64,000 bases of DNA from a virus. Every line of letters starts with the position of its first letter. The stretch's first letter is position 1. The position numbers were made by a program, and so were the translations under genes. The notes under the pieces were generated by a model. The model was not told the origin of the DNA and searched no databases. It saw only the letters and a list, made by a program, of their open reading frames with translations. Shown here in pieces: positions 1 to 64,000 of this stretch. Location: positions 1 through 64,000 of the IMG/VR virus record IMGVR_UViG_3300005842_000485. One strand, 5' to 3'.

Positions 1-1278
1 GTGAAGCGAACCAACAAGCGGGGGGTGCGAGATCGCCTCCCAGGATTCAGCTACAACTCGGTCACCAAGGAAGCGCACTTCGACGTGTGGGGGCGGAAGG
101 CAGCAGGGCAGAAGCGGCACCGCATCAGCGTCCCGGCCGCAACGCAAGAGGAAGCGGTCACGCTCTGGAAGCAGTACCGGCAGAAGGTGAAAGGGGGAAG
201 CGACCGCACCTTGATGCTTCCGCCCACGTTCGAGGAGTTCATCAACGACAGCTTCGACACGATCTGCGCGCAACTGAAACCAAAGACCGCGCGCGAGTAC
301 CGGTACGTAGTCGGGGTTGAAGGGACACGTCGGCGTAAGAAGGCAGCGAGACGGCCAACGCTCCTCATGGTCTTCGGCGAGATGCGTCTCACCGAGATCA
401 CCTCCGGGAAGATCAACAAGTGGTCGGCAGGGCTGATCGCGCTCGGCTACGCCGGCGCCACGGTGAACAACTACGTGAACACAATGTGTTCGCTCATGAC
501 GTACGCGGTGGAACTGGACGCCATCGAGGAATCTCCGCTCAAAAAGGAAGTGAAGAAGTACCGGGCGAACAAACCGCAGAACGAGCTGTCGGATGCGGAG
601 GAAGCACGATTCCTCGCGGCCTTCGATGATGAACGCGGCTTCCGCGACTACATCGCGGCCACGATGCCGCGGGGCACCGTGCGTCTCATCCCCAAGGATC
701 GCGCGGACGCGAAGGTGTTCGGGACGAAGCGGGTCGTGGGCGCGGCACTCCACCCGGAGAGCTCGGCGACGGGCGCGTACTTCCGCCGATTCCAGTCCTT
801 CGGGAAGCCGTTCTTCATCGTGGCGCTCGAAACTGGGCTGCGGTGGATCACGGACTTGCTGCCGCTCCAGTGGGAAGCGAACATCGACGAGGCGGCGGGA
901 GTCATTCGCACGACGACCGGAAAGACCGGGCGCGATGTGGTGATCCCGATTTCCAAACGGTGTTGGGAGGCCCTCGCCCAGTGCAAGGCGCGGAGCAACG
1001 GCACGGGCAACGTGTTTGTCGACGACGATGGCTGCGTCCCGGCTATCAAGACGATCCGCCGCTACTTCGCTATCGCAAAGTGGATCGCCGGCATGCAGAA
1101 GCGGAAGTTCCGCATCCATGATGTACGGCACACGTTCGGGAGCAAGCTGCTTCGTAGAGGTGTGAACATCAAGTTCGTGAGCACCGTCATGGCGCATTCC
1201 TCGGTGCGGATGACGGAGCGCTACGCCCGTGCGGGGGACGCGGTGCTCGGTGCCGTGGTCGAGGCGTTGGATCAATGA
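1..1278 (+). CDS. int: Tyrosine recombinase / phage integrase
   Basis: Catalytic motifs TGLR, K (TGKT), HDVRHT, AHS and ERY; core-binding domain ATVNNY; start lies at the window edge. Confidence 0.93.
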   Translation: MKRTNKRGVRDRLPGFSYNSVTKEAHFDVWGRKAAGQKRHRISVPAATQEEAVTLWKQYRQKVKGGSDRTLMLPPTFEEFINDSFDTICAQLKPKTAREYRYVVGVEGTRRRKKAARRPTLLMVFGEMRLTEITSGKINKWSAGLIALGYAGATVNNYVNTMCSLMTYAVELDAIEESPLKKEVKKYRANKPQNELSDAEEARFLAAFDDERGFRDYIAATMPRGTVRLIPKDRADAKVFGTKRVVGAALHPESSATGAYFRRFQSFGKPFFIVALETGLRWITDLLPLQWEANIDEAAGVIRTTTGKTGRDVVIPISKRCWEALAQCKARSNGTGNVFVDDDGCVPAIKTIRRYFAIAKWIAGMQKRKFRIHDVRHTFGSKLLRRGVNIKFVSTVMAHSSVRMTERYARAGDAVLGAVVEALDQ

Positions 1279-1281
1279 AGC

Positions 1282-1307
1282 GATGGGGCGGCGGATGCCG
1301 CCCCATC
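1282..1307. terminator. GC hairpin between convergent genes
   Basis: GATGGGGCGGC-ggat-GCCGCCCCATC, perfect 11-bp stem. Confidence 0.7.
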
Positions 1308-1316
1308 TTCGTGTCG

Positions 1317-1949
1317 TCATCGGCGATCGTCGCGTTCGAGCATCGGCAGATAGAGATGCTCCAGACAGAAGACGTGGAGATCCCACCGCGACGCGAATCC
1401 CGCCATCCGACCGGGAACCGCATGCGGTCCATGCTTGTCGAGCCAGGCGGCGGTGAACCTCCCGAGCGCCCGGATGTCTCGATGCGTCCCGAGCCGCTTC
1501 AGCGGGAGTTCATAGAGGCACGTCTCGGACGGCGGTACGAGCGCGAGCACGTGGTAATCCATCTCGTCATGGAGGAGAAAGACACCCGGACGCCTGCCTG
1601 TCGCAGCGATGGCGTTGGCGCGCCGTGGCACAAGCATCGGATAACCCCAGAGGACTTCATCGACAAGGTCATGCTCCAGGACATGCCTCGGGAGGAAGGG
1701 GTTCACACACTTCCGCAGATCGGCGCGGCCCCGCGCTTTGCGCCCGGCATGTTGCGACTCCACATACTCCCGCGAGGCAGAGAGCGTATCGCGGACGGCC
1801 GGGTGGGTAATCGCGTCGTCATCCAGCGGATTCACCCCCATCCGTGCGAGATCGTCAGCGAGTCGCAGCTGTTCCTCGAACGCGGTGTCGTGGGATGGCA
1901 GGCGATGGGTAACAGTCGTAGGTAGGGTGTAGCTCTTTACCTGATGCAT
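1317..1949 (-). CDS. Hypothetical protein
   Basis: 210-aa ORF with protein-like composition and an AAAGGA SD upstream. Confidence 0.7.
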   Translation of the reverse strand: MHQVKSYTLPTTVTHRLPSHDTAFEEQLRLADDLARMGVNPLDDDAITHPAVRDTLSASREYVESQHAGRKARGRADLRKCVNPFLPRHVLEHDLVDEVLWGYPMLVPRRANAIAATGRRPGVFLLHDEMDYHVLALVPPSETCLYELPLKRLGTHRDIRALGRFTAAWLDKHGPHAVPGRMAGFASRWDLHVFCLEHLYLPMLERDDRR

Positions 1950-2160
1950 GGAGTCGATTCCTTTCCAGGCCCGCGCTTCGCGCGAAGCATGGAAGGGCCG
2001 AGCGGCGTGACAGTGGAGAGGAAGCCGTGGAACGGGCTATCTGTCTGATGGAGTTGCGCTTGCGCCGCGAGCGGGTGATGTTTGCCCTCTGCCGTGCCGG
2101 TATAGCAAGGGCTCCGTGTGTTGCGGCGCGAGCTGCGCGAATCTGTTGATGCGATTGAGG

Positions 2161-2322
2161 TTACTGCCGCCTCGGAAACTTGCGGCTCTGCCCCGAGAGC
2201 GCGCGGATCGTCGCGAAGATCGTGCGGTGGGCGTCTGTGAAAAAGTCTTCGGTGTTGATGATGCCGACGACGCGATAGAACGCGTGATGGTCGAATGAGT
2301 ATCGTGCGTAACTAGACCCCAT
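2161..2322 (-). pseudogene. Remnant of a DnaB N-terminal domain
   Basis: DHHAFYRVVGIINTEDFFTDAHRTIFATIRAL aligns with DQEAIIRVSELLAKDDFYFDAHRITYAAMLDL of the intact DnaB. Confidence 0.7.
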
Positions 2323-2330
2323 ATGCCCAC

Positions 2331-2843
2331 TTAGCCGCGTTTGGGCGGCCTACTGCCGATTAATTGGCCGGCGAGAAGGTCAGCACGCCTGTTTTTCGAT
2401 CTGGGGACGTGTTCCGGGGTCAGGATGAGTCCTTGGCCGTCCGGAAGGAGTTGGACGCGTCTCCGTCCATCAGGGAGGCCCACAACGGCATGCGCGATGA
2501 AGCCAGCAATCTGCCGTTGGAGCGGTGCGATGTGCGGAAGCTGGGAAATCCGGTTCTGGCCTATCAGGAACTTGATGACGAACTGGGAGTCACCGCGAAG
2601 GAGCACGTGCCGGACACCGCGGCCAGACGCCCAGCGCAGCCCTTCGAGGCAGCCGTGCAGTTCCGCCATGTTGGAGCTACACGGCTCGACGGTTCCTGCG
2701 GCCTCCTTGAGCGTCTGACCGCCCTTCCCGACCGCGACGAACGCCCATGCGCCCTTCGTCTGTTGCCAGTTCGGATGGCTCGGCGCGCAGTTCGCGATGC
2801 AGGCACCATCAAAGTTGAGAATGAGGTCGTAGTCGTTCCTCAC
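2331..2843 (-). CDS. rnhA: Ribonuclease HI family protein
   Basis: FDGA, SNMAE, GDSQ and HVPRSKNRRAD motifs supply the DEDD residues. Confidence 0.88.
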   Translation of the reverse strand: MRNDYDLILNFDGACIANCAPSHPNWQQTKGAWAFVAVGKGGQTLKEAAGTVEPCSSNMAELHGCLEGLRWASGRGVRHVLLRGDSQFVIKFLIGQNRISQLPHIAPLQRQIAGFIAHAVVGLPDGRRRVQLLPDGQGLILTPEHVPRSKNRRADLLAGQLIGSRPPKRG

Positions 2844-4192
2844 GCGGTGAGCGGGAAGTGCTCATCCACGCCACCATGGAAGCTATCGAGGGAGCGGAAG
2901 GTGGTGGTCTTCGCGTCGAACATGAGGAGCACCTTCCCGGTCGGGCCGTTGCGGTGCTTCTTGATGTGCAGCTCCACCTCGCCGGGACGGTCGGACTCCT
3001 CCGGCCGGTAGTAGTCGTCGCGGTACAGCATCATCACCACATCGGCGTCCGCTTCGATCTGGCCGGACTCGCGGAGATCGGAGAGGTTCGGGACTTTGCT
3101 GTCGCGGCCCTCCACCGCACGGGACAACTGCGAGAGACAGAGGATCGGCACGGTCAGCTCGCGCGCAAGCGCCTTGAGGCTGCGGCTGATCTCGGAGACT
3201 TCCTGCGTCCGGTTGTTGGGATTCGTCCCTGCCATGAGTTGCAGGTAATCCACCACGATGAAGTCGAGACCATGTTCGGCCTGGAGCCGTCGTGCGCGGC
3301 TACGGAGTTCGAGGGCGGTGAGCCCAGCGGTGTCCACGATGTAGAGCGGCAGGTCTTTCCATTTGTCCATCGCCGCCGCGACCAGATCACCTTCGCTCGA
3401 CGTGAGCTTGCCGGCGCGAATCTTCCAGCCGTCCACCCCGGAGAGGCCGCTCAAGATGCGATTGGTCAGCTGCTCCTTCGACATCTCGAGCGAGAAGATG
3501 CCGACGTTCTTTCCCTTCGACGCGATGTTCTTCGCGATGGTCAGCGCGCAACTCGTCTTTCCCATTGCAGGCCGGGCGGCCAAGATGAGGAGATCGGACG
3601 GCTCGATGCCCGAGAGCATGCGATCCAGCTCCCCCAACCCGGTGTAGATGAAGCGGGACTTCGCCTCGCCTTCCATCGCCGCCGCCATGCGCTCGTACTG
3701 CGCGTCGAAGAGGTCACGGAGCGAGTCGATCTTGGTTCGCGCATGCGAGCGCCGGATGTCCGTCAGCAGCTGTTCGGATCGGTCGCGGACGATCTGCGGT
3801 TCTGCCTCAAGATCGAAGGCAAGCCGCTGGATCTCGTACCCCGCCTCGATGATGCGCCGCCTCGTCGCGTGGTCGTGCACGATCCGCGCGTACTCCTCGG
3901 CGTTGGACGCGGTGGGAACAAACTCGGTGAGCGCGGCGAGTTCCGCGATGCCACCGGCAAGTGTAAGTTCATCACGCTCGATGAGGCGCGCTTGGAGCGT
4001 CGTGAGATCGATGGGGCGCCGGGCGCGGTACAGGTCGAGCATCGCGGCGTACGTGATCCGGTGCGCGTCGAAGTAGAAGTCGTCCTTTGCGAGAAGTTCC
4101 GAGACGCGAATGATCGCTTCCTGATCGAGCAGGATTGATCCGAGGACACTCTTCTCGGCCGTAACGTCATGCGGTGGCACCTTCGACTGCAT
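2840..4192 (-). CDS. dnaB: Replicative DNA helicase
   Basis: PPHD N-terminus, Walker A ARPAMGKT, VDYLQL, SQLSR, SDLRESGQIE, KHRNGPTG; start set at MQSK. Confidence 0.97.
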   Translation of the reverse strand: MQSKVPPHDVTAEKSVLGSILLDQEAIIRVSELLAKDDFYFDAHRITYAAMLDLYRARRPIDLTTLQARLIERDELTLAGGIAELAALTEFVPTASNAEEYARIVHDHATRRRIIEAGYEIQRLAFDLEAEPQIVRDRSEQLLTDIRRSHARTKIDSLRDLFDAQYERMAAAMEGEAKSRFIYTGLGELDRMLSGIEPSDLLILAARPAMGKTSCALTIAKNIASKGKNVGIFSLEMSKEQLTNRILSGLSGVDGWKIRAGKLTSSEGDLVAAAMDKWKDLPLYIVDTAGLTALELRSRARRLQAEHGLDFIVVDYLQLMAGTNPNNRTQEVSEISRSLKALARELTVPILCLSQLSRAVEGRDSKVPNLSDLRESGQIEADADVVMMLYRDDYYRPEESDRPGEVELHIKKHRNGPTGKVLLMFDAKTTTFRSLDSFHGGVDEHFPLTA

Positions 4193-5240
4193 GGGGTTGT
4201 TCGGGAGGTGATGAGACGAGGAGGACGGCGCGGACGAAACCACGGATCAACGTGACCTGTTCGCGCTTTGGAGGGGACGGGGATGCGTCGAGCCGGGAAA
4301 ACGGAGCGGGATCGACGCCGAAGCGAGGAGCGACGGAGCGAATGCGTTCCCACGCATGCGTGGCACCGAAGGAAAGATCGCTCTCAAGCTGCCGGTAGAG
4401 GGTCTGTTTCTCGAAGAATGCGGCTTCGGGGTCGCGCCGCTGACGTGCTGCCTTTTGGCGATCTTCCTTCGAGGGAGGGCCAGTCCATGTGTAGCCCTGT
4501 GCCTTCTGCGACGTGAGCGTCGTCGAGAGCCATGAGAACAGGGACTTGCGCTCGACAAACGAAGTTGCGGCGACCTGAAGGGCCTTGAGGAGTTGTATTT
4601 CGCTGTGCTCGCGAACGTACGACTCGACGAGCTCAAGGATTTCTTGGTTCCAGAAGAACGGCCCGAGATGCGACGCGAGGGCCTTCTCAAGCTGGGGAGA
4701 CGCAACGTACGTCCCCTCTGGCTCGCGCGCGTCATCATCATCGTTCTTTCGTTCTTGTTCTTCTGTTCTTTCCTTATTAGGACTTTCGCTATACAAGAGT
4801 TCCACTGGCTGAATGGAGCTTGTAGATGCGGATGACTGGCTTGTATAAGCAGAGGGCATGGATTCTTGGTGGTCGTCGGAACCAGTAGGACTTTCGCTAG
4901 TCGAAAGTGCCAATGGGCCTTTTGCGATTTCAAAGGTGCGTTGGGAGAAAACGCCCGTCGTTTCGCGGCCAACGGCGGAGACGGTAACCAAGCCGAGTGT
5001 CGAGAGTATCTCCAGCGCACGGGCGACACCCTTGTAGGACATCCCGGTGAGTTGGCAGATGGTTGAGACGTGCTCCTTGAAAATCTTGTCCCCGTAATCG
5101 TTACAGAGGAGGACAAGCACATCGTAGACGGCCATGACGTAGGCAATCTGTCGGCGCGGGACGGACGCTGCGATCAGCCTCACGCGCGCCTTGTCCTTCC
5201 AGTGCCACGCAATGCCTTGGGTTCCCTTCACACCACGCAT
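4167..5240 (-). CDS. Phage replication initiator (N-terminal wHTH)
   Basis: HTH-like TICQLTGMSYKGVARALEILSTLGLV, low-complexity linker, position directly upstream of dnaB. Confidence 0.75.
   Translation of the reverse strand: MRGVKGTQGIAWHWKDKARVRLIAASVPRRQIAYVMAVYDVLVLLCNDYGDKIFKEHVSTICQLTGMSYKGVARALEILSTLGLVTVSAVGRETTGVFSQRTFEIAKGPLALSTSESPTGSDDHQESMPSAYTSQSSASTSSIQPVELLYSESPNKERTEEQERKNDDDDAREPEGTYVASPQLEKALASHLGPFFWNQEILELVESYVREHSEIQLLKALQVAATSFVERKSLFSWLSTTLTSQKAQGYTWTGPPSKEDRQKAARQRRDPEAAFFEKQTLYRQLESDLSFGATHAWERIRSVAPRFGVDPAPFSRLDASPSPPKREQVTLIRGFVRAVLLVSSPPEQPHAVEGATA
4740..4900. repeat. Putative replication origin (iteron-like repeats)
   Basis: TAGGACTTTCGCTA at 4778-4791 and 4886-4899, ACTGGCT twice, and a strand-biased GTTCTT tract inside the initiator gene. 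Confidence 0.6.
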
Positions 5241-5353
5241 GGCTGCGTGGTGTTGTTGTTCAGATGGCTGTTCATGCAGGCGTGATCGTTACGGATGATC
5301 CGCACCTGTGCAAAGGGAAATGCATCGGTCGCAAGGATGAGTGTTCAGCTTTC

Positions 5354-5412
5354 ACACTACTCCTCCAGAAAATCGGGTCAAGCCTTGACGCAGCAATGGC
5401 TTCCTGTAGGAT
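5354..5412. promoter_or_regulatory. Back-to-back sigma70-like promoters
   Basis: Minus: TTGACC-16-TAGTGT; plus: TTGACG-16-TAGGAT; both -35 boxes come from the palindrome GTCAAGcCTTGAC. Confidence 0.55.
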
Positions 5413-5446
5413 GAAAGTGCTCGGTCTCGCAAGGATTAGCACGGCG

Positions 5447-5464
5447 TCCCCGCTTCGGCGGGGA
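5447..5464. terminator. UUCG-capped hairpin
   Basis: TCCCCGC-TTCG-GCGGGGA. Confidence 0.65.
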
Positions 5465-5472
5465 TTGCTGTC

Positions 5473-5700
5473 TTAGGAGTCTTTTGGATCGTGCGGCTTC
5501 TTGCAACACGGGCAGATGGGCGGTTCTTCTTTGGCCCGTGGCCACGGGACTTCCGCAATAATGAGTTCAATCGTCTTGAGACGGATATGGCGTTCGTCGT
5601 CGTAGCGATAGCGGACGCAGACCAAGCGGTCGCCAAACTTCTCCATGAGCCGCCGCGTGCCGGCGCGCGGTGGACGGACGGTGAGTCTGGTGCGAAGCAC
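5473..5700 (-). CDS. Small hypothetical protein
   Basis: GTRRL..FGDRLVCVRYRYD motif that I recall from a recurrent small-protein family; C-terminal CPCC. Confidence 0.7.
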   Translation of the reverse strand: MLRTRLTVRPPRAGTRRLMEKFGDRLVCVRYRYDDERHIRLKTIELIIAEVPWPRAKEEPPICPCCKKPHDPKDS

Positions 5701-5701
5701 G

Positions 5702-5926
5702 CTAGACCTCGCTCATGATCTGGCGGAAGACGGTTGTGCTGATGCGCATGACCGCGCACACGACCGAGACTAAGCGGCGTTGTGTGAGGTCGTCGGTGCT
5801 GCGGATCATTGCGGCTGCGGCGCGGAGGCGCTGTTGTCGGTTCTCGTCTCGGGCGAGCGCAAGTTCCGGCGCGAGCGCAAGCATGAGTGCGGCGATCTCT
5901 TGGGCAGCGGTATTCGGTTGTGCCAT
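5702..5926 (-). CDS. Hypothetical helical protein
   Basis: ORF packed in the operon; start set at MAQP. Confidence 0.5.
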   Translation of the reverse strand: MAQPNTAAQEIAALMLALAPELALARDENRQQRLRAAAAMIRSTDDLTQRRLVSVVCAVMRISTTVFRQIMSEV

Positions 5927-6005
5927 GCCACGAGTCTGCACTCTGGCTACAGGGGAGAGAGGTGGTGCGCGGTGGACTTCCACATCTCCCGCGCACCGTT
6001 GGTGT

Positions 6006-6308
6006 TTACCACATGAGGATCAGGAGCATCGCGAGGATCGGCCAGCCGAGAAGCGCGATAAAGGCCGTATTGCGCCAGAGACGCATGGCTTTGAGGTCAC
6101 GCTGGCTTCGGCGCAGCGTGTCCGATGCACCGTCCGCCATGCTGCGAACCTCGAAGAAGTGACAGCTTGGGGTGCGGCACAATGCCACTTGGAGCGATTT
6201 CGCCCCGTCTACACCGGTGAGGACGGAGAGCCAGTTCCGTTCGTCTTTGCAGCGCGCGCAGCGCGTGTTCAGTCGAAGTTCCGAGAACTGTCCTGCAAGG
6301 TGCGTCAT
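6006..6308 (-). CDS. Zn-ribbon protein with C-terminal TM helix
   Basis: CARC and CRTPSC motifs, hydrophobic C-terminus, ATGA overlap with the upstream gene. Confidence 0.65.
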   Translation of the reverse strand: MTHLAGQFSELRLNTRCARCKDERNWLSVLTGVDGAKSLQVALCRTPSCHFFEVRSMADGASDTLRRSQRDLKAMRLWRNTAFIALLGWPILAMLLILMW

Positions 6309-6544
6309 GCCGGTACGTAGGTCAGGAGCAGGGCGATCTCGGCGCGGATGCGTGGATCGAGATGTTCCATCGGGAGCACGTCGTAGCCGCCAAGGAGGTT
6401 GAACTGCGGCGTCTCGTCGTCTCCGAAGAAGAGCGTCGTTCCCATCTCGCCCCAATCGTCGATCTGTTCGATGTCTTTCGCGACACCGAGCGGCGCGCCA
6501 GTCGTGGCGTCGAGCACGGCATGTGTCCATCCATGGAGATGCAT
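6305..6544 (-). CDS. Acidic hypothetical protein
   Basis: C-rich leader CACCACCACTCCC-ATG. Confidence 0.65.
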   Translation of the reverse strand: MHLHGWTHAVLDATTGAPLGVAKDIEQIDDWGEMGTTLFFGDDETPQFNLLGGYDVLPMEHLDPRIRAEIALLLTYVPA

Positions 6545-6609
6545 GGGAGTGGTGGTGAAAGATTCAAAGAACGCGGTGGGTGTTCGCCCCGTGCGTGGTG
6601 AGTCGTGCA

Positions 6610-6980
6610 TGCGCCGGCAAGCCAGGCAGCCATGCTGTGGAAGTCCACTCGCCGGAGCGAGCGTGGCACCGCAGACCGAGCGCGCATCGAAGGCCGTCGA
6701 AGTGACGAGAAAGAGCGCCCTCTCGCACGATGGCGCGTGGGGGTAGGCTATCGCCCTAGGAAGGCGGCACGGACACTACGGGACTCGACCCACGGAAACG
6801 TAGAAGGCCCCCGGCGCGGGGTCAGCTCCGGGGGTTACGGCAGGAACTCCTCTCTAAACCCCAGAGGAACGAAACACCAGCGTGTGCTGGCGGCTGCGGA
6901 ACGGTGTCTACCCCCGAGCTTCAGCGAAGAAGCGCCTGATCTCCAACAACTGGAGGGGCGCTTCTCGTGACCGGGACGCA
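6610..6980 (+). ncRNA. Candidate large structured ncRNA (~370 nt), family unknown
   Basis: About 10 nested helices, a terminal closing helix, two possible pseudoknots; G-U pairs favour the + strand. Confidence 0.6.
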
Positions 6981-6990
6981 GCAACAGGAG

Positions 6991-7365
6991 TTACACGGCT
7001 TGTTCTTCTTCGTCGGGCGCGGGTGAGGCGTCCGGCTTATCGAGGAATTGAATCTGGCTGGCCGAGACCTGGAGCACCTTGAGCTTCGGCCCCTTCGTCT
7101 GCTTCTTCTCGTACTGGGCGAGCGACCCCGAGACGAGCACGGCGCTCCCCTTGGCGAGATGGTTCACGACGGCGGTGGCGAGGTCGCCCCAACAGACGAC
7201 ATCGGCGAACGTGGTGAACGGTGTTCTGCCTTTGGCGTAGCGATTCGAGGCGACGGTGAGTGCGGCGCCAGGTCTGCCACCATCGGCGGTAAGCGGGTGC
7301 GGGTCGGCGACAAGGCGACCTGCGATCAGCACCTGATTGATGTACGGCATCTTCAACTCGGACAT
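6991..7365 (-). CDS. ssb: Single-stranded DNA-binding protein
   Basis: INQVLIAGRLVADP, VVCWGDLA, LAKGSAVLVSGSL, IQFL; no DDIPF tail. Confidence 0.92.
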   Translation of the reverse strand: MSELKMPYINQVLIAGRLVADPHPLTADGGRPGAALTVASNRYAKGRTPFTTFADVVCWGDLATAVVNHLAKGSAVLVSGSLAQYEKKQTKGPKLKVLQVSASQIQFLDKPDASPAPDEEEQAV

Positions 7366-7526
7366 GGGGCATGTCCCCCTCTCTTCTATTGGGTTGCTGC
7401 TGGATGGACTGCGAAAGGGCTGCGGCGGTCGTCTTATGCGTACGGGCGCAGCGGGTGAGGGGTCAATGCGGGTTGCCGGCAGCGTTTTGTAGACGCTATG
7501 GTGAGAAACGATTCACTGATACCACT

Positions 7527-7685
7527 ATGGAAGCAGTCTTCGGCCTCATCGTTGTCATCGGTCTCATTGCGCTGATCGTGTGGGGCTACCGCCGCATGCT
7601 CGACGTGGATAACCGGATCGCTCGTGGAGATCGAACGTTCATTTCAGACATCCTGAAAGCGATCACCGGAAAGGACAAGCAGTAA
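7527..7685 (+). CDS. Small membrane protein
   Basis: MEAVFGLIVVIGLIALIVWGYRR TM segment. Confidence 0.65.
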   Translation: MEAVFGLIVVIGLIALIVWGYRRMLDVDNRIARGDRTFISDILKAITGKDKQ

Positions 7686-7811
7686 GAGGAGCGTGTCAAG
7701 AGGGTAGTGGGCAGAATCTTTGTTCAAGAGATGATGCGTAGGTATTGGCATATGGATGCGCCAATACGCGCGCTCTGTTGGCGTATTACGGACAAGGACT
7801 AGACACGAGCG

Positions 7812-7853
7812 TTGAAACGGCGCGGAATCAGGCGTACAGTAGAACTGTCCACA
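7812..7853 (+). promoter_or_regulatory. sigma70-like promoter followed by a degenerate DnaA box
   Basis: TTGAAA-17-TACAGT, then CTGTCCACA. Confidence 0.5.
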
Positions 7854-7970
7854 AACAGGAAGTTCGTTTACAACGCAGGCCCGGTGCCTCGCCCCTCCGC
7901 ACGATGTTCTGGCTAAGGCGGCGTGTGGGTTCGCAGGCACGAGCACCTCTCAATTCTTCACACTGGTTCT

Positions 7971-8210
7971 ATGGATAATCTCCACATCGTGACGTTCGAG
8001 CGCTTAGCACTCGGCTCGCGGATAGAAATGCCGCTCCTTGAAGGCCAGGTGGCATATCTCCAACAATGGCCTTCCCGGTACGTCGTACTCGAGCCGCACC
8101 CGACGTTCAAGCGGACGCAGATCGCGTTCAGCACGGACGACGAGGCAGAGATCGACGCCATCATGCGGCGGCATAGCGGCGAAGAGAAACGCGCGTACCG
8201 CATCCTCTAA
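7971..8210 (+). CDS. Hypothetical protein
   Basis: First ORF of the rightward operon. Confidence 0.65.
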   Translation: MDNLHIVTFERLALGSRIEMPLLEGQVAYLQQWPSRYVVLEPHPTFKRTQIAFSTDDEAEIDAIMRRHSGEEKRAYRIL

Positions 8211-8221
8211 CACCAACTTCC

Positions 8222-8410
8222 ATGCTGACCGAAGCAGTTGTCGTCGCCGTTGGAATGATCGTGCTCGGCGGTCTCTCGATCTCCGCCACGCTCGCTGCGT
8301 TCGTACAGCGCGACTACACGAACGTTGTCATCGGTATCTTCGCGTCCCTGCTGTTCTTCGCGGTGGCGGGGATCAGCGCAGCGGTCGCATCCAGCCTGTT
8401 CCTCTCGTAA
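8222..8410 (+). CDS. Small 2-TM protein
   Basis: Two hydrophobic helices. Confidence 0.7.
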   Translation: MLTEAVVVAVGMIVLGGLSISATLAAFVQRDYTNVVIGIFASLLFFAVAGISAAVASSLFLS

Positions 8411-8414
8411 CCCC

Positions 8415-8744
8415 ATGACGCTTCCCGGAATCATCCTCGTCGTGCTCGGCTGCGTATGGGCGGCGGCGGTACTCGTTGCGCGGGACAAGGTTATTGCGCT
8501 CGCGCTCACCGGGTTCTTCGGAGTCTTGGGACTTGTCGCAGGAACGGCGCTCGTCCATCTCCATCCGGTCGTGCGGGTGGAACGGGTGAACGCCGTTGTC
8601 GTTCCTTCTCCGTCCGTCGATCTCGCGCCGGCCGGGTTCCAGCACGAAACCGAGATGCCACGGTTGACGGGTCTCGAACCACCGGCCAACACGGGAGTGA
8701 CCCTTCAAGTGAACGTCATGCGGAGTTCCACGGCACTCATATGA
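8415..8744 (+). CDS. Membrane protein
   Basis: Two N-terminal TM segments; leader TAACCCC-ATG. Confidence 0.65.
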   Translation: MTLPGIILVVLGCVWAAAVLVARDKVIALALTGFFGVLGLVAGTALVHLHPVVRVERVNAVVVPSPSVDLAPAGFQHETEMPRLTGLEPPANTGVTLQVNVMRSSTALI

Positions 8745-8959
8745 AGCAACCCAAGCGGCGGAAAGAGCCGAAGCAATGGAAGCAATGGAAACGTGGCGAG
8801 ACGTGCAACGGCGCGCATCCTTGTCCGTCACCCGATTACCCCAACCATCACGCGGCGCTCTGCATCTGTTCGCTCGAAGAACTGGGAGTCCATGACATCG
8901 ACCAGTGCACGCTCTGTCACGCCATCGTGTGCAAGGGGTGTAAGAACACCATCCTGTAA
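8741..8959 (+). CDS. Cys/His-rich small protein
   Basis: Multiple CxxC/CxC motifs; ATGA overlap. Confidence 0.6.
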   Translation: MKQPKRRKEPKQWKQWKRGETCNGAHPCPSPDYPNHHAALCICSLEELGVHDIDQCTLCHAIVCKGCKNTIL

Positions 8960-8970
8960 TCAGCAGCCGA

Positions 8971-9195
8971 ATGCGACTCGCATCCATCGCAGCCAAAGTG
9001 CTGCTCGTCATCTCCGTGCTCCTCTACGGAGTCGGTCTTCCGAAGATCGGCTTCGCGTTCATCGTGGCAACCTGCGCCGCCATCTTCACCTGGCGCGTTC
9101 TGGAGCTGCGGAGCGAGCGCGCCGCCGAACGCCGGGTCGTGCAGCGCATCAAACGATTGAACGATGCCCGCGAGGTCGCGGAGATTCTCTCTTAA
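8971..9195 (+). CDS. Small 2-TM protein
   Basis: Hydrophobic hairpin and charged tail. Confidence 0.65.
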   Translation: MRLASIAAKVLLVISVLLYGVGLPKIGFAFIVATCAAIFTWRVLELRSERAAERRVVQRIKRLNDAREVAEILS

Positions 9196-9211
9196 GTAAC
9201 ATCAACTTCAC

Positions 9212-9517
9212 ATGCAGTTCCTTGGATATTTGTTCTCGGTATGGGTCGGCGTCCTCCTTGCGTGGGCGACGCTGGGGGCCGTGGCCTTCGTCGGGGCGAT
9301 GGTGCTCGCGAGACGACTTGCCATGCGTCTTCTTTGGATAGGCGTGACAGCCCTCTACGGTATCGTCAGCATCCTCAATTTTCGATCGTGGTTCATCAAC
9401 CTGCGTACAGAGGCATTTGTAACGACGGTCGTGGTGTGGGTCGTATTGTTTATCGCCTGCGTCGCCGACGTCCTCTACTCCGCGATCGCGCAGCAGGATA
9501 CGAGTAACGCCGGCTGA
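9212..9517 (+). CDS. 3-TM protein
   Basis: Three hydrophobic helices. Confidence 0.7.
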   Translation: MQFLGYLFSVWVGVLLAWATLGAVAFVGAMVLARRLAMRLLWIGVTALYGIVSILNFRSWFINLRTEAFVTTVVVWVVLFIACVADVLYSAIAQQDTSNAG

Positions 9518-9518
9518 C

Positions 9519-9653
9519 ATGAAACACAACAAAGCGTCGGCGTACGTGGTGATCGCAGTCGCGCTCTTTGGCCTGCTCTATATGGTCGCGAACCTGAGGA
9601 GCTTCGATGTCGGTACGCAAGATCACCCGCACGTCATCTCCCTTCGTCCCTAA
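9519..9653 (+). CDS. 44-aa single-TM peptide (not in ORF track)
   Basis: MKHNKASAYVVIAVALFGLLYMVANL... Confidence 0.55.
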   Translation: MKHNKASAYVVIAVALFGLLYMVANLRSFDVGTQDHPHVISLRP

Positions 9654-9664
9654 CATCAACATCC

Positions 9665-9823
9665 ATGAAGTTCATCACCCTTCTCCTCGTGATCGTAGCG
9701 GTCGCGTATCTGGCATATACCAAAGGCGTTGAGCGCGGGTTCGGCGTTGGCGCTGATGCCATGTACCAGGAACTCGGCGCGGTCGGCTGCGGACACGGAG
9801 GCGGCGGTGGTACTTCTTGGTAA
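9665..9823 (+). CDS. 52-aa single-TM peptide (not in ORF track)
   Basis: MKFITLLLVIVAVAYLAY... with a Gly-rich tail. Confidence 0.55.
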   Translation: MKFITLLLVIVAVAYLAYTKGVERGFGVGADAMYQELGAVGCGHGGGGGTSW

Positions 9824-9835
9824 CAGACAAGACTT

Positions 9836-10225
9836 ATGAAAGCTCACAACGAGACGCCGGAGGGCGGCGTCGTGGTCTATGTTCCCCAGCGGCACGTCCT
9901 CACATGGAAGACAGGCATGGTTGCCGCGCTCATTCTCCTTCTCTTCGCTGGCGCGTTCCTCGCGGTGCGGTTGTACAACGATCCGCTCAACGTCGCGACC
10001 CGCGAAGAGGCAGTCGTCCTGCGGAAGATCAACGAGAAGAAGCTCACAATTGAGCAGAACGAGCAGCGGCTCAAGCAGGCAGAAAGCGAACTCGCCGCGC
10101 TGCAATCGGAGCGCGCGGAGATCGAGAAACGCAAGATCGAGGCGGCGAATCGGGGCGTGAAAGACACGCGCCCGATCAAGATTGATCCGGCCATCACCGA
10201 GGCTTTTCAGTCGGCGGGGAAGTAG
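9836..10225 (+). CDS. Membrane-anchored coiled-coil protein
   Basis: TM helix followed by a heptad-rich E/K/Q region. Confidence 0.75.
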   Translation: MKAHNETPEGGVVVYVPQRHVLTWKTGMVAALILLLFAGAFLAVRLYNDPLNVATREEAVVLRKINEKKLTIEQNEQRLKQAESELAALQSERAEIEKRKIEAANRGVKDTRPIKIDPAITEAFQSAGK

Positions 10226-10254
10226 CACTCGCCGCTTCCCGTAAGCCCTACGAC

Positions 10255-10680
10255 GTGGAGCGCGTTGACGACTGGCGCGCGGACGAAGTGCCGGCGACCA
10301 CCAGCAACACCAGCGGTCCTGACTATCCCGAAGGGGAATGCACGTGGTTTGCTGCAAAGTTCGTTCGCGAGCAGACGGGTTTCGCGGGGTTCTACTTCCC
10401 GCGGTTGGCTGGCGAGCCTCCGCGCCACGCGAAGACATGGCCGCAACTCGCGAAGGGCGCAGGTGTCCACTCCGGTTCCGATCCTCAAGTAAATGCGGTC
10501 GCCGTCTTCACGACGGGCGTGTTCTCCACCTGGGGGCACGTCGCGGTCGTCACCGCGGTCCACCAGGACGGCACGTTCGACATCATCGAGTCGAACTATC
10601 CAAAGCATCACACGGTCACGCGCGAATCGAACATTTCGCCGGCATCCGTCACCACATTCCTCTACCCACCATCGGCATGA
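10255..10680 (+). CDS. CHAP-domain peptidoglycan amidase
   Basis: YPEGECTWFA, WGHVAVV and IESNY motifs (Cys-His-Glu). Confidence 0.88.
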   Translation: MERVDDWRADEVPATTSNTSGPDYPEGECTWFAAKFVREQTGFAGFYFPRLAGEPPRHAKTWPQLAKGAGVHSGSDPQVNAVAVFTTGVFSTWGHVAVVTAVHQDGTFDIIESNYPKHHTVTRESNISPASVTTFLYPPSA

Positions 10681-10898
10681 CACCTTTCACACGTTCAAGC
10701 AGGAAGGCGAAGCTCCTCGAGCTGCTCCGAGATCGGCGCTACCACAGCGCACGGGAACTGCTCAAAGCGGGAGGCTACCGGTACGGAGCACGGCTCAACG
10801 AATTGCGCGGGTTCGGTTATGGCTTCTCGGTGAAGCGGGATGCGGAGAAGATGAACTTGTTCTGGTATCGGCTCGCCAGCAAACCTGCGGCCGTATGA
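10677..10898 (+). CDS. Winged HTH DNA-binding protein
   Basis: LLELLRD..SAREL..RYGARLNELR..G..F..WYRL pattern. Confidence 0.7.
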   Translation: MTPFTRSSRKAKLLELLRDRRYHSARELLKAGGYRYGARLNELRGFGYGFSVKRDAEKMNLFWYRLASKPAAV

Positions 10899-11113
10899 AG
10901 CGGCGTCACTTTCCGAAGTGTCCGACCTGTAACGGCATGGTCGGCATCGGCGCAGGGCGATTCAGGCGGGACATGCGGGGCGCGACGATCTGGAACGAGT
11001 GCCCGAACTGTGGGCCGGTTGATACGGTGGATGTCGGGAGGCCCCCGAAGGCCGGTGCGCTCGCGTGGCTGCGGGCGAGGCTTCGTACATACGCTTCCTG
11101 CCTCTCTCTATGA
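10895..11113 (+). CDS. Zn-ribbon protein
   Basis: CPTC and CPNC. Confidence 0.55.
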   Translation: MKRRHFPKCPTCNGMVGIGAGRFRRDMRGATIWNECPNCGPVDTVDVGRPPKAGALAWLRARLRTYASCLSL

Positions 11114-11682
11114 CCACCAGCGATCCATGCTGTGATGCATGTGGCGGACAGATCACGGGACGCGGCGTCTTGCATGATGGAATGGTGCTATGCAGCGACG
11201 TATGCAGCACTTTTGTTGCGCGCGGCTACACGACCGCGAGCGCACAGAAGATCATCGGGAAGAAACTGGTGGCGCACGGGACAAGCAAGCGGCGTTTCCG
11301 GTTCACACTTGAACAAGAGCGGGCAATCTGTGATGCGTATTCGAGCGACGCGGCGGTGACGATGCCGCAGATTGCGCGGAAGTGGAACACCAGCCGACAA
11401 ATCATCCGGGGCGTGCTCCAAAGGAACCGAGTTGCGATCCGCCGCTGGTGCATACGGCCACCTGTGCAGAAGGTACGTGTGGCTTTCGCGCATGCGAGTC
11501 CCGTACGACTCGCAGTCCAAGACGCCGTGGGTGCGCCGGGAGATAGCGCAGCTGTGACGCCGGATCGCGCCGAACCGTACGAGCCGTTCCCGGCGCTTGA
11601 ACCCGGACGCTGTGTGGGCTGCGGCGTAGCACTCGAACCAACCCAGCGCGTCTGCGACGCATGCGATGTCGCCGGCCTCTAG
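11110..11682 (+). CDS. Zn-finger/HTH protein
   Basis: CDAC..CSDVC, HTH TMPQIARKWNTSRQII, C-terminal CVGC..CDAC. Confidence 0.65.
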   Translation: MTTSDPCCDACGGQITGRGVLHDGMVLCSDVCSTFVARGYTTASAQKIIGKKLVAHGTSKRRFRFTLEQERAICDAYSSDAAVTMPQIARKWNTSRQIIRGVLQRNRVAIRRWCIRPPVQKVRVAFAHASPVRLAVQDAVGAPGDSAAVTPDRAEPYEPFPALEPGRCVGCGVALEPTQRVCDACDVAGL

Positions 11683-11792
11683 CCGTCCGGTCACTCCATG
11701 TATGACGACGAGGGCGCGATGAAGCCGCAACCTGCGCCGGAGTTGTAGCGCGCCTGCTGCTGAACTTGCCAAATGTAGTGGCATGAGCCGGC

Positions 11793-12992
11793 TTGTCACT
11801 GGTTCGTAATAGGTATGCCTCTCGGGTTACCAAAAGTGATGTGGTGCACGATTGCCGTTGGATCGACACTGGTGGCATGGGTGCAGACATCTCTAGCTAC
11901 GTCACCGTGCTTACCGATTCGACAAACGCGGTTAGTGCCATGATCGCGTCGCTTGTGACACTCTTCGGGGTGCTACGGTTCAGACGTCGGGCACGGGCGG
12001 AAATCGCGCCCGCCGCTGTTGTGCGAGGAAGCGCTGGCGGCGGCCTCGCGACGTTGCTCTACGTGAGCAATGCAGTTCCGCACGACATGATGGCGAACCC
12101 CGGATCGCCATCCGGGACGATCTATGCGCCCCAAGGAACAGTAACGAAGCTCCCGCGGTGGGCCACGAGTACGTTCACCCCGCTCGCGATTATCGTGGTG
12201 CTCCTCTTTGCCCTCTTCGATATGCAGCGCACATCGCATGTTGAACGCGTACCCGTTCACATCGCGCCGGTCATCACTGATGCACGTGCGTTTATCTCCG
12301 AGTACGACCCGGCCGGCACCGTCGTCTCTGGCGGGCGTGACTACATCGTGATCCGGGTGAACGGGACGTGGGATGGGACGCTGGCAACACTCTCCTCCAT
12401 TCCCGCGACGCCCAGCGAGCGCTCGGACTTCACGTGGGTATCCAATCTCAAGGAGTTGTGCGGAACCGGCTGCAACGCCAACGATGCCTTGTTCGGTTCG
12501 GAGTCTCCGGCTAATCTCGTGGCCGCGCGTCTCAAGCTGCGTACGGGCGGTGTCTCTACTGACTCCATCGCCCACGTTGGGGGCGACACTACGCCGGGGG
12601 CTGACTGCATGGTCTTCGTGTATGCGCTCGGCCTCGGTGATGACGTCCACAACACGGGCCCGTGGACCAAGATCGGCGAGGGGCGGCTCGACCCGTCCGG
12701 CTCGTGGTCTGTCGTGGGCACCGTTTCAAGTGATCGGTCACGTACCGTTACGAGCGGGAGTACCGCCAAGATCTCGCTGGCCGCGATCGTGGTGTCTCCG
12801 AAAGATGCGTCGGACGGAAAGACGCCGGAGGCCAAGAACACGATGTCATTGGCCGATCTCGGCGCGATGGGACGCTCGGAGATCGTCACGGTAGTGCCTC
12901 ATCGCGGACTTCAACGGGGACAGGTGACGGACGACACGGTTGGAGGTCAGTCACGCACTACGCCGGCGACAGGAGTATCTCGACGGCGCTGA
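11793..12992 (+). CDS. Membrane-associated accessory protein
   Basis: Long ORF with two TM segments and a beta-rich C-terminal domain; start uncertain. Confidence 0.6.
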   Translation: MSLVRNRYASRVTKSDVVHDCRWIDTGGMGADISSYVTVLTDSTNAVSAMIASLVTLFGVLRFRRRARAEIAPAAVVRGSAGGGLATLLYVSNAVPHDMMANPGSPSGTIYAPQGTVTKLPRWATSTFTPLAIIVVLLFALFDMQRTSHVERVPVHIAPVITDARAFISEYDPAGTVVSGGRDYIVIRVNGTWDGTLATLSSIPATPSERSDFTWVSNLKELCGTGCNANDALFGSESPANLVAARLKLRTGGVSTDSIAHVGGDTTPGADCMVFVYALGLGDDVHNTGPWTKIGEGRLDPSGSWSVVGTVSSDRSRTVTSGSTAKISLAAIVVSPKDASDGKTPEAKNTMSLADLGAMGRSEIVTVVPHRGLQRGQVTDDTVGGQSRTTPATGVSRRR

Positions 12993-13019
12993 AGACTACG
13001 TGCACACAAACTTTTGTAG

Positions 13020-13049
13020 GGACGGGGTGGCGAAATAGCCACCCCGTCC
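13020..13049. terminator. Hairpin terminator
   Basis: GGACGGGGTGGC-gaaata-GCCACCCCGTCC, 12-bp stem. Confidence 0.7.
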
Positions 13050-13143
13050 AGCATTGACCGGCGCACCATCGAATACCTGGACTGAGGCGACGTGACGAAC
13101 TGCCGGCCTGCGTAACCTCTTACCCCCTCTCCTTGTGACACCC

Positions 13144-13383
13144 ATGTTGTTTGCGTTCATCACGCTTTGGGCAAAGCCATGCGTGCCGATGTTCGCGCCG
13201 ATTACTGTATATGAAGACGATGCATGGGCATACCGCGTATACAGTGCGTGGGCCTGCGGGCATCTCTACCAAGTCTTCGAGAGCGTCTATCTCCCGCACG
13301 GCGGCACGCTCAACTACGTCACGCTCATCGATGGAGAGCGCGTCTGGAACACGCCGAATCCGTGGTTGTCCGCCGAGCCGTGA
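13144..13383 (+). CDS. Hypothetical protein
   Basis: C-rich leader; aromatic-rich 79 aa. Confidence 0.5.
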   Translation: MLFAFITLWAKPCVPMFAPITVYEDDAWAYRVYSAWACGHLYQVFESVYLPHGGTLNYVTLIDGERVWNTPNPWLSAEP

Positions 13384-13513
13384 TCCTGTACGGTGAGAAC
13401 TGCGGAGCCGAGACAATCCCCCTCACGGTCACGCTTCGCGATTCCCAAACTCCAACCCAAACGTCGTGAGCCTCCCGGCTTCCCCTCGTCCAACATCCCT
13501 GAACACCAACATC

Positions 13514-14272
13514 ATGCGAACCTTCATTGCGGGGCTTGCTGCACTCGCCATCGTCGGCGGTGCGGGCTTCGCGTTCGCGAGTGCGCCGCGTACGTATCCT
13601 GGCGACAACTTCACGCTCCGCGTCGATAACTCGGGGGCGATCCATAAGGAGTATCGAGATGTGTACGAAGTAGAGCGCATCAAGATGTCAGCTGCGGAGC
13701 TTCCGGCATCACCTCCGGCCGATGAACCCCCCGTCGCTCCGGTTGAAGCAGAGACCGACAAGGCGCCGCCCGAAACTGCGCCTTCTCCGAAGGCCAACCC
13801 CGCAGTTCGGTCGGGCGATGACTGCACCCTTCCTGTGGCGGCCGTATCTTCGACCGATAGCATCGAGCCGTTCTCGCCGCCGAGCTCGCGCTTCTCGAAA
13901 GTGCCGAAGTACCTTGTTGCGATCTATGAACGTGCGTGCCGTGATTACCGTGTGCCCGTACGCTACCTCGTCGCGGACGGGTCATATGAGACGCATTTCC
14001 GTGAGAAGGCGATTGGGGATGGAGGCACGTCGTGTGGCATCCACCAAATGCATGACAGCAAGCGCACGTGGAAGGGTTGGTTCGCTGGTGGGCTTGCAGA
14101 TTGTCACAACGCGGAAAAGAACATCCGCACGACTGCGGACAGTTGGCGCAAGATGCTCGACGGTGGCCGCACGATCGCGCAGGCGATCAAGCGGCATAAC
14201 GGTTCCGGGCCTCGCGCTGACAAATACATGCGCACCGTGATGAGCGGCGCGGACCGCTACTACGCAAACTAG
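13514..14272 (+). CDS. Secreted lytic transglycosylase (SLT/lysozyme-like)
   Basis: Signal peptide, Pro-rich linker, YETHF catalytic Glu, SCGIHQM, AIKRHNG. Confidence 0.82.
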   Translation: MRTFIAGLAALAIVGGAGFAFASAPRTYPGDNFTLRVDNSGAIHKEYRDVYEVERIKMSAAELPASPPADEPPVAPVEAETDKAPPETAPSPKANPAVRSGDDCTLPVAAVSSTDSIEPFSPPSSRFSKVPKYLVAIYERACRDYRVPVRYLVADGSYETHFREKAIGDGGTSCGIHQMHDSKRTWKGWFAGGLADCHNAEKNIRTTADSWRKMLDGGRTIAQAIKRHNGSGPRADKYMRTVMSGADRYYAN

Positions 14273-14282
14273 AACCTACAAA

Positions 14283-14333
14283 GCAGACCAGTCGTCCCTC
14301 TCACCGGGGCGGCTGGTTTTGCTGTAATCCACA
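14283..14333 (+). terminator. Terminator followed by a degenerate DnaA box
   Basis: GACCAGTCGTCCC...GGGGCGGCTGGTTTT, then TAATCCACA. Confidence 0.65.
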
Positions 14334-14416
14334 ATGCTTGTCTAGACGATTGCATGCTGCGGGTCTTGTGTTCGCGTCGGCGTTTGGTAGAACGAAGTCG
14401 ATCTACACACCCCTCA

Positions 14417-14947
14417 ATGCCGGACGAGATGAGCGCCGCTCCCGAAGCGGTGGAGGATGAAGCGGTACAACCACATGACATCACACAGCGCGGCGTCTTC
14501 GTCGCTGCATCCGCCATCCATGCGGTGCTGCCCGTGGCGATGGTGGAACGATGCATCGCAGCGGGTGAAGTGCGGCCGACGAAGCATGATGGCCTGTGGC
14601 TCTTCGAGCAGACCTCACGCATCGACACGGATAACCTAGTCATGAAGATTCGGCCGCGCGGCGAGGCGTACTTCAAGACCTTCACTCCGTACTCACGGCC
14701 GGAGGAGTTCACGAATCTTCGCTTGGCGGCGCGGGAGCTTGGGAACGTGGTGCCGTTCGCGTCAGCGTATCGGCGGCTCGCTCGCATCATCGGCTGGCCG
14801 CAGCTCCTCTATGTGTGGACGGATGAGGAGTCGATCTTCGTGCGGCGCGCATTCACGGAAGAGGCATGGGCGGCGCTCGATGTACGACTGCGGCGCTACA
14901 TCGTGCGGAACCGGCATCTGTTCGGGCTTCCTCCCGCCAGAGGCTGA
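14417..14947 (+). CDS. Hypothetical protein, possible excisionase-like wHTH
   Basis: VERCIAAGEVRPTKHDGLWLF resembles HTH_17. Confidence 0.6.
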   Translation: MPDEMSAAPEAVEDEAVQPHDITQRGVFVAASAIHAVLPVAMVERCIAAGEVRPTKHDGLWLFEQTSRIDTDNLVMKIRPRGEAYFKTFTPYSRPEEFTNLRLAARELGNVVPFASAYRRLARIIGWPQLLYVWTDEESIFVRRAFTEEAWAALDVRLRRYIVRNRHLFGLPPARG

Positions 14948-15519
14948 TGGCGCATCAACGTATCGCTTTTGTCGGTGGACTCCGCACCGGGAAGGACACG
15001 GCAGCAAACTTTCTCGTCGCGTCCTTTGGCTTCCGCCGCATCTCCATCTCGGAGACGGTGAAAGCGACGGTCAATGCGGCGTTCCAAGCGGCCGGCTTCG
15101 ACACGACGAACAAGGGATTCATGCGGGCACCGCTGCAAGATGGCGGACTCGCCGGAAGAGGCGTTGATCCAGAACTTTGGGTCGGGTCGGTGATTCGACG
15201 CTACAGGCTCGAGGACGAGCATCAGGGAAGTGGGTTCGCCTGCTCCGATGTCCGGTACAGGAATGAAGCAGAGTTGCTACGGAAGTGTGGGTTCCTCATC
15301 GTGCGGATCGCGGCATCGCGCGAGACACAGGAAGCGCGCGCGCAGATTGATGACGGAACCTTCGATCCCTCCGTGTTTGAGCACCCCTCCGAGACCGAGA
15401 TGACGCAGATCGTCCATGACGTGTTGATCGAGAACGACACGCCGGAAGATCGGGAGCGGATGTTCGCCACCCTCACGGCGCTTGTAACCGACCCTTCGTA
15501 TGCGGATGCCGACGATTAG
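14947..15519 (+). CDS. Deoxynucleoside monophosphate kinase
   Basis: GGLRTGKDTAA P-loop, SDVRYRNE, HPSE. Confidence 0.88.
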   Translation: MAHQRIAFVGGLRTGKDTAANFLVASFGFRRISISETVKATVNAAFQAAGFDTTNKGFMRAPLQDGGLAGRGVDPELWVGSVIRRYRLEDEHQGSGFACSDVRYRNEAELLRKCGFLIVRIAASRETQEARAQIDDGTFDPSVFEHPSETEMTQIVHDVLIENDTPEDRERMFATLTALVTDPSYADADD

Positions 15520-15658
15520 CTCTCCCTTCGCAACGGCGGTCGGCTTGCTGTTGCTCGCCTTGCTCCTCATGTTCCTGGGGCGCTTCGTCATCGTGCTCGT
15601 AGTGTTGGCGCTCGTCGCGTGGGCGGTGAAGCTACTGCTCTCGTACCTGCGCCGCTGA
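15506..15658 (+). CDS. 50-aa hydrophobic peptide (not in ORF track)
   Basis: MPTISSPFATAVGLLLLALLLMFLGRFVIVLVVLAL...; TGATG coupling to the next gene. Confidence 0.6.
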   Translation: MPTISSPFATAVGLLLLALLLMFLGRFVIVLVVLALVAWAVKLLLSYLRR

Positions 15659-16194
15659 TGCCGTACGTGAACCTCCATACCTATCGGGGGAAGAAGCTGT
15701 ACCTCGCCGACGAGGACTTCCGTGAAGGAGGCTACGGCTACATCATCCGCAAGCACTGGATGGCGTGGGTCGGGTTCACGGTCGAGATGCTCATGCTGGC
15801 CTGTCTGCTCGCTGTTGCGGTCATCGTGGCGCAGCTCTTCCAGGTTGATTTCCACTCGCAGGGCGCGATCCTCGCCGGCGGCATCGCGCTCCTGCTTCTC
15901 CTCAAGTTCATCTGGATCGGCTACATGGCGATCAGTAGAGAGTTCCTCCTCATCACGCCCGCCAACGTCTTCTACTCGCGCATGGAGCATTGGTTCAAGC
16001 AAGTCATCGATCCCATGTCGATCGATAGCGTGAACGTCCGGACGAAGGAACTCTGGACGGCTGGCTTCCCTGACATCCGCACCGTCCTGCTGAACACCGA
16101 AGGCGACAGCCCCGACATCACCTTCACCTTGGCCGCTGGCGGGGATGAGATCGCGGTCGCGTGGCAACGGCTCACAGCAGCGACGAAGGACTAG
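15658..16194 (+). CDS. Membrane protein with a bacterial PH-like domain
   Basis: Two TM segments followed by LLITP..V.Y...F pattern. Confidence 0.65.
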   Translation: MPYVNLHTYRGKKLYLADEDFREGGYGYIIRKHWMAWVGFTVEMLMLACLLAVAVIVAQLFQVDFHSQGAILAGGIALLLLLKFIWIGYMAISREFLLITPANVFYSRMEHWFKQVIDPMSIDSVNVRTKELWTAGFPDIRTVLLNTEGDSPDITFTLAAGGDEIAVAWQRLTAATKD

Positions 16195-16223
16195 AACGCA
16201 CTCGTCATCCACCTCACATCTCC

Positions 16224-17543
16224 ATGCCGAATCAAACGACGAGCATCTGGCGCAAGCCAGGACTCCATGACTACGCCGTAGCCCTGAAGAAGAAGGGGAA
16301 ACTACCAAGAGACATCGCCGAGGCTGCGAACAAGAAGTTTCGGGTGCGACTGACGGCAGACGCCGTGACGGGCCACCTCGCCCGCAGCGTGGCCGGAGGA
16401 GCGGCTCCTTCGCCGGTGGCAGATGAGCCAACGCATGAATACCTCAGCGAGTCCGTCCTTCGGGATCGCGAGGAGATCGAGACGAAGGCAGCGTACGAAG
16501 AGTTGAAGAAGAAGTATGAGATCGCCGTCTCGCAGGCGAACGCGGTCGAGCGGCTGATGCTGCGGCTGAGCGAGGTGGTGAAGGCGCTCCCTTCGGTGAA
16601 GGCGCCAAAGCCCTACATCGTCAGCAAGGATGCGGTGAAGGAGTCGGCGGTACTCGTTGGTTCATGCTGGCACATCGGCGAGAAGATCGACGCAGAGGAG
16701 ATGGGCGGACTGAACGAGTACAACTTCGACATCTTCACGAGGCGCCTGCAGCACATCGTCGAGAAGACGATCTCGTTCACGCAGGGCAACATGTCGAACC
16801 ATATCTTTGAGGATCTTCACGTCTTCCTCACGGGCGATATGGTGTCCGGCATCATCCATGAGGAGCTGATCGAATCGAACGAGCTGCACATCGTCGATCA
16901 GGCCCTCATGGGCGCGCTCGTGACCGCACAGGCGCTTCAAGACCTCGCGCGGCAGTTCCCGAAGGTCATCGTCACCTGCGTCGTTGGGAACCACGGGCGG
17001 ACGCAGAAAGAAAAGACCTTCAAGAACAAGGGGACGAAGTCGTGGGACTACGTTTTTTACAATACGTTGGCGATGCTGCTGAAGAACCAGAGCAACATCG
17101 AGTTCATCATCCCGAAGTCGTATTGGGCGGTCGTCGATGTCCAGGGGCATCTCTTCCAAGTGCAGCACGGCGACACCGTTCGGGGCTCGCTCGGAATCCC
17201 GTTCTACGGCTTCAAGCGGGAGGTCGGAAAGTGGGCCGAGATTCACGCGGTACAGAACCGGATCGTGCGGTACTTCGTGACGAGCCACTTCCATACAAAA
17301 GCGATCCTGCAATCAGGCATCGGCGAGATGATTATGAACGCGAGCTTGAAGGGCGGCGACGAGTACGCGATCGGTCTCGGACTCTACGGCGATCCGATTC
17401 AGCTTCTGTTCGGTGTCCACGAGAAGTACGGCAAGTCCTGGGAGTTGTCGTTGAACGCGAAACACATCAATGCTGCTGACGAGGTGCGCTACCGATGTGA
17501 CCTTCGCGCGCCGATTGCGGATCAACTCGCCCTCGTCGCGTAA
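16224..17543 (+). CDS. Calcineurin-like metallophosphoesterase with N-terminal HTH/coiled coil
   Basis: SCWH, GDMV, GNHG, HGD and SHFH motifs. Confidence 0.85.
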   Translation: MPNQTTSIWRKPGLHDYAVALKKKGKLPRDIAEAANKKFRVRLTADAVTGHLARSVAGGAAPSPVADEPTHEYLSESVLRDREEIETKAAYEELKKKYEIAVSQANAVERLMLRLSEVVKALPSVKAPKPYIVSKDAVKESAVLVGSCWHIGEKIDAEEMGGLNEYNFDIFTRRLQHIVEKTISFTQGNMSNHIFEDLHVFLTGDMVSGIIHEELIESNELHIVDQALMGALVTAQALQDLARQFPKVIVTCVVGNHGRTQKEKTFKNKGTKSWDYVFYNTLAMLLKNQSNIEFIIPKSYWAVVDVQGHLFQVQHGDTVRGSLGIPFYGFKREVGKWAEIHAVQNRIVRYFVTSHFHTKAILQSGIGEMIMNASLKGGDEYAIGLGLYGDPIQLLFGVHEKYGKSWELSLNAKHINAADEVRYRCDLRAPIADQLALVA

Positions 17544-17558
17544 CGACTTGACTTCCAC

Positions 17559-17587
17559 TTGAACGATGACGCTACGGAGAGTAGTGT
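17559..17587 (+). promoter_or_regulatory. sigma70-like promoter
   Basis: TTGAAC-17-TAGTGT; the GGAG..TAGTGT element matches the rep promoter. Confidence 0.5.
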
Positions 17588-17622
17588 AAAGAGCGAACAC
17601 ACCACTTCACCTCCCTCCCGCC

Positions 17623-17901
17623 GTGCCATCGGAAGAAACCCCACAAGTCGTCCATGTGACACAGGAAGTCGTTGGTCGTTCGGTGAAGATCACGGCGTCG
17701 GTGACCGTGCGGAAGCCGGGGCCCGAGCCGTACGGTTTTCAAGAGTTCTCCGTGTACTACGGCAAGGAGTTCCCGGACAGCGTGAAGGTTGAAGAGGCGC
17801 GCAAGGACGTGGCGAAGGAAGCCGTAGCCGCGTTGCTTGATGTAGGACGCGAATACAAGAGTCAGCACGACGCTGCCCATAAGCCCCGTACCGATGCCTG
17901 A
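17623..17901 (+). CDS. Hypothetical protein
   Basis: GTG start after a CACCTCCCTCCC leader. Confidence 0.7.
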   Translation: MPSEETPQVVHVTQEVVGRSVKITASVTVRKPGPEPYGFQEFSVYYGKEFPDSVKVEEARKDVAKEAVAALLDVGREYKSQHDAAHKPRTDA

Positions 17902-18580
17902 CTACAATCCAACAGTCTTCGACTGCAAGGACATCTCCGGGCATCCGTTCCAGCTGACGGCCAAGGAACCGCGCAGTATGGGGCGAGAGCGGTTCGGGGT
18001 AGACAAGTTTCTTGGCGGCGCGAAACTACGACTCAAGAACCTCATGGAGGACGATCGGGTTCCGGGAAACGTCGAGATTCGCAGCGAAGGAGAACAGGGC
18101 TGGCGTCTCTGCGGTGAGTACCTCGTCGCGGACGAGAGCGGCAATGGGCCCTTCCGCGTGCCGAAGAAAGACTGGAAGACCGGCGAAGTCGAACGATGGC
18201 CGGACACGGGGAAAGTCAAGAGCACGTCGAAGATCGAGTGGTTCGTCGTGATCGAAGCGGACTTCGGCGAGGAGACAGAGTTCAAGCGCACCGGTGGCAA
18301 GCACGCCGGGGAGTCCTGCGGTACGGCGCGTGTATGGGATGTCTGGATGAAGCTCACGGCCTACAGGAAGCTTCGGGAGCAGATGGAGAGCGCGGCAAAG
18401 ATGGGCGGCCGCGACCCGCTGGAAGCGCGGTATGTCCTCACCTTTACGAAGGACGCTGCGCCTGCGGACATGTACCAAGTGAAGTTTGATTCGTGGGCGG
18501 ACGCGCGCTCAATGAGTGCTGCCGCCTCTTCTCTGACGACACGAGAGCAAGACTTCGACCCATCAGAATTGCCGTTCTAG
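17894..18580 (+). CDS. Putative ssDNA-binding/recombination protein
   Basis: Beta-rich body with an SSB-type acidic tail DFDPSELPF. Confidence 0.6.
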   Translation: MPDYNPTVFDCKDISGHPFQLTAKEPRSMGRERFGVDKFLGGAKLRLKNLMEDDRVPGNVEIRSEGEQGWRLCGEYLVADESGNGPFRVPKKDWKTGEVERWPDTGKVKSTSKIEWFVVIEADFGEETEFKRTGGKHAGESCGTARVWDVWMKLTAYRKLREQMESAAKMGGRDPLEARYVLTFTKDAAPADMYQVKFDSWADARSMSAAASSLTTREQDFDPSELPF

Positions 18581-18601
18581 CGGCGGCGCGCTGCTCTTTC
18601 A

Positions 18602-18882
18602 CATCCTTGGGTTCAATTGATCTGATCTAGGCTGTGCCGCGCCAACCGAGGAGACGTATGCTCGTGCCGAATCACCTGTCCATGTTGGCGACCGACGCTC
18701 TCTCATGGACGAGGGCGCTGTACAAATATCGGGCAGCGAGCACGGGGACGTGCGGCGCACCCTGGATCAGATCACCTGACAGCATCCTCTCGTGGAGGCC
18801 GTTGTAGACTCCGCATCAACAGCAGGGCGTGGTGCGGTTGTCCTCCTCGGGGATGCTGCCGGGATGGATCGAGTCTAGGATG
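18602..18882 (+). ncRNA. Structured RNA domain A (two long arms on a basal helix)
   Basis: 18602-17 pairs with 18868-82; 14-bp helix 18618-31/18761-74; 18780-88/18850-58. Confidence 0.65.
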
Positions 18883-19108
18883 CACCATCTGTCATCCGGC
18901 GCTGAAAGTCGGCCCGCCTGTGTGTATTGGGGTTTCCCGGTGCTCGCGCAGCAGGCATCGTGCCGTGTGTCGTCTGCTTTCGAGCGAGACGGCCTAGGCG
19001 TCCGGTGAAGAACCGTACGCTCACCAGCACCCCGTCGAGGTGTCCGGTACGCCGCGTTGATGACGGTACAAACGTATCAGTCGTAGAGGTGAGGCAGACG
19101 GATGGTGC
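18882..19108 (+). ncRNA. Structured RNA domain B (multibranch)
   Basis: 12-bp closing helix GCACCATCTGTC/GACGGATGGTGC enclosing at least 6 stems. Confidence 0.65.
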
Positions 19109-19129
19109 CTCCTGGATTCGAGAAGGTGA

Positions 19130-19202
19130 GGTCGCCGTAGCTCAGTTGGAAGAGCGCTGGCAGCAACGCCAGAGGCGGAGGTTCGAGTCCTCTCCGCGAC
19201 CA
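19130..19202 (+). tRNA. tRNA-like element with a 6-nt anticodon loop (identity undetermined)
   Basis: D arm GCTC-AGTTGGAA-GAGC, T arm GGAGG-TTCGAGT-CCTCT, anticodon arm CTGGC-AGCAAC-GCCAG. Confidence 0.75.
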
Positions 19203-19455
19203 CAATGAACCCAAGGGGCTGACCGTTCATCGGTCGGCCAGAGGACGCCATTGCCTGTTTGCTCATGGAGGTGAAGAACCGGGGCACACGCGCAGGATGG
19301 CTCCTCTGGCCGGGTGACGAACACCCGCACTCATTCCCCAGTCTTGAGAGACGGCGCGTAGGCCCGCACGGAGCCAGCGTACGCGCTCGCGAAATCAGGA
19401 CTCACCCGAGCGAGACGGCCGCACTACACCGAAGGTGCGGCCATCGCCGGGGACG
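19203..19455 (+). ncRNA. Structured RNA domain C
   Basis: GGCCAGAGGA/TCCTCTGGCC, GCGCGTA/TACGCGC, GGCCGCAC/GTGCGGCC and further stems. Confidence 0.55.
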
Positions 19456-19473
19456 ATCACCAAAACAATCTGC

Positions 19474-19995
19474 GTGACCCTGCTCAGCGTCGATCCCGGA
19501 ACGAGAAGCCTTGGCTGGGCTGTGTTCAAGGATGGCAAGTGCGTCGACAACGGCGTCTTTCATCCGGGCGACTGGAACGCTCCGAGTGAATGCCTGATCC
19601 GCATCGTCCGATTCATCGCTGGCAAAGAGCGTGAGATCGGTGGGATCGACTACATCGCCTGCGAGTCCATGTTCGTTGACGCTCGGCGTGGCGGGAACAG
19701 CGCACGTGTCCTGAACTGCATCCCTGATGAGATCGAAGCATGGTGCGAGGGCAAGGACATCTCGTTCCGCAAGTACGCGAACTCCACCGTGAAGCGGATA
19801 GCGACGAACAACGGCAACGCAAAGAAGCCACAGGTCTACGCCGCGATGGAGAAGTACCTGTCGCCCGCAGCACGAGAGCTGACGAAGTCCGAGCGCGAGG
19901 ACGTGACGGATGCGATCGCGATCGGCTGGACGTGCATCGTGAGCAAGCTTGGAGCAGCGGAGCCGGCACCGAAGAAGTCACGCAAGAAAGGATGA
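19474..19995 (+). CDS. ruvC: RuvC-like Holliday junction resolvase
   Basis: SVDPG..LGWA, ACE, VK..ATNNGNAKK, DVTDAIAIG. Confidence 0.9.
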   Translation: MTLLSVDPGTRSLGWAVFKDGKCVDNGVFHPGDWNAPSECLIRIVRFIAGKEREIGGIDYIACESMFVDARRGGNSARVLNCIPDEIEAWCEGKDISFRKYANSTVKRIATNNGNAKKPQVYAAMEKYLSPAARELTKSEREDVTDAIAIGWTCIVSKLGAAEPAPKKSRKKG

Positions 19996-20546
19996 ACGCC
20001 CGCCAGCGAGAACTCATCATTGAGCGCGATGGATACAAATGCTGTGAATGCCAGAAGCAATACCCCAAGGACAACTACTTTGAGTGGGAAAAGAGGCAGC
20101 ACCCGATGTCGCGGCTCACGGTGGATCACATCTGGGGCCGTGCGACCACATGGAACGGTTTGCCCGATGAACGGTGGCACATGGTCTGGACGCTCTGTAT
20201 GACGTGTCACCTAGAAAAAGACCAGGGCATCCACAAAGGCCGAGCGCGAAGAATCGCGACTCTGTACGTCACGCAATTCGAGGGGAAGGAAACGCCCGAG
20301 TACCTTGCGGCGATGGCAGCGGAAGCGGACGAGGCACCCGTGCGCGCTGAAAATCGGAAGAAGACACGGCGCGCGAAGTACCAACGCGACAAAAAGAAGG
20401 CCGGGGGATCCCCGCTCTCGAAGATGAAGGCCAAGTCCGCCGCGCTCAAGGCGAAGCCCAAGCCGGCGAACAGCAAGATTCCCGCGAAGGTCGCGGCACA
20501 GAACGCGCGCCCGGTGCTCAACACGTTTCACGTCGAGTCGCCATAG
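19992..20546 (+). CDS. HNH endonuclease with basic tail
   Basis: ERDGYKCCEC, LTVDHI, LCMTCH. Confidence 0.8.
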   Translation: MNARQRELIIERDGYKCCECQKQYPKDNYFEWEKRQHPMSRLTVDHIWGRATTWNGLPDERWHMVWTLCMTCHLEKDQGIHKGRARRIATLYVTQFEGKETPEYLAAMAAEADEAPVRAENRKKTRRAKYQRDKKKAGGSPLSKMKAKSAALKAKPKPANSKIPAKVAAQNARPVLNTFHVESP

Positions 20547-20550
20547 CGCC

Positions 20551-20579
20551 AAGGGTACGGACAATCTGTCCGTACCCTT
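20551..20579. terminator. Perfect inverted repeat
   Basis: AAGGGTACGGAC-aatct-GTCCGTACCCTT. Confidence 0.65.
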
Positions 20580-20641
20580 ACCCACGAAGGGTAGGTACGC
20601 GTTGTACTCACCCTTATCACCAATCTTCCACCTCCCTCCCC

Positions 20642-21106
20642 ATGCAGCTCACCGAGAAGACCCAACAGGCGTACCGCGAGTACGAAGCGGCCAAGAAAGC
20701 GCGCCGCGAGATTGCGAAGACCATCAAGGACACGAAGGCGACCGATGACACGCTGACGGAGCTTGAGGCGGCGAAGAAACAAGCGGCCGGCGAGTACCGT
20801 GCGGAAGCCGAGCAGTTCCAAGGCAAGCATGCGTCCCTCTTCGAGAAGCTCGAGGAAGCGAAGACGGCAGAGCAGGAAGCCAAAGCGCTCTTCGATCAAC
20901 TCTACGTCCATGCGTCAGCGGAGAGCATTGCGTCGAGCGGAGCCGTCCAGCTTTCCTTGTTCGCGGGTGACGGTCGCAAGGTGAACGTGGAGCTGGTGAC
21001 CAAGATCACGGTGGAGAAGGCGCAGCCGACGGATGCGGAGGCCGACACCGACATCGCGCTCGTGTCTGAACCGCATGAAGACCTTGCCGTGCTCGCAGAT
21101 GCGTAA
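20642..21106 (+). CDS. Coiled-coil hypothetical protein
   Basis: Helical A/E/K-rich sequence; C-rich leader. Confidence 0.75.
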   Translation: MQLTEKTQQAYREYEAAKKARREIAKTIKDTKATDDTLTELEAAKKQAAGEYRAEAEQFQGKHASLFEKLEEAKTAEQEAKALFDQLYVHASAESIASSGAVQLSLFAGDGRKVNVELVTKITVEKAQPTDAEADTDIALVSEPHEDLAVLADA

Positions 21107-21317
21107 GGAATCATTGCGCGTCCACGCGGTGAATACGTACCCCTTCGTCTTCGAGGCTACGACGGACGATGGACACAAGGTGATCATCGTCTGCAAGCAC
21201 GACGAGCTCCGTGTCCGCATCTTCGGAGAGGAGTTCCGCTTCACGATGGATGCCTTGCAGATGGCACAAGTACGAGCGGCTGGTATGGAGATCAGTGACC
21301 CGACCCCGCCTGCATGA
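21099..21317 (+). CDS. Hypothetical protein
   Basis: Overlapping operon ORF. Confidence 0.6.
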   Translation: MRKESLRVHAVNTYPFVFEATTDDGHKVIIVCKHDELRVRIFGEEFRFTMDALQMAQVRAAGMEISDPTPPA

Positions 21318-21652
21318 AAGAGATAGAGGAGGCGCGCGTTCCAATGCCCGTCTGGTATGTCTCCGGGCCGTACACGGCGCCGACGCTTGCGGAAGCAGAG
21401 CGGAACGCACAACGCGCCGAGGATGCCGGAATCATGCTGCGCCGGCGCGGCTACGCAGTCATCGTCCCGCATCGCAATGGCGGGAAGCCCGATGGCGAGA
21501 TGAGCTACGAGTTCTGTCTTCGCGAGGACTTGGAGATTCTCACTCGATGCGACGGCATCTACATGCTCTCGGGGTGGGAACAGAGTCTGGGTGCTGTCCG
21601 GGAGCACGATCAAGCGGAGGAGAGCGGGATCGACATTGAGTACGAGCCATAA
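21314..21652 (+). CDS. DUF4406 / nucleoside deoxyribosyltransferase-like protein
   Basis: YVSGPY, VPH, CDGIYML.GWEQS.GA..E. Confidence 0.85.
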   Translation: MKEIEEARVPMPVWYVSGPYTAPTLAEAERNAQRAEDAGIMLRRRGYAVIVPHRNGGKPDGEMSYEFCLREDLEILTRCDGIYMLSGWEQSLGAVREHDQAEESGIDIEYEP

Positions 21653-21746
21653 CGCCCTTCGACGCCTTTCGATGACGGCATAGGGGTGCGGGTGTAGCTC
21701 TAAGGGGAGGACGCAAGAACGCGACCTTTCACAAGGAGGCGACACC

Positions 21747-22625
21747 ATGCGAGGACTGCTCTACCCGGATTTGCAGCAGGCCGCAGCATTCATTGGAGCA
21801 TTGACCGGCGGAGACGGACTCACGGCGCGGGTGACGCTGCAAACGCTTGACGATTCGCCCGCGAAACGGCGGTATCTCGCGCGGATTCTGCACGGGTCGC
21901 TTGCCGAGCATGAGGACATCCTGACGGAGCTGAATCGACGCGGCGCAGCGGTGTGCGTGACGGTGCAGGAAACCGATCTCCAAGGGAGGACAGTGGAACA
22001 CGTCATCCGGCCGCGGGCGGTCTTCATCGATCACGATTCGATGATGCTGAACCGCTTTGGTCTGCCGCCATCCATTTGCTCCTTCACCGCGCGCGGCATG
22101 CATGCGTACTGGCTCTTGGAGCACGCGAAGAACCTGCGAGTGATCCCGGACGCGCAGCGGCAGCTCGCGGCGTTCTATGGCGCTGATCCCCAAGTGTGTG
22201 ACATCACGCGGACGATGCGGCTGCCCGGATTCTTCCATATGAAGGCCGCGCCGATCCGCGTGGTGATGTACCACTGTGCGCCGGAGCTTCGATATCGGCT
22301 GCGGGATGTCCTGGAAGCGCACCCGGTTGAGCGAACGCCGGCCGTGCCGAGGGTCGCGCGCTGGCGGCACCCGTCCTCCGACTCGCTCCGATCCTTCCGG
22401 TCATGGGCGATGTGCCGGAGCACGAGCGAGGGCGGCAGGAACCATAACGCCTTCGTGATCGCCGCAGAAGGGCTGGGGAGAGGCTTCGAGGCTGAGGAGG
22501 TGCGCGAGGTCGTCTGGATGTTCTGCGCCCGTGCAGGGATCGCACGTGAGGCGGAGACGGTGGTGCAGTCGGCGCTTCGCCGGCATGCCCGCCAACCCTT
22601 CACGTCACGGGCCGTGGCGCGGTGA
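21747..22625 (+). CDS. RepB-type AEP primase with PriCT-like C-terminus
   Basis: FIDHD, GMHAYW, D.TRTMRLPGFFH, EGGRN; strong AAGGAGG SD. Confidence 0.85.
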   Translation: MRGLLYPDLQQAAAFIGALTGGDGLTARVTLQTLDDSPAKRRYLARILHGSLAEHEDILTELNRRGAAVCVTVQETDLQGRTVEHVIRPRAVFIDHDSMMLNRFGLPPSICSFTARGMHAYWLLEHAKNLRVIPDAQRQLAAFYGADPQVCDITRTMRLPGFFHMKAAPIRVVMYHCAPELRYRLRDVLEAHPVERTPAVPRVARWRHPSSDSLRSFRSWAMCRSTSEGGRNHNAFVIAAEGLGRGFEAEEVREVVWMFCARAGIAREAETVVQSALRRHARQPFTSRAVAR

Positions 22626-22654
22626 AAAGGAGGACGCGATGACGAAGAAGTAAC

Positions 22655-22695
22655 AAACAACGACCTGACTGCGATGTGCGGCCAGGTCGTCTGTT
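22655..22695. terminator. Bidirectional terminator
   Basis: ACGACCTG...CAGGTCGT stem between convergent genes. Confidence 0.65.
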
Positions 22696-22708
22696 GTCAT
22701 GCGGAGAG

Positions 22709-23041
22709 TCAGGCGTTCGGCGGTGGGGCAGTCGATGATCCGGCTGCGGCGTCTTGGCGGGGCTTCACGTAGAGCAGGAACAGGCTCTGCGAGACCGTGA
22801 GGCTTGCGATGATGGAATGCCAGAAGTCTTCCGCAGGCGGCAACCCACTGACCTTCCAGCGGACGAGCATCGGGATCATGGCCACGGCGGTGCAGAGGAA
22901 GACGTTGATGCCGTACTTCACCCGCGTTGAAAGCTCGACGCCCTCCTTGGCGACGAATGCAAAGACGAACGGAACGGCGGCCCCAAGCACGGCGGCAGGG
23001 AACGACGGACTGTTTACGAGATCAAGGACGTACTGCCACAT
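22709..23041 (-). CDS. Putative holin
   Basis: Three TM segments, downstream of the endolysin. Confidence 0.65.
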   Translation of the reverse strand: MWQYVLDLVNSPSFPAAVLGAAVPFVFAFVAKEGVELSTRVKYGINVFLCTAVAMIPMLVRWKVSGLPPAEDFWHSIIASLTVSQSLFLLYVKPRQDAAAGSSTAPPPNA

Positions 23042-23092
23042 AGGATGCGGGGTGATGCTTCGCTCGAACGCTACGGGTGCAGCGAGGAGCGG

Positions 23093-23362
23093 TCAAACGG
23101 CGTCTGCGTCGTCCTCGGGCTTCTTCATGAACGTCGCGTCGTCTTCGTCGTCATCATCGTCGTCTCCATCAGGAAGGAGACTCATAGCAAGGCCGATGAC
23201 GTTGTCGAGCGCTTCTTCCGCCGTGGCGCGTGCGGCCTTCGCCTCTTGCTCAATCGAGATCAGGATGCGGTACATCGCCGTCTCGAAGAGGAGCTTGGCT
23301 TTCTCTTGCGCCGCCGCATCGACGAGGGCGAGGAACTGTGCCGGAGTTGTGTCGTCTGCCAC
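23093..23362 (-). CDS. Acidic hypothetical protein
   Basis: Helical body with a poly-Asp tail. Confidence 0.6.
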   Translation of the reverse strand: MADDTTPAQFLALVDAAAQEKAKLLFETAMYRILISIEQEAKAARATAEEALDNVIGLAMSLLPDGDDDDDDEDDATFMKKPEDDADAV

Positions 23363-23429
23363 GGAGAGTGGACGGAACGGGATGCATCTCGACCCTACGT
23401 GGTGCCACCGTGCGGGTCAAAGACGGCTC

Positions 23430-24110
23430 CTACGTGCCATCACGCCGTACCCACCTGCGGTCACCGAAATGCGCGTAGAGCTTGAGAATGAGCGCGAGCC
23501 GGTACATCTCCTCGGTTTTCGGTGTGTCGGAGGTGAAGACTCCTTGGCCCAACATGTCGCTGAACGCGCGATCTTGTTCGGGTTCTGGCGTGAAGGTGTC
23601 TGCTCCTTCCATGGAGGGTGTCGGCAGCAGCGGCGGAGTCAGTTTCAGGTCGTACGGATGTGACGCAAACGGCAGCCGATCTGCGCGGACGCCTGGAGGA
23701 TACGGGACGTGGTATTCGAAATGTGGCAAGTCCCGGAAGGTGCCGTCAAAATACTTCGGGAAGTCGCCGCCCCAGATCAGGCCCGCGATGTTGAGCGCTC
23801 GGATCGCTTCTCCGATGGTCTCGTAGAGCGCAGCGCTGCCGACATAGTGCGCGAAGTCCTCGGTGAAGACGCCGAGATCCCATGCCGTGCCGTAGTTGTG
23901 TTCCGAGTATCCGCCTTGAACGTAGGTCACGATGCTGCCGGGCTTCGTCCTTCCTTTGGCGTACAGCGCGTCCTGTTGCGCTTTCGTCCGGAGCGCTTGC
24001 GTGATGCGGCAACGCTTCCCATGCTGGAAGGCGATCCGATCCGCCTCGTTCTCGACAAAGTGCGCGAGGTCTCGAACCGCTGGATGCAGGGAGTCGATGA
24101 GGGAAGGCAC
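23430..24110 (-). CDS. Endolysin, M15 L-Ala-D-Glu peptidase
   Basis: R...QQDALYAKGRT, SEHNYG.AWD, WGGDF, DLPHFE. Confidence 0.92.
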   Translation of the reverse strand: MPSLIDSLHPAVRDLAHFVENEADRIAFQHGKRCRITQALRTKAQQDALYAKGRTKPGSIVTYVQGGYSEHNYGTAWDLGVFTEDFAHYVGSAALYETIGEAIRALNIAGLIWGGDFPKYFDGTFRDLPHFEYHVPYPPGVRADRLPFASHPYDLKLTPPLLPTPSMEGADTFTPEPEQDRAFSDMLGQGVFTSDTPKTEEMYRLALILKLYAHFGDRRWVRRDGT

Positions 24111-24481
24111 TACTTCAGGGGTTTGATTCCGAGGGCGCCCATGATGAGGGCGGTGTTCTTGGCAGCTTCATTCACGCCGGCCTCAATGCGGTCGAGGCGC
24201 GCATCGAGCTTTGCCTGTCGCGCGTCCGCTTCCTCTTTGGTCTGGAACGTCTGCGCGTTGTACGTGGCGTTGGCTTGGAACTGGTTCTGGAGCGCGGCGA
24301 TCGCACGTTCAGCGCTGGTCGGAAGTGTGACCACGAAGAGCGTCACGCCCACAACGACGGTGATGAGCGAGACGACGCCAAGGATGGCTTTGAGCCAATA
24401 GCTCAGTGAGTCGCCGCCCTTCGGGAGGATGTGTGTACGCCCTGGATGACTGGTCGAGCGCCCGTCGTCGTGTTCGGCCAT
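24110..24481 (-). CDS. Single-TM coiled-coil lysis-region protein
   Basis: TM segment plus LDARLDRIE coiled coil, coupled to the endolysin. Confidence 0.7.
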   Translation of the reverse strand: MAEHDDGRSTSHPGRTHILPKGGDSLSYWLKAILGVVSLITVVVGVTLFVVTLPTSAERAIAALQNQFQANATYNAQTFQTKEEADARQAKLDARLDRIEAGVNEAAKNTALIMGALGIKPLK

Positions 24482-24560
24482 AGGAAGACCCGTGAACGGT
24501 GAAGTGACACACCAAACGCTACGGAGCGCGCGTTGCCTTGGTCAAGGATCAGGGCGGGAG

Positions 24561-24806
24561 CTAGTGCAAGCGCATCCGCTTCAACTTCGAGAGCGTGAAG
24601 TCGGAGAGGAGGGTGTCTAACGGGATTTCAAGCGCACGGGCGATGCGGAAGACGGCGAGCAGCGTCACGTTTGCCGTGCCGTTCTCGACATGGGAGAGGT
24701 AGGAGCGATTGAGCTTCGCGCGGTCGGCGAGCGCCTCTTGCGAGAGCTTCCGCTTCTTCCGTTCGCTGCGGATCGTCCGGCCAAGTTGTTCCAGCGGTCG
24801 CATCAA
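24561..24806 (-). CDS. XRE-family HTH regulator
   Basis: LSQEALA..A.L.RSYLS.VENG..N.TL. Confidence 0.92.
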   Translation of the reverse strand: MMRPLEQLGRTIRSERKKRKLSQEALADRAKLNRSYLSHVENGTANVTLLAVFRIARALEIPLDTLLSDFTLSKLKRMRLH

Positions 24807-24902
24807 AGAGTTGCGCTAAACGCCATTGGAACCTAAACTTGTCTGGCTTGCTGTTGCCTAGATCGCACAAAAGGCCACGATGAACACCAGAAATACAGGA
24901 GG

Positions 24903-25397
24903 ATGCCGATGCAGCGGATGGCTCCGCTGGCGGATCGTGCGCTGCTCGTACGGGTGGCGCGCTGCACGGGCACCCTGACCGTGCAAGAAATCGCACGGCT
25001 CGTCGATCAGGACGCGGCATGGGTACGAGAGCAACTCGCAACACATGGAGGGGAGTGGTGGGAAGACGCGGTTCCCGCAGACGATGTGTTTTGCGTCCTC
25101 CTCGATCATTTCCCTCAATCCGAAATCGAACGGGCGCTTGGCGAGGACGTGACTCTCCTCCCTGACGTGGTGCGAATCGAAGCTCTGACGATCTCGCTCC
25201 CGACCTTCCTGATTCGTGCATTGGAGGCCCAAGCACGGGAAGCAGCGGCGCGGGGCGATCAACTCACAGCGAGCGTTGAACTGTATGTGACCGAGCAACT
25301 GCTCGGGCTCATTGATGAAGCGGTGGTGGAGAGGGCAACCCCCGGAGCCAGCTTCGCCCTCATCTTTCCGCACCACCTTGATGATCCCGCCGACTAA
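24903..25397 (+). CDS. Hypothetical protein (HTH-like N-terminus)
   Basis: AGGAGG SD; LTVQEIARLV. Confidence 0.7.
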   Translation: MPMQRMAPLADRALLVRVARCTGTLTVQEIARLVDQDAAWVREQLATHGGEWWEDAVPADDVFCVLLDHFPQSEIERALGEDVTLLPDVVRIEALTISLPTFLIRALEAQAREAAARGDQLTASVELYVTEQLLGLIDEAVVERATPGASFALIFPHHLDDPAD

Positions 25398-25468
25398 GGC
25401 GGGGGTCAGCACGACCGGCATCCCGGCGTGACCGGCCGCACACACCTTGCGACCGATGGAGGATGCCG

Positions 25469-25822
25469 ATGGAAACAACCCGAAGAAGATTTGTGCAGGC
25501 GATCGCAGCGCTCGCCGGTGGTGTCGCGGCGATCGCGCAGTTGCCACAGGTGACCAAGGAACGTGTGGAATCGGAACGGAAGAAGTGCACGGATGTCCCT
25601 GCGCCGCGTGTGCAGGGCGCGACGACGAGAATCGAAGCCTTCGTGCGGAGTCGCGGCATCAAGCCAAGCCGCCTCGCGCGCGAGGCGGGGTACAGCCGTC
25701 AGTACCTCCTTGGCGTTCGGAGGGGACAGATACGCCCGACGTGGCGCTGCATGGTCGAAGTCACGAAAGCATGCCGACGCCTGACGCGTGAGGATGTTCG
25801 TGTCCGGCAGCTCTTTGGATAA
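25469..25822 (+). CDS. Cro/XRE-like HTH protein with twin-Arg-like N-terminus
   Basis: GIKPSRLAREAGYSRQYL..VRRG...PT; TRRRFV motif; GGAGG SD. Confidence 0.7.
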   Translation: METTRRRFVQAIAALAGGVAAIAQLPQVTKERVESERKKCTDVPAPRVQGATTRIEAFVRSRGIKPSRLAREAGYSRQYLLGVRRGQIRPTWRCMVEVTKACRRLTREDVRVRQLFG

Positions 25823-25829
25823 GCGACGT

Positions 25830-26345
25830 ATGCCGGCCTCGAGAAGTATCCCTGCGTACGACCGACAGCAGGCGCGCAAGAGTCTCAACGCACAGGTGGA
25901 GGAACGTCCATCATTTCGGATCGTGGCGGCGCGAGATCGCCACGCGCCGCGCCTCGGGACGAAGCTCGCGAGCTGTCTGCTCATCCTCGAGTTGAGCATG
26001 GTGCGTTCGCTGGACGGATACGACGTGGAGTGGTTCGAGGGAGAACTGCTACGCAGGCTCCGAGAACACTACGCCGCTGCGGGTGTCACCGAAGGCGAAC
26101 TCGGAACGTTCGATCTCTGGGCAGGGATGTACGACTACGAAGGCACGGATGGCGAGTGCGTGATGAAGCTCGGCAAGCGCCGATTCCAACAGTGCCTCAT
26201 GGACATCCTTTCCGGGCTGTATCGCGAGGAGGGCGCGACTGGGGACATCACGGCGCTCGCTCTGCGAGGCTTGCATATGCGATGGGAAGGGCATGCGCGG
26301 TCTACGAAGCGTGGAAATGGGAACAGGCGGCAGAGGGAGGGATAG
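25830..26345 (+). CDS. Hypothetical protein
   Basis: Operon ORF; start uncertain. Confidence 0.6.
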   Translation: MPASRSIPAYDRQQARKSLNAQVEERPSFRIVAARDRHAPRLGTKLASCLLILELSMVRSLDGYDVEWFEGELLRRLREHYAAAGVTEGELGTFDLWAGMYDYEGTDGECVMKLGKRRFQQCLMDILSGLYREEGATGDITALALRGLHMRWEGHARSTKRGNGNRRQREG

Positions 26346-26360
26346 CAATGAAGAGGCGAG

Positions 26361-26687
26361 ATGCCCGCGCGCATGCTAGCGTCCCGCTGGATGACCCGAG
26401 AGGAGTACGCCCGAAGACGCACGGAGCTTCGCCCGCTGCTCGCTGCGTTCCGTTATGGACGGCTCACAGTCGGTGGAGAGGGCGGCAACCAAGGCATGCT
26501 CTTCATCCGCACACCCTCGGGCGAGCAGTATTACCTCGGGGGCGCGAACGACACCGCGATGGCGCAAGCCATCTGCGATGCCGTGAACTTCGCGCTGGAC
26601 TGCTGTGAGCCAACGAAGGTTCGTGAACGTCCTCGCGACGGCGGAGAATCTGGCACCGACGGCCCGGTTCTGTACGATCATCGGTGA
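26361..26687 (+). CDS. Hypothetical protein
   Basis: Operon ORF. Confidence 0.55.
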   Translation: MPARMLASRWMTREEYARRRTELRPLLAAFRYGRLTVGGEGGNQGMLFIRTPSGEQYYLGGANDTAMAQAICDAVNFALDCCEPTKVRERPRDGGESGTDGPVLYDHR

Positions 26688-26943
26688 CTCCATGTCCCCC
26701 GTGCTGGAATCGGGGTGGGTCGTGCGTATCGACACGTCCAAGCTCCCGCAGCCGGGGGATGTTACGGCGGTATACATCGATGGCGAGGGCGGGATGGTGG
26801 GGTACTGGCAGGGCGGAAAGAAGCCCATGCTCGACAAGGCGAATCCCGCGTACGCATCGGTGGATCTGACAGCCAAAGGGACGTGGAAGGTTGTCGGTGT
26901 CGTGGTCGCCATTGTGAACGCGCCGATCCAATCTCGCGCGTGA
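26605..26943 (+). CDS. Stand-alone S24 (LexA/UmuD-like) peptidase domain
   Basis: IIGDSMSP..ESG, PGDV, ANPAY, VVGVV. Confidence 0.75.
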   Translation: MSQRRFVNVLATAENLAPTARFCTIIGDSMSPVLESGWVVRIDTSKLPQPGDVTAVYIDGEGGMVGYWQGGKKPMLDKANPAYASVDLTAKGTWKVVGVVVAIVNAPIQSRA

Positions 26944-27071
26944 CGGCTATACTGGCTACGATTTTTGTCGAGGGGCGTTCGTCGCCTGTCGCCGACACGT
27001 ACGTTGTGGGGTTCGGAGGCGGTGTGGGCGTCCGTTCGGCCATCATCTCGAAAGCGAGTGATCCGATACAG

Positions 27072-28802
27072 GTGAAGAACCGGACGCTGTTCTTCGGCGA
27101 CAACCTCAGAATCCTCCGAGAGAAGTTCCCTTCCAACGAGGGGTACTTCGACCTCATCTATCTCGATCCGCCGTTCAACTCGCAGGCGAACTACAACATC
27201 CTCTTCCGCGAAGGACTTGTGGATAGCCCCGCCCAAGTCCATGCCTTTGAAGACACATGGCACTGGACGCCCGAGACGCAGGCGCTCTTCACTGAACTAG
27301 CATCCGAACCTCGCTACACACAGAAAGTCTCGGAGGTGATGCAGGGGCTCGAGAAGGTCATCGGCCACAACGATGTCCTGGCGTACCTCACGATGATGGC
27401 TGTCCGGCTCGTCGAGCTCCACCGCGTCTTGAAGGAGAACGGCTCGCTCTATCTGCATTGCGACCCGAGTGCAAGTCATTACCTGAAAGTCGTACTCGAT
27501 GCCGTATTCGGACCGAAGTACTTTCGGAATGAAGTCGTGTGGAAGCGGAGCAGCGCGCACAGCAGTTCAAAGCGATACTCGCCGGTCCACGACACGATCC
27601 TCTTCTACACGAAGAGTGACGACTACACCTGGAACAACATCTATACGCCACTCCCGCAGGAGACGGCAGATGCTTGGTATAACAACGTCGAAGCAGATAC
27701 TGGTCGGCGCTTCAACCGAGCCGATCTCACCGCAGCGGGAACACGCACAGGTCCCTCCGGCGCGCCGTGGCGAGGGATTGACCCGACCTCGAAAGGACGG
27801 CATTGGGCGATCCCTGGGTTCGTGAAGGACGTTGTGGCGGGATTGGAGACGCAGGCCGCGCTGGATGCTCTCGACGCGGCAGGAAGAATCTTCTGGCCAA
27901 AGTCCACGGGCGGCGTGCCGATGTTGAAGCGGTATCTTGAAGAGGCCAAGGGCATCCCGCCGCTGGACACCATCACGGATATTAGCCCCCTGAACAACGT
28001 CGCTGCGGAACGGCTTGGCTACCCAACGCAGAAGCCGCAGGCACTCCTCGAACGGATCGTCACATGCAGCTCGAACGTCGGTGACTGGGTGCTCGATCCG
28101 TTCGGCGGGTGTGGAACGACAGTCGCAGCAGCAGAAGCGCTCGATCGAAACTGGGTCATCATCGACATCACGACGCTTTCGATCAATCTCGTGAAGCGAC
28201 GGATTGAGAAGGCGTATCCCGACAAGGCGCTCGACATGACGGTGGACGGCTACCCGGCCGATCTCGCCGGCGCGCGGGAACTCTTCGACCAGGACCCCTA
28301 CCAATTCGAGTATTGGTGTTGCGACCTTGTGAACGCGCAGCCAGCAGGCGACAAGCGCCAAGGCAAGATGAAGGGTGCCGATAGGGGGATCGACGGCATC
28401 ATCACCATCGTTGAGCCCGCGGCGAATGGTGGAGTCCAGTACCGCAAGGTGATCGTCCAGGTGAAGGGCGGACACATTTCGTCGCCGCACCTTCGGGACT
28501 TCCGCGGCACGATCGATAGAGAACACGCGCTCGGCGGCGTGTTCATCACCATGGAGCCGCCCACAAAACCGATGGTGCAAGAGGCGACGGAGGCCGGCAC
28601 TTTCACGTACAAGATGAACAATCAGAAGTTCCCCGTGATCCAAATACTCACGGTCGCGGAGTTGCTCGATGGAAAACGACCCAACCTCCCCAACGTCATT
28701 GCCTACGCAAAACAGGCGCAGCTTGCGACCGCCGTCCCTGAACAGGCGAGTCTCCTTGGCGGCGGGGCGTCGGCTCCTCCTCCGAAACGCCGTTCTCGTT
28801 GA
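27072..28802 (+). CDS. Beta-class N6A/N4C DNA methyltransferase fused to an Mrr-like nuclease domain
   Basis: GDNL, LDPPFNS, YPTQKP, DPFGGCGT; C-terminal DRGIDG..VQVKGG. Confidence 0.92.
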   Translation: MKNRTLFFGDNLRILREKFPSNEGYFDLIYLDPPFNSQANYNILFREGLVDSPAQVHAFEDTWHWTPETQALFTELASEPRYTQKVSEVMQGLEKVIGHNDVLAYLTMMAVRLVELHRVLKENGSLYLHCDPSASHYLKVVLDAVFGPKYFRNEVVWKRSSAHSSSKRYSPVHDTILFYTKSDDYTWNNIYTPLPQETADAWYNNVEADTGRRFNRADLTAAGTRTGPSGAPWRGIDPTSKGRHWAIPGFVKDVVAGLETQAALDALDAAGRIFWPKSTGGVPMLKRYLEEAKGIPPLDTITDISPLNNVAAERLGYPTQKPQALLERIVTCSSNVGDWVLDPFGGCGTTVAAAEALDRNWVIIDITTLSINLVKRRIEKAYPDKALDMTVDGYPADLAGARELFDQDPYQFEYWCCDLVNAQPAGDKRQGKMKGADRGIDGIITIVEPAANGGVQYRKVIVQVKGGHISSPHLRDFRGTIDREHALGGVFITMEPPTKPMVQEATEAGTFTYKMNNQKFPVIQILTVAELLDGKRPNLPNVIAYAKQAQLATAVPEQASLLGGGASAPPPKRRSR

Positions 28803-29514
28803 GGCACCTCCAGAACCTCCCGATGCTGCGGCGGAAGAGGCAGCGGCGAATAAGGCCGCAGAGGAGAAGTACAAGCAGGAAAAAGCGGCCTTCTTTGAAT
28901 CCCTCACGAAGGAGCGTAGCCGGTTCATCGAAGGGAGGGCCGAGCAATCGAAGACCTACGACCAAACCATCCTCACCTTCTCGGCCGGTGCGATTGGTCT
29001 CTCGATTACGTTCGTTGAGAAGATCGCGCCGAACCCGTTCGCGCCATGGCTACTCTACGGATCGTGGACATGCTTCGGCCTCGCGGTACTCTCGGTTGTT
29101 GTTTCATTCGTCGTCAGCCAGATGGCGTTCGACAACGAGATTACGTACGTGGACGCATCGTGGGCGGCGGTTGTGGGACAGACTGACCCGCCAGAGAAGC
29201 GAGCAAACAGGTATACGGAGCACACCGACAAGCTTAATCTCGTTTCCGGAGGGATGTTCGTGTGCGGCATCGTGTTCTTCGTGCTCTTCGGGGTCTGTAA
29301 CTGGCCCGCGAAAAAAGAGGCGAGTACACTACGAGGAACACCGATCAAAATTGAGATCACCGGAGAAATGATGCCCGACAAGATGAACGTAATCACAAGG
29401 CCCGGAGCTGTCATCGAGGTGAAGAAGGGCAACACGCCGACACCGGCAATGCTGCCGCAAGCACCAAAGCCCGTTGTACCGACACCCGCGCCCGCGCCGA
29501 CGACGAAGAAGTAG
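28669..29514 (+). CDS. 3-TM membrane protein with Pro-rich tail
   Basis: YDQTILTFSAGAIGLSITF and three TM segments; start uncertain. Confidence 0.7.
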   Translation: MENDPTSPTSLPTQNRRSLRPPSLNRRVSLAAGRRLLLRNAVLVEAPPEPPDAAAEEAAANKAAEEKYKQEKAAFFESLTKERSRFIEGRAEQSKTYDQTILTFSAGAIGLSITFVEKIAPNPFAPWLLYGSWTCFGLAVLSVVVSFVVSQMAFDNEITYVDASWAAVVGQTDPPEKRANRYTEHTDKLNLVSGGMFVCGIVFFVLFGVCNWPAKKEASTLRGTPIKIEITGEMMPDKMNVITRPGAVIEVKKGNTPTPAMLPQAPKPVVPTPAPAPTTKK

Positions 29515-30274
29515 GAGCCACCGTGCCAAACGAAACGCATATGGTCGAACAGCCGTCCAAGTTGGGTCAATTCGGGGAAGCGCCGATCCAAGCGCTGCTA
29601 GCTCCGATACCGCAACCACCAGCATCGCCGGCGAGTACTCCCGCTCCGGCAGCTCCAGTGCCGTCTCCCGGAAGTGTCAGCGGCGGTGCAGCGTCGAAAT
29701 AGAGGGAAGATACGACGGTGAGTATTTTTGCCTTGATCACGACGGCCACTTCTCCAGTACGGGCATTGCTGGCAGGATTTCCGAAGCTTCTGAAGCGGAA
29801 GGAAAAGATCCCGGCGATCATCCACGTTCATGTCGGAGCGGAGATTACCGGCGACGTTGGGGACATCACTGGCGTCGGGACCGAGGAGCAGAAGGTGACC
29901 GACGACGCTTGCTCAACGAGATAGTGAGTCCGGAGTCGGAGTGGTGACGTGAGCCTGATAGATCGAATCATCACATTACTGACCACATCGTATGGAGTCA
30001 GTCCGGTGTCCTCGATGCTGCGCCAGAGACCAGAGCTACCGAAGCAGGCGAGTCAAACCGATACTGTATTGCCAGCAAACATGAAATCTGCGGTCGAGCA
30101 AGAAGTTGCGACCGGTGCTGGTGGTGAGCATGAAGCCGGGGCGCCGCCTCCTGGTGCTAGATAAGCGTGGATCGGGGGTTCATTGCCCCGGCGTTGCCCG
30201 CATGGATCGCCAATGACGAAGGTGCGGCATGCGGGAACCTCCGCGCTTCAAGTCCAGCAAAGACCTCTAGTGCA

Positions 30275-30568
30275 TCAGCCGTAACCACGATCGGGAGGCG
30301 TGTCGGTTGGGGGTGCCGATGCCCTATTGTTCGCGCGCCACGTGGTGAGTTCGATCCAGAGCAGTCGCGTTGCACGTCCCACGTGATGAAGATGCTCCTT
30401 GACGCGAATGACGAGAAAGCGCGCGATCTCTAAGCCAAGCGCCAGTTCGTGCAGCAGGCCGAGCAGAAGTGCTACTGCGAGAACAAGGCATGCGAGGACG
30501 ACGAGGATTGGGTGTGAAGTGAAGAGGTCCGAAGTCGCGATGTCGAACGTTCCCATAGTCCGCTCCAA
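30275..30568 (-). CDS. Small membrane protein
   Basis: Hydrophobic helix ILVVLACLVLAVALLLGLL. Confidence 0.45.
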   Translation of the reverse strand: MERTMGTFDIATSDLFTSHPILVVLACLVLAVALLLGLLHELALGLEIARFLVIRVKEHLHHVGRATRLLWIELTTWRANNRASAPPTDTPPDRGYG

Positions 30569-30924
30569 GCTCGCGGTGGTTTCCCACCGGGATTGTCGCG
30601 AGCAGAGCGGATCGGGACATTTGCTTCTTCCGCGATACTACAGCGGATACTTCCGGTCCCCGACCGTTACACGTTCGGTGTCACACCATAGCCTCCTGCG
30701 GCTCGCGCGCAGGAACCGAGGGCGTCACGCTCTCGGAGTCGAACTGTACCCGTGGGCGGAGGAGTGAAACCTCCGTAAGCAGGCCGTGTTCTGTGGCGAG
30801 TACAACCGAAGCATAAAGCGGGCCAGCGACAGCGCACTGATGGGAGCGGGTTTTACGATGTCAGGACTCACCGATCGTGTGCATGCTGGGTAGGGAAAGC
30901 GCAGGCACCGGACACTCCTAGGGT

Positions 30925-31896
30925 ATGAAGAAATCAAAAGCGCTTCTCCTGGTCTTGGCCGCTGCGTTGCTCTCCACCTCACCTGTCTTCGGGTGGAATG
31001 CCAGAGGACATGAGGCGGTCGCGGCGATCGCATGGGACAACATGCAGCCGGCGACGCAAAAGAAGGTCACGGAAATCCTGAACGCGGCGAAGGCGGGGGA
31101 CTGCCTGCACGAGCTCGGGACGGGATTTGATGCACGAACGTTCTTTATCAAAGCCGCGACGTGGCCCGACGTCGTCCGGCCGGGCGATAACGACACGCGG
31201 CCGTGCACGAAGTTCCATGATCGAGACGCACACTTCTTCGATCACTTTTGGTCAGGAGTCTCGGGCGGCAAGGACGACGAAGCTCCGAAGGCGCTAATCA
31301 TTGTCCCCAAGAAGAGGCCTACGACGAACGCAATCGAACGGGTCTACGAGTTTCGTCCGCTGGTGGCGTGCAAGAAAACGCCGTGCTGTGGAACGCCGGC
31401 TGATCGTGCGCATGACCTCGCATGGATGCTCCATCTCGTCGGGGACATCCACCAGCCGTTGCACAACGCGGCGCGCGTTACCACGGAACCGAAGGAGAAG
31501 GAGGGTGACCACGGAGGAAACCTCTTCCTCTTGAAGAAAGGCACGATTCCAGACAACCTCCACAGCTTCTGGGACGAGATCATCGACGAGTCCATCCCGC
31601 GAAATGGCGAAGCGGAGATGGTGTACATCAACCGGGTCATCAAGCAGATCCAAGCGGATCACCCCAAGGCATCGCTCGCGGCGCGCATGCAATCAGGGGA
31701 TGTTGGCGCGTGGTCGGCAGAAGGACTCGCGACGGCGGAGCGGATGGGGTATCCGAAAGCGTTGCAGCGTGGCGAAACCCCGAGCGACGAGTATCGCAAG
31801 GCGGTATTTACGGTTGCTGACGAGGCGATTGCGCTTGGCGGCTACCGGCTCGCGGACTTGCTCGACAACATGTTCGGTACGGCAGCGAATCCGTAG
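30925..31896 (+). CDS. Secreted S1/P1 nuclease
   Basis: Signal peptide then W...GH, ATWPD, HLVGDIHQPLH, GGN, NLHSFWD, GGYRLA. Confidence 0.95.
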   Translation: MKKSKALLLVLAAALLSTSPVFGWNARGHEAVAAIAWDNMQPATQKKVTEILNAAKAGDCLHELGTGFDARTFFIKAATWPDVVRPGDNDTRPCTKFHDRDAHFFDHFWSGVSGGKDDEAPKALIIVPKKRPTTNAIERVYEFRPLVACKKTPCCGTPADRAHDLAWMLHLVGDIHQPLHNAARVTTEPKEKEGDHGGNLFLLKKGTIPDNLHSFWDEIIDESIPRNGEAEMVYINRVIKQIQADHPKASLAARMQSGDVGAWSAEGLATAERMGYPKALQRGETPSDEYRKAVFTVADEAIALGGYRLADLLDNMFGTAANP

Positions 31897-31907
31897 GCTG
31901 CCACCAG

Positions 31908-32174
31908 TCAGCGCGCAGCGTTATGGCCGGCAGGGGACAGGGCCGCTCGCGCCCGAGCTACATCCGCAAGCGTGACCTCGGTAACAGTGCCATCGGTAGC
32001 TTTCACGCGAATCGGAGCAATGTCGGCACGGAATGGTGGCTCTAGCTGCGCGATGGCGTCACAGACGGCAACGAATGGGCGTAGCGCTTCGTCCTTCCGT
32101 TCGATCTCTTGTTCAAGCTTGGAAATACGGTCATCCAAATACCGTAACTCGATCTCATATGCGGTTTCACTCAC
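31908..32174 (-). CDS. Hypothetical coiled-coil protein
   Basis: Last ORF of the overlapping leftward cluster. Confidence 0.65.
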   Translation of the reverse strand: MSETAYEIELRYLDDRISKLEQEIERKDEALRPFVAVCDAIAQLEPPFRADIAPIRVKATDGTVTEVTLADVARARAALSPAGHNAAR

Positions 32175-32439
32175 TTAGCTGTTGTGTAGGTAGTGAGAAG
32201 ACGCTATAAGGATTCCGAGCAGCAAGCATGTCGGCGGCACCGTGTGTGATGCCCGTGCTTTCCTCTGCGATCTGGACGCACCGGTGGTAGCCCTGTTCCA
32301 TCGCGTCACGGATCACAACCGTAAGGTTCTCCACAGCGATTTCACTTAGGTCATCCACAACGTTGCAATAGTAGTCCGCGTACTCTTCTGGTGTATGACA
32401 ATCCGCGAGCGTCCGTGGTGTCTCTGATGGTTCAGTCAT
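32167..32439 (-). CDS. Hypothetical protein
   Basis: Cluster ORF. Confidence 0.6.
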   Translation of the reverse strand: MTEPSETPRTLADCHTPEEYADYYCNVVDDLSEIAVENLTVVIRDAMEQGYHRCVQIAEESTGITHGAADMLAARNPYSVFSLPTQQLSE

Positions 32440-32518
32440 GGCGATGTAAATATAAGAATTGTTGTTACGATGGCGGCGGTGGCCAGAGCGACAATGTAGA
32501 GGACGTATTCTCTATTGG

Positions 32519-32791
32519 TCATGCTGCTTCTTCGGGAGGAGGAGAGGGGGGAAGGTCGCGCACTTTGTCTCCTTGGGGTGGGAATGCATCACTCGTCCAT
32601 GCCGCATAAGCCATGCGCCAGTACCGCTCCGCTGTGTCACGCACTCGTGGCTCATCTTCCGCTAGGCGGGCAATCTCCTTCGCGTCATAGACGATGCCGT
32701 GCAAGTGCCAGTAGAGGCGCGTCGCCTCTTCCCTCGCCTTCCTGATCTCCTCGGCACAATCGTTACAGTCCTTATGTTCCTCATGCGACAT
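32519..32791 (-). CDS. Hypothetical protein
   Basis: CNDC motif; C-rich leader. Confidence 0.6.
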   Translation of the reverse strand: MSHEEHKDCNDCAEEIRKAREEATRLYWHLHGIVYDAKEIARLAEDEPRVRDTAERYWRMAYAAWTSDAFPPQGDKVRDLPPSPPPEEAA

Positions 32792-32795
32792 CGGC

Positions 32796-33263
32796 TCAGT
32801 GGTTAGTGATCTGATTAAGCTTCGCGAACTCACCGTGAACCTTGCTGGCGAAGACGTTGTAGGAGAGTGCCGCCGCATCCTCCGTGTTGTGGTACTCCGT
32901 GATACGGCCATACGGCGTACGAATCTGCATCCTCCATTTCCCGCGCTTCGTCGGACTCACCCCGAGATGCCGGGACGCCCCACGTAGCTTTCGCCTATTC
33001 GCGTTGTTCTGCGCCAGCGTTGCCACGCGGAGGTTCGACCTTTGGTTGTTTAGACCGTTGCCGTCGATATGGTCTGTGAACATTCCAGATGGCGGCGGCA
33101 AGACCTCGCGGTGCATGTGGACGCGCTTCCCGCCTGCCACGCGGCGAGCATAGAACGTCCGATCCCTGTTCTTTTCAGCGAACCACTTGTAAGCAGAAAG
33201 ACGTTCGTAACCAGCGTCGTCTACGAACGCGAACATATCCTGAGTTAGCGGGATGAGCATCAT
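32796..33263 (-). CDS. HNH-AP2 homing endonuclease
   Basis: MHR, DHIDGNGLNNQRSNLR..T..QN..N, GVS..KW, AAALSYN..HGEFA. Confidence 0.92.
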   Translation of the reverse strand: MMLIPLTQDMFAFVDDAGYERLSAYKWFAEKNRDRTFYARRVAGGKRVHMHREVLPPPSGMFTDHIDGNGLNNQRSNLRVATLAQNNANRRKLRGASRHLGVSPTKRGKWRMQIRTPYGRITEYHNTEDAAALSYNVFASKVHGEFAKLNQITNH

Positions 33264-33502
33264 GTGGAGCGGCGTTCAATGCGGATACCATCCTCAGCTT
33301 GTAACACCTCGTTTCTCAGCTTCTCAACCTCCTCCTGGTGCTCCTGCTCACGGTGATCGATGATCGAAAGTAGGAAGAGCATCTCGCGCCCGAGGTCAGC
33401 CAGAGATTCTTTCGGGGAGGTAGTAAGGTCAGCGGCGATGTCACGCAGCGCAGTAATCCGGTCTTGTTCTTTGGGGGTGGTGTCGTTACTTGGCATCAGC
33501 AA
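33260..33502 (-). CDS. Hypothetical protein
   Basis: Cluster ORF. Confidence 0.6.
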   Translation of the reverse strand: MLMPSNDTTPKEQDRITALRDIAADLTTSPKESLADLGREMLFLLSIIDHREQEHQEEVEKLRNEVLQAEDGIRIERRST

Positions 33503-33788
33503 CAGAGTTATCTTTACAGTAGATGGCTCCTATAACTTGGTTCTCGATGTCCGTGCGGCTCTTAGAGAGATCGCTTATCGCCAAACGAGCGATGGAACGC
33601 ACGAGTGTTCTGTCATCTGCGTCTCGTATCTCGCGAAGTGCTTCAAGTGCCCGGACGACTTTGAGGGGAGCAATCCAGCAATCTTCACAAACTCCCGTCT
33701 TAGCCTCCTCCGTGTGCCACGCCGCATATGGCTTGTCATATGCGCATATCAGACATGAGCCGTGTGGCAGCGTTAAACCTTCAGGCAT
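33486..33788 (-). CDS. Zn-binding hypothetical protein
   Basis: CLIC..CEDC. Confidence 0.6.
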   Translation of the reverse strand: MPEGLTLPHGSCLICAYDKPYAAWHTEEAKTGVCEDCWIAPLKVVRALEALREIRDADDRTLVRSIARLAISDLSKSRTDIENQVIGAIYCKDNSVADAK

Positions 33789-34065
33789 CGGAGGGTGGGT
33801 TAGTGGTAGTGATGGCGGCGAGGGCGTCACGGATGATCGTCTCCATGCAGACGTGGCCTTGATCTTTGGGACAGACGCCTTGTGGAGCGTAGCGACGCAA
33901 AGATCGTAGTGCCTTCTCTGCAATGGCGAGCTTGCGGCGGTCTTCCTGAATCGTGGCGAGGAAACGCAGCGGGTCGATAGTCACTGCCCCAAGCTCTAGC
34001 TGAGTAAGGATTACCTCAATCCGGTCTAGCTCCTCGTCCGTGTACGGCTTCACTTCATTGCTCAT
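33781..34065 (-). CDS. Hypothetical protein
   Basis: TDEEL..I N-terminus; C-rich leader. Confidence 0.65.
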   Translation of the reverse strand: MSNEVKPYTDEELDRIEVILTQLELGAVTIDPLRFLATIQEDRRKLAIAEKALRSLRRYAPQGVCPKDQGHVCMETIIRDALAAITTTNPPSDA

Positions 34066-34717
34066 GGGGAGTGGTCAGGAAGAAGTTGAAGAGGGCCGAT
34101 ACCGCCTGGATATCAGCGTTGTGTTTTGAGGCGTCATTGTCTTCGAGCGGCCAAAGTAAACCATCCTCAAAGTCTTGCCGATCGGCTACATCGACGTGCG
34201 GATACTTCCCTGTGGCATACGTGTAGAGGCGTGGCTCAAAACGACCATTCTGAATAGCGACTCCCCACACGTGGTCGCCGCCCTGCGGCTCCCAGCCGTT
34301 TCGGTTGATGAGTGCCTGTACCGCCCTATTCACGAGCGGTTCTACCTTGAGACGGAGTTCTGCGTCTTCCTTGATGCGGTAAGCGCCACAGTTTGCAAAC
34401 AGCCGCGCGTCTATGTCTCCGGGCGTGTGGGTATCTTGCGATGGCCTATCACGGTCGAACGGACTGACAAAGAAGAAGTGCTCATTGTTTGCTGGCTCCC
34501 ACGGGTACGGGCGCTCTGGCTCGTCAGGGATGGGGGCGAACCACTCCGGGTTGTTTTCCACTGGATACGCCAGTTGGCGACACTCGCAGTCCCTCCCTCC
34601 TTCAAGCCAGTACGCAACGTACACACCATTATCAACACGGGAAGGCTCAAAGATTTTGCCTGTTCCAGCAGCCGGGCATCCAGGGAGGTCTTTGAGGAGA
34701 CGAAACTTCTTAGGCAT
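34055..34717 (-). CDS. Hypothetical phage protein
   Basis: KFRLLKDLPG..AG and NPEWF motifs, which I recall from phage small-protein families. Confidence 0.7.
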   Translation of the reverse strand: MPKKFRLLKDLPGCPAAGTGKIFEPSRVDNGVYVAYWLEGGRDCECRQLAYPVENNPEWFAPIPDEPERPYPWEPANNEHFFFVSPFDRDRPSQDTHTPGDIDARLFANCGAYRIKEDAELRLKVEPLVNRAVQALINRNGWEPQGGDHVWGVAIQNGRFEPRLYTYATGKYPHVDVADRQDFEDGLLWPLEDNDASKHNADIQAVSALFNFFLTTPHEQ

Positions 34718-34949
34718 TTCTATGAGGGTTACATTCGGCCAAGACGAAAACATCCGATTTACTCAAACCGAGATATTCTTTGACGTAGTCTGCCGCTTCG
34801 TCCCATCCCTGCGCGAGTGCTTCTTTCTTCACACGGCGCAATACATTCCGGATAACCCTAGGATAAATAGCAGAGTTCCGTTGGTTGTAGAGGCTCGCAA
34901 CAAGTTGATCCTCTGCTCTACGCTCTTCTGGTGTAATCGTCTGCGACAT
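34710..34949 (-). CDS. Hypothetical protein
   Basis: EALAQGWDE..NPH pattern. Confidence 0.6.
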   Translation of the reverse strand: MSQTITPEERRAEDQLVASLYNQRNSAIYPRVIRNVLRRVKKEALAQGWDEAADYVKEYLGLSKSDVFVLAECNPHRNA

Positions 34950-34961
34950 AGGGGCCGGTGG

Positions 34962-35240
34962 TTAGTTTGCGCGACCAATGATCTCGACGTTGGGCATGCA
35001 CCCTTCATCGTCCGTGCGGCCCATGATATGGGTAGAGCATTCATAGCCGCTCTGGTGCTCCCAGTTGTACTCCCAGCCCCAGCCGCCGAGTTCACGGCGG
35101 ACAACGAATGTACCGGTGCGCTCGCCTGTCGGACTATGCGGGTAATCGTTGCTGGCATCGACGCGCAGAATGTCACCTACTGTGATCTCGATACCGTTCT
35201 TGTCGTAGAGGCCCGTGCTATTCACGCTCTCCTGTGACAT
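34962..35240 (-). CDS. YopX-family protein
   Basis: TGLYDKNGIEI..GDIL and EIIG. Confidence 0.8.
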   Translation of the reverse strand: MSQESVNSTGLYDKNGIEITVGDILRVDASNDYPHSPTGERTGTFVVRRELGGWGWEYNWEHQSGYECSTHIMGRTDDEGCMPNVEIIGRAN

Positions 35241-35254
35241 AGGGGGATGGGTGG

Positions 35255-35482
35255 TTAGGAGATTGCCTGTGCCGCGATCCGCCGATTGATCTGGTTCATG
35301 CGCTCGATGGTGGCGACGTGTTTAGCGCACTCCTCTACGAGTTCCTGCTTCTCTCGCTGGAACTGACGGATGACCTCGCAGAGCCACCGAACATCAGGGT
35401 TGCCGAGATCTGCGTCGTTGTGTTGCGCCCAAAACTCGATCCGTTCGAGGCGAGTCTCGATGTGTTCTGGTGCTGGTTCCAT
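35255..35482 (-). CDS. Hypothetical protein
   Basis: RLERI..DVRWL pattern. Confidence 0.6.
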   Translation of the reverse strand: MEPAPEHIETRLERIEFWAQHNDADLGNPDVRWLCEVIRQFQREKQELVEECAKHVATIERMNQINRRIAAQAIS

Positions 35483-35496
35483 GGGAGGTGGAGGTG

Positions 35497-35649
35497 TTAG
35501 CCGCGCGACCACCCGCCGCCAACAAGGACGACGATGCCGGCAATGAGCGCGAGGACGCCGAGGAAGATCGACGGCACGGAGATATGGAATAGCTCGATGC
35601 ATCCAATGAGGATGAGGTAGAGCCCGAGGGTGAGATTGGAGAGCGACAT
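35497..35649 (-). CDS. 50-aa 2-TM peptide (not in ORF track)
   Basis: MSLSNLTLGLYLILIGCIELFHISVPSIFLGVLALIAGIVVLVGG... Confidence 0.6.
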   Translation of the reverse strand: MSLSNLTLGLYLILIGCIELFHISVPSIFLGVLALIAGIVVLVGGGWSRG

Positions 35650-35661
35650 AGTGTGGAGCGG

Positions 35662-35919
35662 TTAGGATGACGACGGGATGGGCATGCCGGCTCGAGCGAG
35701 TTTCATCCGCACCGCCTCTCGGTAGCTCGTGCCTTCAGGGAGGAAGTAGAGCGTCGAGGTCGTGGCTATCGGCGGACGCGGATTCGGGGCGTCGCTTCCT
35801 GGGTAGCGCACTTCACAGGCGTCTTCCGTCACTGCGTCCCCGATCTCGACGAGATCATTGCTGCGGGTCAGGGCGTAGCGTGGCTCCGGTGTGTCGTCGG
35901 GGGTCTCACGCAGCGGCAT
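35662..35919 (-). CDS. Hypothetical protein
   Basis: Cluster ORF. Confidence 0.55.
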   Translation of the reverse strand: MPLRETPDDTPEPRYALTRSNDLVEIGDAVTEDACEVRYPGSDAPNPRPPIATTSTLYFLPEGTSYREAVRMKLARAGMPIPSSS

Positions 35920-36154
35920 CTTCGTCGATGGGAAGGATGCCGCGCTCTTGGAGGGCCTTGAGGAGAAGGCCTGGGAAGATGGCTCGATGCGAGATATGGC
36001 GGCTATCGGCCTCGCGGTAGCTCTGTTCTCGGAGATTGCAGTATTCATCCAATGGGATGTACTTCAATGCGAGGTCGTAGATGTCCGCGTTCGTGAGGGT
36101 GCCTACGGTCGTCACAGCAGCGCGTGTGAAAACGAGACCTGGTGGCCGGGGCAT
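35906..36154 (-). CDS. Hypothetical protein
   Basis: Cluster ORF. Confidence 0.5.
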   Translation of the reverse strand: MPRPPGLVFTRAAVTTVGTLTNADIYDLALKYIPLDEYCNLREQSYREADSRHISHRAIFPGLLLKALQERGILPIDEDAAA

Positions 36155-36468
36155 GACACGGGACAGGGGCCGGAGAGATCGCAGGGTGACCGGCGACCCG
36201 TGGTGCGAAACTGCGGAACGGCGCGCGAAATGGCACCCTGCCAAGACTTCGGCACATCCTCCCACGCGACTGTCGGACAGTCATCGACGAACCACGTGTT
36301 GCTCGCCGCTGGCGAGGTGGCGATACGGGGACGTTCTGAAATCCCCGAGACTGCATTGAAGATGACCGGGTTGCCACGGACATCTTGGAGGCCGGTATCG
36401 ACAAAGTATTGCTCGTAGCCAGGCAGGGAGTTCTTCGTATACCGACGGATGGTGTAGCGGGGCGTCAT
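36112..36468 (-). CDS. Hypothetical protein
   Basis: First ORF after the promoter; leader CACCTCCTCACCCTC. Confidence 0.6.
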   Translation of the reverse strand: MTPRYTIRRYTKNSLPGYEQYFVDTGLQDVRGNPVIFNAVSGISERPRIATSPAASNTWFVDDCPTVAWEDVPKSWQGAISRAVPQFRTTGRRSPCDLSGPCPVSCPGHQVSFSHALL

Positions 36469-36502
36469 TTGTGTTGAGGGTGAGGAGGTGAAGAACAATC
36501 TA

Positions 36503-36556
36503 AGACTACGCCTCTCCTACTGGATGTCCAGAGTGCTTATGCACGACTTATCCACA
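36503..36556 (-). promoter_or_regulatory. Promoter with a perfect DnaA box
   Basis: Minus TGGACA-16-TAGTCT; TTATCCACA at 36548-36556. Confidence 0.55.
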
Positions 36557-36569
36557 AAATAGAGCGTCG

Positions 36570-36773
36570 TTAGTGGACGGTTTCTCGTCGGACGGGAAGC
36601 GCGGCGCGTGGCTTTGCCCCGCAGTTTGAGCACGGCGTATCCAGCCAGCGTTCGTAGGCCGCATCGTCTTCCTGATCGGTCATGTCAGATGTAAACCAGA
36701 GCGGGATGCTGTGACCGCAGGCGGCGCAGTAGGCAGAAGCGCACCCGCCGTGGACGGGGTCAGGTGAAGCCAT
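36570..36773 (-). CDS. Small Zn-ribbon protein
   Basis: CAAC..CSNC. Confidence 0.5.
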   Translation of the reverse strand: MASPDPVHGGCASAYCAACGHSIPLWFTSDMTDQEDDAAYERWLDTPCSNCGAKPRAALPVRRETVH

Positions 36774-36814
36774 AGCGGTATGATAGATGGATCACCGGAA
36801 AGAAGGAGTCACGC

Positions 36815-37342
36815 ATGCCGCGTTCACGGAAGCCGGGAACGACCGCCGCCGAGATACGTCCGGGACAAGCCAGCTATGTGCTGGATCGGCTCATCAAGGA
36901 CAAGCGCATCACGCCGTACGACATCCAGCGCTACGTCGCGGACATGGGGAAGGAGATCGACGAACTCCAACGCCGACTTGATTCCTTGCGCACGGCGCAT
37001 GCTCCCCAAGGGGTGCGTCGCGAACTCCCGCCGCCACCACCACCAACGCCACGCAAGCGCCGGCGTCGTCGTGCTCCGCTGCGCGCTGGGAGCGTCGTGC
37101 CGCCAGCAAGTTTGCCGGAGCGTCCGACACCCCCGGAACCACGAAAAGAGAAACAACCGCCATCGAAGAAGCCAGCTATGGGCGTGAGCGCTGAAACACT
37201 GGCCTCCCGGCAGCTCCAAGGTCGGTATTTGGCGCTCATCCGGCAGATTCCCGCACAGAAGCGCGCGCAGTACGCGAAGACAGCGAAGGAGAAGGGTCGC
37301 GAGGCGGCGATCAAGGAGATGCGTAATGCGCGTCGGAAGTAA
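36815..37342 (+). CDS. Basic coiled-coil protein (nucleoid-associated-like)
   Basis: AAGGAG SD; coiled coil, Pro/Arg linker, helical C-terminal domain. Confidence 0.75.
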   Translation: MPRSRKPGTTAAEIRPGQASYVLDRLIKDKRITPYDIQRYVADMGKEIDELQRRLDSLRTAHAPQGVRRELPPPPPPTPRKRRRRRAPLRAGSVVPPASLPERPTPPEPRKEKQPPSKKPAMGVSAETLASRQLQGRYLALIRQIPAQKRAQYAKTAKEKGREAAIKEMRNARRK

Positions 37343-38372
37343 GGGAGACGGTCGGCGCCGGAACTGGCTCTTCGCGGTGGTGGCGCTTTGCGCCGTTGTT
37401 GTGCCGGCACTGGCGCAGGATGACCCGGTGCTCGCACAGCAGATGCCGCGTCATGATGGAACGTACCAAGCACACGAAGCGGATCACCCGATGTACGGCG
37501 GGACGATTACGTTTCGGAAGCGCGGGGAGCATGCGGTGGGGATGTTTGCGACACCGTATGGATTGATGTGCTACCAAGGAACGCTCTCAAGGGAGACGAA
37601 CCGGGGTATCGGGGAAATCCAGGTCGCGGACGTTATCCGGCTCGAACACGATGCGACGACCAACGCCGCGCGGTTTGTGCCCGTCTACGAGAGCGACCGC
37701 GACCACTTCACGCCGCTGCGCTTCGGAACTCCGGTTGAGCTGTTCCCGAACCCCTATGCGTTGCTCGCGACGCCACCTGCTCTTATCGCGAGAGATACCG
37801 GGTGGCTGAATGAGTGCTCGAAGCATTACGGGGAGCCGGAAGAACCGCCTGCCCCGTGCGGCGACCCGTCCCTCCGTGGCACGGAGCTGAATGAAGGGTC
37901 GATGAAGTACTTCGACTCGGAGCCTGTATGCACGTGGTATCAGACGCATGCATGCACGGTCGAGAATGTATTCGCCGTCCTCCTCGCGACGCCGGCCGCC
38001 ATCGGCCCACTTAGGAAGGATGTCGGGCAGCCGCAGGTCGTCGAGGATTGCGGGATGCTGCTTCTTGAATCGATTGGGGCCGACAACCGGATCAGAACGG
38101 AGATCGACGAACGGCACCACCTCATCCGAAACTACACACTCCCCGGTCACATCTTTTATCCCGGCAGCGTCATCCGGTTCGTCGTCGACATCAACAATCG
38201 CGTGGACATCAATACCGAGGGCCTCGGGACAGAGAACCTGCTGAAGAAAAGCGTGAACGAGGCGTTCGCGCTGTTCATCTGGAAGCGGCCGAACCAAGCG
38301 CTTCGGGACGCGTTCTTTGCGAAGTACGCGCCGCAGGCGAAGCCGAAGAAGAAGCCGACGCATAAAAAATAG
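37326..38372 (+). CDS. Secreted Cys-containing protein, paralog 1
   Basis: Signal peptide; CTVENVF, PAAIGP, NYTLPGHIFYPG. Confidence 0.75.
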   Translation: MRVGSKGDGRRRNWLFAVVALCAVVVPALAQDDPVLAQQMPRHDGTYQAHEADHPMYGGTITFRKRGEHAVGMFATPYGLMCYQGTLSRETNRGIGEIQVADVIRLEHDATTNAARFVPVYESDRDHFTPLRFGTPVELFPNPYALLATPPALIARDTGWLNECSKHYGEPEEPPAPCGDPSLRGTELNEGSMKYFDSEPVCTWYQTHACTVENVFAVLLATPAAIGPLRKDVGQPQVVEDCGMLLLESIGADNRIRTEIDERHHLIRNYTLPGHIFYPGSVIRFVVDINNRVDINTEGLGTENLLKKSVNEAFALFIWKRPNQALRDAFFAKYAPQAKPKKKPTHKK

Positions 38373-38388
38373 CGGATCTGAAGGATGG

Positions 38389-39480
38389 ATGATGGCAACG
38401 AAACCCGTGCTGCGCCTTGTGGCTGCGATGTTCATTGTCATGGTGACGCTTGCCGCTGATGCTGCGACGAAGAAGAAGCCGGCCAAGACGCCGCCAAAGC
38501 CCGAAGCGAAGAAAGACCTGGCGCACACCACGAAAGACGGCGCATACACCGCGAACGGTTGGTATCGACAGTTCTTGTACCGGGGAGTGACGTTTCAGAA
38601 GCACGGAACGAACGTCGTAGGCTTCACGGCCGACAACGCCAATGTCTACTGCTTTACGGGGACGGCGGAGGGAAACATCATCCACGTCGCAGATGCCGTG
38701 TCCTGGGAAGACGAGTACGACACCCATGGCAGCCAAACAGGAAAGTATCACTTCATCCCGCTTCGCGATGATGAGAAGCCAGATCTTCGCGAGTTTCGCA
38801 TGACGGACGTGCTTGAGACGTTCCCGGAATATTACGTCGGCTGGATCAAGCAGAGTCCGGAGATCATCAAGCGCGATGAGCGGTGGCTGAACGGATGTGT
38901 GGGGTACTTCCGGGGCGAGCGTCCTGCGGAGGTGGCAGAAGAACCGCCGCCATGCGATGACGAGCAACTTCGACCGGCCATGAAATCTGCCGGTCAGTGG
39001 CCGACGTATCTCACCCTGTTTCCCCATACGGTGTGTGAGGTGAAGGGCGATCAGAACTGCACGGTTGAAAACGTGTTCCGGCTGCTAGTTGAAAACCCAG
39101 CCGCGATCGGGCCAGCGAAAGACCCCGAGACGCAGACCGTCGAAGACTGCGGTGTCCTCGTGCTCGACTCGTTTAAGAATCTCCTGAGACCGAAGGAGGA
39201 AGAGCGCGCAGAGGACGACAATCTCATCAAGGTGGACATCGACGAGGAGCACCACCGCATCACCAACTACACGCTGCCAGGGCATGTGTTCTGGCCGGGG
39301 CAGGTCATCCGCGAGATCGTGCTCAAAGACGGCAAGGTGGGCGTGAAAACCACGGGATATGGGCACGAGGGCATCATCACGAAGTGGGTGGTGAACTTGA
39401 TGACAGCAAACCCGGCGTGGGCCCGCTGCGACGATGTGCTGATCGAGGCCTACAAGCACACGTATGGCGACAACGAGTAA
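38389..39480 (+). CDS. Secreted Cys-containing protein, paralog 2
   Basis: Signal peptide; CTVENVF, PAAIGP, NYTLPGHVFWPG. Confidence 0.75.
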   Translation: MMATKPVLRLVAAMFIVMVTLAADAATKKKPAKTPPKPEAKKDLAHTTKDGAYTANGWYRQFLYRGVTFQKHGTNVVGFTADNANVYCFTGTAEGNIIHVADAVSWEDEYDTHGSQTGKYHFIPLRDDEKPDLREFRMTDVLETFPEYYVGWIKQSPEIIKRDERWLNGCVGYFRGERPAEVAEEPPPCDDEQLRPAMKSAGQWPTYLTLFPHTVCEVKGDQNCTVENVFRLLVENPAAIGPAKDPETQTVEDCGVLVLDSFKNLLRPKEEERAEDDNLIKVDIDEEHHRITNYTLPGHVFWPGQVIREIVLKDGKVGVKTTGYGHEGIITKWVVNLMTANPAWARCDDVLIEAYKHTYGDNE

Positions 39481-39521
39481 CGACGACCAACTCGACTACA
39501 CGCGTGTCTTGATACGACAGA

Positions 39522-40628
39522 CTACGGGTCGAAGAACTCAAGCGCCGTGCCCTCGGCGTTCACACGGATTTGTTGCAGCGGTGAGCCGAGACCACTGAGG
39601 CCAGTACCCCCGAAGTAAACGCTCAAGGGGGATGCGAAGACGAGCGCGGAAGCATCGACGGCCGGCAGCTGCGGGTTGAGTCCGTAGATTTGCCCACCGA
39701 GCGTCCCCCCGCCGTCCATGGTCATATTGGTGGACGACTCCGTGAAGACGATGGAGTTCCCTGCGGAGCCAGCGGCGACTGCTTGCACGGCGACATTGCC
39801 ATCAGCCTGATCGAAGGCGGCAACGGTCACCAGATCGGCGTTGATCGCAGCGGCAATGTTCCCTCCGGCCTCCGCAGCGCTGGAGCCGATGGTGACTTCG
39901 CCGGTTCCTGTACGCGTGGCCTTCCACGTGAACGTCTGCGTGTCTACTACGAATGTCTCATCCGCTTCCGCCAATCCAGACATCGTGATGAGTCCCATCG
40001 CCTGCGCGGACGGCGAAAGCTGGACAATCTGATCGCCAGCAGTCCCAACATCAAGAAGCGCAGCCGTTCCGAGTCCTGTGATCTGCGCGGCGTTGATGGC
40101 AGTTACATTTGCCGCATCCACGTCAGGAAGCGCAGGGTCACGACCACCGTACAGGGTGCCTGATCCGCCCATCGAAGCGTTGGTGACCGACTCGGTGAAG
40201 ACGATGCTGTTACCTGCGGCACCGGCTGTGACAGCCGTGATATTGACTACTTGGCCGATGTCGTTCACGACGGCAACGACGCTTGCAAGATCAGTGTTGA
40301 TGGCATCAGCGATATTCGCCCTCGTCTCTGCGGCATCAGGCCCAATGGTGACCTCTCCTACCCCTGACCGAAGTTCCTTGAAGATGAAGGTTTGCGTATC
40401 GACAACAAACGTCTCATCGACAAGCGGAAGGCCATTGACACCGAAGGCACCTGCCGCCGCGATTGCCTCGGTGAGCTGTACGAGATCTCCAGAGCCATTG
40501 AAGGTATTGCCTTGAACCGTGACGTTTGCGGAGAGCCGAGCATCGCCCAGTGTCCCGGATGTCAGGTCAGAGGCGTCGGTCGAGCCACCACCTCCGCTCG
40601 ATGGGGCCTGGGAGAGATTGATAGCCAT
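39522..40628 (-). CDS. Virion fibre/decoration protein with internal duplication
   Basis: Two ~110-aa repeats (DETFVVDTQTF..GEVTIG..AGNSIVFTES). Confidence 0.8.
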   Translation of the reverse strand: MAINLSQAPSSGGGGSTDASDLTSGTLGDARLSANVTVQGNTFNGSGDLVQLTEAIAAAGAFGVNGLPLVDETFVVDTQTFIFKELRSGVGEVTIGPDAAETRANIADAINTDLASVVAVVNDIGQVVNITAVTAGAAGNSIVFTESVTNASMGGSGTLYGGRDPALPDVDAANVTAINAAQITGLGTAALLDVGTAGDQIVQLSPSAQAMGLITMSGLAEADETFVVDTQTFTWKATRTGTGEVTIGSSAAEAGGNIAAAINADLVTVAAFDQADGNVAVQAVAAGSAGNSIVFTESSTNMTMDGGGTLGGQIYGLNPQLPAVDASALVFASPLSVYFGGTGLSGLGSPLQQIRVNAEGTALEFFDP

Positions 40629-40698
40629 GGCAGGGCAGGTGGGGAATCAGATGAAGCGTAGGGGCGGGCTATGGAAGCGGTCAACGCGTGCAGTTGTG

Positions 40699-42825
40699 CT
40701 ATTGCGTTTCAACGGCATCGACGCGCACTGTCCAGTTAATCGTCTTTCCCGTAGAGCCAGTGACTTCTACCTTGAGGGCATCGTTCGTATCGTTCGCCGT
40801 GACGGTGACATCCCAGTTAAGCGAGTCGCCGCCGTCATCTGCGATACTGGTTTTCAGGACGGTTCCGATGAGCGAGGTTGTCCCACCGACATTCTTTAAC
40901 CCACCCTCAATGCGCCAGACGCGCCCGATGTTATCGGTTGTGGAATAAGCAACGACATTCATACGGAATCCAATGGCCTTCCCGGATGCAAGCGTAAGTC
41001 TATTGGAGGCGACATTCCCCAAGAACACTTCAGTAACCGTCGCATTCGTTGTCTGCTTCGAGTAGGGGTAATCCGAGTACCTAGCATTTGTTAGTCCGCT
41101 TGAGGCGGATGCCGCCTCTTCGAAGGCGCGAGCTACGGTGAGGTTGAACCCTTTTGCAATGCCACCGACTGCGGAAACGACCGCGCTCCGGCCGATGGCG
41201 ATGCCTTGTGCCGCGGTAACGCTGGTTGATCCCCCAAGTGCCGTTGCATCATTCGCGCTCACCGCAGCAGCAGAGCCAATCGCCGTGCTGTCTGTTCCGC
41301 TTGAGACATTCGCACCGGCACCAAACGCTGAACCACCAGTGCCAGCGACAGTAGCTAGTGCTCCAACAGCGGTAGACGAGTCAGCGGATGTGCTTGTTCG
41401 ATCCCCGATGGCGACTGCTTGGACGTAGGCAACGCTACTCTTACGCCCGAGAGTTGTCCCAATGTCGCTAGTCCCTTCCCCTGCGCCGAGCGAATAGCCA
41501 ACCCAGTTCGTGCCGTCGAATATATACGTCTTCTTTCCTCCGCGCCCTATGAAGTCGATTGTCGTTCCACCACTTTGAATGGTGAGGTCACGCACCGCGT
41601 TCGTTGCCGAGGAATTGCGGATTGTGAACTTACTGCCCGTAGCAGGCGGCCCAGTCGTCACCATGTTTACGGTGCGCGATGCACCGCTTGGGAGGAGGAC
41701 TTGGTAGGTCGAGTCCGTGCCAACAGTAAGGGTGCGCGTCCCAGTGATCGTCTCGATGTTCACTGTCTCCGTTCCCCCTGCGGCAGCAGCCCACTTCACG
41801 CCGTTGGTTGAGGCTGCGTCGGCGGTGAGGACTTGGCCATCCGAGCCCACGCCGAGCTTATTGAGCGATGCGCCTCCAGGGGAGGTTAAGAGATCGCCCT
41901 TCGTGTAGGTCGTTTGGCCCGTTCCGCCATTTGCCGCAGCGACGGTGCCGGTGACGTTCGATGCTGTGCCGGTGGTGTCGGCCGCGTTGTTCGGGATGTC
42001 CGCAGAGACGAGCGCGCGGAAGGTCGGCGCCGCAGCGCCACCCGAGGTTGGGCCAGCAAAGACGCCGTTGGCGCTCTGGTTCGCTTTGGAGACAGCGAGC
42101 GTGCCGGACGTGGTGACGGGAGAACCGCTGACGCTGAACTCCGATGGAACGGTGAGGGCAACGGAGGTGACGGTGCCAACTCCTCCTCCTCCCCCACTGA
42201 AATTGGCCGCGAATAGGTTGCCGTCTTTGTCGAATCCACCAGCACCACCCGCGACAGAGAGCAAATCAGCGGTGCTCGCGCCGTTCGCATCAATCTGAAC
42301 TGTTGGTGCAGCGTTCGACGCATCCGAAGACTTAAACCAAGCGGAGTTTCCCCCGGCGCTTTGGGCCCCCACGCCGTTACCGGTCGTCGATGCGGTGAAG
42401 AAGCCGCCATAGCCGTCCTTGCCGGAGCCACGGATGCCGACACCACCAGTCCCGCCGAACGGCGAGATGTTCGCCGAGCCTTCGATGGCTGCTGTGCCCC
42501 CAGAGCCGGCCGTGGCAGCGGAGATTCTCGTTCCAGTATCGACGACGCCGATGTTGAGAAGGACTTGGGACGTGGAGTCTTTGACTTGCGCAATCGGGTT
42601 TGTTTGGCCGGCTTGCCCCTTGAGTGTGATCGCTGCGAAGTCCCCCGTGGGCGTAACGGTGTTCCGCGCCGCACTTGCCGGCGCAAGAATGACGGCTGAG
42701 GACACGTCAACCGGTGCGTCATCCCACGCTGCGGAGGTGCCGTCGATGGCGACAGGGACTTGGCCTGCGGTAGGGGTTCCGGTGATCTCCACGCCATTTA
42801 CGCGGCGAACGTTGGACTTCGGCAT
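40699..42825 (-). CDS. Tail fibre / receptor-binding protein
   Basis: GTVTSV motif, GGTG repeats, YadA-head-like A(I/V)G repeats. Confidence 0.85.
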   Translation of the reverse strand: MPKSNVRRVNGVEITGTPTAGQVPVAIDGTSAAWDDAPVDVSSAVILAPASAARNTVTPTGDFAAITLKGQAGQTNPIAQVKDSTSQVLLNIGVVDTGTRISAATAGSGGTAAIEGSANISPFGGTGGVGIRGSGKDGYGGFFTASTTGNGVGAQSAGGNSAWFKSSDASNAAPTVQIDANGASTADLLSVAGGAGGFDKDGNLFAANFSGGGGGVGTVTSVALTVPSEFSVSGSPVTTSGTLAVSKANQSANGVFAGPTSGGAAAPTFRALVSADIPNNAADTTGTASNVTGTVAAANGGTGQTTYTKGDLLTSPGGASLNKLGVGSDGQVLTADAASTNGVKWAAAAGGTETVNIETITGTRTLTVGTDSTYQVLLPSGASRTVNMVTTGPPATGSKFTIRNSSATNAVRDLTIQSGGTTIDFIGRGGKKTYIFDGTNWVGYSLGAGEGTSDIGTTLGRKSSVAYVQAVAIGDRTSTSADSSTAVGALATVAGTGGSAFGAGANVSSGTDSTAIGSAAAVSANDATALGGSTSVTAAQGIAIGRSAVVSAVGGIAKGFNLTVARAFEEAASASSGLTNARYSDYPYSKQTTNATVTEVFLGNVASNRLTLASGKAIGFRMNVVAYSTTDNIGRVWRIEGGLKNVGGTTSLIGTVLKTSIADDGGDSLNWDVTVTANDTNDALKVEVTGSTGKTINWTVRVDAVETQ

Positions 42826-44001
42826 TTACTCGATGGGGACAGTGGGGAGCGCGCCATCGGTGACGACACGCATGTAATCGGCGATCTGCTCCAGCGTCAT
42901 CCCAAGCCGGAAGCTCCGTCGAACTGGGCCGATGCCGAGCGTGAGATGGACGCCATCGGGCTTGTACTCGACGCGGGTGATCGAGAACGTGGTGCCGGAG
43001 AGTGAAGGGATGTTCCGCAGTTCGCAGGTGTCGCCAGGCTGGATCGTCTCGATGTCGTAGCCACGGGCGTCCGTGCTCGCATCGAGGATGTCCACCTCAT
43101 AGGTCTGGATCGGGGTGTTGTGCTCTTGGATGTAGCGCTCGGCGATGGAGACAGCGGTGGCCGAGTCGTCGATATGCGAGTCCGTGACAATCTGCGTCCG
43201 GCGTCCGTACGTCGATTGCGAGGTGGTCGTGGACAACGGCCGCTCCAACGCGATCACCAAACCATCGGCGTCACTCTTGTTCCAGAAGTAGACCGTGTTC
43301 TTGAGATCCACGATGCTCTCGGTTTCGTGGAGCGAGACGAGATCGCGGCCGAGCGTGAAGAGATGTTTCGTGCCGGAGTCAAAGTTGCGGTACGAGAAGA
43401 CCCCCGCCGCATCGACGTACCAATACCAGTCGCCGGGGCCGAGACCTTTGATGCGTCGGATAGCATCCAAGTACGTCTCGGAGCCTACCTGGATGGAGAT
43501 GGTCTTGCCGGTGGTGAGGACGGACGATGCGGTGTAGTGGACGTTCCCGAACGCGCCCGCCGAGAGCTTTGCACGGTCGAGGATGTATTTGAGGATCGTG
43601 GCGATCTCGGTCGAGCTCCACGTCTTCGCAATGTCGGCACCGAAGGCGTTGCTATCGCGGAAATAGTCATCGGAAAGCTGCTTCACGTATGGCGAGACAG
43701 TGACTATCACCTGGTCGCCTGCAGCCGTGATGGAGCGGTCGATGGTCTCGATGACGCCGGCGTGAATGAGCACTGTCCCGGTGTCGCGGACGCAGTACGT
43801 CTCGACGGTGTTGCCGTTCGCGAGATCGCTCCCTGCGTAGTCGAAGGGGACGTTGAGCGAGATCGAGAGCGGACCAAGGCCGGAGTCCACCTCCTTGGAG
43901 AAGGCCGGGTCGCTCGCCACCGAGACGAGCGCACCCGAATCTCCTCCCCATGTGCCGAGGAGCGTCCCGCCCGACCGGACACGGTAGAGATAGCGCTTCA
44001 C
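42826..44001 (-). CDS. Baseplate hub (Tal-like) protein
   Basis: Follows Dit; YGRR, I.PGDT motifs. Confidence 0.75.
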   Translation of the reverse strand: MKRYLYRVRSGGTLLGTWGGDSGALVSVASDPAFSKEVDSGLGPLSISLNVPFDYAGSDLANGNTVETYCVRDTGTVLIHAGVIETIDRSITAAGDQVIVTVSPYVKQLSDDYFRDSNAFGADIAKTWSSTEIATILKYILDRAKLSAGAFGNVHYTASSVLTTGKTISIQVGSETYLDAIRRIKGLGPGDWYWYVDAAGVFSYRNFDSGTKHLFTLGRDLVSLHETESIVDLKNTVYFWNKSDADGLVIALERPLSTTTSQSTYGRRTQIVTDSHIDDSATAVSIAERYIQEHNTPIQTYEVDILDASTDARGYDIETIQPGDTCELRNIPSLSGTTFSITRVEYKPDGVHLTLGIGPVRRSFRLGMTLEQIADYMRVVTDGALPTVPIE

Positions 44002-46340
44002 AGGAATGTCGCGCGATGAGAGACGACCACGGAGGATGGCGAGACGCCTGCGCCAACCGGGTCGTTCCCCTCAAGAATGGCGAAGCCGTACTTGCTCGCG
44101 GTGGAAGCCCACGCGCCTCCAGCCGGGGCGGTGCAGAGTGAGAGCAACCCCGTGCTCGAGGTGGTGTCCACGGGGATGTACCAGGACTGCGGCAAGGTGC
44201 CTGTCGAAGTGGAGAAGACGAGCGCGTAAGTCGTCGAGGCGCTCACGGGGATGTCGGCCGCCCACACGACTTCGATTGGGATGAGGGAGGCGTTGTACGC
44301 AGCGGGGCTCGTGACGACGTACGAGGTGTTGTCGTACTTGCTGATCGTGACCTGCGCGGCGTTGCCGTTCACGTCGTTCACGGCCGTTCCGGTCGGGAGG
44401 CCGGCGCTCGTCGTCTCCAAGCGGATCACGATGTCGCCGTGGTCAGCGGTGCTCGATTGCTGTCCGATGTAGACCCACGTACCGCGCTGCCGGATGTGGG
44501 TGTTCGTGCCGGATGAGAACGTGAGCGCGCGACGAACGCCGTTGGCCCCCCCGGTTCCTCCCCCGAAGTTGAGGTAGTCACCGAACCGCGAGGAGATGTC
44601 GTAGAAGCTCGCGGCGCCGAGCTGCGACGACGGGAAGGCAACTGAGAGTTGATTGAAGCCGGGCAGGAGCTTCGGGAAGCTGCCGGAGATTTGCACCGTG
44701 TTGCTGATGCTGTCCGCGAGCAGCGTCCGCGTGTTCAGGTACACCTGATCCGTGGTGATGTTCGAGTTTCGATAGGTCAGCGTGTTCGTCTGCCCCGTCG
44801 CATAGTCGGTGACTTCGAGGTAGGCGCAGCGGATCGCGGTGTTGTTGGCGTAGATGCCCCACGCGCCCGCCCCCGTCGTCTTGACGTTGCCGGAGAAGAA
44901 CCGCACCCAATCGTCGGAGTAGTCGAACTTGTACCAAAGCTCGGCTGTCTGTCCTTTGCACACGAGCTTCACCCACCACCAGCGATCGAAGTACGCGCCT
45001 GTACGACCGGCCGCTTGCAACTGGCCGTCGAAGATGCCGGGGAACGCGCCAAACTCACCGGAGATGACGCCAGACTGCCGGAGCGTCGGCGCTTCGGATG
45101 GCGCGCGGGCGAAGACGCCGAGGGTTGAGCTGGTCGGCCGGTAGAGGAAGGCGATGATCTCCCCGTCTTGGACTTGCAGGTTCCGGATGGCCGCCGTAAC
45201 GGTGCCGGTTGCGGTCGATTCGCGGAGCGTCTTGAGGTACGCCTGGTGCGCCCCGATGGTCCATGTGCCGGTCAGGGTGTAGACGGCTGCCGCGGCGGTG
45301 GCATTTGCGTAGGAGCCGAAGGTGTCGAGGAAGTGATCGGCGACGACCACGCGCGATGGGAGGATCGAGCCGATGCCGACGTTCACGCTCACGGGCTGAC
45401 TGCCTGACCCGTCGAACGCGAGCGGGACGAACCGCTGTGCGTTCGCGTCGGTCGGCGTCGTGCGGGTGACCGTGATCGCGGACTGTGCGCTCCCCTCCGA
45501 GCAGGAGAACGTGACCGAGAACGGCACCCACGTCACGTTGTAGTGCTCGCGCGGGTAACTGATGTCAGAGGCGAGCGCGACGTCGTACATGCGGCTATCG
45601 GTAGTGGTCGAGAGGCGAAGATCATCGAAGGACACGTTGACCGTGACCGCGGCCAGAGACAGCGCGGTAAGCCGGACGCGGCTGATCGACGCCCACGTTG
45701 GCGATCCGGTGGTGGTGAAGGCGCTCCGGAGGATGGAGAACTCGTTCCAGCCGTTCGCGAAGCCGGAGGAGATGGTCTTCACGTAGTAGTCCGTGCCTAC
45801 GGTGGTCTCGAAGCGGAGCGAGACCGTGTCGAGCTTCGTCGCGTCGTCGATGTACGCCCACAGCTTCACCGTGTCCGTATCCGCGAACGCGGAGAGGTCG
45901 TAGCTCATGTCGGAGGTTGCGACAGTCGCGACCGCGTTCGTGGAGGTAAGCTTCATCGCGCGACGACCGATCTTGTAGTTCGTGAAGTCCCACGAGCTTG
46001 CGCCCGTCCACACCTCGCCTTCCTCGAACGTCGAGACGTGACACTCGGTCGTGCCGTAGTTCGTGATCTTGAGCTTCCCAGGCCGCGTGAGAAGCGCCTT
46101 CAACGTGTCGAGTTTGTCCTCGAAGTCCGCTTGGCTGGATGCGACGATCGCTCCCTGGATCGTGATGGACTTCGCGCGCGTCTGAAGCTCGCGGAAGACT
46201 CGCCCCGAGCCGCGGGCAACGTCGGTCTCGGTGAGTTGGACGGACGGCGAGCTGTCATGCCGCACGATCTCGATGAGGGTTCCCGTCGAGCCGTTGAAGT
46301 CGTCGAGCTGCGTCCCGTTGTAGTAGTAGTGCTGGCTCAT
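43998..46340 (-). CDS. Distal tail protein with inserted carbohydrate-binding-like domains
   Basis: Follows the tape measure gene; K.ITIQG N-domain, FP.L.PGFN; Trp/Thr-rich beta domains. Confidence 0.75.
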   Translation of the reverse strand: MSQHYYYNGTQLDDFNGSTGTLIEIVRHDSSPSVQLTETDVARGSGRVFRELQTRAKSITIQGAIVASSQADFEDKLDTLKALLTRPGKLKITNYGTTECHVSTFEEGEVWTGASSWDFTNYKIGRRAMKLTSTNAVATVATSDMSYDLSAFADTDTVKLWAYIDDATKLDTVSLRFETTVGTDYYVKTISSGFANGWNEFSILRSAFTTTGSPTWASISRVRLTALSLAAVTVNVSFDDLRLSTTTDSRMYDVALASDISYPREHYNVTWVPFSVTFSCSEGSAQSAITVTRTTPTDANAQRFVPLAFDGSGSQPVSVNVGIGSILPSRVVVADHFLDTFGSYANATAAAAVYTLTGTWTIGAHQAYLKTLRESTATGTVTAAIRNLQVQDGEIIAFLYRPTSSTLGVFARAPSEAPTLRQSGVISGEFGAFPGIFDGQLQAAGRTGAYFDRWWWVKLVCKGQTAELWYKFDYSDDWVRFFSGNVKTTGAGAWGIYANNTAIRCAYLEVTDYATGQTNTLTYRNSNITTDQVYLNTRTLLADSISNTVQISGSFPKLLPGFNQLSVAFPSSQLGAASFYDISSRFGDYLNFGGGTGGANGVRRALTFSSGTNTHIRQRGTWVYIGQQSSTADHGDIVIRLETTSAGLPTGTAVNDVNGNAAQVTISKYDNTSYVVTSPAAYNASLIPIEVVWAADIPVSASTTYALVFSTSTGTLPQSWYIPVDTTSSTGLLSLCTAPAGGAWASTASKYGFAILEGNDPVGAGVSPSSVVVSHRATFL

Positions 46341-46349
46341 AGGAAGGCG

Positions 46350-49274
46350 TTAGGCGGGCATGCCGGATGCGACGCGGCGGTATTCGTGGTGGAGCTTCTC
46401 GGAAATCTTCGTGGCGAGGCGGTCGATGTCCGCATCGTTCCGGACATGCACGTCTCCGTGGACGTTCACGACCACGCCGCCGCCATTCATTCGGTGGCGC
46501 GGGTCGCTGCGGGGGATCACCTCTTCTCCGGGCGTGAGCATCGCGGGAACAGTGTCGCCCCATCCAGAGCCAGGAACGATGCCGCCGCTCGCGAACCGGG
46601 GTACGAGCTGCGCCCGTTCACCAATGTTCTTCTCGGCGACGCGGCGCGCAATGTATCCGGCAAGGCCACCCGTGAGCACGTTCGTTGCGGTGTCGAGACC
46701 GCTGCCGGCGACCGCGCCATCCTGGAGTGCCTTGATGGGATGGAGGAGCGGACTCGTAAGAATGGCATTCGTAAGCTGTACGACCGCGCCCATGAGTCCC
46801 GTCATTGATCCGGCGAGGCTCGTCCCGAGTTCGATCTCAAGGTTCTTTGTCGCGGCGGCAACCTTCTCCATGGCGCCGTAGACATCATTGTTCACGTCCG
46901 CAGCGCCCGTCGCGGCACCGGTCGCGGTCTTCAACGTGTCACGGATGCGTTCAAGGATGCCGAGGTTCTGGCCCTTGTCGCCGAGGAGCGCGACCATCAT
47001 TGCGCCGCCGCGCTTTCCGAGGAAGTCGTACGCGGCGCCTGCGCCCATGGCGGAGTTCTTCAGCTCGTCGATGAGTGCAGCTTCGTCTTTCAGCGGCTTC
47101 GTCATGCCGCCGATTTGCTCTTCTGCGCTGGCGATCGCGGGCTTCAGCTGCTCGTTCGCCTTCTTGAGATCATCGATCTTGCCGGTGTAGGTCTCCAGTG
47201 TCTTCTGGTTGCCCTTGATCTGCGCGTCGTAGGTATCGACCTGACCTTGTTCGGCATCGCGGGCGGTCTTCAGCGCGGCGAGTTTGGACGAGAGGTCGCC
47301 GTACTGATGGGCGACCGTGGGTAGCTCGGCCATGATCTTCCCGAAGGGCTGCTCCTCCGCGACGAGGCCCAACTGCTCCTTCAGTTCCTTGGCCCGCTCC
47401 TTGATCTGGAAGACTTGATTCCCGAACTGCACCGCCTTCTCCAACTGGAGCGCTTGCACCTCGTCCTGGAGCGACTTCAAGGTGTCGTCGCCCTGCTTCT
47501 TCGCGCCAAGCTGCCCGGTGACGCCCTGGATACCAGCGAGGATGTTTTGCGCAGTATCCGGGCCGAGCTTCCTTCCTGCGGCGATGTCCGCGGCGTTTGC
47601 TGCCTTCTGAATCGCGCGCTTCGCAGGATCGAATTGCAGAGAGTCGCGGAGATCGACTTGCTCTTTCTCGCGCGTCAGCCTGGCGATCTCCTTGTCCAGT
47701 TGATTCCCGCCGAAGAGATCAGCTGGCGAGAGGTTGACCTTGCGGAGTTGCAGTTCCTTGATCTGCTGCCCGATCTTGAAGGAGGTGTCGCTGAACGCCT
47801 CCTCGCCCTTCAACTCCTCGTTGCGAAGGTCGGCGAGTTCCTTCTCCAGGTCTTTCACGTGGCCCCGCGCCTTGGCTGCAGCATCGCCCATCTCCCCGTA
47901 CTGCCGGACGAGGCGTTCGCTCGCTGATTCGTGGTTGCCCATCTCGTCGGTCGTGCCGGCGAGCGCGGTCTTGAAGTCCTCGGTTTGCTGCGTCAGCCGG
48001 AGGTTCGCGAGTTCCTGCTTCTGCGCGGCAAGCTGCGCCTTCTCAATCTGGCTATCAAATGCCGACATGCCCGTGATCTGCGGGTCGCTGAGCTGCTCGA
48101 GTTGCGTCTTGGTCTTCGCAAGCTCGTCCGTTGTCGCCGTGATCGCCTGCTTCGTCGCATCGAGCTTCTCTTTCCAGCCGTCTTGCTCGTCGCTCAAGGC
48201 GGAGATGCGCGACTTGAGCGTATCGGCAAGTTCGCTGTAGGACGCGATGGCGACGTTGTTCTTGTCCTCGGCGTCTTGGAGCGCGAGAAGCTTGGTACGT
48301 GCGTCATCGAAGGCGGAGGCTTGCTGCTTTTGCTGCTCGAAGAGTCCCGCACGTGTCGGGCCGACACCACCTGCGGCGGTGAAGGCATGTTCGCGATCGA
48401 TGTCGCCTTGGAAGGAGGCGGGCGTGCGGTAGAAGTCCACCCCGGCGTCCCGCATCCCTTGGAGCTGCTTCGCGCTCGGCGCCTCGCCTGCGGAGAAGAA
48501 GAGCTTTTGGAACTGGGCCGCCTGTGCATCGGAGAATCCGAGCTGCTTCAGGCGCGTGGTGACCGCAAGGTATGACTCCAGCGAGACGCCCGCCGTTGCC
48601 GCAGCTGCACCGGCGGCGGTGATCTGCTGTTGGAAGCCCTCGGCGGTGGTGCCGGCGAGCTTGAACGCCTCGTACATGAGGTTCGCCACATGGCCGGTGT
48701 CCTCAAGGTTCAGGTTGAACTGGCGCAGCGTCACGGCGGTGGCGTCGGCCACGTCGCCGAGGTCTTGCATCGTGGCGGTCGCAGCATCCAAGACGGGCTG
48801 CAACTGCTCCTTCGTCATGGAGAACACGTCGAAGCCCGCATCGCGGAACTTCGTCAGGCCGCCGAGAACTTTGTCTTCCGAGAAGATCGTGCCCTGCGAG
48901 AGGCCGAGGACGAGTTGATGGATGCCTTCGGATGCCTGCTGGAAGGCGGCTCCGGTCTTCCCAGAGGAGACCGCGAGCTTGTCGAGCATCTGATCGAAGC
49001 CCGAGGCGGCCTTGAATGCATCGGTGATGAGACGGACGGCCGCGTAGACCGACAAGAACTGCGCCGCGACGGTGCGGAGTTGTCCACCGAGGTTGCCGAG
49101 CGCCGCGCCGTGATCGGTAGTCGCCTTCGACCAGTCTCGGAAGGCGGCGGCTGACTCTTTCGTGTTGACGTTCAGCGCGTCGATGTCGGTGCCGAGCGCT
49201 TTGACGTTGCCGGCACCCGCGACATTGGCCGAAATGTTGATCGACGCGGAGATCGCGTCGTTGAAGTCCGGCAC
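46350..49274 (-). CDS. Tape measure protein
   Basis: TP901-type N-terminal region, long coiled coil, FASGG.VPG..GDTVPAMLTPGE. Confidence 0.93.
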   Translation of the reverse strand: MPDFNDAISASINISANVAGAGNVKALGTDIDALNVNTKESAAAFRDWSKATTDHGAALGNLGGQLRTVAAQFLSVYAAVRLITDAFKAASGFDQMLDKLAVSSGKTGAAFQQASEGIHQLVLGLSQGTIFSEDKVLGGLTKFRDAGFDVFSMTKEQLQPVLDAATATMQDLGDVADATAVTLRQFNLNLEDTGHVANLMYEAFKLAGTTAEGFQQQITAAGAAAATAGVSLESYLAVTTRLKQLGFSDAQAAQFQKLFFSAGEAPSAKQLQGMRDAGVDFYRTPASFQGDIDREHAFTAAGGVGPTRAGLFEQQKQQASAFDDARTKLLALQDAEDKNNVAIASYSELADTLKSRISALSDEQDGWKEKLDATKQAITATTDELAKTKTQLEQLSDPQITGMSAFDSQIEKAQLAAQKQELANLRLTQQTEDFKTALAGTTDEMGNHESASERLVRQYGEMGDAAAKARGHVKDLEKELADLRNEELKGEEAFSDTSFKIGQQIKELQLRKVNLSPADLFGGNQLDKEIARLTREKEQVDLRDSLQFDPAKRAIQKAANAADIAAGRKLGPDTAQNILAGIQGVTGQLGAKKQGDDTLKSLQDEVQALQLEKAVQFGNQVFQIKERAKELKEQLGLVAEEQPFGKIMAELPTVAHQYGDLSSKLAALKTARDAEQGQVDTYDAQIKGNQKTLETYTGKIDDLKKANEQLKPAIASAEEQIGGMTKPLKDEAALIDELKNSAMGAGAAYDFLGKRGGAMMVALLGDKGQNLGILERIRDTLKTATGAATGAADVNNDVYGAMEKVAAATKNLEIELGTSLAGSMTGLMGAVVQLTNAILTSPLLHPIKALQDGAVAGSGLDTATNVLTGGLAGYIARRVAEKNIGERAQLVPRFASGGIVPGSGWGDTVPAMLTPGEEVIPRSDPRHRMNGGGVVVNVHGDVHVRNDADIDRLATKISEKLHHEYRRVASGMPA

Positions 49275-49790
49275 TTAGAGGGTCGGGAGGAAATAGCTCT
49301 TGGCGTGAAGCGCTTGCTGAACGCCGATGCGAAGGGCCTCGAGGACGCGTTCTTCACCGAGCTTCAGGACGGGAGCGACCGACTGCTCAAACCAGTGCTT
49401 CGCTTGGATGCGCGTCGTGCCGCGTTCCGTGAACCATCCGTAGTTCACTTTGGCGCGACGTACCTTGCGGCGGCTGAACAGTTGCTCTGCTTCAAAGGCG
49501 ACCTGCGCGCGCGCATTGCGGGGGTCGGCGGAGAACCGCGCGGAGAGGCCATCCGCGTTCGTGCTCGGGTCAACGCCGATGGATGATCGCAGTTGCCCGG
49601 TCGCGACGGGCGCTGCATGCCTGGCAGCGAGCACCGCGTCATCCGCTGCGTCATAGAGGGCGCGACGGACATTGAGACCGATGAAGGTAGAGGAGCCGAA
49701 GTCGAGCAGTTCACCGCCAAGAGCTTCCAACCCGGCCGCTGCTTCGGCGACCCCCTGGACGTTCACCGAGATGTAGTCGGTCGAGGGCAC
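49275..49790 (-). CDS. HK97 gp10-like tail completion protein
   Basis: APVATGQLRSSI, Y..F.E.GT..I.A..WF. Confidence 0.8.
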   Translation of the reverse strand: MPSTDYISVNVQGVAEAAAGLEALGGELLDFGSSTFIGLNVRRALYDAADDAVLAARHAAPVATGQLRSSIGVDPSTNADGLSARFSADPRNARAQVAFEAEQLFSRRKVRRAKVNYGWFTERGTTRIQAKHWFEQSVAPVLKLGEERVLEALRIGVQQALHAKSYFLPTL

Positions 49791-49800
49791 AAGGGAGGGA

Positions 49801-50348
49801 TTAGCGCTTCGCTCGGCGGGACTTCCGTTCGAGCGCTTCGAGCTCGGCTTCGGGGGATCGCGCTCTAGCCTTAGCTTGCGGCGTGTTCTCCGCCTCGGCA
49901 ATCAGGATGCGACGGAACATCTGCACCTTCTCGGCCGGGAGCTGGTAGATGCCCACGCCGAACTCGCGCACCATGCGGAGTTCGTCGATGGCCGGATGGC
50001 CGTGGCCGCGCCTTACCGCTTCTTCGAGGTCTCTCCTTTTGGGCTTTCTGGATCGTTCGCGGCATTCGCGGCGCTGTAGAGCGCGGCAACGGCTTCCTCA
50101 AGCCGCTTTCCGTCCTTCGGCGAGAGCTGTTTGATCGCGTCGAGGCTGATGCCCTTGGGGATCACGGAAAGCATGGCGTTCCTGCGCGCGGTGATGTAGC
50201 TGCCGTCGATCTTCCGCTCACTCGTCTCGGGGTCGAACTGGATCGCGGCGTTGCCGGCATCCTCAATCGCGAGCATGTCGCCGTAGGAGAGCGCGAGGGC
50301 AACATCCGTGTTGGCATCGTCGAGGTGGACGGTCGTAGGAGAGTCCAT
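49801..50348 (-). CDS. Tail assembly chaperone G (50013-50348) with -1 frameshift GT extension to 49801
   Basis: Slippery C CCA AAA at 50043-50037; the -1 frame is open for ~80 codons (..HPAIDELRMVREFGVGIYQLP..). Confidence 0.82.
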
Positions 50349-50418
50349 GCGGAGGAAGGGTTGGTGGTAGACCGAGGCCGGGCGCGGGGCGGCGCATCCG
50401 CCCCTGCACCCTCTCTTC

Positions 50419-51639
50419 TTAGTACGCCGAGGTGCCGTTTACAAGTACCACCTGGACATCGTAGCCGTCGCTTGTGGAGGTCGCGCAGACGGCGGTGATG
50501 GCCTCCTCGATGATGCCGTCGCTCCCAAGGTTCACATCGTAGGGATTGATCCGAGCCGCTGCGATCTTGTGCGTCACGGAGTCTTTTGTCGTTGCCGCGC
50601 CGGAGATCAGGTTGCCGCTGGTGGTGACGACGAAGGCGATGTCTTGCCGATCCCGCAGGTACGACAGGTACGTGAGGTCTTGGTGGTAGAACTTGGTGGT
50701 CATCGTGGCTCCGTAGCCCTTCACGAGGATCGTGGCCGGGAAGCGGGAGAAGTCACCGGTGCCATTCGGGGCGTAGCGCGCCTCCAAGTCCTGATTGAAG
50801 TCGATGGTGAAGTCCTCCAGCCGCTGTACCGCGCTGGCACCGGAGACCGTCGTGCCGATGGAAGTCGTCGTGCCGCCCATCCATTGCATGTACGGCGATG
50901 CCGAGGAGTACGACGGGGTGCTCTTCTTGATGACGACAAGATCACCTGCCGTATGCGTCACTCCGGTAATCGCGCTGCCGAGCGTGAGCGTTGTGCCGTT
51001 CGTATTCACGGCCGCAATCGTGTATTCGGCCTGGTTCGTTGAGTCCTTGAACGAGACGTAGATCGTATCCGAGGTGGTGAGGCCGTGGTTCGAGTCGAGG
51101 ACGAGCGTGGTGCCGGAGCTTGCGGTGGTCGCGACCTTCGCTTTCGTGAAGCTATAGCGCGCCATCACGCTGAAGTCGGTCATCCAGACGTTGCCCTTGA
51201 TATAGGGCTTGTAGTTGCCGAACTGACAGCCGACGTAGCGCTTCACGTACGTCGAATCGGTGTTCCCGATGTCGAGCGTGTAGGTCGGAATGCTGCCGGA
51301 CGCCGTGGATGCGAACGTATGCGTGTAGGCGGCGGTGTCGGTGGGGCCGCTCGTCGAAGGGGAACCGAAGCAACCAGAGAGGAAATGGCCGAGGATCGCC
51401 GGCTGCATCTGCATCGAAAGTTGGCCGGCGGGCGCGGCGTTCTTGCCCGGCACCATGAAGTAGTTCTTGGAGCGGGTATTGGCTGCCGGGCCGAGGACAT
51501 CGGACTCGTAGCCGGTCACGATGCTTTCAGCATCGAAGTAGCCGTAGTTCGTCGGCTTCACAGCCGTCCCTGCGGTCGTTTCCTTCACGACCGCGAGGTA
51601 GCCGCGCTTGCCGTAGGCGTAGAAAGGGGTGGTCGCCAC
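50419..51639 (-). CDS. Major tail tube protein
   Basis: KETT.GT, Y.HTF, YTL..G, Y.GC motifs, LVN...AY end; position. Confidence 0.85.
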   Translation of the reverse strand: MATTPFYAYGKRGYLAVVKETTAGTAVKPTNYGYFDAESIVTGYESDVLGPAANTRSKNYFMVPGKNAAPAGQLSMQMQPAILGHFLSGCFGSPSTSGPTDTAAYTHTFASTASGSIPTYTLDIGNTDSTYVKRYVGCQFGNYKPYIKGNVWMTDFSVMARYSFTKAKVATTASSGTTLVLDSNHGLTTSDTIYVSFKDSTNQAEYTIAAVNTNGTTLTLGSAITGVTHTAGDLVVIKKSTPSYSSASPYMQWMGGTTTSIGTTVSGASAVQRLEDFTIDFNQDLEARYAPNGTGDFSRFPATILVKGYGATMTTKFYHQDLTYLSYLRDRQDIAFVVTTSGNLISGAATTKDSVTHKIAAARINPYDVNLGSDGIIEEAITAVCATSTSDGYDVQVVLVNGTSAY

Positions 51640-51641
51640 GG

Positions 51642-51848
51642 TCAGTCGTCGTTAGAGGGCTTGGGGCGCGAAGGCTTGGCGGGTGCGTCCTCGGTCTTCG
51701 CTGCCGGGGCGTCGTTGCGGACGAAGTTCACGCCGTCGCAGAGATCGGCGGCCATCGCTTCGGAGACCTCGCGGGATTCGCCAGGCCCGACGAGGCCGAG
51801 ACCTTCGACGATGCGCCCGTCCGGGTTGGGATTCTTGATGAGGGGCAT
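51642..51848 (-). CDS. Small virion-operon protein
   Basis: PGESREVSE..A..L pattern. Confidence 0.65.
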   Translation of the reverse strand: MPLIKNPNPDGRIVEGLGLVGPGESREVSEAMAADLCDGVNFVRNDAPAAKTEDAPAKPSRPKPSNDD

Positions 51849-51868
51849 GGAACGGTGCGGGGAGGGGC

Positions 51869-52333
51869 TTAGGTGCGCTGGACGAGGTACTCGCCCTGAC
51901 AGTCGATGATCGCGATGCGGAGCGGCGGGCTGCTCTTCGTGTCGTACGTGAGCATGTAGGAGAGGATGCGGTTTACCACGCAGCCGCTCGACTGCTGGCC
52001 TAGACTGATGTTCGCGTCCTTCCGCAGCGCGGTCAACGCGGTGTCCACCATCGTCACGAAGGCCGTCTCATTGGCCTCGGTATCCGAGAACTTGTCGAAG
52101 ATAGTGACGCGCGACGTGACGAGCTGCCGGTTAAGGCCACCGGCGCCAACCACGGTCATCTGGTCGGTGGAGCGGTTGGTGGCCGGTTCGACCGTCCAGA
52201 AGGGCCACTTCAAGGCGAGGTTTCCGAAGTCGCGGTAGCCCCACTTGTAGCCCTGGGCGAAGGTGCCAGCCGTCGCCCCGGTGATCGAGTTCATGACGGT
52301 GTACAAGCCGTCTCTATGGAGCGACAGCGACAT
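51869..52333 (-). CDS. Tail terminator-like protein
   Basis: Position and size in the neck module. Confidence 0.65.
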   Translation of the reverse strand: MSLSLHRDGLYTVMNSITGATAGTFAQGYKWGYRDFGNLALKWPFWTVEPATNRSTDQMTVVGAGGLNRQLVTSRVTIFDKFSDTEANETAFVTMVDTALTALRKDANISLGQQSSGCVVNRILSYMLTYDTKSSPPLRIAIIDCQGEYLVQRT

Positions 52334-52719
52334 CAGGATGTGGTGTTGAGGTCAGCGACGGCGTGCTGGAGGAGGAGTTCGAGGTGCGTCGGCATATCGA
52401 CGACATCGACGACGGAGTACGTCACGCCAGCAGCAGTAACGAGGTCGCTCACCTGAATCTGCGTGGGGACGGTGAGGTGGTTCAGGATGCCGTGGTAGAA
52501 GTCCCGGAGCGGCGCGCCTTCGACGCTGGTATCGGCCATCCGCGCCTGCGTAATGAACATGGGGATCCCCGTAAGATGCGCCGCGGCTGGAGCCATTTGG
52601 CCGGTGGTGTTATTCCGGATGAGCCGTTGGATCGAAGCGGTGGTGCCGAAATCGGCGATCGCATCGAGATTCACGGCCTGCATCCAGGCTTTGTCCGCGC
52701 TCGTGAGCATGCCCGCCAT
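52333..52719 (-). CDS. Head closure/stopper-like protein
   Basis: D.V...GVTY.V..V pattern; TGATG coupling. Confidence 0.65.
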   Translation of the reverse strand: MAGMLTSADKAWMQAVNLDAIADFGTTASIQRLIRNNTTGQMAPAAAHLTGIPMFITQARMADTSVEGAPLRDFYHGILNHLTVPTQIQVSDLVTAAGVTYSVVDVVDMPTHLELLLQHAVADLNTTS

Positions 52720-53381
52720 CAGCCGCGCTGGAAGCTGAACGTACCGAAGGAGGATGCGTTGGTCGCAATCTCTTTGAGGCTCTCTTCGAAGCACTCCATC
52801 CGCTCTTCGGCAAGGGAAAGCCATCGCTTCGACTCACCACTCTTCGTGATGCTGACGGAGCCGCCGCCGAGCGAGTAGTCGAAGTAGGAGGCGGCGACGG
52901 TGGCGCGCTGCTCAAAGGAGCGCGCGGAGGAGTAGTCGAGGGCAATCTTGATCCATTCAGCAGGGAGGAGGGGGATCGTCCACGTTCCGCCGTAGCGGAT
53001 CGTCCATGTTCCGCTTGCGGTCGGCGCGCTAACGAGGGTGATCGTGCGGCCAAAGATGGTGAAGTGCGTATCGAGGTACAGGAACCCGCCAGCGGCGTCC
53101 TCGATGCGGTAGACGGGCGCGTTATAGAAGGGGGAGTAGTCAACAACCGTGCTCGGCTCCACGATGCTCGAGGTCGAAGTGATCCAGTCGGCGGGAACGG
53201 GATACGTACGCGTTCCGCTCGTCACGGAGAGGCTGGCCGATGTCGGCATCGGCGACGCACGGGATATGGATGCGAGCGCATCGTCCCGCCACGCGTTGTA
53301 GACAGCATCTGCGAAGACCGCGGGCGATCCAGCGTCGTTAGCGTCGATCCGCTGTCGGGCGAGGAAGTCGATGGTCGTCAC
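52719..53381 (-). CDS. Head-to-tail adaptor
   Basis: AR..ID..D, YSLG..S.TK motifs; position. Confidence 0.65.
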   Translation of the reverse strand: MTTIDFLARQRIDANDAGSPAVFADAVYNAWRDDALASISRASPMPTSASLSVTSGTRTYPVPADWITSTSSIVEPSTVVDYSPFYNAPVYRIEDAAGGFLYLDTHFTIFGRTITLVSAPTASGTWTIRYGGTWTIPLLPAEWIKIALDYSSARSFEQRATVAASYFDYSLGGGSVSITKSGESKRWLSLAEERMECFEESLKEIATNASSFGTFSFQRG

Positions 53382-53719
53382 GCAGCGTTCGCGAGGTAGT
53401 CAACACCTTCACCGTCTGCGCCTGCCTTGACAGAGATTTTCACGAGGTCATCGATGTCGAGCGACACCGCGTCCTTGGTGTAGAGCGGGAAGTATTCACT
53501 CCCCACAGGGCCGATCAAGACAGCGAGCGTGTTGCCGCTTTTGGCGCGGATGATGACGTTGCGGGCCTTCGTGCTTGTGGCGACGAGCGTTTCAGGTGTT
53601 GCGGCTGCGGCAACCGTCTTTGAACCCGCACGCAAGGTCGAGGTGAAGGAGCCGTCGTACTGGCGGCCGAGGACTTCTTGTTCCGTGGTGTCGTTCGGGT
53701 TCGTAAGGCTGTTCGCCAT
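53378..53719 (-). CDS. Small beta-rich virion protein
   Basis: VIIRA..GNT..V.IG..GEGV.Y. Confidence 0.7.
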   Translation of the reverse strand: MANSLTNPNDTTEQEVLGRQYDGSFTSTLRAGSKTVAAAATPETLVATSTKARNVIIRAKSGNTLAVLIGPVGSEYFPLYTKDAVSLDIDDLVKISVKAGADGEGVDYLANAA

Positions 53720-53777
53720 GCTGGGCTGGTGGGAGGATTCGTCTCGACGCTACGGCGCGGAGCGGAACGCGGTCAAT

Positions 53778-53811
53778 CGAAGAGGACGCCGTTCCAACGG
53801 CGTCCTCTTCG
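53778..53811. repeat. Perfect 16-bp inverted repeat
   Basis: CGAAGAGGACGCCGTT-cc-AACGGCGTCCTCTTCG. Confidence 0.8.
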
Positions 53812-53839
53812 CGTCGAGGTCGAGGTGAGTTTTTTGAAA

Positions 53840-54463
53840 CTACGGAGTGAAGAACTCCAAGGCGGTGCCGCCCGCGTTTACGCGAATCTGCTGAAGCGCC
53901 GAGCCGAGCGTGAGAAGCGGAGTCAATTCGGCAGGCATCCGAGCGTCGGGGACAGTGCCACTCGCGAGGTTGTCGGCGTTCGCGGCATCGGACGCGACTT
54001 CTTCAAGCGCGGCCTGTACCTGTGTCGCAGCGATTGTGCCAGCAGGAGTGAAGGCGATGGCCGACGCTGCGTGCGCCGCCGTAGCGTCTCCGGTGTGGTC
54101 GGTCACGAGCGCGGCTGCGTCCGTCGCGACCTCTTCGACGGCTGCCTGCACGGTCGAAGCGGCGATGGTTCCGGCGGGGGTGAATGCGACAGTCGCGGCA
54201 GTCTGCGCACCAAAAGCCAGCACTTCTTTCCAGTCGCCGTTCGTGGTCGGGCTGTTCGTGGCGAGGATGTAGGTCTTGCCGGTGTCGCTCTGGATGGCGA
54301 CATCACCCTTCTGGGCGCTGAGTGCGAGGCGCGCGGCCTGGTTCGCGACGACGGAGACATCAGTGATCGCGAGATCGACGTCATAGACAGCCACGGGCTG
54401 GCCGTTGGCGTCGGTCGTGATGTACTTGTTTGCGGCTTGGACCGGAGGAAGGTTGAGGGACAT
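53840..54463 (-). CDS. Head fibre/decoration protein
   Basis: ARLAL.AQ.GD.AI..D module; two AFTPAGTIAA..VQAA.EEVA repeats. Confidence 0.75.
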   Translation of the reverse strand: MSLNLPPVQAANKYITTDANGQPVAVYDVDLAITDVSVVANQAARLALSAQKGDVAIQSDTGKTYILATNSPTTNGDWKEVLAFGAQTAATVAFTPAGTIAASTVQAAVEEVATDAAALVTDHTGDATAAHAASAIAFTPAGTIAATQVQAALEEVASDAANADNLASGTVPDARMPAELTPLLTLGSALQQIRVNAGGTALEFFTP

Positions 54464-54535
54464 GGGGTGTGGAAGAAGATGGCTGTTGCCCGAACGCTAC
54501 GGCGCGTATTCGATGGCGGTCAACGAGGTTGCGAG

Positions 54536-54862
54536 CTATGCAAACGGAACGCGTTGTGCCGATGAGATTCCAAGCGCGTGGCGTTCGTCATACTGCCGGG
54601 AGAACGAGACCTTGGCCGACTCAACGAGCCAGCGCCAGTTGAGGCGGTGAAGCAGGAGAAGAAGCCAGTCTCCGGGGCCGCCCGCAAACTCGTCTAATTC
54701 GGAGATGGCCGCGAGCTTCAGCGGAAGATGGCCGGACAATTGGTACTTGATCCAGTAGGCGCGCTTTGATCGGTTGCGCGAGTCCGCGTCGGCTTCAAGA
54801 AAGAGGCGGTTGTCGATGCGGCGAAGGTACTCCGTGAATGTGCGGCTGTTGTGGTCGGGCAT
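54536..54862 (-). CDS. Hypothetical protein
   Basis: Operon ORF; LRRID..L. Confidence 0.6.
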   Translation of the reverse strand: MPDHNSRTFTEYLRRIDNRLFLEADADSRNRSKRAYWIKYQLSGHLPLKLAAISELDEFAGGPGDWLLLLLHRLNWRWLVESAKVSFSRQYDERHALGISSAQRVPFA

Positions 54863-54887
54863 TGCCGGAGACGGAAAGAGGAAGGAC

Positions 54888-55166
54888 TTAGCGGCCCTTC
54901 CTCTTCTTGGCGGGAGCGTCTTCGGACTGCGCCTCTTCGGACGCGGCAGCGGAAGGGGCAGACGGCGACTCTTCATCAGCCGTCTGTTCGGGGATGGCGA
55001 CGGCCACGGGCGATTCCGGATCATCTTTCCTCGGTGCGACGGGGGCCTCGGCGTCTTCGGAACGCGTTTCCACGACCGACCAGCCTACTTGCCCGATAAA
55101 TTGGGCGGCTTCCTCATCGGTGAACCACGATTCAACGCCACCTGGATTGCGGAGCTTCTTCAACAT
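54888..55166 (-). CDS. Acidic post-capsid protein
   Basis: LRNP.G N-terminus and KKRKGR end. Confidence 0.65.
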   Translation of the reverse strand: MLKKLRNPGGVESWFTDEEAAQFIGQVGWSVVETRSEDAEAPVAPRKDDPESPVAVAIPEQTADEESPSAPSAAASEEAQSEDAPAKKRKGR

Positions 55167-55193
55167 ACTAGGGGAGAGGTTATTGGGATGTGA

Positions 55194-55220
55194 CGGAGGA
55201 GAACGTAGCATTCTCCTCCG
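55194..55220 (-). terminator. Hairpin after the capsid gene
   Basis: CGGAGGAGAA...TTCTCCTCCG. Confidence 0.6.
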
Positions 55221-55241
55221 GTACACGCCAGGAACCTCTAT

Positions 55242-56153
55242 TTAGGCGCCGTACACATACAGACCGAGCGTCGGGCGCACGACCTTCACGCCGTAGAGGA
55301 CGTCGTAGGTCATGATCGTCGCGAGGTCCTTGTGGCTCCACGAAGCGGTGAAGCGGATGCCCATCTTCGTCTGCGGGTCGGAGGCCACCGCGCTCATGAC
55401 AGCGCCGGAAAACTCGTTGCTCGGGCTGTAGAGCGGCGCAGAGGCCAAGGCCAGCGCGTCGGGGTTGAACGCGAGGTTCTTGTCACCGGCGGGGCTACCA
55501 GTCCGCGAGATGTTCTGGTCCACGTAGATGTCGAAGCCGAAGAGCGAGGTGAGCTTCGCGTTCTGGACAGCCGAGGGCGAGCCCACCGTGTTCGCCTGGA
55601 CGAAGAGGCTCTGGCCGAGCAGGTCGCTCTGGCTCTGGGAGCCGATGACGAGGACATTGCCGGTCGGCGACTTCGCGTCGATGAGGCGCTTGTTCGCGAG
55701 CCGCAGCCCCGCGGGATCGATCGCGGTGCCCTGCGTGCCAACGGCGGTGCCGGTGAAGTTCGCGGCTTCGGCGATGAGATCGGCGTCGATCTGGTTCGCG
55801 AGCGACTTCATTGCGGCGTCCGTGAACGCCTGCATCTTGTCGTCGATCATCAGGGTCTTCGCGACATCCTCGGTGGCGACGGACGACTCGTAGTGCTTGT
55901 TCAGCACGACTTGGACGTTCGAGAACGTCGGCGTCTGAAGCGTGATCTCGGTCTGCACCGCCTTGGCGTTCGCCGCGATGGTGAGCGAGTTGAGGATGTT
56001 GACGGTGTTGCCCTTTTGTTTGAACTCGGAGTCCCAAGTGCGGGACACGATGCCCGGAAGGACAACGTTGTTTGAGAGGGCGACGAGGGCTTTGTTGGCC
56101 CAAATCTGCGGGATATTGGCCGCAGCAGTCGTCGCGGAAATGGTGTTCGCCAT
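55242..56153 (-). CDS. Major capsid protein (HK97 fold, P22-coat-like)
   Basis: IPQIWA, G.TV.I, LANQID.DL, FGF.I, AF...AL.LA, DVLYG..V.RP. Confidence 0.92.
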   Translation of the reverse strand: MANTISATTAAANIPQIWANKALVALSNNVVLPGIVSRTWDSEFKQKGNTVNILNSLTIAANAKAVQTEITLQTPTFSNVQVVLNKHYESSVATEDVAKTLMIDDKMQAFTDAAMKSLANQIDADLIAEAANFTGTAVGTQGTAIDPAGLRLANKRLIDAKSPTGNVLVIGSQSQSDLLGQSLFVQANTVGSPSAVQNAKLTSLFGFDIYVDQNISRTGSPAGDKNLAFNPDALALASAPLYSPSNEFSGAVMSAVASDPQTKMGIRFTASWSHKDLATIMTYDVLYGVKVVRPTLGLYVYGA

Positions 56154-56172
56154 GTGGGGCGTAGGGGGGTAA

Positions 56173-56964
56173 TTACGTGGTGATGCGCCCCTCCTTCACC
56201 GCCTTGTCGATCTCGGGTTGATGTGCCTTGTAGAAGGCAAAGTCCTCGATCTGCTGGCGGCTGAACGTCGTTGCTCCTGCAACCGCAGCGGGACTTGTCG
56301 CGGCCGATCCAGCTCCGGCTTTACCGGAGAAGGGAGACTTCGCGATGTAGTCGTTCGCTGCGAGGAATTGCTGGACTTTGGCGTGGAGGGGGGTGCCAAC
56401 GTCGCCGTCCACGACGACCTCTTTGGTCGCGGGATCGACGCTGACGGTGTGCTTATTCTTGAAGAGGACGACGGCCGCTTCCGCATTCTCGGCGGTATCC
56501 GAGAAGAGGGCGAGCAGCGCGTTGTCGATCTTCGATGTCTCGATCGCTTTCTTCAGTTGGTCGCGTTCGGCCTCGGCTGCGGCCTTGGCTTCTTCAAGCG
56601 TCTTCCGGTCGCGTTCGGCCTTCTCGCGATCGAGGGCGATGATCTTCTCAAACTCGCCCTTCTCTTCGAGGCGCTTGCGCTCCTTCTCTTCCTGCTCCCG
56701 TTTCACCGCGTCTTCTTTGTCGCGGTAGGACTTCAGGAGGTCGTCGCGCTCTTTCAACTGGGTCTGCCAGTTCGCTTCGGCGTCTTCACGCGCTTTCTTC
56801 TCTCGCGCGACGCGCTTCGAGATCATCTCGTCGATCTCGGCTTGGGTAAGAGCTTTCGTCTCCGGTTTATCGCCATCCGTGGGCGCCTGCGCTGGGTCCG
56901 CGGCAGGGGGCGTGGTGACCGGCTCCGTTGCGGGAGGGGTCGCAGTGTTTGGCTCTTCAGCCAT
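56173..56964 (-). CDS. Capsid scaffolding protein
   Basis: TQAEID.MI..R..RE coiled coil; AGAGS; EI.KA..EGRI tail. Confidence 0.85.
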   Translation of the reverse strand: MAEEPNTATPPATEPVTTPPAADPAQAPTDGDKPETKALTQAEIDEMISKRVAREKKAREDAEANWQTQLKERDDLLKSYRDKEDAVKREQEEKERKRLEEKGEFEKIIALDREKAERDRKTLEEAKAAAEAERDQLKKAIETSKIDNALLALFSDTAENAEAAVVLFKNKHTVSVDPATKEVVVDGDVGTPLHAKVQQFLAANDYIAKSPFSGKAGAGSAATSPAAVAGATTFSRQQIEDFAFYKAHQPEIDKAVKEGRITT

Positions 56965-57155
56965 AGGAGTAGTGAGGAATGAAATGCCGTGTGTACGTGC
57001 GTCCACGCGCAGGAGGGGCCTGCCCTGCGAGCAGTAAGGTCTGATTGCTAGATGGAACCGCCGTTCAATTCGGCGGGACTGGATGTGAAGGATCGCTGTG
57101 ACGCTGCGTGTGGATGCGCTGTCAGGCTTACTTCACGGTCGATGCGCGGGGGCCG

Positions 57156-57764
57156 TCAACACTCGAACGAATGAGAGACAGAGACGGAGGTGATGAGCCG
57201 GGGCGCGCCAATGTGGGTTGCGAGTCCGTGCTTCTTCGCGTCACGGGCGTTCCAGTACAGGTCTGCATGTTTGTTCTGGTCGATGAGTTTCGTGAAGTAG
57301 CCGGCGGGCTTCCCGCAGCTCTTCGCGACGCGCGAATAGACCACGTCTTGCAGTCGCTCAAGCTCCTTCACGTCCACCTTCATGTCCTCCGTCTTGCCAC
57401 CGATCTCGGAAGAGATGTCATGGAGCATGAACGTGGCGGAGGGCGCGGCGTAGCGTTGATGCCCGAGCGCAAAGAGGAGCGCGCCGCAGCTCATCGCTTT
57501 CGATTCGCAGATGGTGATGACGGGGAGCGTCGCACTGTCGATGATCGCGACCATTCCGAGAAGGGCGTAGGCATCGCCGCCGTAGGAATCGATGACCACA
57601 GGGATGACGGGCTGCCCGGTTTCGTGGGCACGGGACATCTCTTCCCCAAACCGCCCCAGGCTCGGTTCATCAAAGTCATTGACGGTGACTACGACCGGCC
57701 GACGCACCATGTCTTCGAGCTTCGATGGTAGAAGGCCATGGCCAGCTTGGAGGATGACGTTCAC
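57156..57764 (-). CDS. ClpP-like protease
   Basis: IDSYGG, AMSCG (Ser), MLHD (His), A.DA...GL. Confidence 0.85.
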   Translation of the reverse strand: MNVILQAGHGLLPSKLEDMVRRPVVVTVNDFDEPSLGRFGEEMSRAHETGQPVIPVVIDSYGGDAYALLGMVAIIDSATLPVITICESKAMSCGALLFALGHQRYAAPSATFMLHDISSEIGGKTEDMKVDVKELERLQDVVYSRVAKSCGKPAGYFTKLIDQNKHADLYWNARDAKKHGLATHIGAPRLITSVSVSHSFEC

Positions 57765-57850
57765 GCTCCGGGTCGGGAAAGAAGTGGGGCACCCCTCACG
57801 TTGCGTGTCGCGGAGCCGGACGGTCAAACGACGGTTAACGGCATGCAGAC

Positions 57851-57878
57851 GCGGAGCGCGGTAGATACCGCGCTCCGC
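57851..57878. terminator. Hairpin
   Basis: GCGGAGCGCGGT-agat-ACCGCGCTCCGC. Confidence 0.65.
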
Positions 57879-57890
57879 GAGACTCGTGGG

Positions 57891-58814
57891 CTACAGGGGC
57901 TTGGGAGCGGCGATGTACGGCTTGTGCGTCGCCTCCCACATCTTTTCCTCAATCCACCGATGCAGTTCGGCATTGCGCTGGCTGGCGGGTTTCGCGTCGA
58001 GGAGGTCTTTCACGCGTGCCATCAACTCAACCTCTTCCTTGTACGGTCCATCAACCCAGACCAGATCAGCAGATGTTCCAGTCTTCGTTGGGATGACAAC
58101 CTTCTCGACGACGAGCTTCACTGGAGAACCCTCCGGGTCTTTCAGGATGTCGATGACGGTTTCCACAACTTCCTGCCAGTCCGTCGGGTTGTGTGAAAGC
58201 TCCTTCTTCGGAATCTGACATTTCGGACGCGGCCATCCGCTCTTATAGCGGGCCTTCACCGCAACGGCGGCTGCTTGAAGTTCCTTGAGTTGCTGCTCGT
58301 AGGTAAGGGTAGATGGCTTGTGTGACGCAGCCATTTGCGATGGCAAATTCGGGCACGCGTGACTCCCGACCTTTACGGCGTCACTTTTGGTTGTCTTGCT
58401 ACCATCACCGTGGTCAACGTGACCGTTCACATTAGCGACAGATGACGAACTGCCGGTGGATGTCCGCCCGATCACCGCTGGTGTCGGTCGCTCGGTGGCC
58501 TTCGGCTTCGGGTCAGGTTTGGGCTTTTCCTTCGGTTTGTCCGGCTTCTGGTCGGGCGCGGTATATGTTGGGTGCTCTCCAGACATCTGAACGCTCGGCG
58601 CGCTCGGAGTGTTATGACTTGGCTGTTCGCGATCCACGTGCCCGACACTAGGATCGACCTGATGACCACCGCCACCCGCTCCGCCTGCTGAACCACCGCC
58701 GCCTCCTTCGCCCGTCATGCGGACAGACGGTCCGCCCAGACGCTCCGCGAACGCTAGGTGCGTCGGTAGCAAGCCAACGCAGAGAATGAGAAAGGCGATA
58801 CATGTACGTCGCAT
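57891..58814 (-). CDS. Secreted low-complexity moron protein
   Basis: AAGGAG SD, signal peptide, Gly/Pro/Lys-rich linker. Confidence 0.7.
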   Translation of the reverse strand: MRRTCIAFLILCVGLLPTHLAFAERLGGPSVRMTGEGGGGGSAGGAGGGGHQVDPSVGHVDREQPSHNTPSAPSVQMSGEHPTYTAPDQKPDKPKEKPKPDPKPKATERPTPAVIGRTSTGSSSSVANVNGHVDHGDGSKTTKSDAVKVGSHACPNLPSQMAASHKPSTLTYEQQLKELQAAAVAVKARYKSGWPRPKCQIPKKELSHNPTDWQEVVETVIDILKDPEGSPVKLVVEKVVIPTKTGTSADLVWVDGPYKEEVELMARVKDLLDAKPASQRNAELHRWIEEKMWEATHKPYIAAPKPL

Positions 58815-58961
58815 GGTTGCTCCTTCATACTGCGACGACAGACAAAGGCAATCGGTACGCCTACCAAGCCCAGCAGCCGCCAAGAATGGCAACTGCGTTT
58901 CCAAGATCAGGTGGACTTCACCGGATTGACACACGGCTGTGGTCGATTCGGCATCGGCGCC

Positions 58962-59771
58962 CTACGCAGCTTCGACGTAGTGATCCACGTCGAGCCAGCA
59001 GCGGCAATTCGGGTCAGACAGTGCATCCAAGGCTTCGGATACGGGCCGCGCTTCGGAAATTTGGATTTCGACTTCATCTTCGACGAAGAACTGGCCCTCT
59101 AACGCTTCGTGGCTGTCTCTCACCCGGTCATCGCCCTGCGTGTGGTAGATGAGGACGGTGATGATCCCGGTCTCTTTGCGGATGAGGTAGGCAGCTTCTT
59201 CGGCCACGCGGCCGTTGAGCCGCGTGAGCTCGGACTGGACGAGACGGCGCGCAGCGTAGGCCGGGCCCGCGGCGCCGGTGGACACTCCGACGTAATACTG
59301 CTCGACGGCGTGGATGAGATGCTCTGGGGCCGCGCCCTGCCGCAAGCCCAAGACGAAGCGCTGGCGAAGCGCCGTGCGTTCTGCTCCGCTCAGAAGCGAG
59401 ATGCGTTGCCCGACGTTCTTTCCTGCGATGACGGCGCGTTCGGCTTGCTGCGTCAGCCGTTGGATCGTCTTCGTGGAGAAGATGGGGACAGCAGAGCGGG
59501 CGGCTTGATAGCGCAGCGTGGCATCCGCAATCCCTTCGTACCCGGACGCCAGCTGTGAACGGAGTGCTGCGCGTTGCGCCGCGAGGACGCCATCGGTGGC
59601 GCGCATGAGCGGCGCGAGGCTGCGGATGCCGGAGGGCTGAAGCTCTCGAATCGCATCGACGAGCTCTCCAGGTGTCGAGGCGACCACCCGGACAGCACCG
59701 CGCTCCGTCCGCAAGTAGGTACGGAGGAGCTGCAGGCGGTACTGCGCCGCAGCGGGAGGAAGCTGCGGCAC
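58962..59771 (-). CDS. Minor head protein (MuF/SPP1 gp7)
   Basis: RL..SE, DDRVRDSH..LEG, PNCRC. Confidence 0.85.
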   Translation of the reverse strand: MPQLPPAAAQYRLQLLRTYLRTERGAVRVVASTPGELVDAIRELQPSGIRSLAPLMRATDGVLAAQRAALRSQLASGYEGIADATLRYQAARSAVPIFSTKTIQRLTQQAERAVIAGKNVGQRISLLSGAERTALRQRFVLGLRQGAAPEHLIHAVEQYYVGVSTGAAGPAYAARRLVQSELTRLNGRVAEEAAYLIRKETGIITVLIYHTQGDDRVRDSHEALEGQFFVEDEVEIQISEARPVSEALDALSDPNCRCWLDVDHYVEAA

Positions 59772-59774
59772 GGG

Positions 59775-61256
59775 CTACGCGGCAGGACTGATAGTCGCCT
59801 GGGTATCGCGGCCTGCCACGGCTTCCGATGCCTGGGAGAAGCTCTTCGTCAGCGCTTGCTCGAGCTGGTTATCGTCTGGGGTTGTGTCGATCTCTTCGTC
59901 GATCTTGGTGTCGGTCGCTTCGTCGAGGCCAGGGAAGGTCTCGTCCACAACGCGTTTCTTCACCAAGCGATTGAAGGTGGGTGAGACGTTGAGACTAAAG
60001 AGGCCCAGCGATTCGTCGATGGTGTCCGCAAGCGTCGTGACGTTGAAATCCGTTGGGTAGGTGATGGAGACGGGCACCTCGTCCTTGTTCATCCACTTGT
60101 AGAAAAGCCGGATGATCTTGCGCTCGCCGTCTTCGAGGTTCTTGGCGATCTTCGCGAAGGCGCTGTTGGACTCGTGGAACTCGTAGGCATGGGCGATCCC
60201 GGATTTCTCGGACGAGGTGCTCTTTCGGTCCTGGAGCTTCGCCATCTCGATCAGCTCACGGTGGGCGTCCTCGATCCGCTGCATGATGATCTCGGCGGGA
60301 TTCGAGGGCGGTGTGATGTAGGAGGGCGGGCTCGTGCCGGCAGGGAAGAACAGCCCCTTCTGCGTGCCGAGCGCTTGCGTGAGCGATTTGATCTTTTCCG
60401 GGGTCGTCTCCCCGTCGATCGGGAGCGCGAGGATATTGAATGCCTGGCGGTACAAAAACTCGTCCAGGAGCGATTGGTAGTTGTAGATGGCCCGGTTGAG
60501 GATCGAGGTATCGACGACGACCGACTCGCCGACTTCGAGGTACTGCAAGTGTTCCTTCGCCGGCGTGAACACGGCAGGGACTTCACCGAGGCCATGATCG
60601 CCGCGGTCGAGTTCTTGGCCATCCTCGTTGTGGACGATGAACTCCGTTCGCGTCCAGGTGCGGTAAATCTTCGTGGGTGTAACCCGAGAGGCGAATGGCG
60701 CCGAGGTATCTGCGGCCGTCTCGCAGACGCGAACCCAGAGGTAGCTGCCGTTCGCGTCGATTGCCCAGTCCACGACCTCAAGGGGGCTGTAGACGCGCAG
60801 GTAGGGACGTATGCCGAGGGTGCGGTCTTGGCGGCGGGTCTTGGATTTCGTTGCGTCGCTCGGCAGGTCAACGATGGTCACCGTGTGGCCTTGGATCATG
60901 CCGACCTTGCCCACCTGCTCGGCCATGATCTGTGAAAGCGGCGTCCCCTTGCGGTCGGCATCGTTCTCAAACTCCCGGAAGAGCGCGTCGTCAGTCTGGC
61001 GTTCGATGGGCTCCTTGAAGATGAAGGACGAGTAGATGTCCACCTGCTTGCGGACGAGGTTCGTGAAGGTCGCGCGGTTCAGCCGATCCCCGTAGTCATG
61101 CTCGGTTTCGCGGGCATGCCGGAACAGGTAGGCGGACTTTCGGGTGTACGTGTCGCCGCCTTGGTAGGAGTCCACGTAAAACTCCCAATCGGGCGAAAGC
61201 TGCTGATAGAGAGGGTGCGTCTCCTTCAGACGCGCAGCGATGCTGCTGTCGGCCAT
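59775..61256 (-). CDS. Portal protein
   Basis: HP.Y..W..Y.GG, YL....E...Y..R..RA, HGLGEVP, SG.A. Confidence 0.9.
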   Translation of the reverse strand: MADSSIAARLKETHPLYQQLSPDWEFYVDSYQGGDTYTRKSAYLFRHARETEHDYGDRLNRATFTNLVRKQVDIYSSFIFKEPIERQTDDALFREFENDADRKGTPLSQIMAEQVGKVGMIQGHTVTIVDLPSDATKSKTRRQDRTLGIRPYLRVYSPLEVVDWAIDANGSYLWVRVCETAADTSAPFASRVTPTKIYRTWTRTEFIVHNEDGQELDRGDHGLGEVPAVFTPAKEHLQYLEVGESVVVDTSILNRAIYNYQSLLDEFLYRQAFNILALPIDGETTPEKIKSLTQALGTQKGLFFPAGTSPPSYITPPSNPAEIIMQRIEDAHRELIEMAKLQDRKSTSSEKSGIAHAYEFHESNSAFAKIAKNLEDGERKIIRLFYKWMNKDEVPVSITYPTDFNVTTLADTIDESLGLFSLNVSPTFNRLVKKRVVDETFPGLDEATDTKIDEEIDTTPDDNQLEQALTKSFSQASEAVAGRDTQATISPAA

Positions 61257-61313
61257 GCGTGGTGCGGGGGAATCACTGGAACCCTAGCGGTGCTTGCGGA
61301 AGGCCGTCGAGCC

Positions 61314-62930
61314 TTAGCCGTCGAACGTGAAGGTGGAAACCATGGAGGCGAGGCCGACTTCCTCGGCGAGCATAAGGCAGTAGACGACGACATCCATCGC
61401 GTCATCGTGCTTCGGCTTGATCTTGCCGTCTCGGGTGTAGCCGCAGACCTCATCGACCGCGAAGGCATGCTTTTGCTTCTGCATGTAGACGCGGCCTTGC
61501 TCGAACGTCGGCTGGTGCCTGGTGAGCCGGAAGATCTTGTCGGTGACCGGGCGTAGCTCGCGGGTCGGGATTGAGAGGCCTGCGGCGGTTGCGGCGCGGT
61601 CGATGCCTTGCTTGAGCGCTTTCTGGTACATGACAGTCTCGATGCCGAGCGTCTGGATGCGATCTCCGACGCGCTGCCGCCATTCGACGTGCTTCTGTAC
61701 TGCCCCCGTCACTTGGCGGTCGTAGGGCATCCGGTCGTGGATGAAGTCGAGGAACCACCGCGTCCCGTTCGGGTGCGCGGCCATGACCCCCATGGCGAAG
61801 AAGTCGGCCGTGTTCTTCTCCGAGATGGCCGGATCGATGGCTTCATACAGCAGGCATTCCGAGAGCTTCACGACCACGCCGTTGTGGCCGATGAGGTACG
61901 TCTCTGTTTTGCCATCTTCGACCACGGTCTCCAGCCGGAAGTCGTGGATCTGCGTGGGCGTGACAATCTGGTTGCCCGATGCAACCGGCTCGCTCTGGAA
62001 CTCGGTCGCGAACCGTGTCGATCCGATCAGGCGACGGGTGCTCCAGAGATCGAAGTAGTCGTGGCGCGCCGGCCACAGCACCACCGCACCCGTATCCATC
62101 GCATCCCGATGCGCTTCGTAGAATGCGCGCGAGGCGTCCACACCCACGCCCCCGTCGTTCTGCGCTCGGGCCCAGACGACGGCGCACTCCTCCCAGAGGG
62201 CTTGGTTGGTGGGCTCGCGGATAATCGCTTGCTTCTTGATGACCTGGTAGCCGCCAGACGCGGCCACGCGCGCCATCGCTGCGTCTTCGTGCAGCATCGT
62301 TCCGACCCAGATCACGCGTCCGACGTGCGGATCGCGCATCGGGAAGATCTCGGCTTCCCACCACTCTTGCGTGTTGTCGCGCAGGTCGGTGGTGGCGATG
62401 GTCTTCAGGTTCTCAATGTCGTCGCCGAGAACGAGATCAGGACGCTGTTCCTCGTCACGAGACCCACGGTCAGAGGAGCCGTGCGACGAACAGGAAATCT
62501 GGCCACCGGAGGCGAAGACTAGTTCGTGCCCGTTGTCCGTCTCGATCTTGAGTTCTTGGCCGAAGTCACGGAGAAGTCGCGCATATCGGCCGTTCTTATT
62601 GGTGGCCGCACGGCGGATGTTGCGCAAGATCTTCGTGGCCTGCTTGTCGGTTTCGGAGAAGAGGATCTGGTAGCGCTTCCTAGCTGTGACGTGATTCCAG
62701 AGTGGATAGATCAGCGACACCCACGTGGTCTTCGCGTGGTCGCGCGGCCAGTAGACGACGAGATGCCCATTGCCGCCTTGGAGTTCCTTGATGATCTCCA
62801 GGTGGAAGTCCGGAATCGGGCCAGAGATGTAGTGTGGGAAGTAGTACGCGCCGAAGACCGCAAGAGAATTGCGGGCAATCTTCCGCGCTAGCCTCGGTAC
62901 GAACGTATGGGGCGAATGTGAATGCTGCCC
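61314..62930 (-). CDS. terL: Terminase large subunit (open frame; start codon unclear)
   Basis: YFPHY, PRDHAKT Walker A, RPDL..GDDIE, GT..HED, AIDPA, HDD.MD. Confidence 0.92.
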   Translation of the reverse strand, partial: GQHSHSPHTFVPRLARKIARNSLAVFGAYYFPHYISGPIPDFHLEIIKELQGGNGHLVVYWPRDHAKTTWVSLIYPLWNHVTARKRYQILFSETDKQATKILRNIRRAATNKNGRYARLLRDFGQELKIETDNGHELVFASGGQISCSSHGSSDRGSRDEEQRPDLVLGDDIENLKTIATTDLRDNTQEWWEAEIFPMRDPHVGRVIWVGTMLHEDAAMARVAASGGYQVIKKQAIIREPTNQALWEECAVVWARAQNDGGVGVDASRAFYEAHRDAMDTGAVVLWPARHDYFDLWSTRRLIGSTRFATEFQSEPVASGNQIVTPTQIHDFRLETVVEDGKTETYLIGHNGVVVKLSECLLYEAIDPAISEKNTADFFAMGVMAAHPNGTRWFLDFIHDRMPYDRQVTGAVQKHVEWRQRVGDRIQTLGIETVMYQKALKQGIDRAATAAGLSIPTRELRPVTDKIFRLTRHQPTFEQGRVYMQKQKHAFAVDEVCGYTRDGKIKPKHDDAMDVVVYCLMLAEEVGLASMVSTFTFDG

Positions 62931-62975
62931 TTACGCTGCCTATGGCTTACGGGAGCGGTCAACGCGCCGGAGCGG

Positions 62976-63548
62976 TCAGCCGCGCGTGGGATTAGGGCCT
63001 TTCGGTAGATCAATATGGAACACGAAGCGAGCGATGGCGAGCAGGGTTCCACCGACGACCAACCCCACCCCGAGGCCGCAGCGAAACTCGAACGGCAGTC
63101 TCGTCAGGAACACGAGGATTGGCGAGAAGGCGAGTGCGCCCAGCCCTTGGACCCAGTGCAGAACGTAGAGCCAGCGCGTTTGGCGTATCACCGTGCGCTT
63201 CACGTCGATGCGGCCGCCATCGGACTCCCAGAGACCGGTGTCCATGTCTTCGATCCGCTTGGTCAGTGCTTCGTGGAGTCGAGCCGCTCGGCTTGCCTCG
63301 GCCGACTGGATGTACGCGACGATGCCCGTCACCACCGCATACGCAGCAAATAGCCCAGCCGTGCCTCCGGCCGCTGAGAGCAGGAACGAGCGGTAGCGGA
63401 TGAGCGGGAGAATGAAGGCGAGCGCTGCACCTGTCGTCGCTACAAGGAGGTAGACAGAGGCGAGGCGACCCATCCGCCACGCCACGACAACCACCGGGTT
63501 TCGGTCCTCAGGGATTGGACGGACAATTTGAATTGCGCTGAGGTTCAT
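62976..63548 (-). CDS. 4-TM moron protein
   Basis: Four hydrophobic helices; ATGA overlap. Confidence 0.65.
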   Translation of the reverse strand: MNLSAIQIVRPIPEDRNPVVVVAWRMGRLASVYLLVATTGAALAFILPLIRYRSFLLSAAGGTAGLFAAYAVVTGIVAYIQSAEASRAARLHEALTKRIEDMDTGLWESDGGRIDVKRTVIRQTRWLYVLHWVQGLGALAFSPILVFLTRLPFEFRCGLGVGLVVGGTLLAIARFVFHIDLPKGPNPTRG

Positions 63549-63883
63549 ACGCCGTGCTTCCCGAGGTACGCGCGAACGACGGCAGTGACCCCGACAACAC
63601 CGACGCCCACGAGGAGGGCGAAGTCCGCGCCGTCGAAGAGGACTTCCATCTCGACGAGGTGAAAGAACACCTTGTTCTGCGGAACACCGAGGATGTGCGT
63701 GAGGCCCCAATGGAAGGCTTGGATCACGGCGAAGATCCCAAACAGAAGGATGGCGTGCGCGACCCACTCCGCGAACGCCCGTAGACAGCGGTCGCCCAGC
63801 TTTCGAAGAAACGCACCGAACGGGATCGGTAGGGCTGGCAGCACTGGTGCGGCCGGCACCGCCGGCTTCGCGTGATTGGCCAT
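63545..63883 (-). CDS. 2-TM moron protein
   Basis: Two hydrophobic helices. Confidence 0.65.
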   Translation of the reverse strand: MANHAKPAVPAAPVLPALPIPFGAFLRKLGDRCLRAFAEWVAHAILLFGIFAVIQAFHWGLTHILGVPQNKVFFHLVEMEVLFDGADFALLVGVGVVGVTAVVRAYLGKHGV

Positions 63884-64000
63884 TAGTTGTGAAGCTAGTG
63901 TAGCCCGGATCGTTCCGGAAAGATGTCAGTCGCCCGTTTCATCTCGACGCTGCCGGAGCATGTATTCGGTGCGAAAAACGACTTCCCCGAGCTTCACCAG

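Follow-up and report, generated by a model that had tools for sequence, protein, structure and literature searches.

What occupies the ~0.9 kb that separate a gene for an SSB-like protein from ruvC in a soil prophage is the question raised by this locus. The record is a 90.5-kb provirus, whose first 64,000 nucleotides form the window (the whole stretch of DNA analyzed here), and the gap is an untranslated stretch of 893 nt (18581-19473, + strand). The genes neighboring the gap are all on the + strand, in the operon order exonuclease, SSB-like gene, gap, ruvC, and HNH, and a RepB-primase-like gene lies near it. A sequence-only reading had proposed that the gap holds, in place of a credible ORF, either a new giant ornate RNA or an array of noncoding RNAs released by processing. 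The features on which the analysis draws are the following.

17894-18580, + strand: gene for the SSB-like protein, 228 aa with an acidic ...ELPF tail (ORF list; upstream context)
18592-18603, + strand: boxA-like word TGCTCTTTCACA, 11 of 12 letters of the E. coli consensus UGCUCUUUAACA
18604-18615, + strand: 5' (leader) strand of the long-range helix P0, directly 3' of boxA, pairing with 19206-19217
18618-18774, + strand: domain A, a 25-position stalk clamping ~107 nt
18775-18863, + strand: arm 2, an 89-nt hairpin rod (predicted fold)
18869-19121, + strand: domain B, a 25-position stalk clamping a branched body of ~203 nt
18981-18994, + strand: exact 14-mer direct repeat, identical to 19407-19420 (sequence comparison within the gap)
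19004-19015, + strand: exact 12-mer direct repeat, identical to 19270-19281 (sequence comparison within the gap)
19130-19203, + strand: tRNA-shaped module (ARAGORN 19130-19203; Rfam tRNA 19131-19201)
19206-19217, + strand: 3' (trailer) strand of P0, also the first bases common to a soil relative
19221-19451, + strand: domain C, five hairpins or rods, including 19236-45/19302-11 and 19417-25/19434-42
19345-19364, + strand: possible second trailer strand, complementary to 18582-18602, boxA included
19452-19473, + strand: hypervariable unpaired spacer ahead of ruvC (comparison with the soil relative; fold)
19474-19995, + strand: ruvC, probable start GTG at 19474 (Pfam RuvC 4.8e-07; phrog_159 7e-24; downstream context)

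Coding content and family membership

The proposed lack of a credible ORF between the SSB-like gene and ruvC is borne out, since 18581-19473 contains no ORF of at least 100 aa with a start codon. The short ORFs present are of 57, 93, and 72 aa on the + strand and 88 aa on the − strand, and the six longest frames in the gap gave no match to Pfam or PHROGs at E ≤ 0.05. The GC content at 18650-18874 shows a period of 3 (gap-wide p 0.008) that suits a reading frame on the minus strand. This frame is interrupted by an in-frame TGA and lacks a start, and a homologue search with its read-through found none; the periodic signal hints at a trace of coding ancestry. The SSB-like protein matches no family in Pfam or PHROGs and belongs to a small family (13 representatives at E ≤ 0.001) in which a C-terminal ..IPF/..LPF tail is conserved. 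Its predicted fold (pLDDT 69.8) has no match in the PDB at E ≤ 0.001, so that the label “SSB-like” rests on the acidic C-terminal tail together with weak gp32/RPA rows (E > 0.07). A search of 17500-20700 for a sigma-70-like promoter found none, which agrees with co-transcription of the gap from upstream. An att site was considered and set aside, the integrase being 17 kb away at 1-1278.

A cmscan of 18400-19700 against Rfam (both strands, permissive filters, E ≤ 10) returned rows for tRNA, snoZ256, mascRNA, and COG2908 only and no family spanning the domains. The mascRNA row is weak (16 bits, E 4.8) and reflects mere tRNA likeness. At gathering thresholds, the whole window yielded tRNA only and the remaining 26.5 kb of the record no family. 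The covariance models of GOLLD (RF01998, the conserved 3' domain) and ROOL (RF03087) gave no match at E ≤ 10. A bacterial Y RNA or YrlA acting with Ro60 is not indicated, there being no Rfam row and no TROVE match in the 90.5-kb record (control genomes matched), nor is a group I or II intron or a retron (no Rfam row at E ≤ 10 and no RVT_1 match in the record). A lambda-type nut site would have a boxB hairpin within nut-like distance of boxA, and none is found there, P0 and stalk A standing directly 3' of boxA; the hairpins with GAAGA loops, at 19003-19015 and ~19268-19282, are ~400 and ~670 nt downstream of it.

Fold, signals, and sequence constraint

The gap is the folding outlier of the window. 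Compared with dinucleotide shuffles, 18581-19473 has a z of −8.06 on the + strand and −4.30 on the − strand, whereas the z of 13 background windows of 893 nt lies between +0.67 and −2.75. Domains A, B, and C score −4.8, −4.0, and −5.9 on the + strand, values that depend on the choice of domain borders, which were picked to fit the helices. For comparison, 112 background windows of 300 nt have a mean z of −0.07 (S.D. 1.22, minimum −3.25), and one coding window elsewhere reaches −4.4. In arbitrary 300-nt frames the gap gives −3.9, −1.2, and −4.5 on the + strand and −3.9, 0.0, and −4.1 on the − strand; because these frames score alike on both strands, the strand difference is visible only for whole domains. 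The helices picked out earlier by eye (18618-31/18761-74, 18882-93/19097-108, and 19236-45/19302-11) and the hairpin with the UUCG loop (18969-93) are all present in the minimum-free-energy fold, with mean pair probabilities of 0.95-1.00.

RNase III acts on near-continuous double-stranded stems of about two helical turns. Stalk A (18618-42/18750-74) has 21 Watson-Crick pairs, 3 G-U pairs, and one central C·C mismatch, and stalk B (18869-93/19097-121) has the same composition with a central T·C mismatch. When both strands were searched for stems of 25 stacked positions of which 24 or more are paired, with G-U accepted and a span of no more than 340, these two were the only ones in 64 kb, and the − strand had none. 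The earlier statement that G-U pairs favor the + strand is confirmed by this, stalks A and B qualifying on the + strand alone; in the predicted fold of the gap 31 of 302 pairs are G-U. Both stalks, with 24 pairs in 25 stacked positions each, are of the size of RNase III substrates, and their cleavage is putative. Of the other elements, arm 2 is made up of helices 18780-87/18851-58 and 18811-18/18830-37 (pair probabilities 0.99 and 0.94), and the body of domain B holds the UUCG hairpin and a GAAGA-loop hairpin. Two direct repeats of at least 12 nt, as here, are present in 0 of 1000 shuffles and in 0 of 69 real background windows; the structural surroundings of the repeated motifs in B differ from those in C.

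The embedded cloverleaf of the first reading was recovered by the Rfam tRNA model (RF00005) at 49.6 bits against a cut-off of 29, over model positions 1-71 of 71. By eye, the core positions U8, A14, G15, G18, G19, G26, A44, G46, C48, T54, T55, C56, and A58 are present. The anticodon loop, AGCAAC, has 6 nt and not the 7 nt with U33 and a readable anticodon; the acceptor stem has a C·C mismatch, no CCA is encoded, and the ARAGORN call is “tRNA-???” with the anticodon “(ca)”. As judged from these letters, the module cannot decode. An independent soil run of 2025 (X3 record 5) has the AGCAAC loop unchanged. In a blastn search of plasmids only the tRNA-like part of the locus was matched, its counterpart (~79% identical) being a tRNA-Met gene of a Rhizobium plasmid. 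No further tRNA-type element is present in the 90.5-kb record, and this isolation argues against a decoding tRNA island; the CCA-adding enzyme and RtcB are both absent from the record. By the statistics internal to the window, the locus is thus a strand-specific, exceptionally structured, and untranslated stretch with an embedded non-decoding tRNA-like module.

The boxA-like word starts 11 nt past the stop codon of the SSB-like gene, at the head of the 893-nt untranslated stretch, and is the sole match in 64 kb on both strands, whether at most one or at most two mismatches are allowed. The numbers expected by chance are 0.05 (5 of 100 shuffles match) and 1.66, respectively, the scoring being against the E. 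coli consensus, from which the boxA of the host may differ. The 8-nt core TGCTCTTT occurs three times in the window compared with 1.29 expected. The consensus used is that printed in PMC13753749, and the rrn boxA is that printed in PMC2724277. Passages of PMC12360218 describe boxA as recruiting NusB/E and shielding untranslated rrn operons from Rho, and also describe some boxA words that promote Rho termination; according to a passage of PMC13753749, boxA alone suffices to prompt formation of the antitermination complex and also precedes suhB and CRISPR operons. The word was not among the features listed in the sequence-only reading.

Immediately following boxA, the leader strand of P0 forms a 12-bp helix with the trailer strand (11 Watson-Crick pairs and 1 G-U, mean pair probability 0.93, linker-shuffle p 0.0036), and no other stretch between 16 and 22 kb pairs as well with 19202-19220 (−21.5 versus −16.5 kcal/mol). 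A second leader-trailer pairing, of 18582-18602 with 19345-19364, has a duplex energy of −28.9 kcal/mol (shuffle p 0.002) and is present in the centroid fold; it competes with local helices of domain C that have a probability of ~0.4. It should be noted that boxA, P0, and the second pairing were noticed after looking, so that their p values are post hoc.

One relative is a soil sequence (X8 record 20), ~90% identical, in which domain C is kept together with ruvC. Homology begins at 19206, and the 329 nt directly upstream of this point are unlike the locus, which suggests a modular locus and not a single giant RNA; the relative thus retains the trailer strand of P0 but may have lost the leader strand that pairs with it. 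The last 30 letters of the relative before 19206 have two readings, one a T-arm-like hairpin followed by an acceptor-like strand and the other an ORF that stops at 19206-19208. In domain C there are 9 itemized differences (at most 17) in 246 nt, or 3.7-6.9%, the range reflecting up to 8 differences that are not itemized, compared with 16 of 64 (25%) at third codon positions of ruvC (Fisher p 9e-07 to 1.3e-04). With the ruvC frame counted from 19474, 16 of its 19 itemized differences fall on third codon positions, and no such codon pattern is seen in domain C. Of the 9 itemized changes in domain C, 5 are unpaired, 2 convert G-U to Watson-Crick pairs, and 2 disrupt the pairing at the ends of helices, so that 2 of the 4 changes at paired sites break pairs; a 1-nt deletion at 19320 is in a loop and would shift the frame of the 72-aa ORF (19259-19477). 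The spacer ahead of ruvC has 6 substitutions and 3 insertions (6 nt) over 22 nt. At the level of nucleotide sequence, domain C is shown by this comparison to be under constraint. The copies in other runs (X3, X5) are identical throughout boxA, P0, domain A, arm 2, domain B, and the tRNA mimic.

Searches elsewhere were less productive. Neither blastn of 17800-20600 nor tblastn of the SSB-like protein found a match in phage GenBank records, and tblastn of RuvC found 14 distant records only (<40% identity). Protein, alignment, and DNA-pattern scans of IMG/VR and scans of genome contigs gave no relative of the locus, and a scan of metagenome contigs gave only one (L002), which ends inside the SSB-like gene. 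Relatives at the protein level are on a 2,991-nt JGI contig (P0001 and P0004), a 5,082-nt contig (P0002), and a 14,976-nt contig (P0005). None of the 12 runs holding the stretch is an RNA run, and they are silent on expression.

The proposed operon and its rivals

The reading preferred here, although its chance is put slightly short of even, is that the gap is the untranslated part of a + strand recombination operon and is built like a small rRNA operon. RNA polymerase leaving the SSB-like ORF would transcribe boxA, whereupon host NusB/S10 would be recruited, and the complex so loaded would resist Rho, allowing ~0.9 kb of untranslated RNA to be crossed with ruvC still expressed. In the transcript, the leader-trailer helix P0 would enclose two stalk-clamped RNA bodies, a hairpin arm, and the tRNA-shaped module. 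Cleavage of the stalks would fall to host RNase III and that at the tRNA mimic to RNase P and RNase Z; these cuts would release stable folded RNAs and split off a ruvC message with domain C as its structured leader. As a guess made with low confidence, the released RNAs might serve as decoys or scaffolds for host RNA-handling factors. The array released by processing that the first reading offered as its second possibility fits better than its giant RNA, in view of two features absent from that reading's list, boxA at 18592-18603 and the two stalks of RNase III size with 25 positions each, and the processing itself is putative. A bolder version is considered doubtful: that a temperate soil phage has placed among its recombination genes an imitation rRNA operon, in which boxA with Nus factors, a leader-trailer helix, stalks, and a tRNA mark yield stable RNAs of no known family (A, ~107 nt; B, ~203 nt; and the tRNA mimic) that act in trans on the host's RNA machinery or on defense nucleases.

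Two rivals differ from the proposed operon in how much of the gap they treat as one functional RNA. If function were confined to domain C, acting as the structured 5' leader of ruvC, then A, arm 2, B, and the tRNA-like module would be a decaying insertion, left over either from a tRNA gene, now dead and with junk on its flanks, or from a gene on the minus strand. Domain C is the one part for which constraint was measured, the upstream part is replaced in the soil relative, the anticodon loop that is 1 nt short and the acceptor mismatch are as in a recent pseudogene, and the periodic GC signal at 18650-18874 agrees with a frame on the minus strand. This explanation is nevertheless judged unlikely: the supposedly dead part contains both of the window's stems in which 24 or more of 25 positions are paired, and they read as helices on the + strand alone; boxA and P0 stand at its edges; and the minus-strand frame is broken by a stop, lacks a start, and is without homologue. 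At the other extreme, the whole gap could be one giant ornate RNA of ~870 nt that resembles GOLLD and ROOL, may form multimers, and contains the tRNA-like module as an internal domain. P0 and the pairing 18582-18602/19345-19364 could close nearly the whole gap into one fold, two exact motifs are common to B and C, and the layout echoes that ascribed to GOLLD in bioRxiv 10.1101/2024.12.08.627333, where the 5' part varies, the 3' part is conserved, and the linker holds a tRNA. However, the models of GOLLD, ROOL, and other large RNAs have no match at E ≤ 10, the common motifs are in different structural contexts, and the relative keeps domain C where everything upstream of 19206 is unlike, which points to separable modules. 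The “new giant ornate RNA” first suggested finds, in the GOLLD/ROOL sense, no support in these results and is now regarded as distinctly improbable.

The remaining rivals place the function outside structured RNA. An element acting at the DNA level in replication or recombination (an origin, a single-strand initiation site, or a hairpin recombination hot spot) would suit a position between the SSB-like gene and ruvC, near a RepB-primase-like gene, and would accommodate the two pairs of exact direct repeats and the folding of the − strand beyond shuffles (z −4.30). It is very hard to reconcile with the long stems, each of which depends on 3 G-U pairs and neither of which qualifies when the − strand is searched in the same way, or with the lack of an iteron array, of an AT-rich stretch (GC 0.61), and of a change in cumulative GC skew; moreover, the boxA word and the tRNA-like module are signals at the RNA level, and the probability given to such an element is small. 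Smaller still, and close to negligible, is that given to one or more small or unconventional protein genes hidden in the gap. The ORFs of 57, 93, and 72 aa on the + strand and 88 aa on the − strand and the periodicity at 18650-18874 could be taken as their trace, but 0 of 6 tested frames match Pfam or PHROGs at E ≤ 0.05, the minus-strand read-through frame is without homologue, the relative has its 1-nt deletion inside the 72-aa ORF, and the changes in domain C, unlike those in ruvC, follow no codon pattern.

Comparison with known systems

GOLLD and ROOL are large phage RNAs whose function is, to our knowledge, not understood. The present locus, as a predicted noncoding RNA, resembles them in being phage-borne, large, heavily paired, and linked to tRNA sequences, and shares with GOLLD, as described in bioRxiv 10.1101/2024.12.08.627333, a variable 5' part, a conserved 3' part, and a possible tRNA in the linker. 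It differs from both in matching neither model at E ≤ 10, in having a domain C of ~245 nt, and in carrying a tRNA mimic in place of a live tRNA. In the literature searched, there was no paper linking boxA to GOLLD and none on a boxA-led noncoding RNA locus in a prophage.

In the tRNA cluster of phage T4, small stable RNAs that are not tRNAs are freed from a common precursor by tRNA-processing enzymes. The release proposed here by way of a tRNA or tRNA-like processing handle is of this type and of that of the MALAT1 mascRNA, although the locus, unlike T4, has no tRNA cluster. If the proposed operon is correct, it is a further example of a tRNA shape that persists although decoding has been lost, and boxA, the stalks, and the tRNA mimic become testable handles for finding and dissecting noncoding RNA operons in uncultured phages. 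The locus suggests how a phage could make large RNAs in the middle of a protein operon, by using the host rRNA antitermination signal against Rho over 0.9 kb, the products then being cut out, in the proposed view, by rRNA- and tRNA-processing enzymes.

As to the signal itself, the boxA word and the next five letters resemble the boxA-spacer of lambda nutR as printed in a passage of PMC2724277, but the locus lacks the boxB hairpin at nut-like distance. It shares with the boxA found before CRISPR arrays and suhB a place outside rRNA operons, where, according to PMC13753749 and PMC12360218, boxA controls Rho on poorly translated RNA. From an rrn operon the locus differs in having no rRNA, no promoter of its own found, a P0 of just 12 bp, and a tRNA unit that is non-decoding and lies inside the leader-trailer helix, and Nus binding and RNase III cutting are putative here. 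It is like an rrn operon in that a boxA with 11 of 12 letters of the E. coli consensus would head a long untranslated RNA, the leader strand right after boxA is predicted to pair with a distant trailer, and long predicted stalks clamp RNA bodies that have a tRNA-shaped unit between them (PMC13753749, PMC2724277, PMC10250234).

Genomic setting and coding content

The source of the window is a 90.5-kb IMG/VR provirus record, of which it covers the first 64 kb; its GC content is about 0.61, and the public runs that contain its DNA are from rhizosphere and soil. The gap lies between the stop codon at 18578-18580 and GTG 19474, which is the probable start of ruvC, and all of the genes flanking it are on the + strand. 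The features referred to below are as follows.

1-1278, integrase
upstream of the gap, +, dNMP kinase
upstream of the gap, +, exonuclease (phrog_284)
between the exonuclease and the 228-aa protein, +, 92-aa ORF
17894-18580, +, 228-aa "SSB-like" protein with an acidic ...ELPF tail and no assigned family, directly upstream of the gap
11 nt past the upstream stop codon, immediately 5' of helix P0, +, boxA-like word TGCTCTTTCACA
18618-18774, 18869-19121 and 19221-19451, +, domains A, B and C (arm 2, 18775-18863)
19130-19203, +, tRNA-like element
directly downstream of the gap, +, ruvC (Pfam 4.8e-07; phrog_159 7e-24)
19995-20546, +, HNH endonuclease, its ORF beginning at the ruvC end

The family of the 228-aa protein is very small (13 representatives at E ≤ 0.001) and has no Pfam or PHROG model, with a conserved C-terminal ..S.IPF/LPF tail resembling those of bacterial SSBs; its AlphaFold model has a pLDDT of 69.8, and the gp32, RPA and MCM matches are weak. 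After the HNH stop codon comes a hairpin (20551-20579) with a perfect stem of 13 bp and a loop of 3 nt. Positions 64001-90565 of the record carry plasmid- or ICE-type genes (Replic_Relax, ArdC-N, RadC, N4/N6 methylase) and encode a 1159-aa SNF2-helicase/N6-methylase fusion; the record may represent a phage joined to another mobile element, or a phage-plasmid.

The sequence-only reading saw no credible ORF before ruvC, and this is upheld: the gap (18581-19473) contains no ORF of at least 100 aa with a start codon, and searches of six shorter frames against Pfam and PHROG gave nothing at E ≤ 0.05. Positions 18650-18874 have a 3-periodic GC content (0.59/0.79/0.49; p = 0.0011 for the single window, 0.008 gap-wide) that fits the profile by codon position of a gene on the minus strand; the minus-strand frame concerned, 18672-19076, is interrupted by one in-frame TGA and lacks a start codon, and no homologue of it was found. 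In a relative from soil run X8, a 1-nt deletion at 19320, in a hairpin loop, would frameshift a local 72-aa ORF.

Predicted fold and divergence in a soil relative

The minimum-free-energy fold contains every helix named from the sequence, and their pair probabilities are 0.95-1.00. Against dinucleotide shuffles, the z of the whole gap is -8.06 on the + strand and -4.30 on the - strand, compared with +0.67 to -2.75 in 13 background windows of 893 nt, and this whole-gap score is unique. The + strand values for domains A, B and C are -4.8, -4.0 and -5.9 (112 background windows of 300 nt: mean -0.07, sd 1.22, minimum -3.25), but local scores are unusual rather than unique, because arbitrary 300-nt frames of the gap give -3.9, -1.2 and -4.5 on + and -3.9, 0.0 and -4.1 on -, and one coding window, 16801-17100 on the minus strand inside the exonuclease gene, reaches -4.4, the strongest outside the gap among 168 windows of 300 nt. 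The sharpest result on the structure of the gap is an exhaustive scan of both strands of the 64 kb, in which a stem was counted if it paired 24 or more of 25 stacked positions, G-U included, over a span of no more than 340. Exactly two were found on the + strand, the closing stems of domains A (18618-42/18750-74) and B (18869-93/19097-121), and none on the - strand. Each of these stalks is built from 21 Watson-Crick and 3 G-U pairs and is interrupted once, at its centre, by a pyrimidine-pyrimidine mismatch.

A second RNA candidate of the earlier reading, 6610-6980, was not flagged, as 300-nt windows starting at 6301-6901 never fall below z -2.5 on either strand. The structural-gene half contains long inverted repeats, a perfect 16-bp palindromic hairpin at 53778-53811 (within 53746-54088) and a 14-bp one at 57850-57879, which are probably terminators.

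The comparison involves one relative, found in Logan contigs of X8 at 80% likeness to the window, and covers domain C and ruvC. Homology starts exactly at 19206 and continues through domain C into ruvC; the 329 nt that precede this point in the contig do not resemble the window. Across the 246 nt of domain C (19206-19451), 9 differences are itemised and the maximum is 17, since the totals of the records are higher than the itemised rows by 4 and 4. The 191 nt of ruvC compared carry 19 differences; 16 are third-position changes (16 of 64 codons), a distribution that supports the GTG 19474 start; the 22 nt preceding it have 6 substitutions and 3 insertions. Domain C is therefore far less diverged than near-neutral sites (Fisher test, p = 9e-07 with 9 differences and 1.3e-04 with 17), and 19345-19429 has no itemised change. 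Five of the 9 differences are in unpaired positions, two change G-U to Watson-Crick pairs and two break a helix-end pair, a pattern compatible with the predicted fold but short of proof.

The tRNA-like element, a boxA-like word and predicted long-range pairing

The tRNA-like element scores 49.6 bits with the Rfam tRNA model (cut-off 29) and shares about 79% identity with a tRNA-Met gene of a Rhizobium plasmid; the 90.5-kb record has no other element of tRNA type. By our own reading in standard numbering, the L-shape core is complete (U8, A14, G15, G18, G19, G26, A44, G46, C48, T54, T55, C56, A58); one C.C mismatch lies in the acceptor stem, and CCA is not encoded. ARAGORN gives no anticodon because the anticodon loop has 6 nt, and the sequence across this loop is identical in an independent 2025 soil run (X3, record 5). 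The element thus retains the shape recognized by RNase P, which recognizes structure rather than sequence (PMC6186949), but not decoding ability. A role as attachment site was rejected because the integrase is at 1-1278. No Ro60, CCA-adding enzyme, RtcB or reverse transcriptase was found in the record.

In the predicted fold, 18604-15 pairs with 19206-17 (11 Watson-Crick and 1 G-U; probability 0.93), and this helix, P0, encloses domain A, arm 2, domain B and the tRNA-like element. Across 16-22 kb, 19202-19220 has no better partner than the 5' site of P0. The p-values for P0, boxA, the second leader-trailer pairing and the repeats are post hoc, these features having been noticed after looking; that for P0, with both linkers shuffled, is 0.0036. 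The word TGCTCTTTCACA is identical at 11 of 12 positions to the boxA consensus UGCUCUUUAACA, which is that of E. coli (PMC13753749); the rrn boxA UGCUCUUUA and the nutR boxA-spacer are given in PMC2724277. It is the single match in the window, both strands, at up to 1 mismatch (0.05 expected; 5 of 100 shuffles match) and at up to 2 (1.66 expected), and the bare 8-nt core occurs 3 times (1.29 expected). The leader 18582-18602, boxA included, also has a complement within domain C, at 19345-19364 (-28.9 kcal/mol, shuffle p = 0.002), a pairing that competes with local helices of probability ~0.4. Domains B and C have two exact sequences in common, a 14-mer and a 12-mer; two such direct repeats were found in 0 of 1000 shuffles and 0 of 69 real background windows. 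The 12-mer could fold at both sites into a short GAAGA-loop hairpin, but alone it is weak evidence because its 11-letter core, GGTGAAGAACC, is frequent in coding parts of the window: it has 9 sites at up to 1 mismatch (0.99 expected; e.g. 27071, 19004, 19270), mostly in coding sequence, an excess that codon usage may explain.

Interpretation and relation to known RNAs

The most economical account is that the gap is an untranslated + strand stretch of a recombination operon, putatively protected by boxA and subject to processing like that of pre-rRNA. According to PMC12360218 and PMC13753749, recruitment of NusB/E by boxA gives rise to a complex that protects rrn transcripts, which are not translated, from Rho, and suhB and CRISPR operons are likewise preceded by boxA. 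By placing 0.9 kb of untranslated RNA ahead of ruvC and HNH, the phage would need an antitermination device. Stems of 25 stacked positions, as in the two stalks, are of the size of RNase III substrates, and the tRNA-like element would provide RNase P and RNase Z with predicted cleavage sites at 19130/19131 and 19201/19202.

The sequence-only reading had proposed either one giant RNA or a processed array. The mosaic border at 19206 in the X8 relative suggests that domain C and ruvC form one evolutionary unit and the A/B/tRNA-like block another, and two separate units favour a modular array over a giant RNA. GOLLD and ROOL, large phage RNAs, were among the families to be checked; at E ≤ 10 no Rfam model but tRNA matches the gap, and it is therefore not assigned to GOLLD, ROOL, Y RNAs, introns or any of the other families. 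The likeness to GOLLD is one of layout only, in that the 5' part of that RNA is described as variable and its 3' part as conserved, with a tRNA in the linker (bioRxiv 10.1101/2024.12.08.627333).
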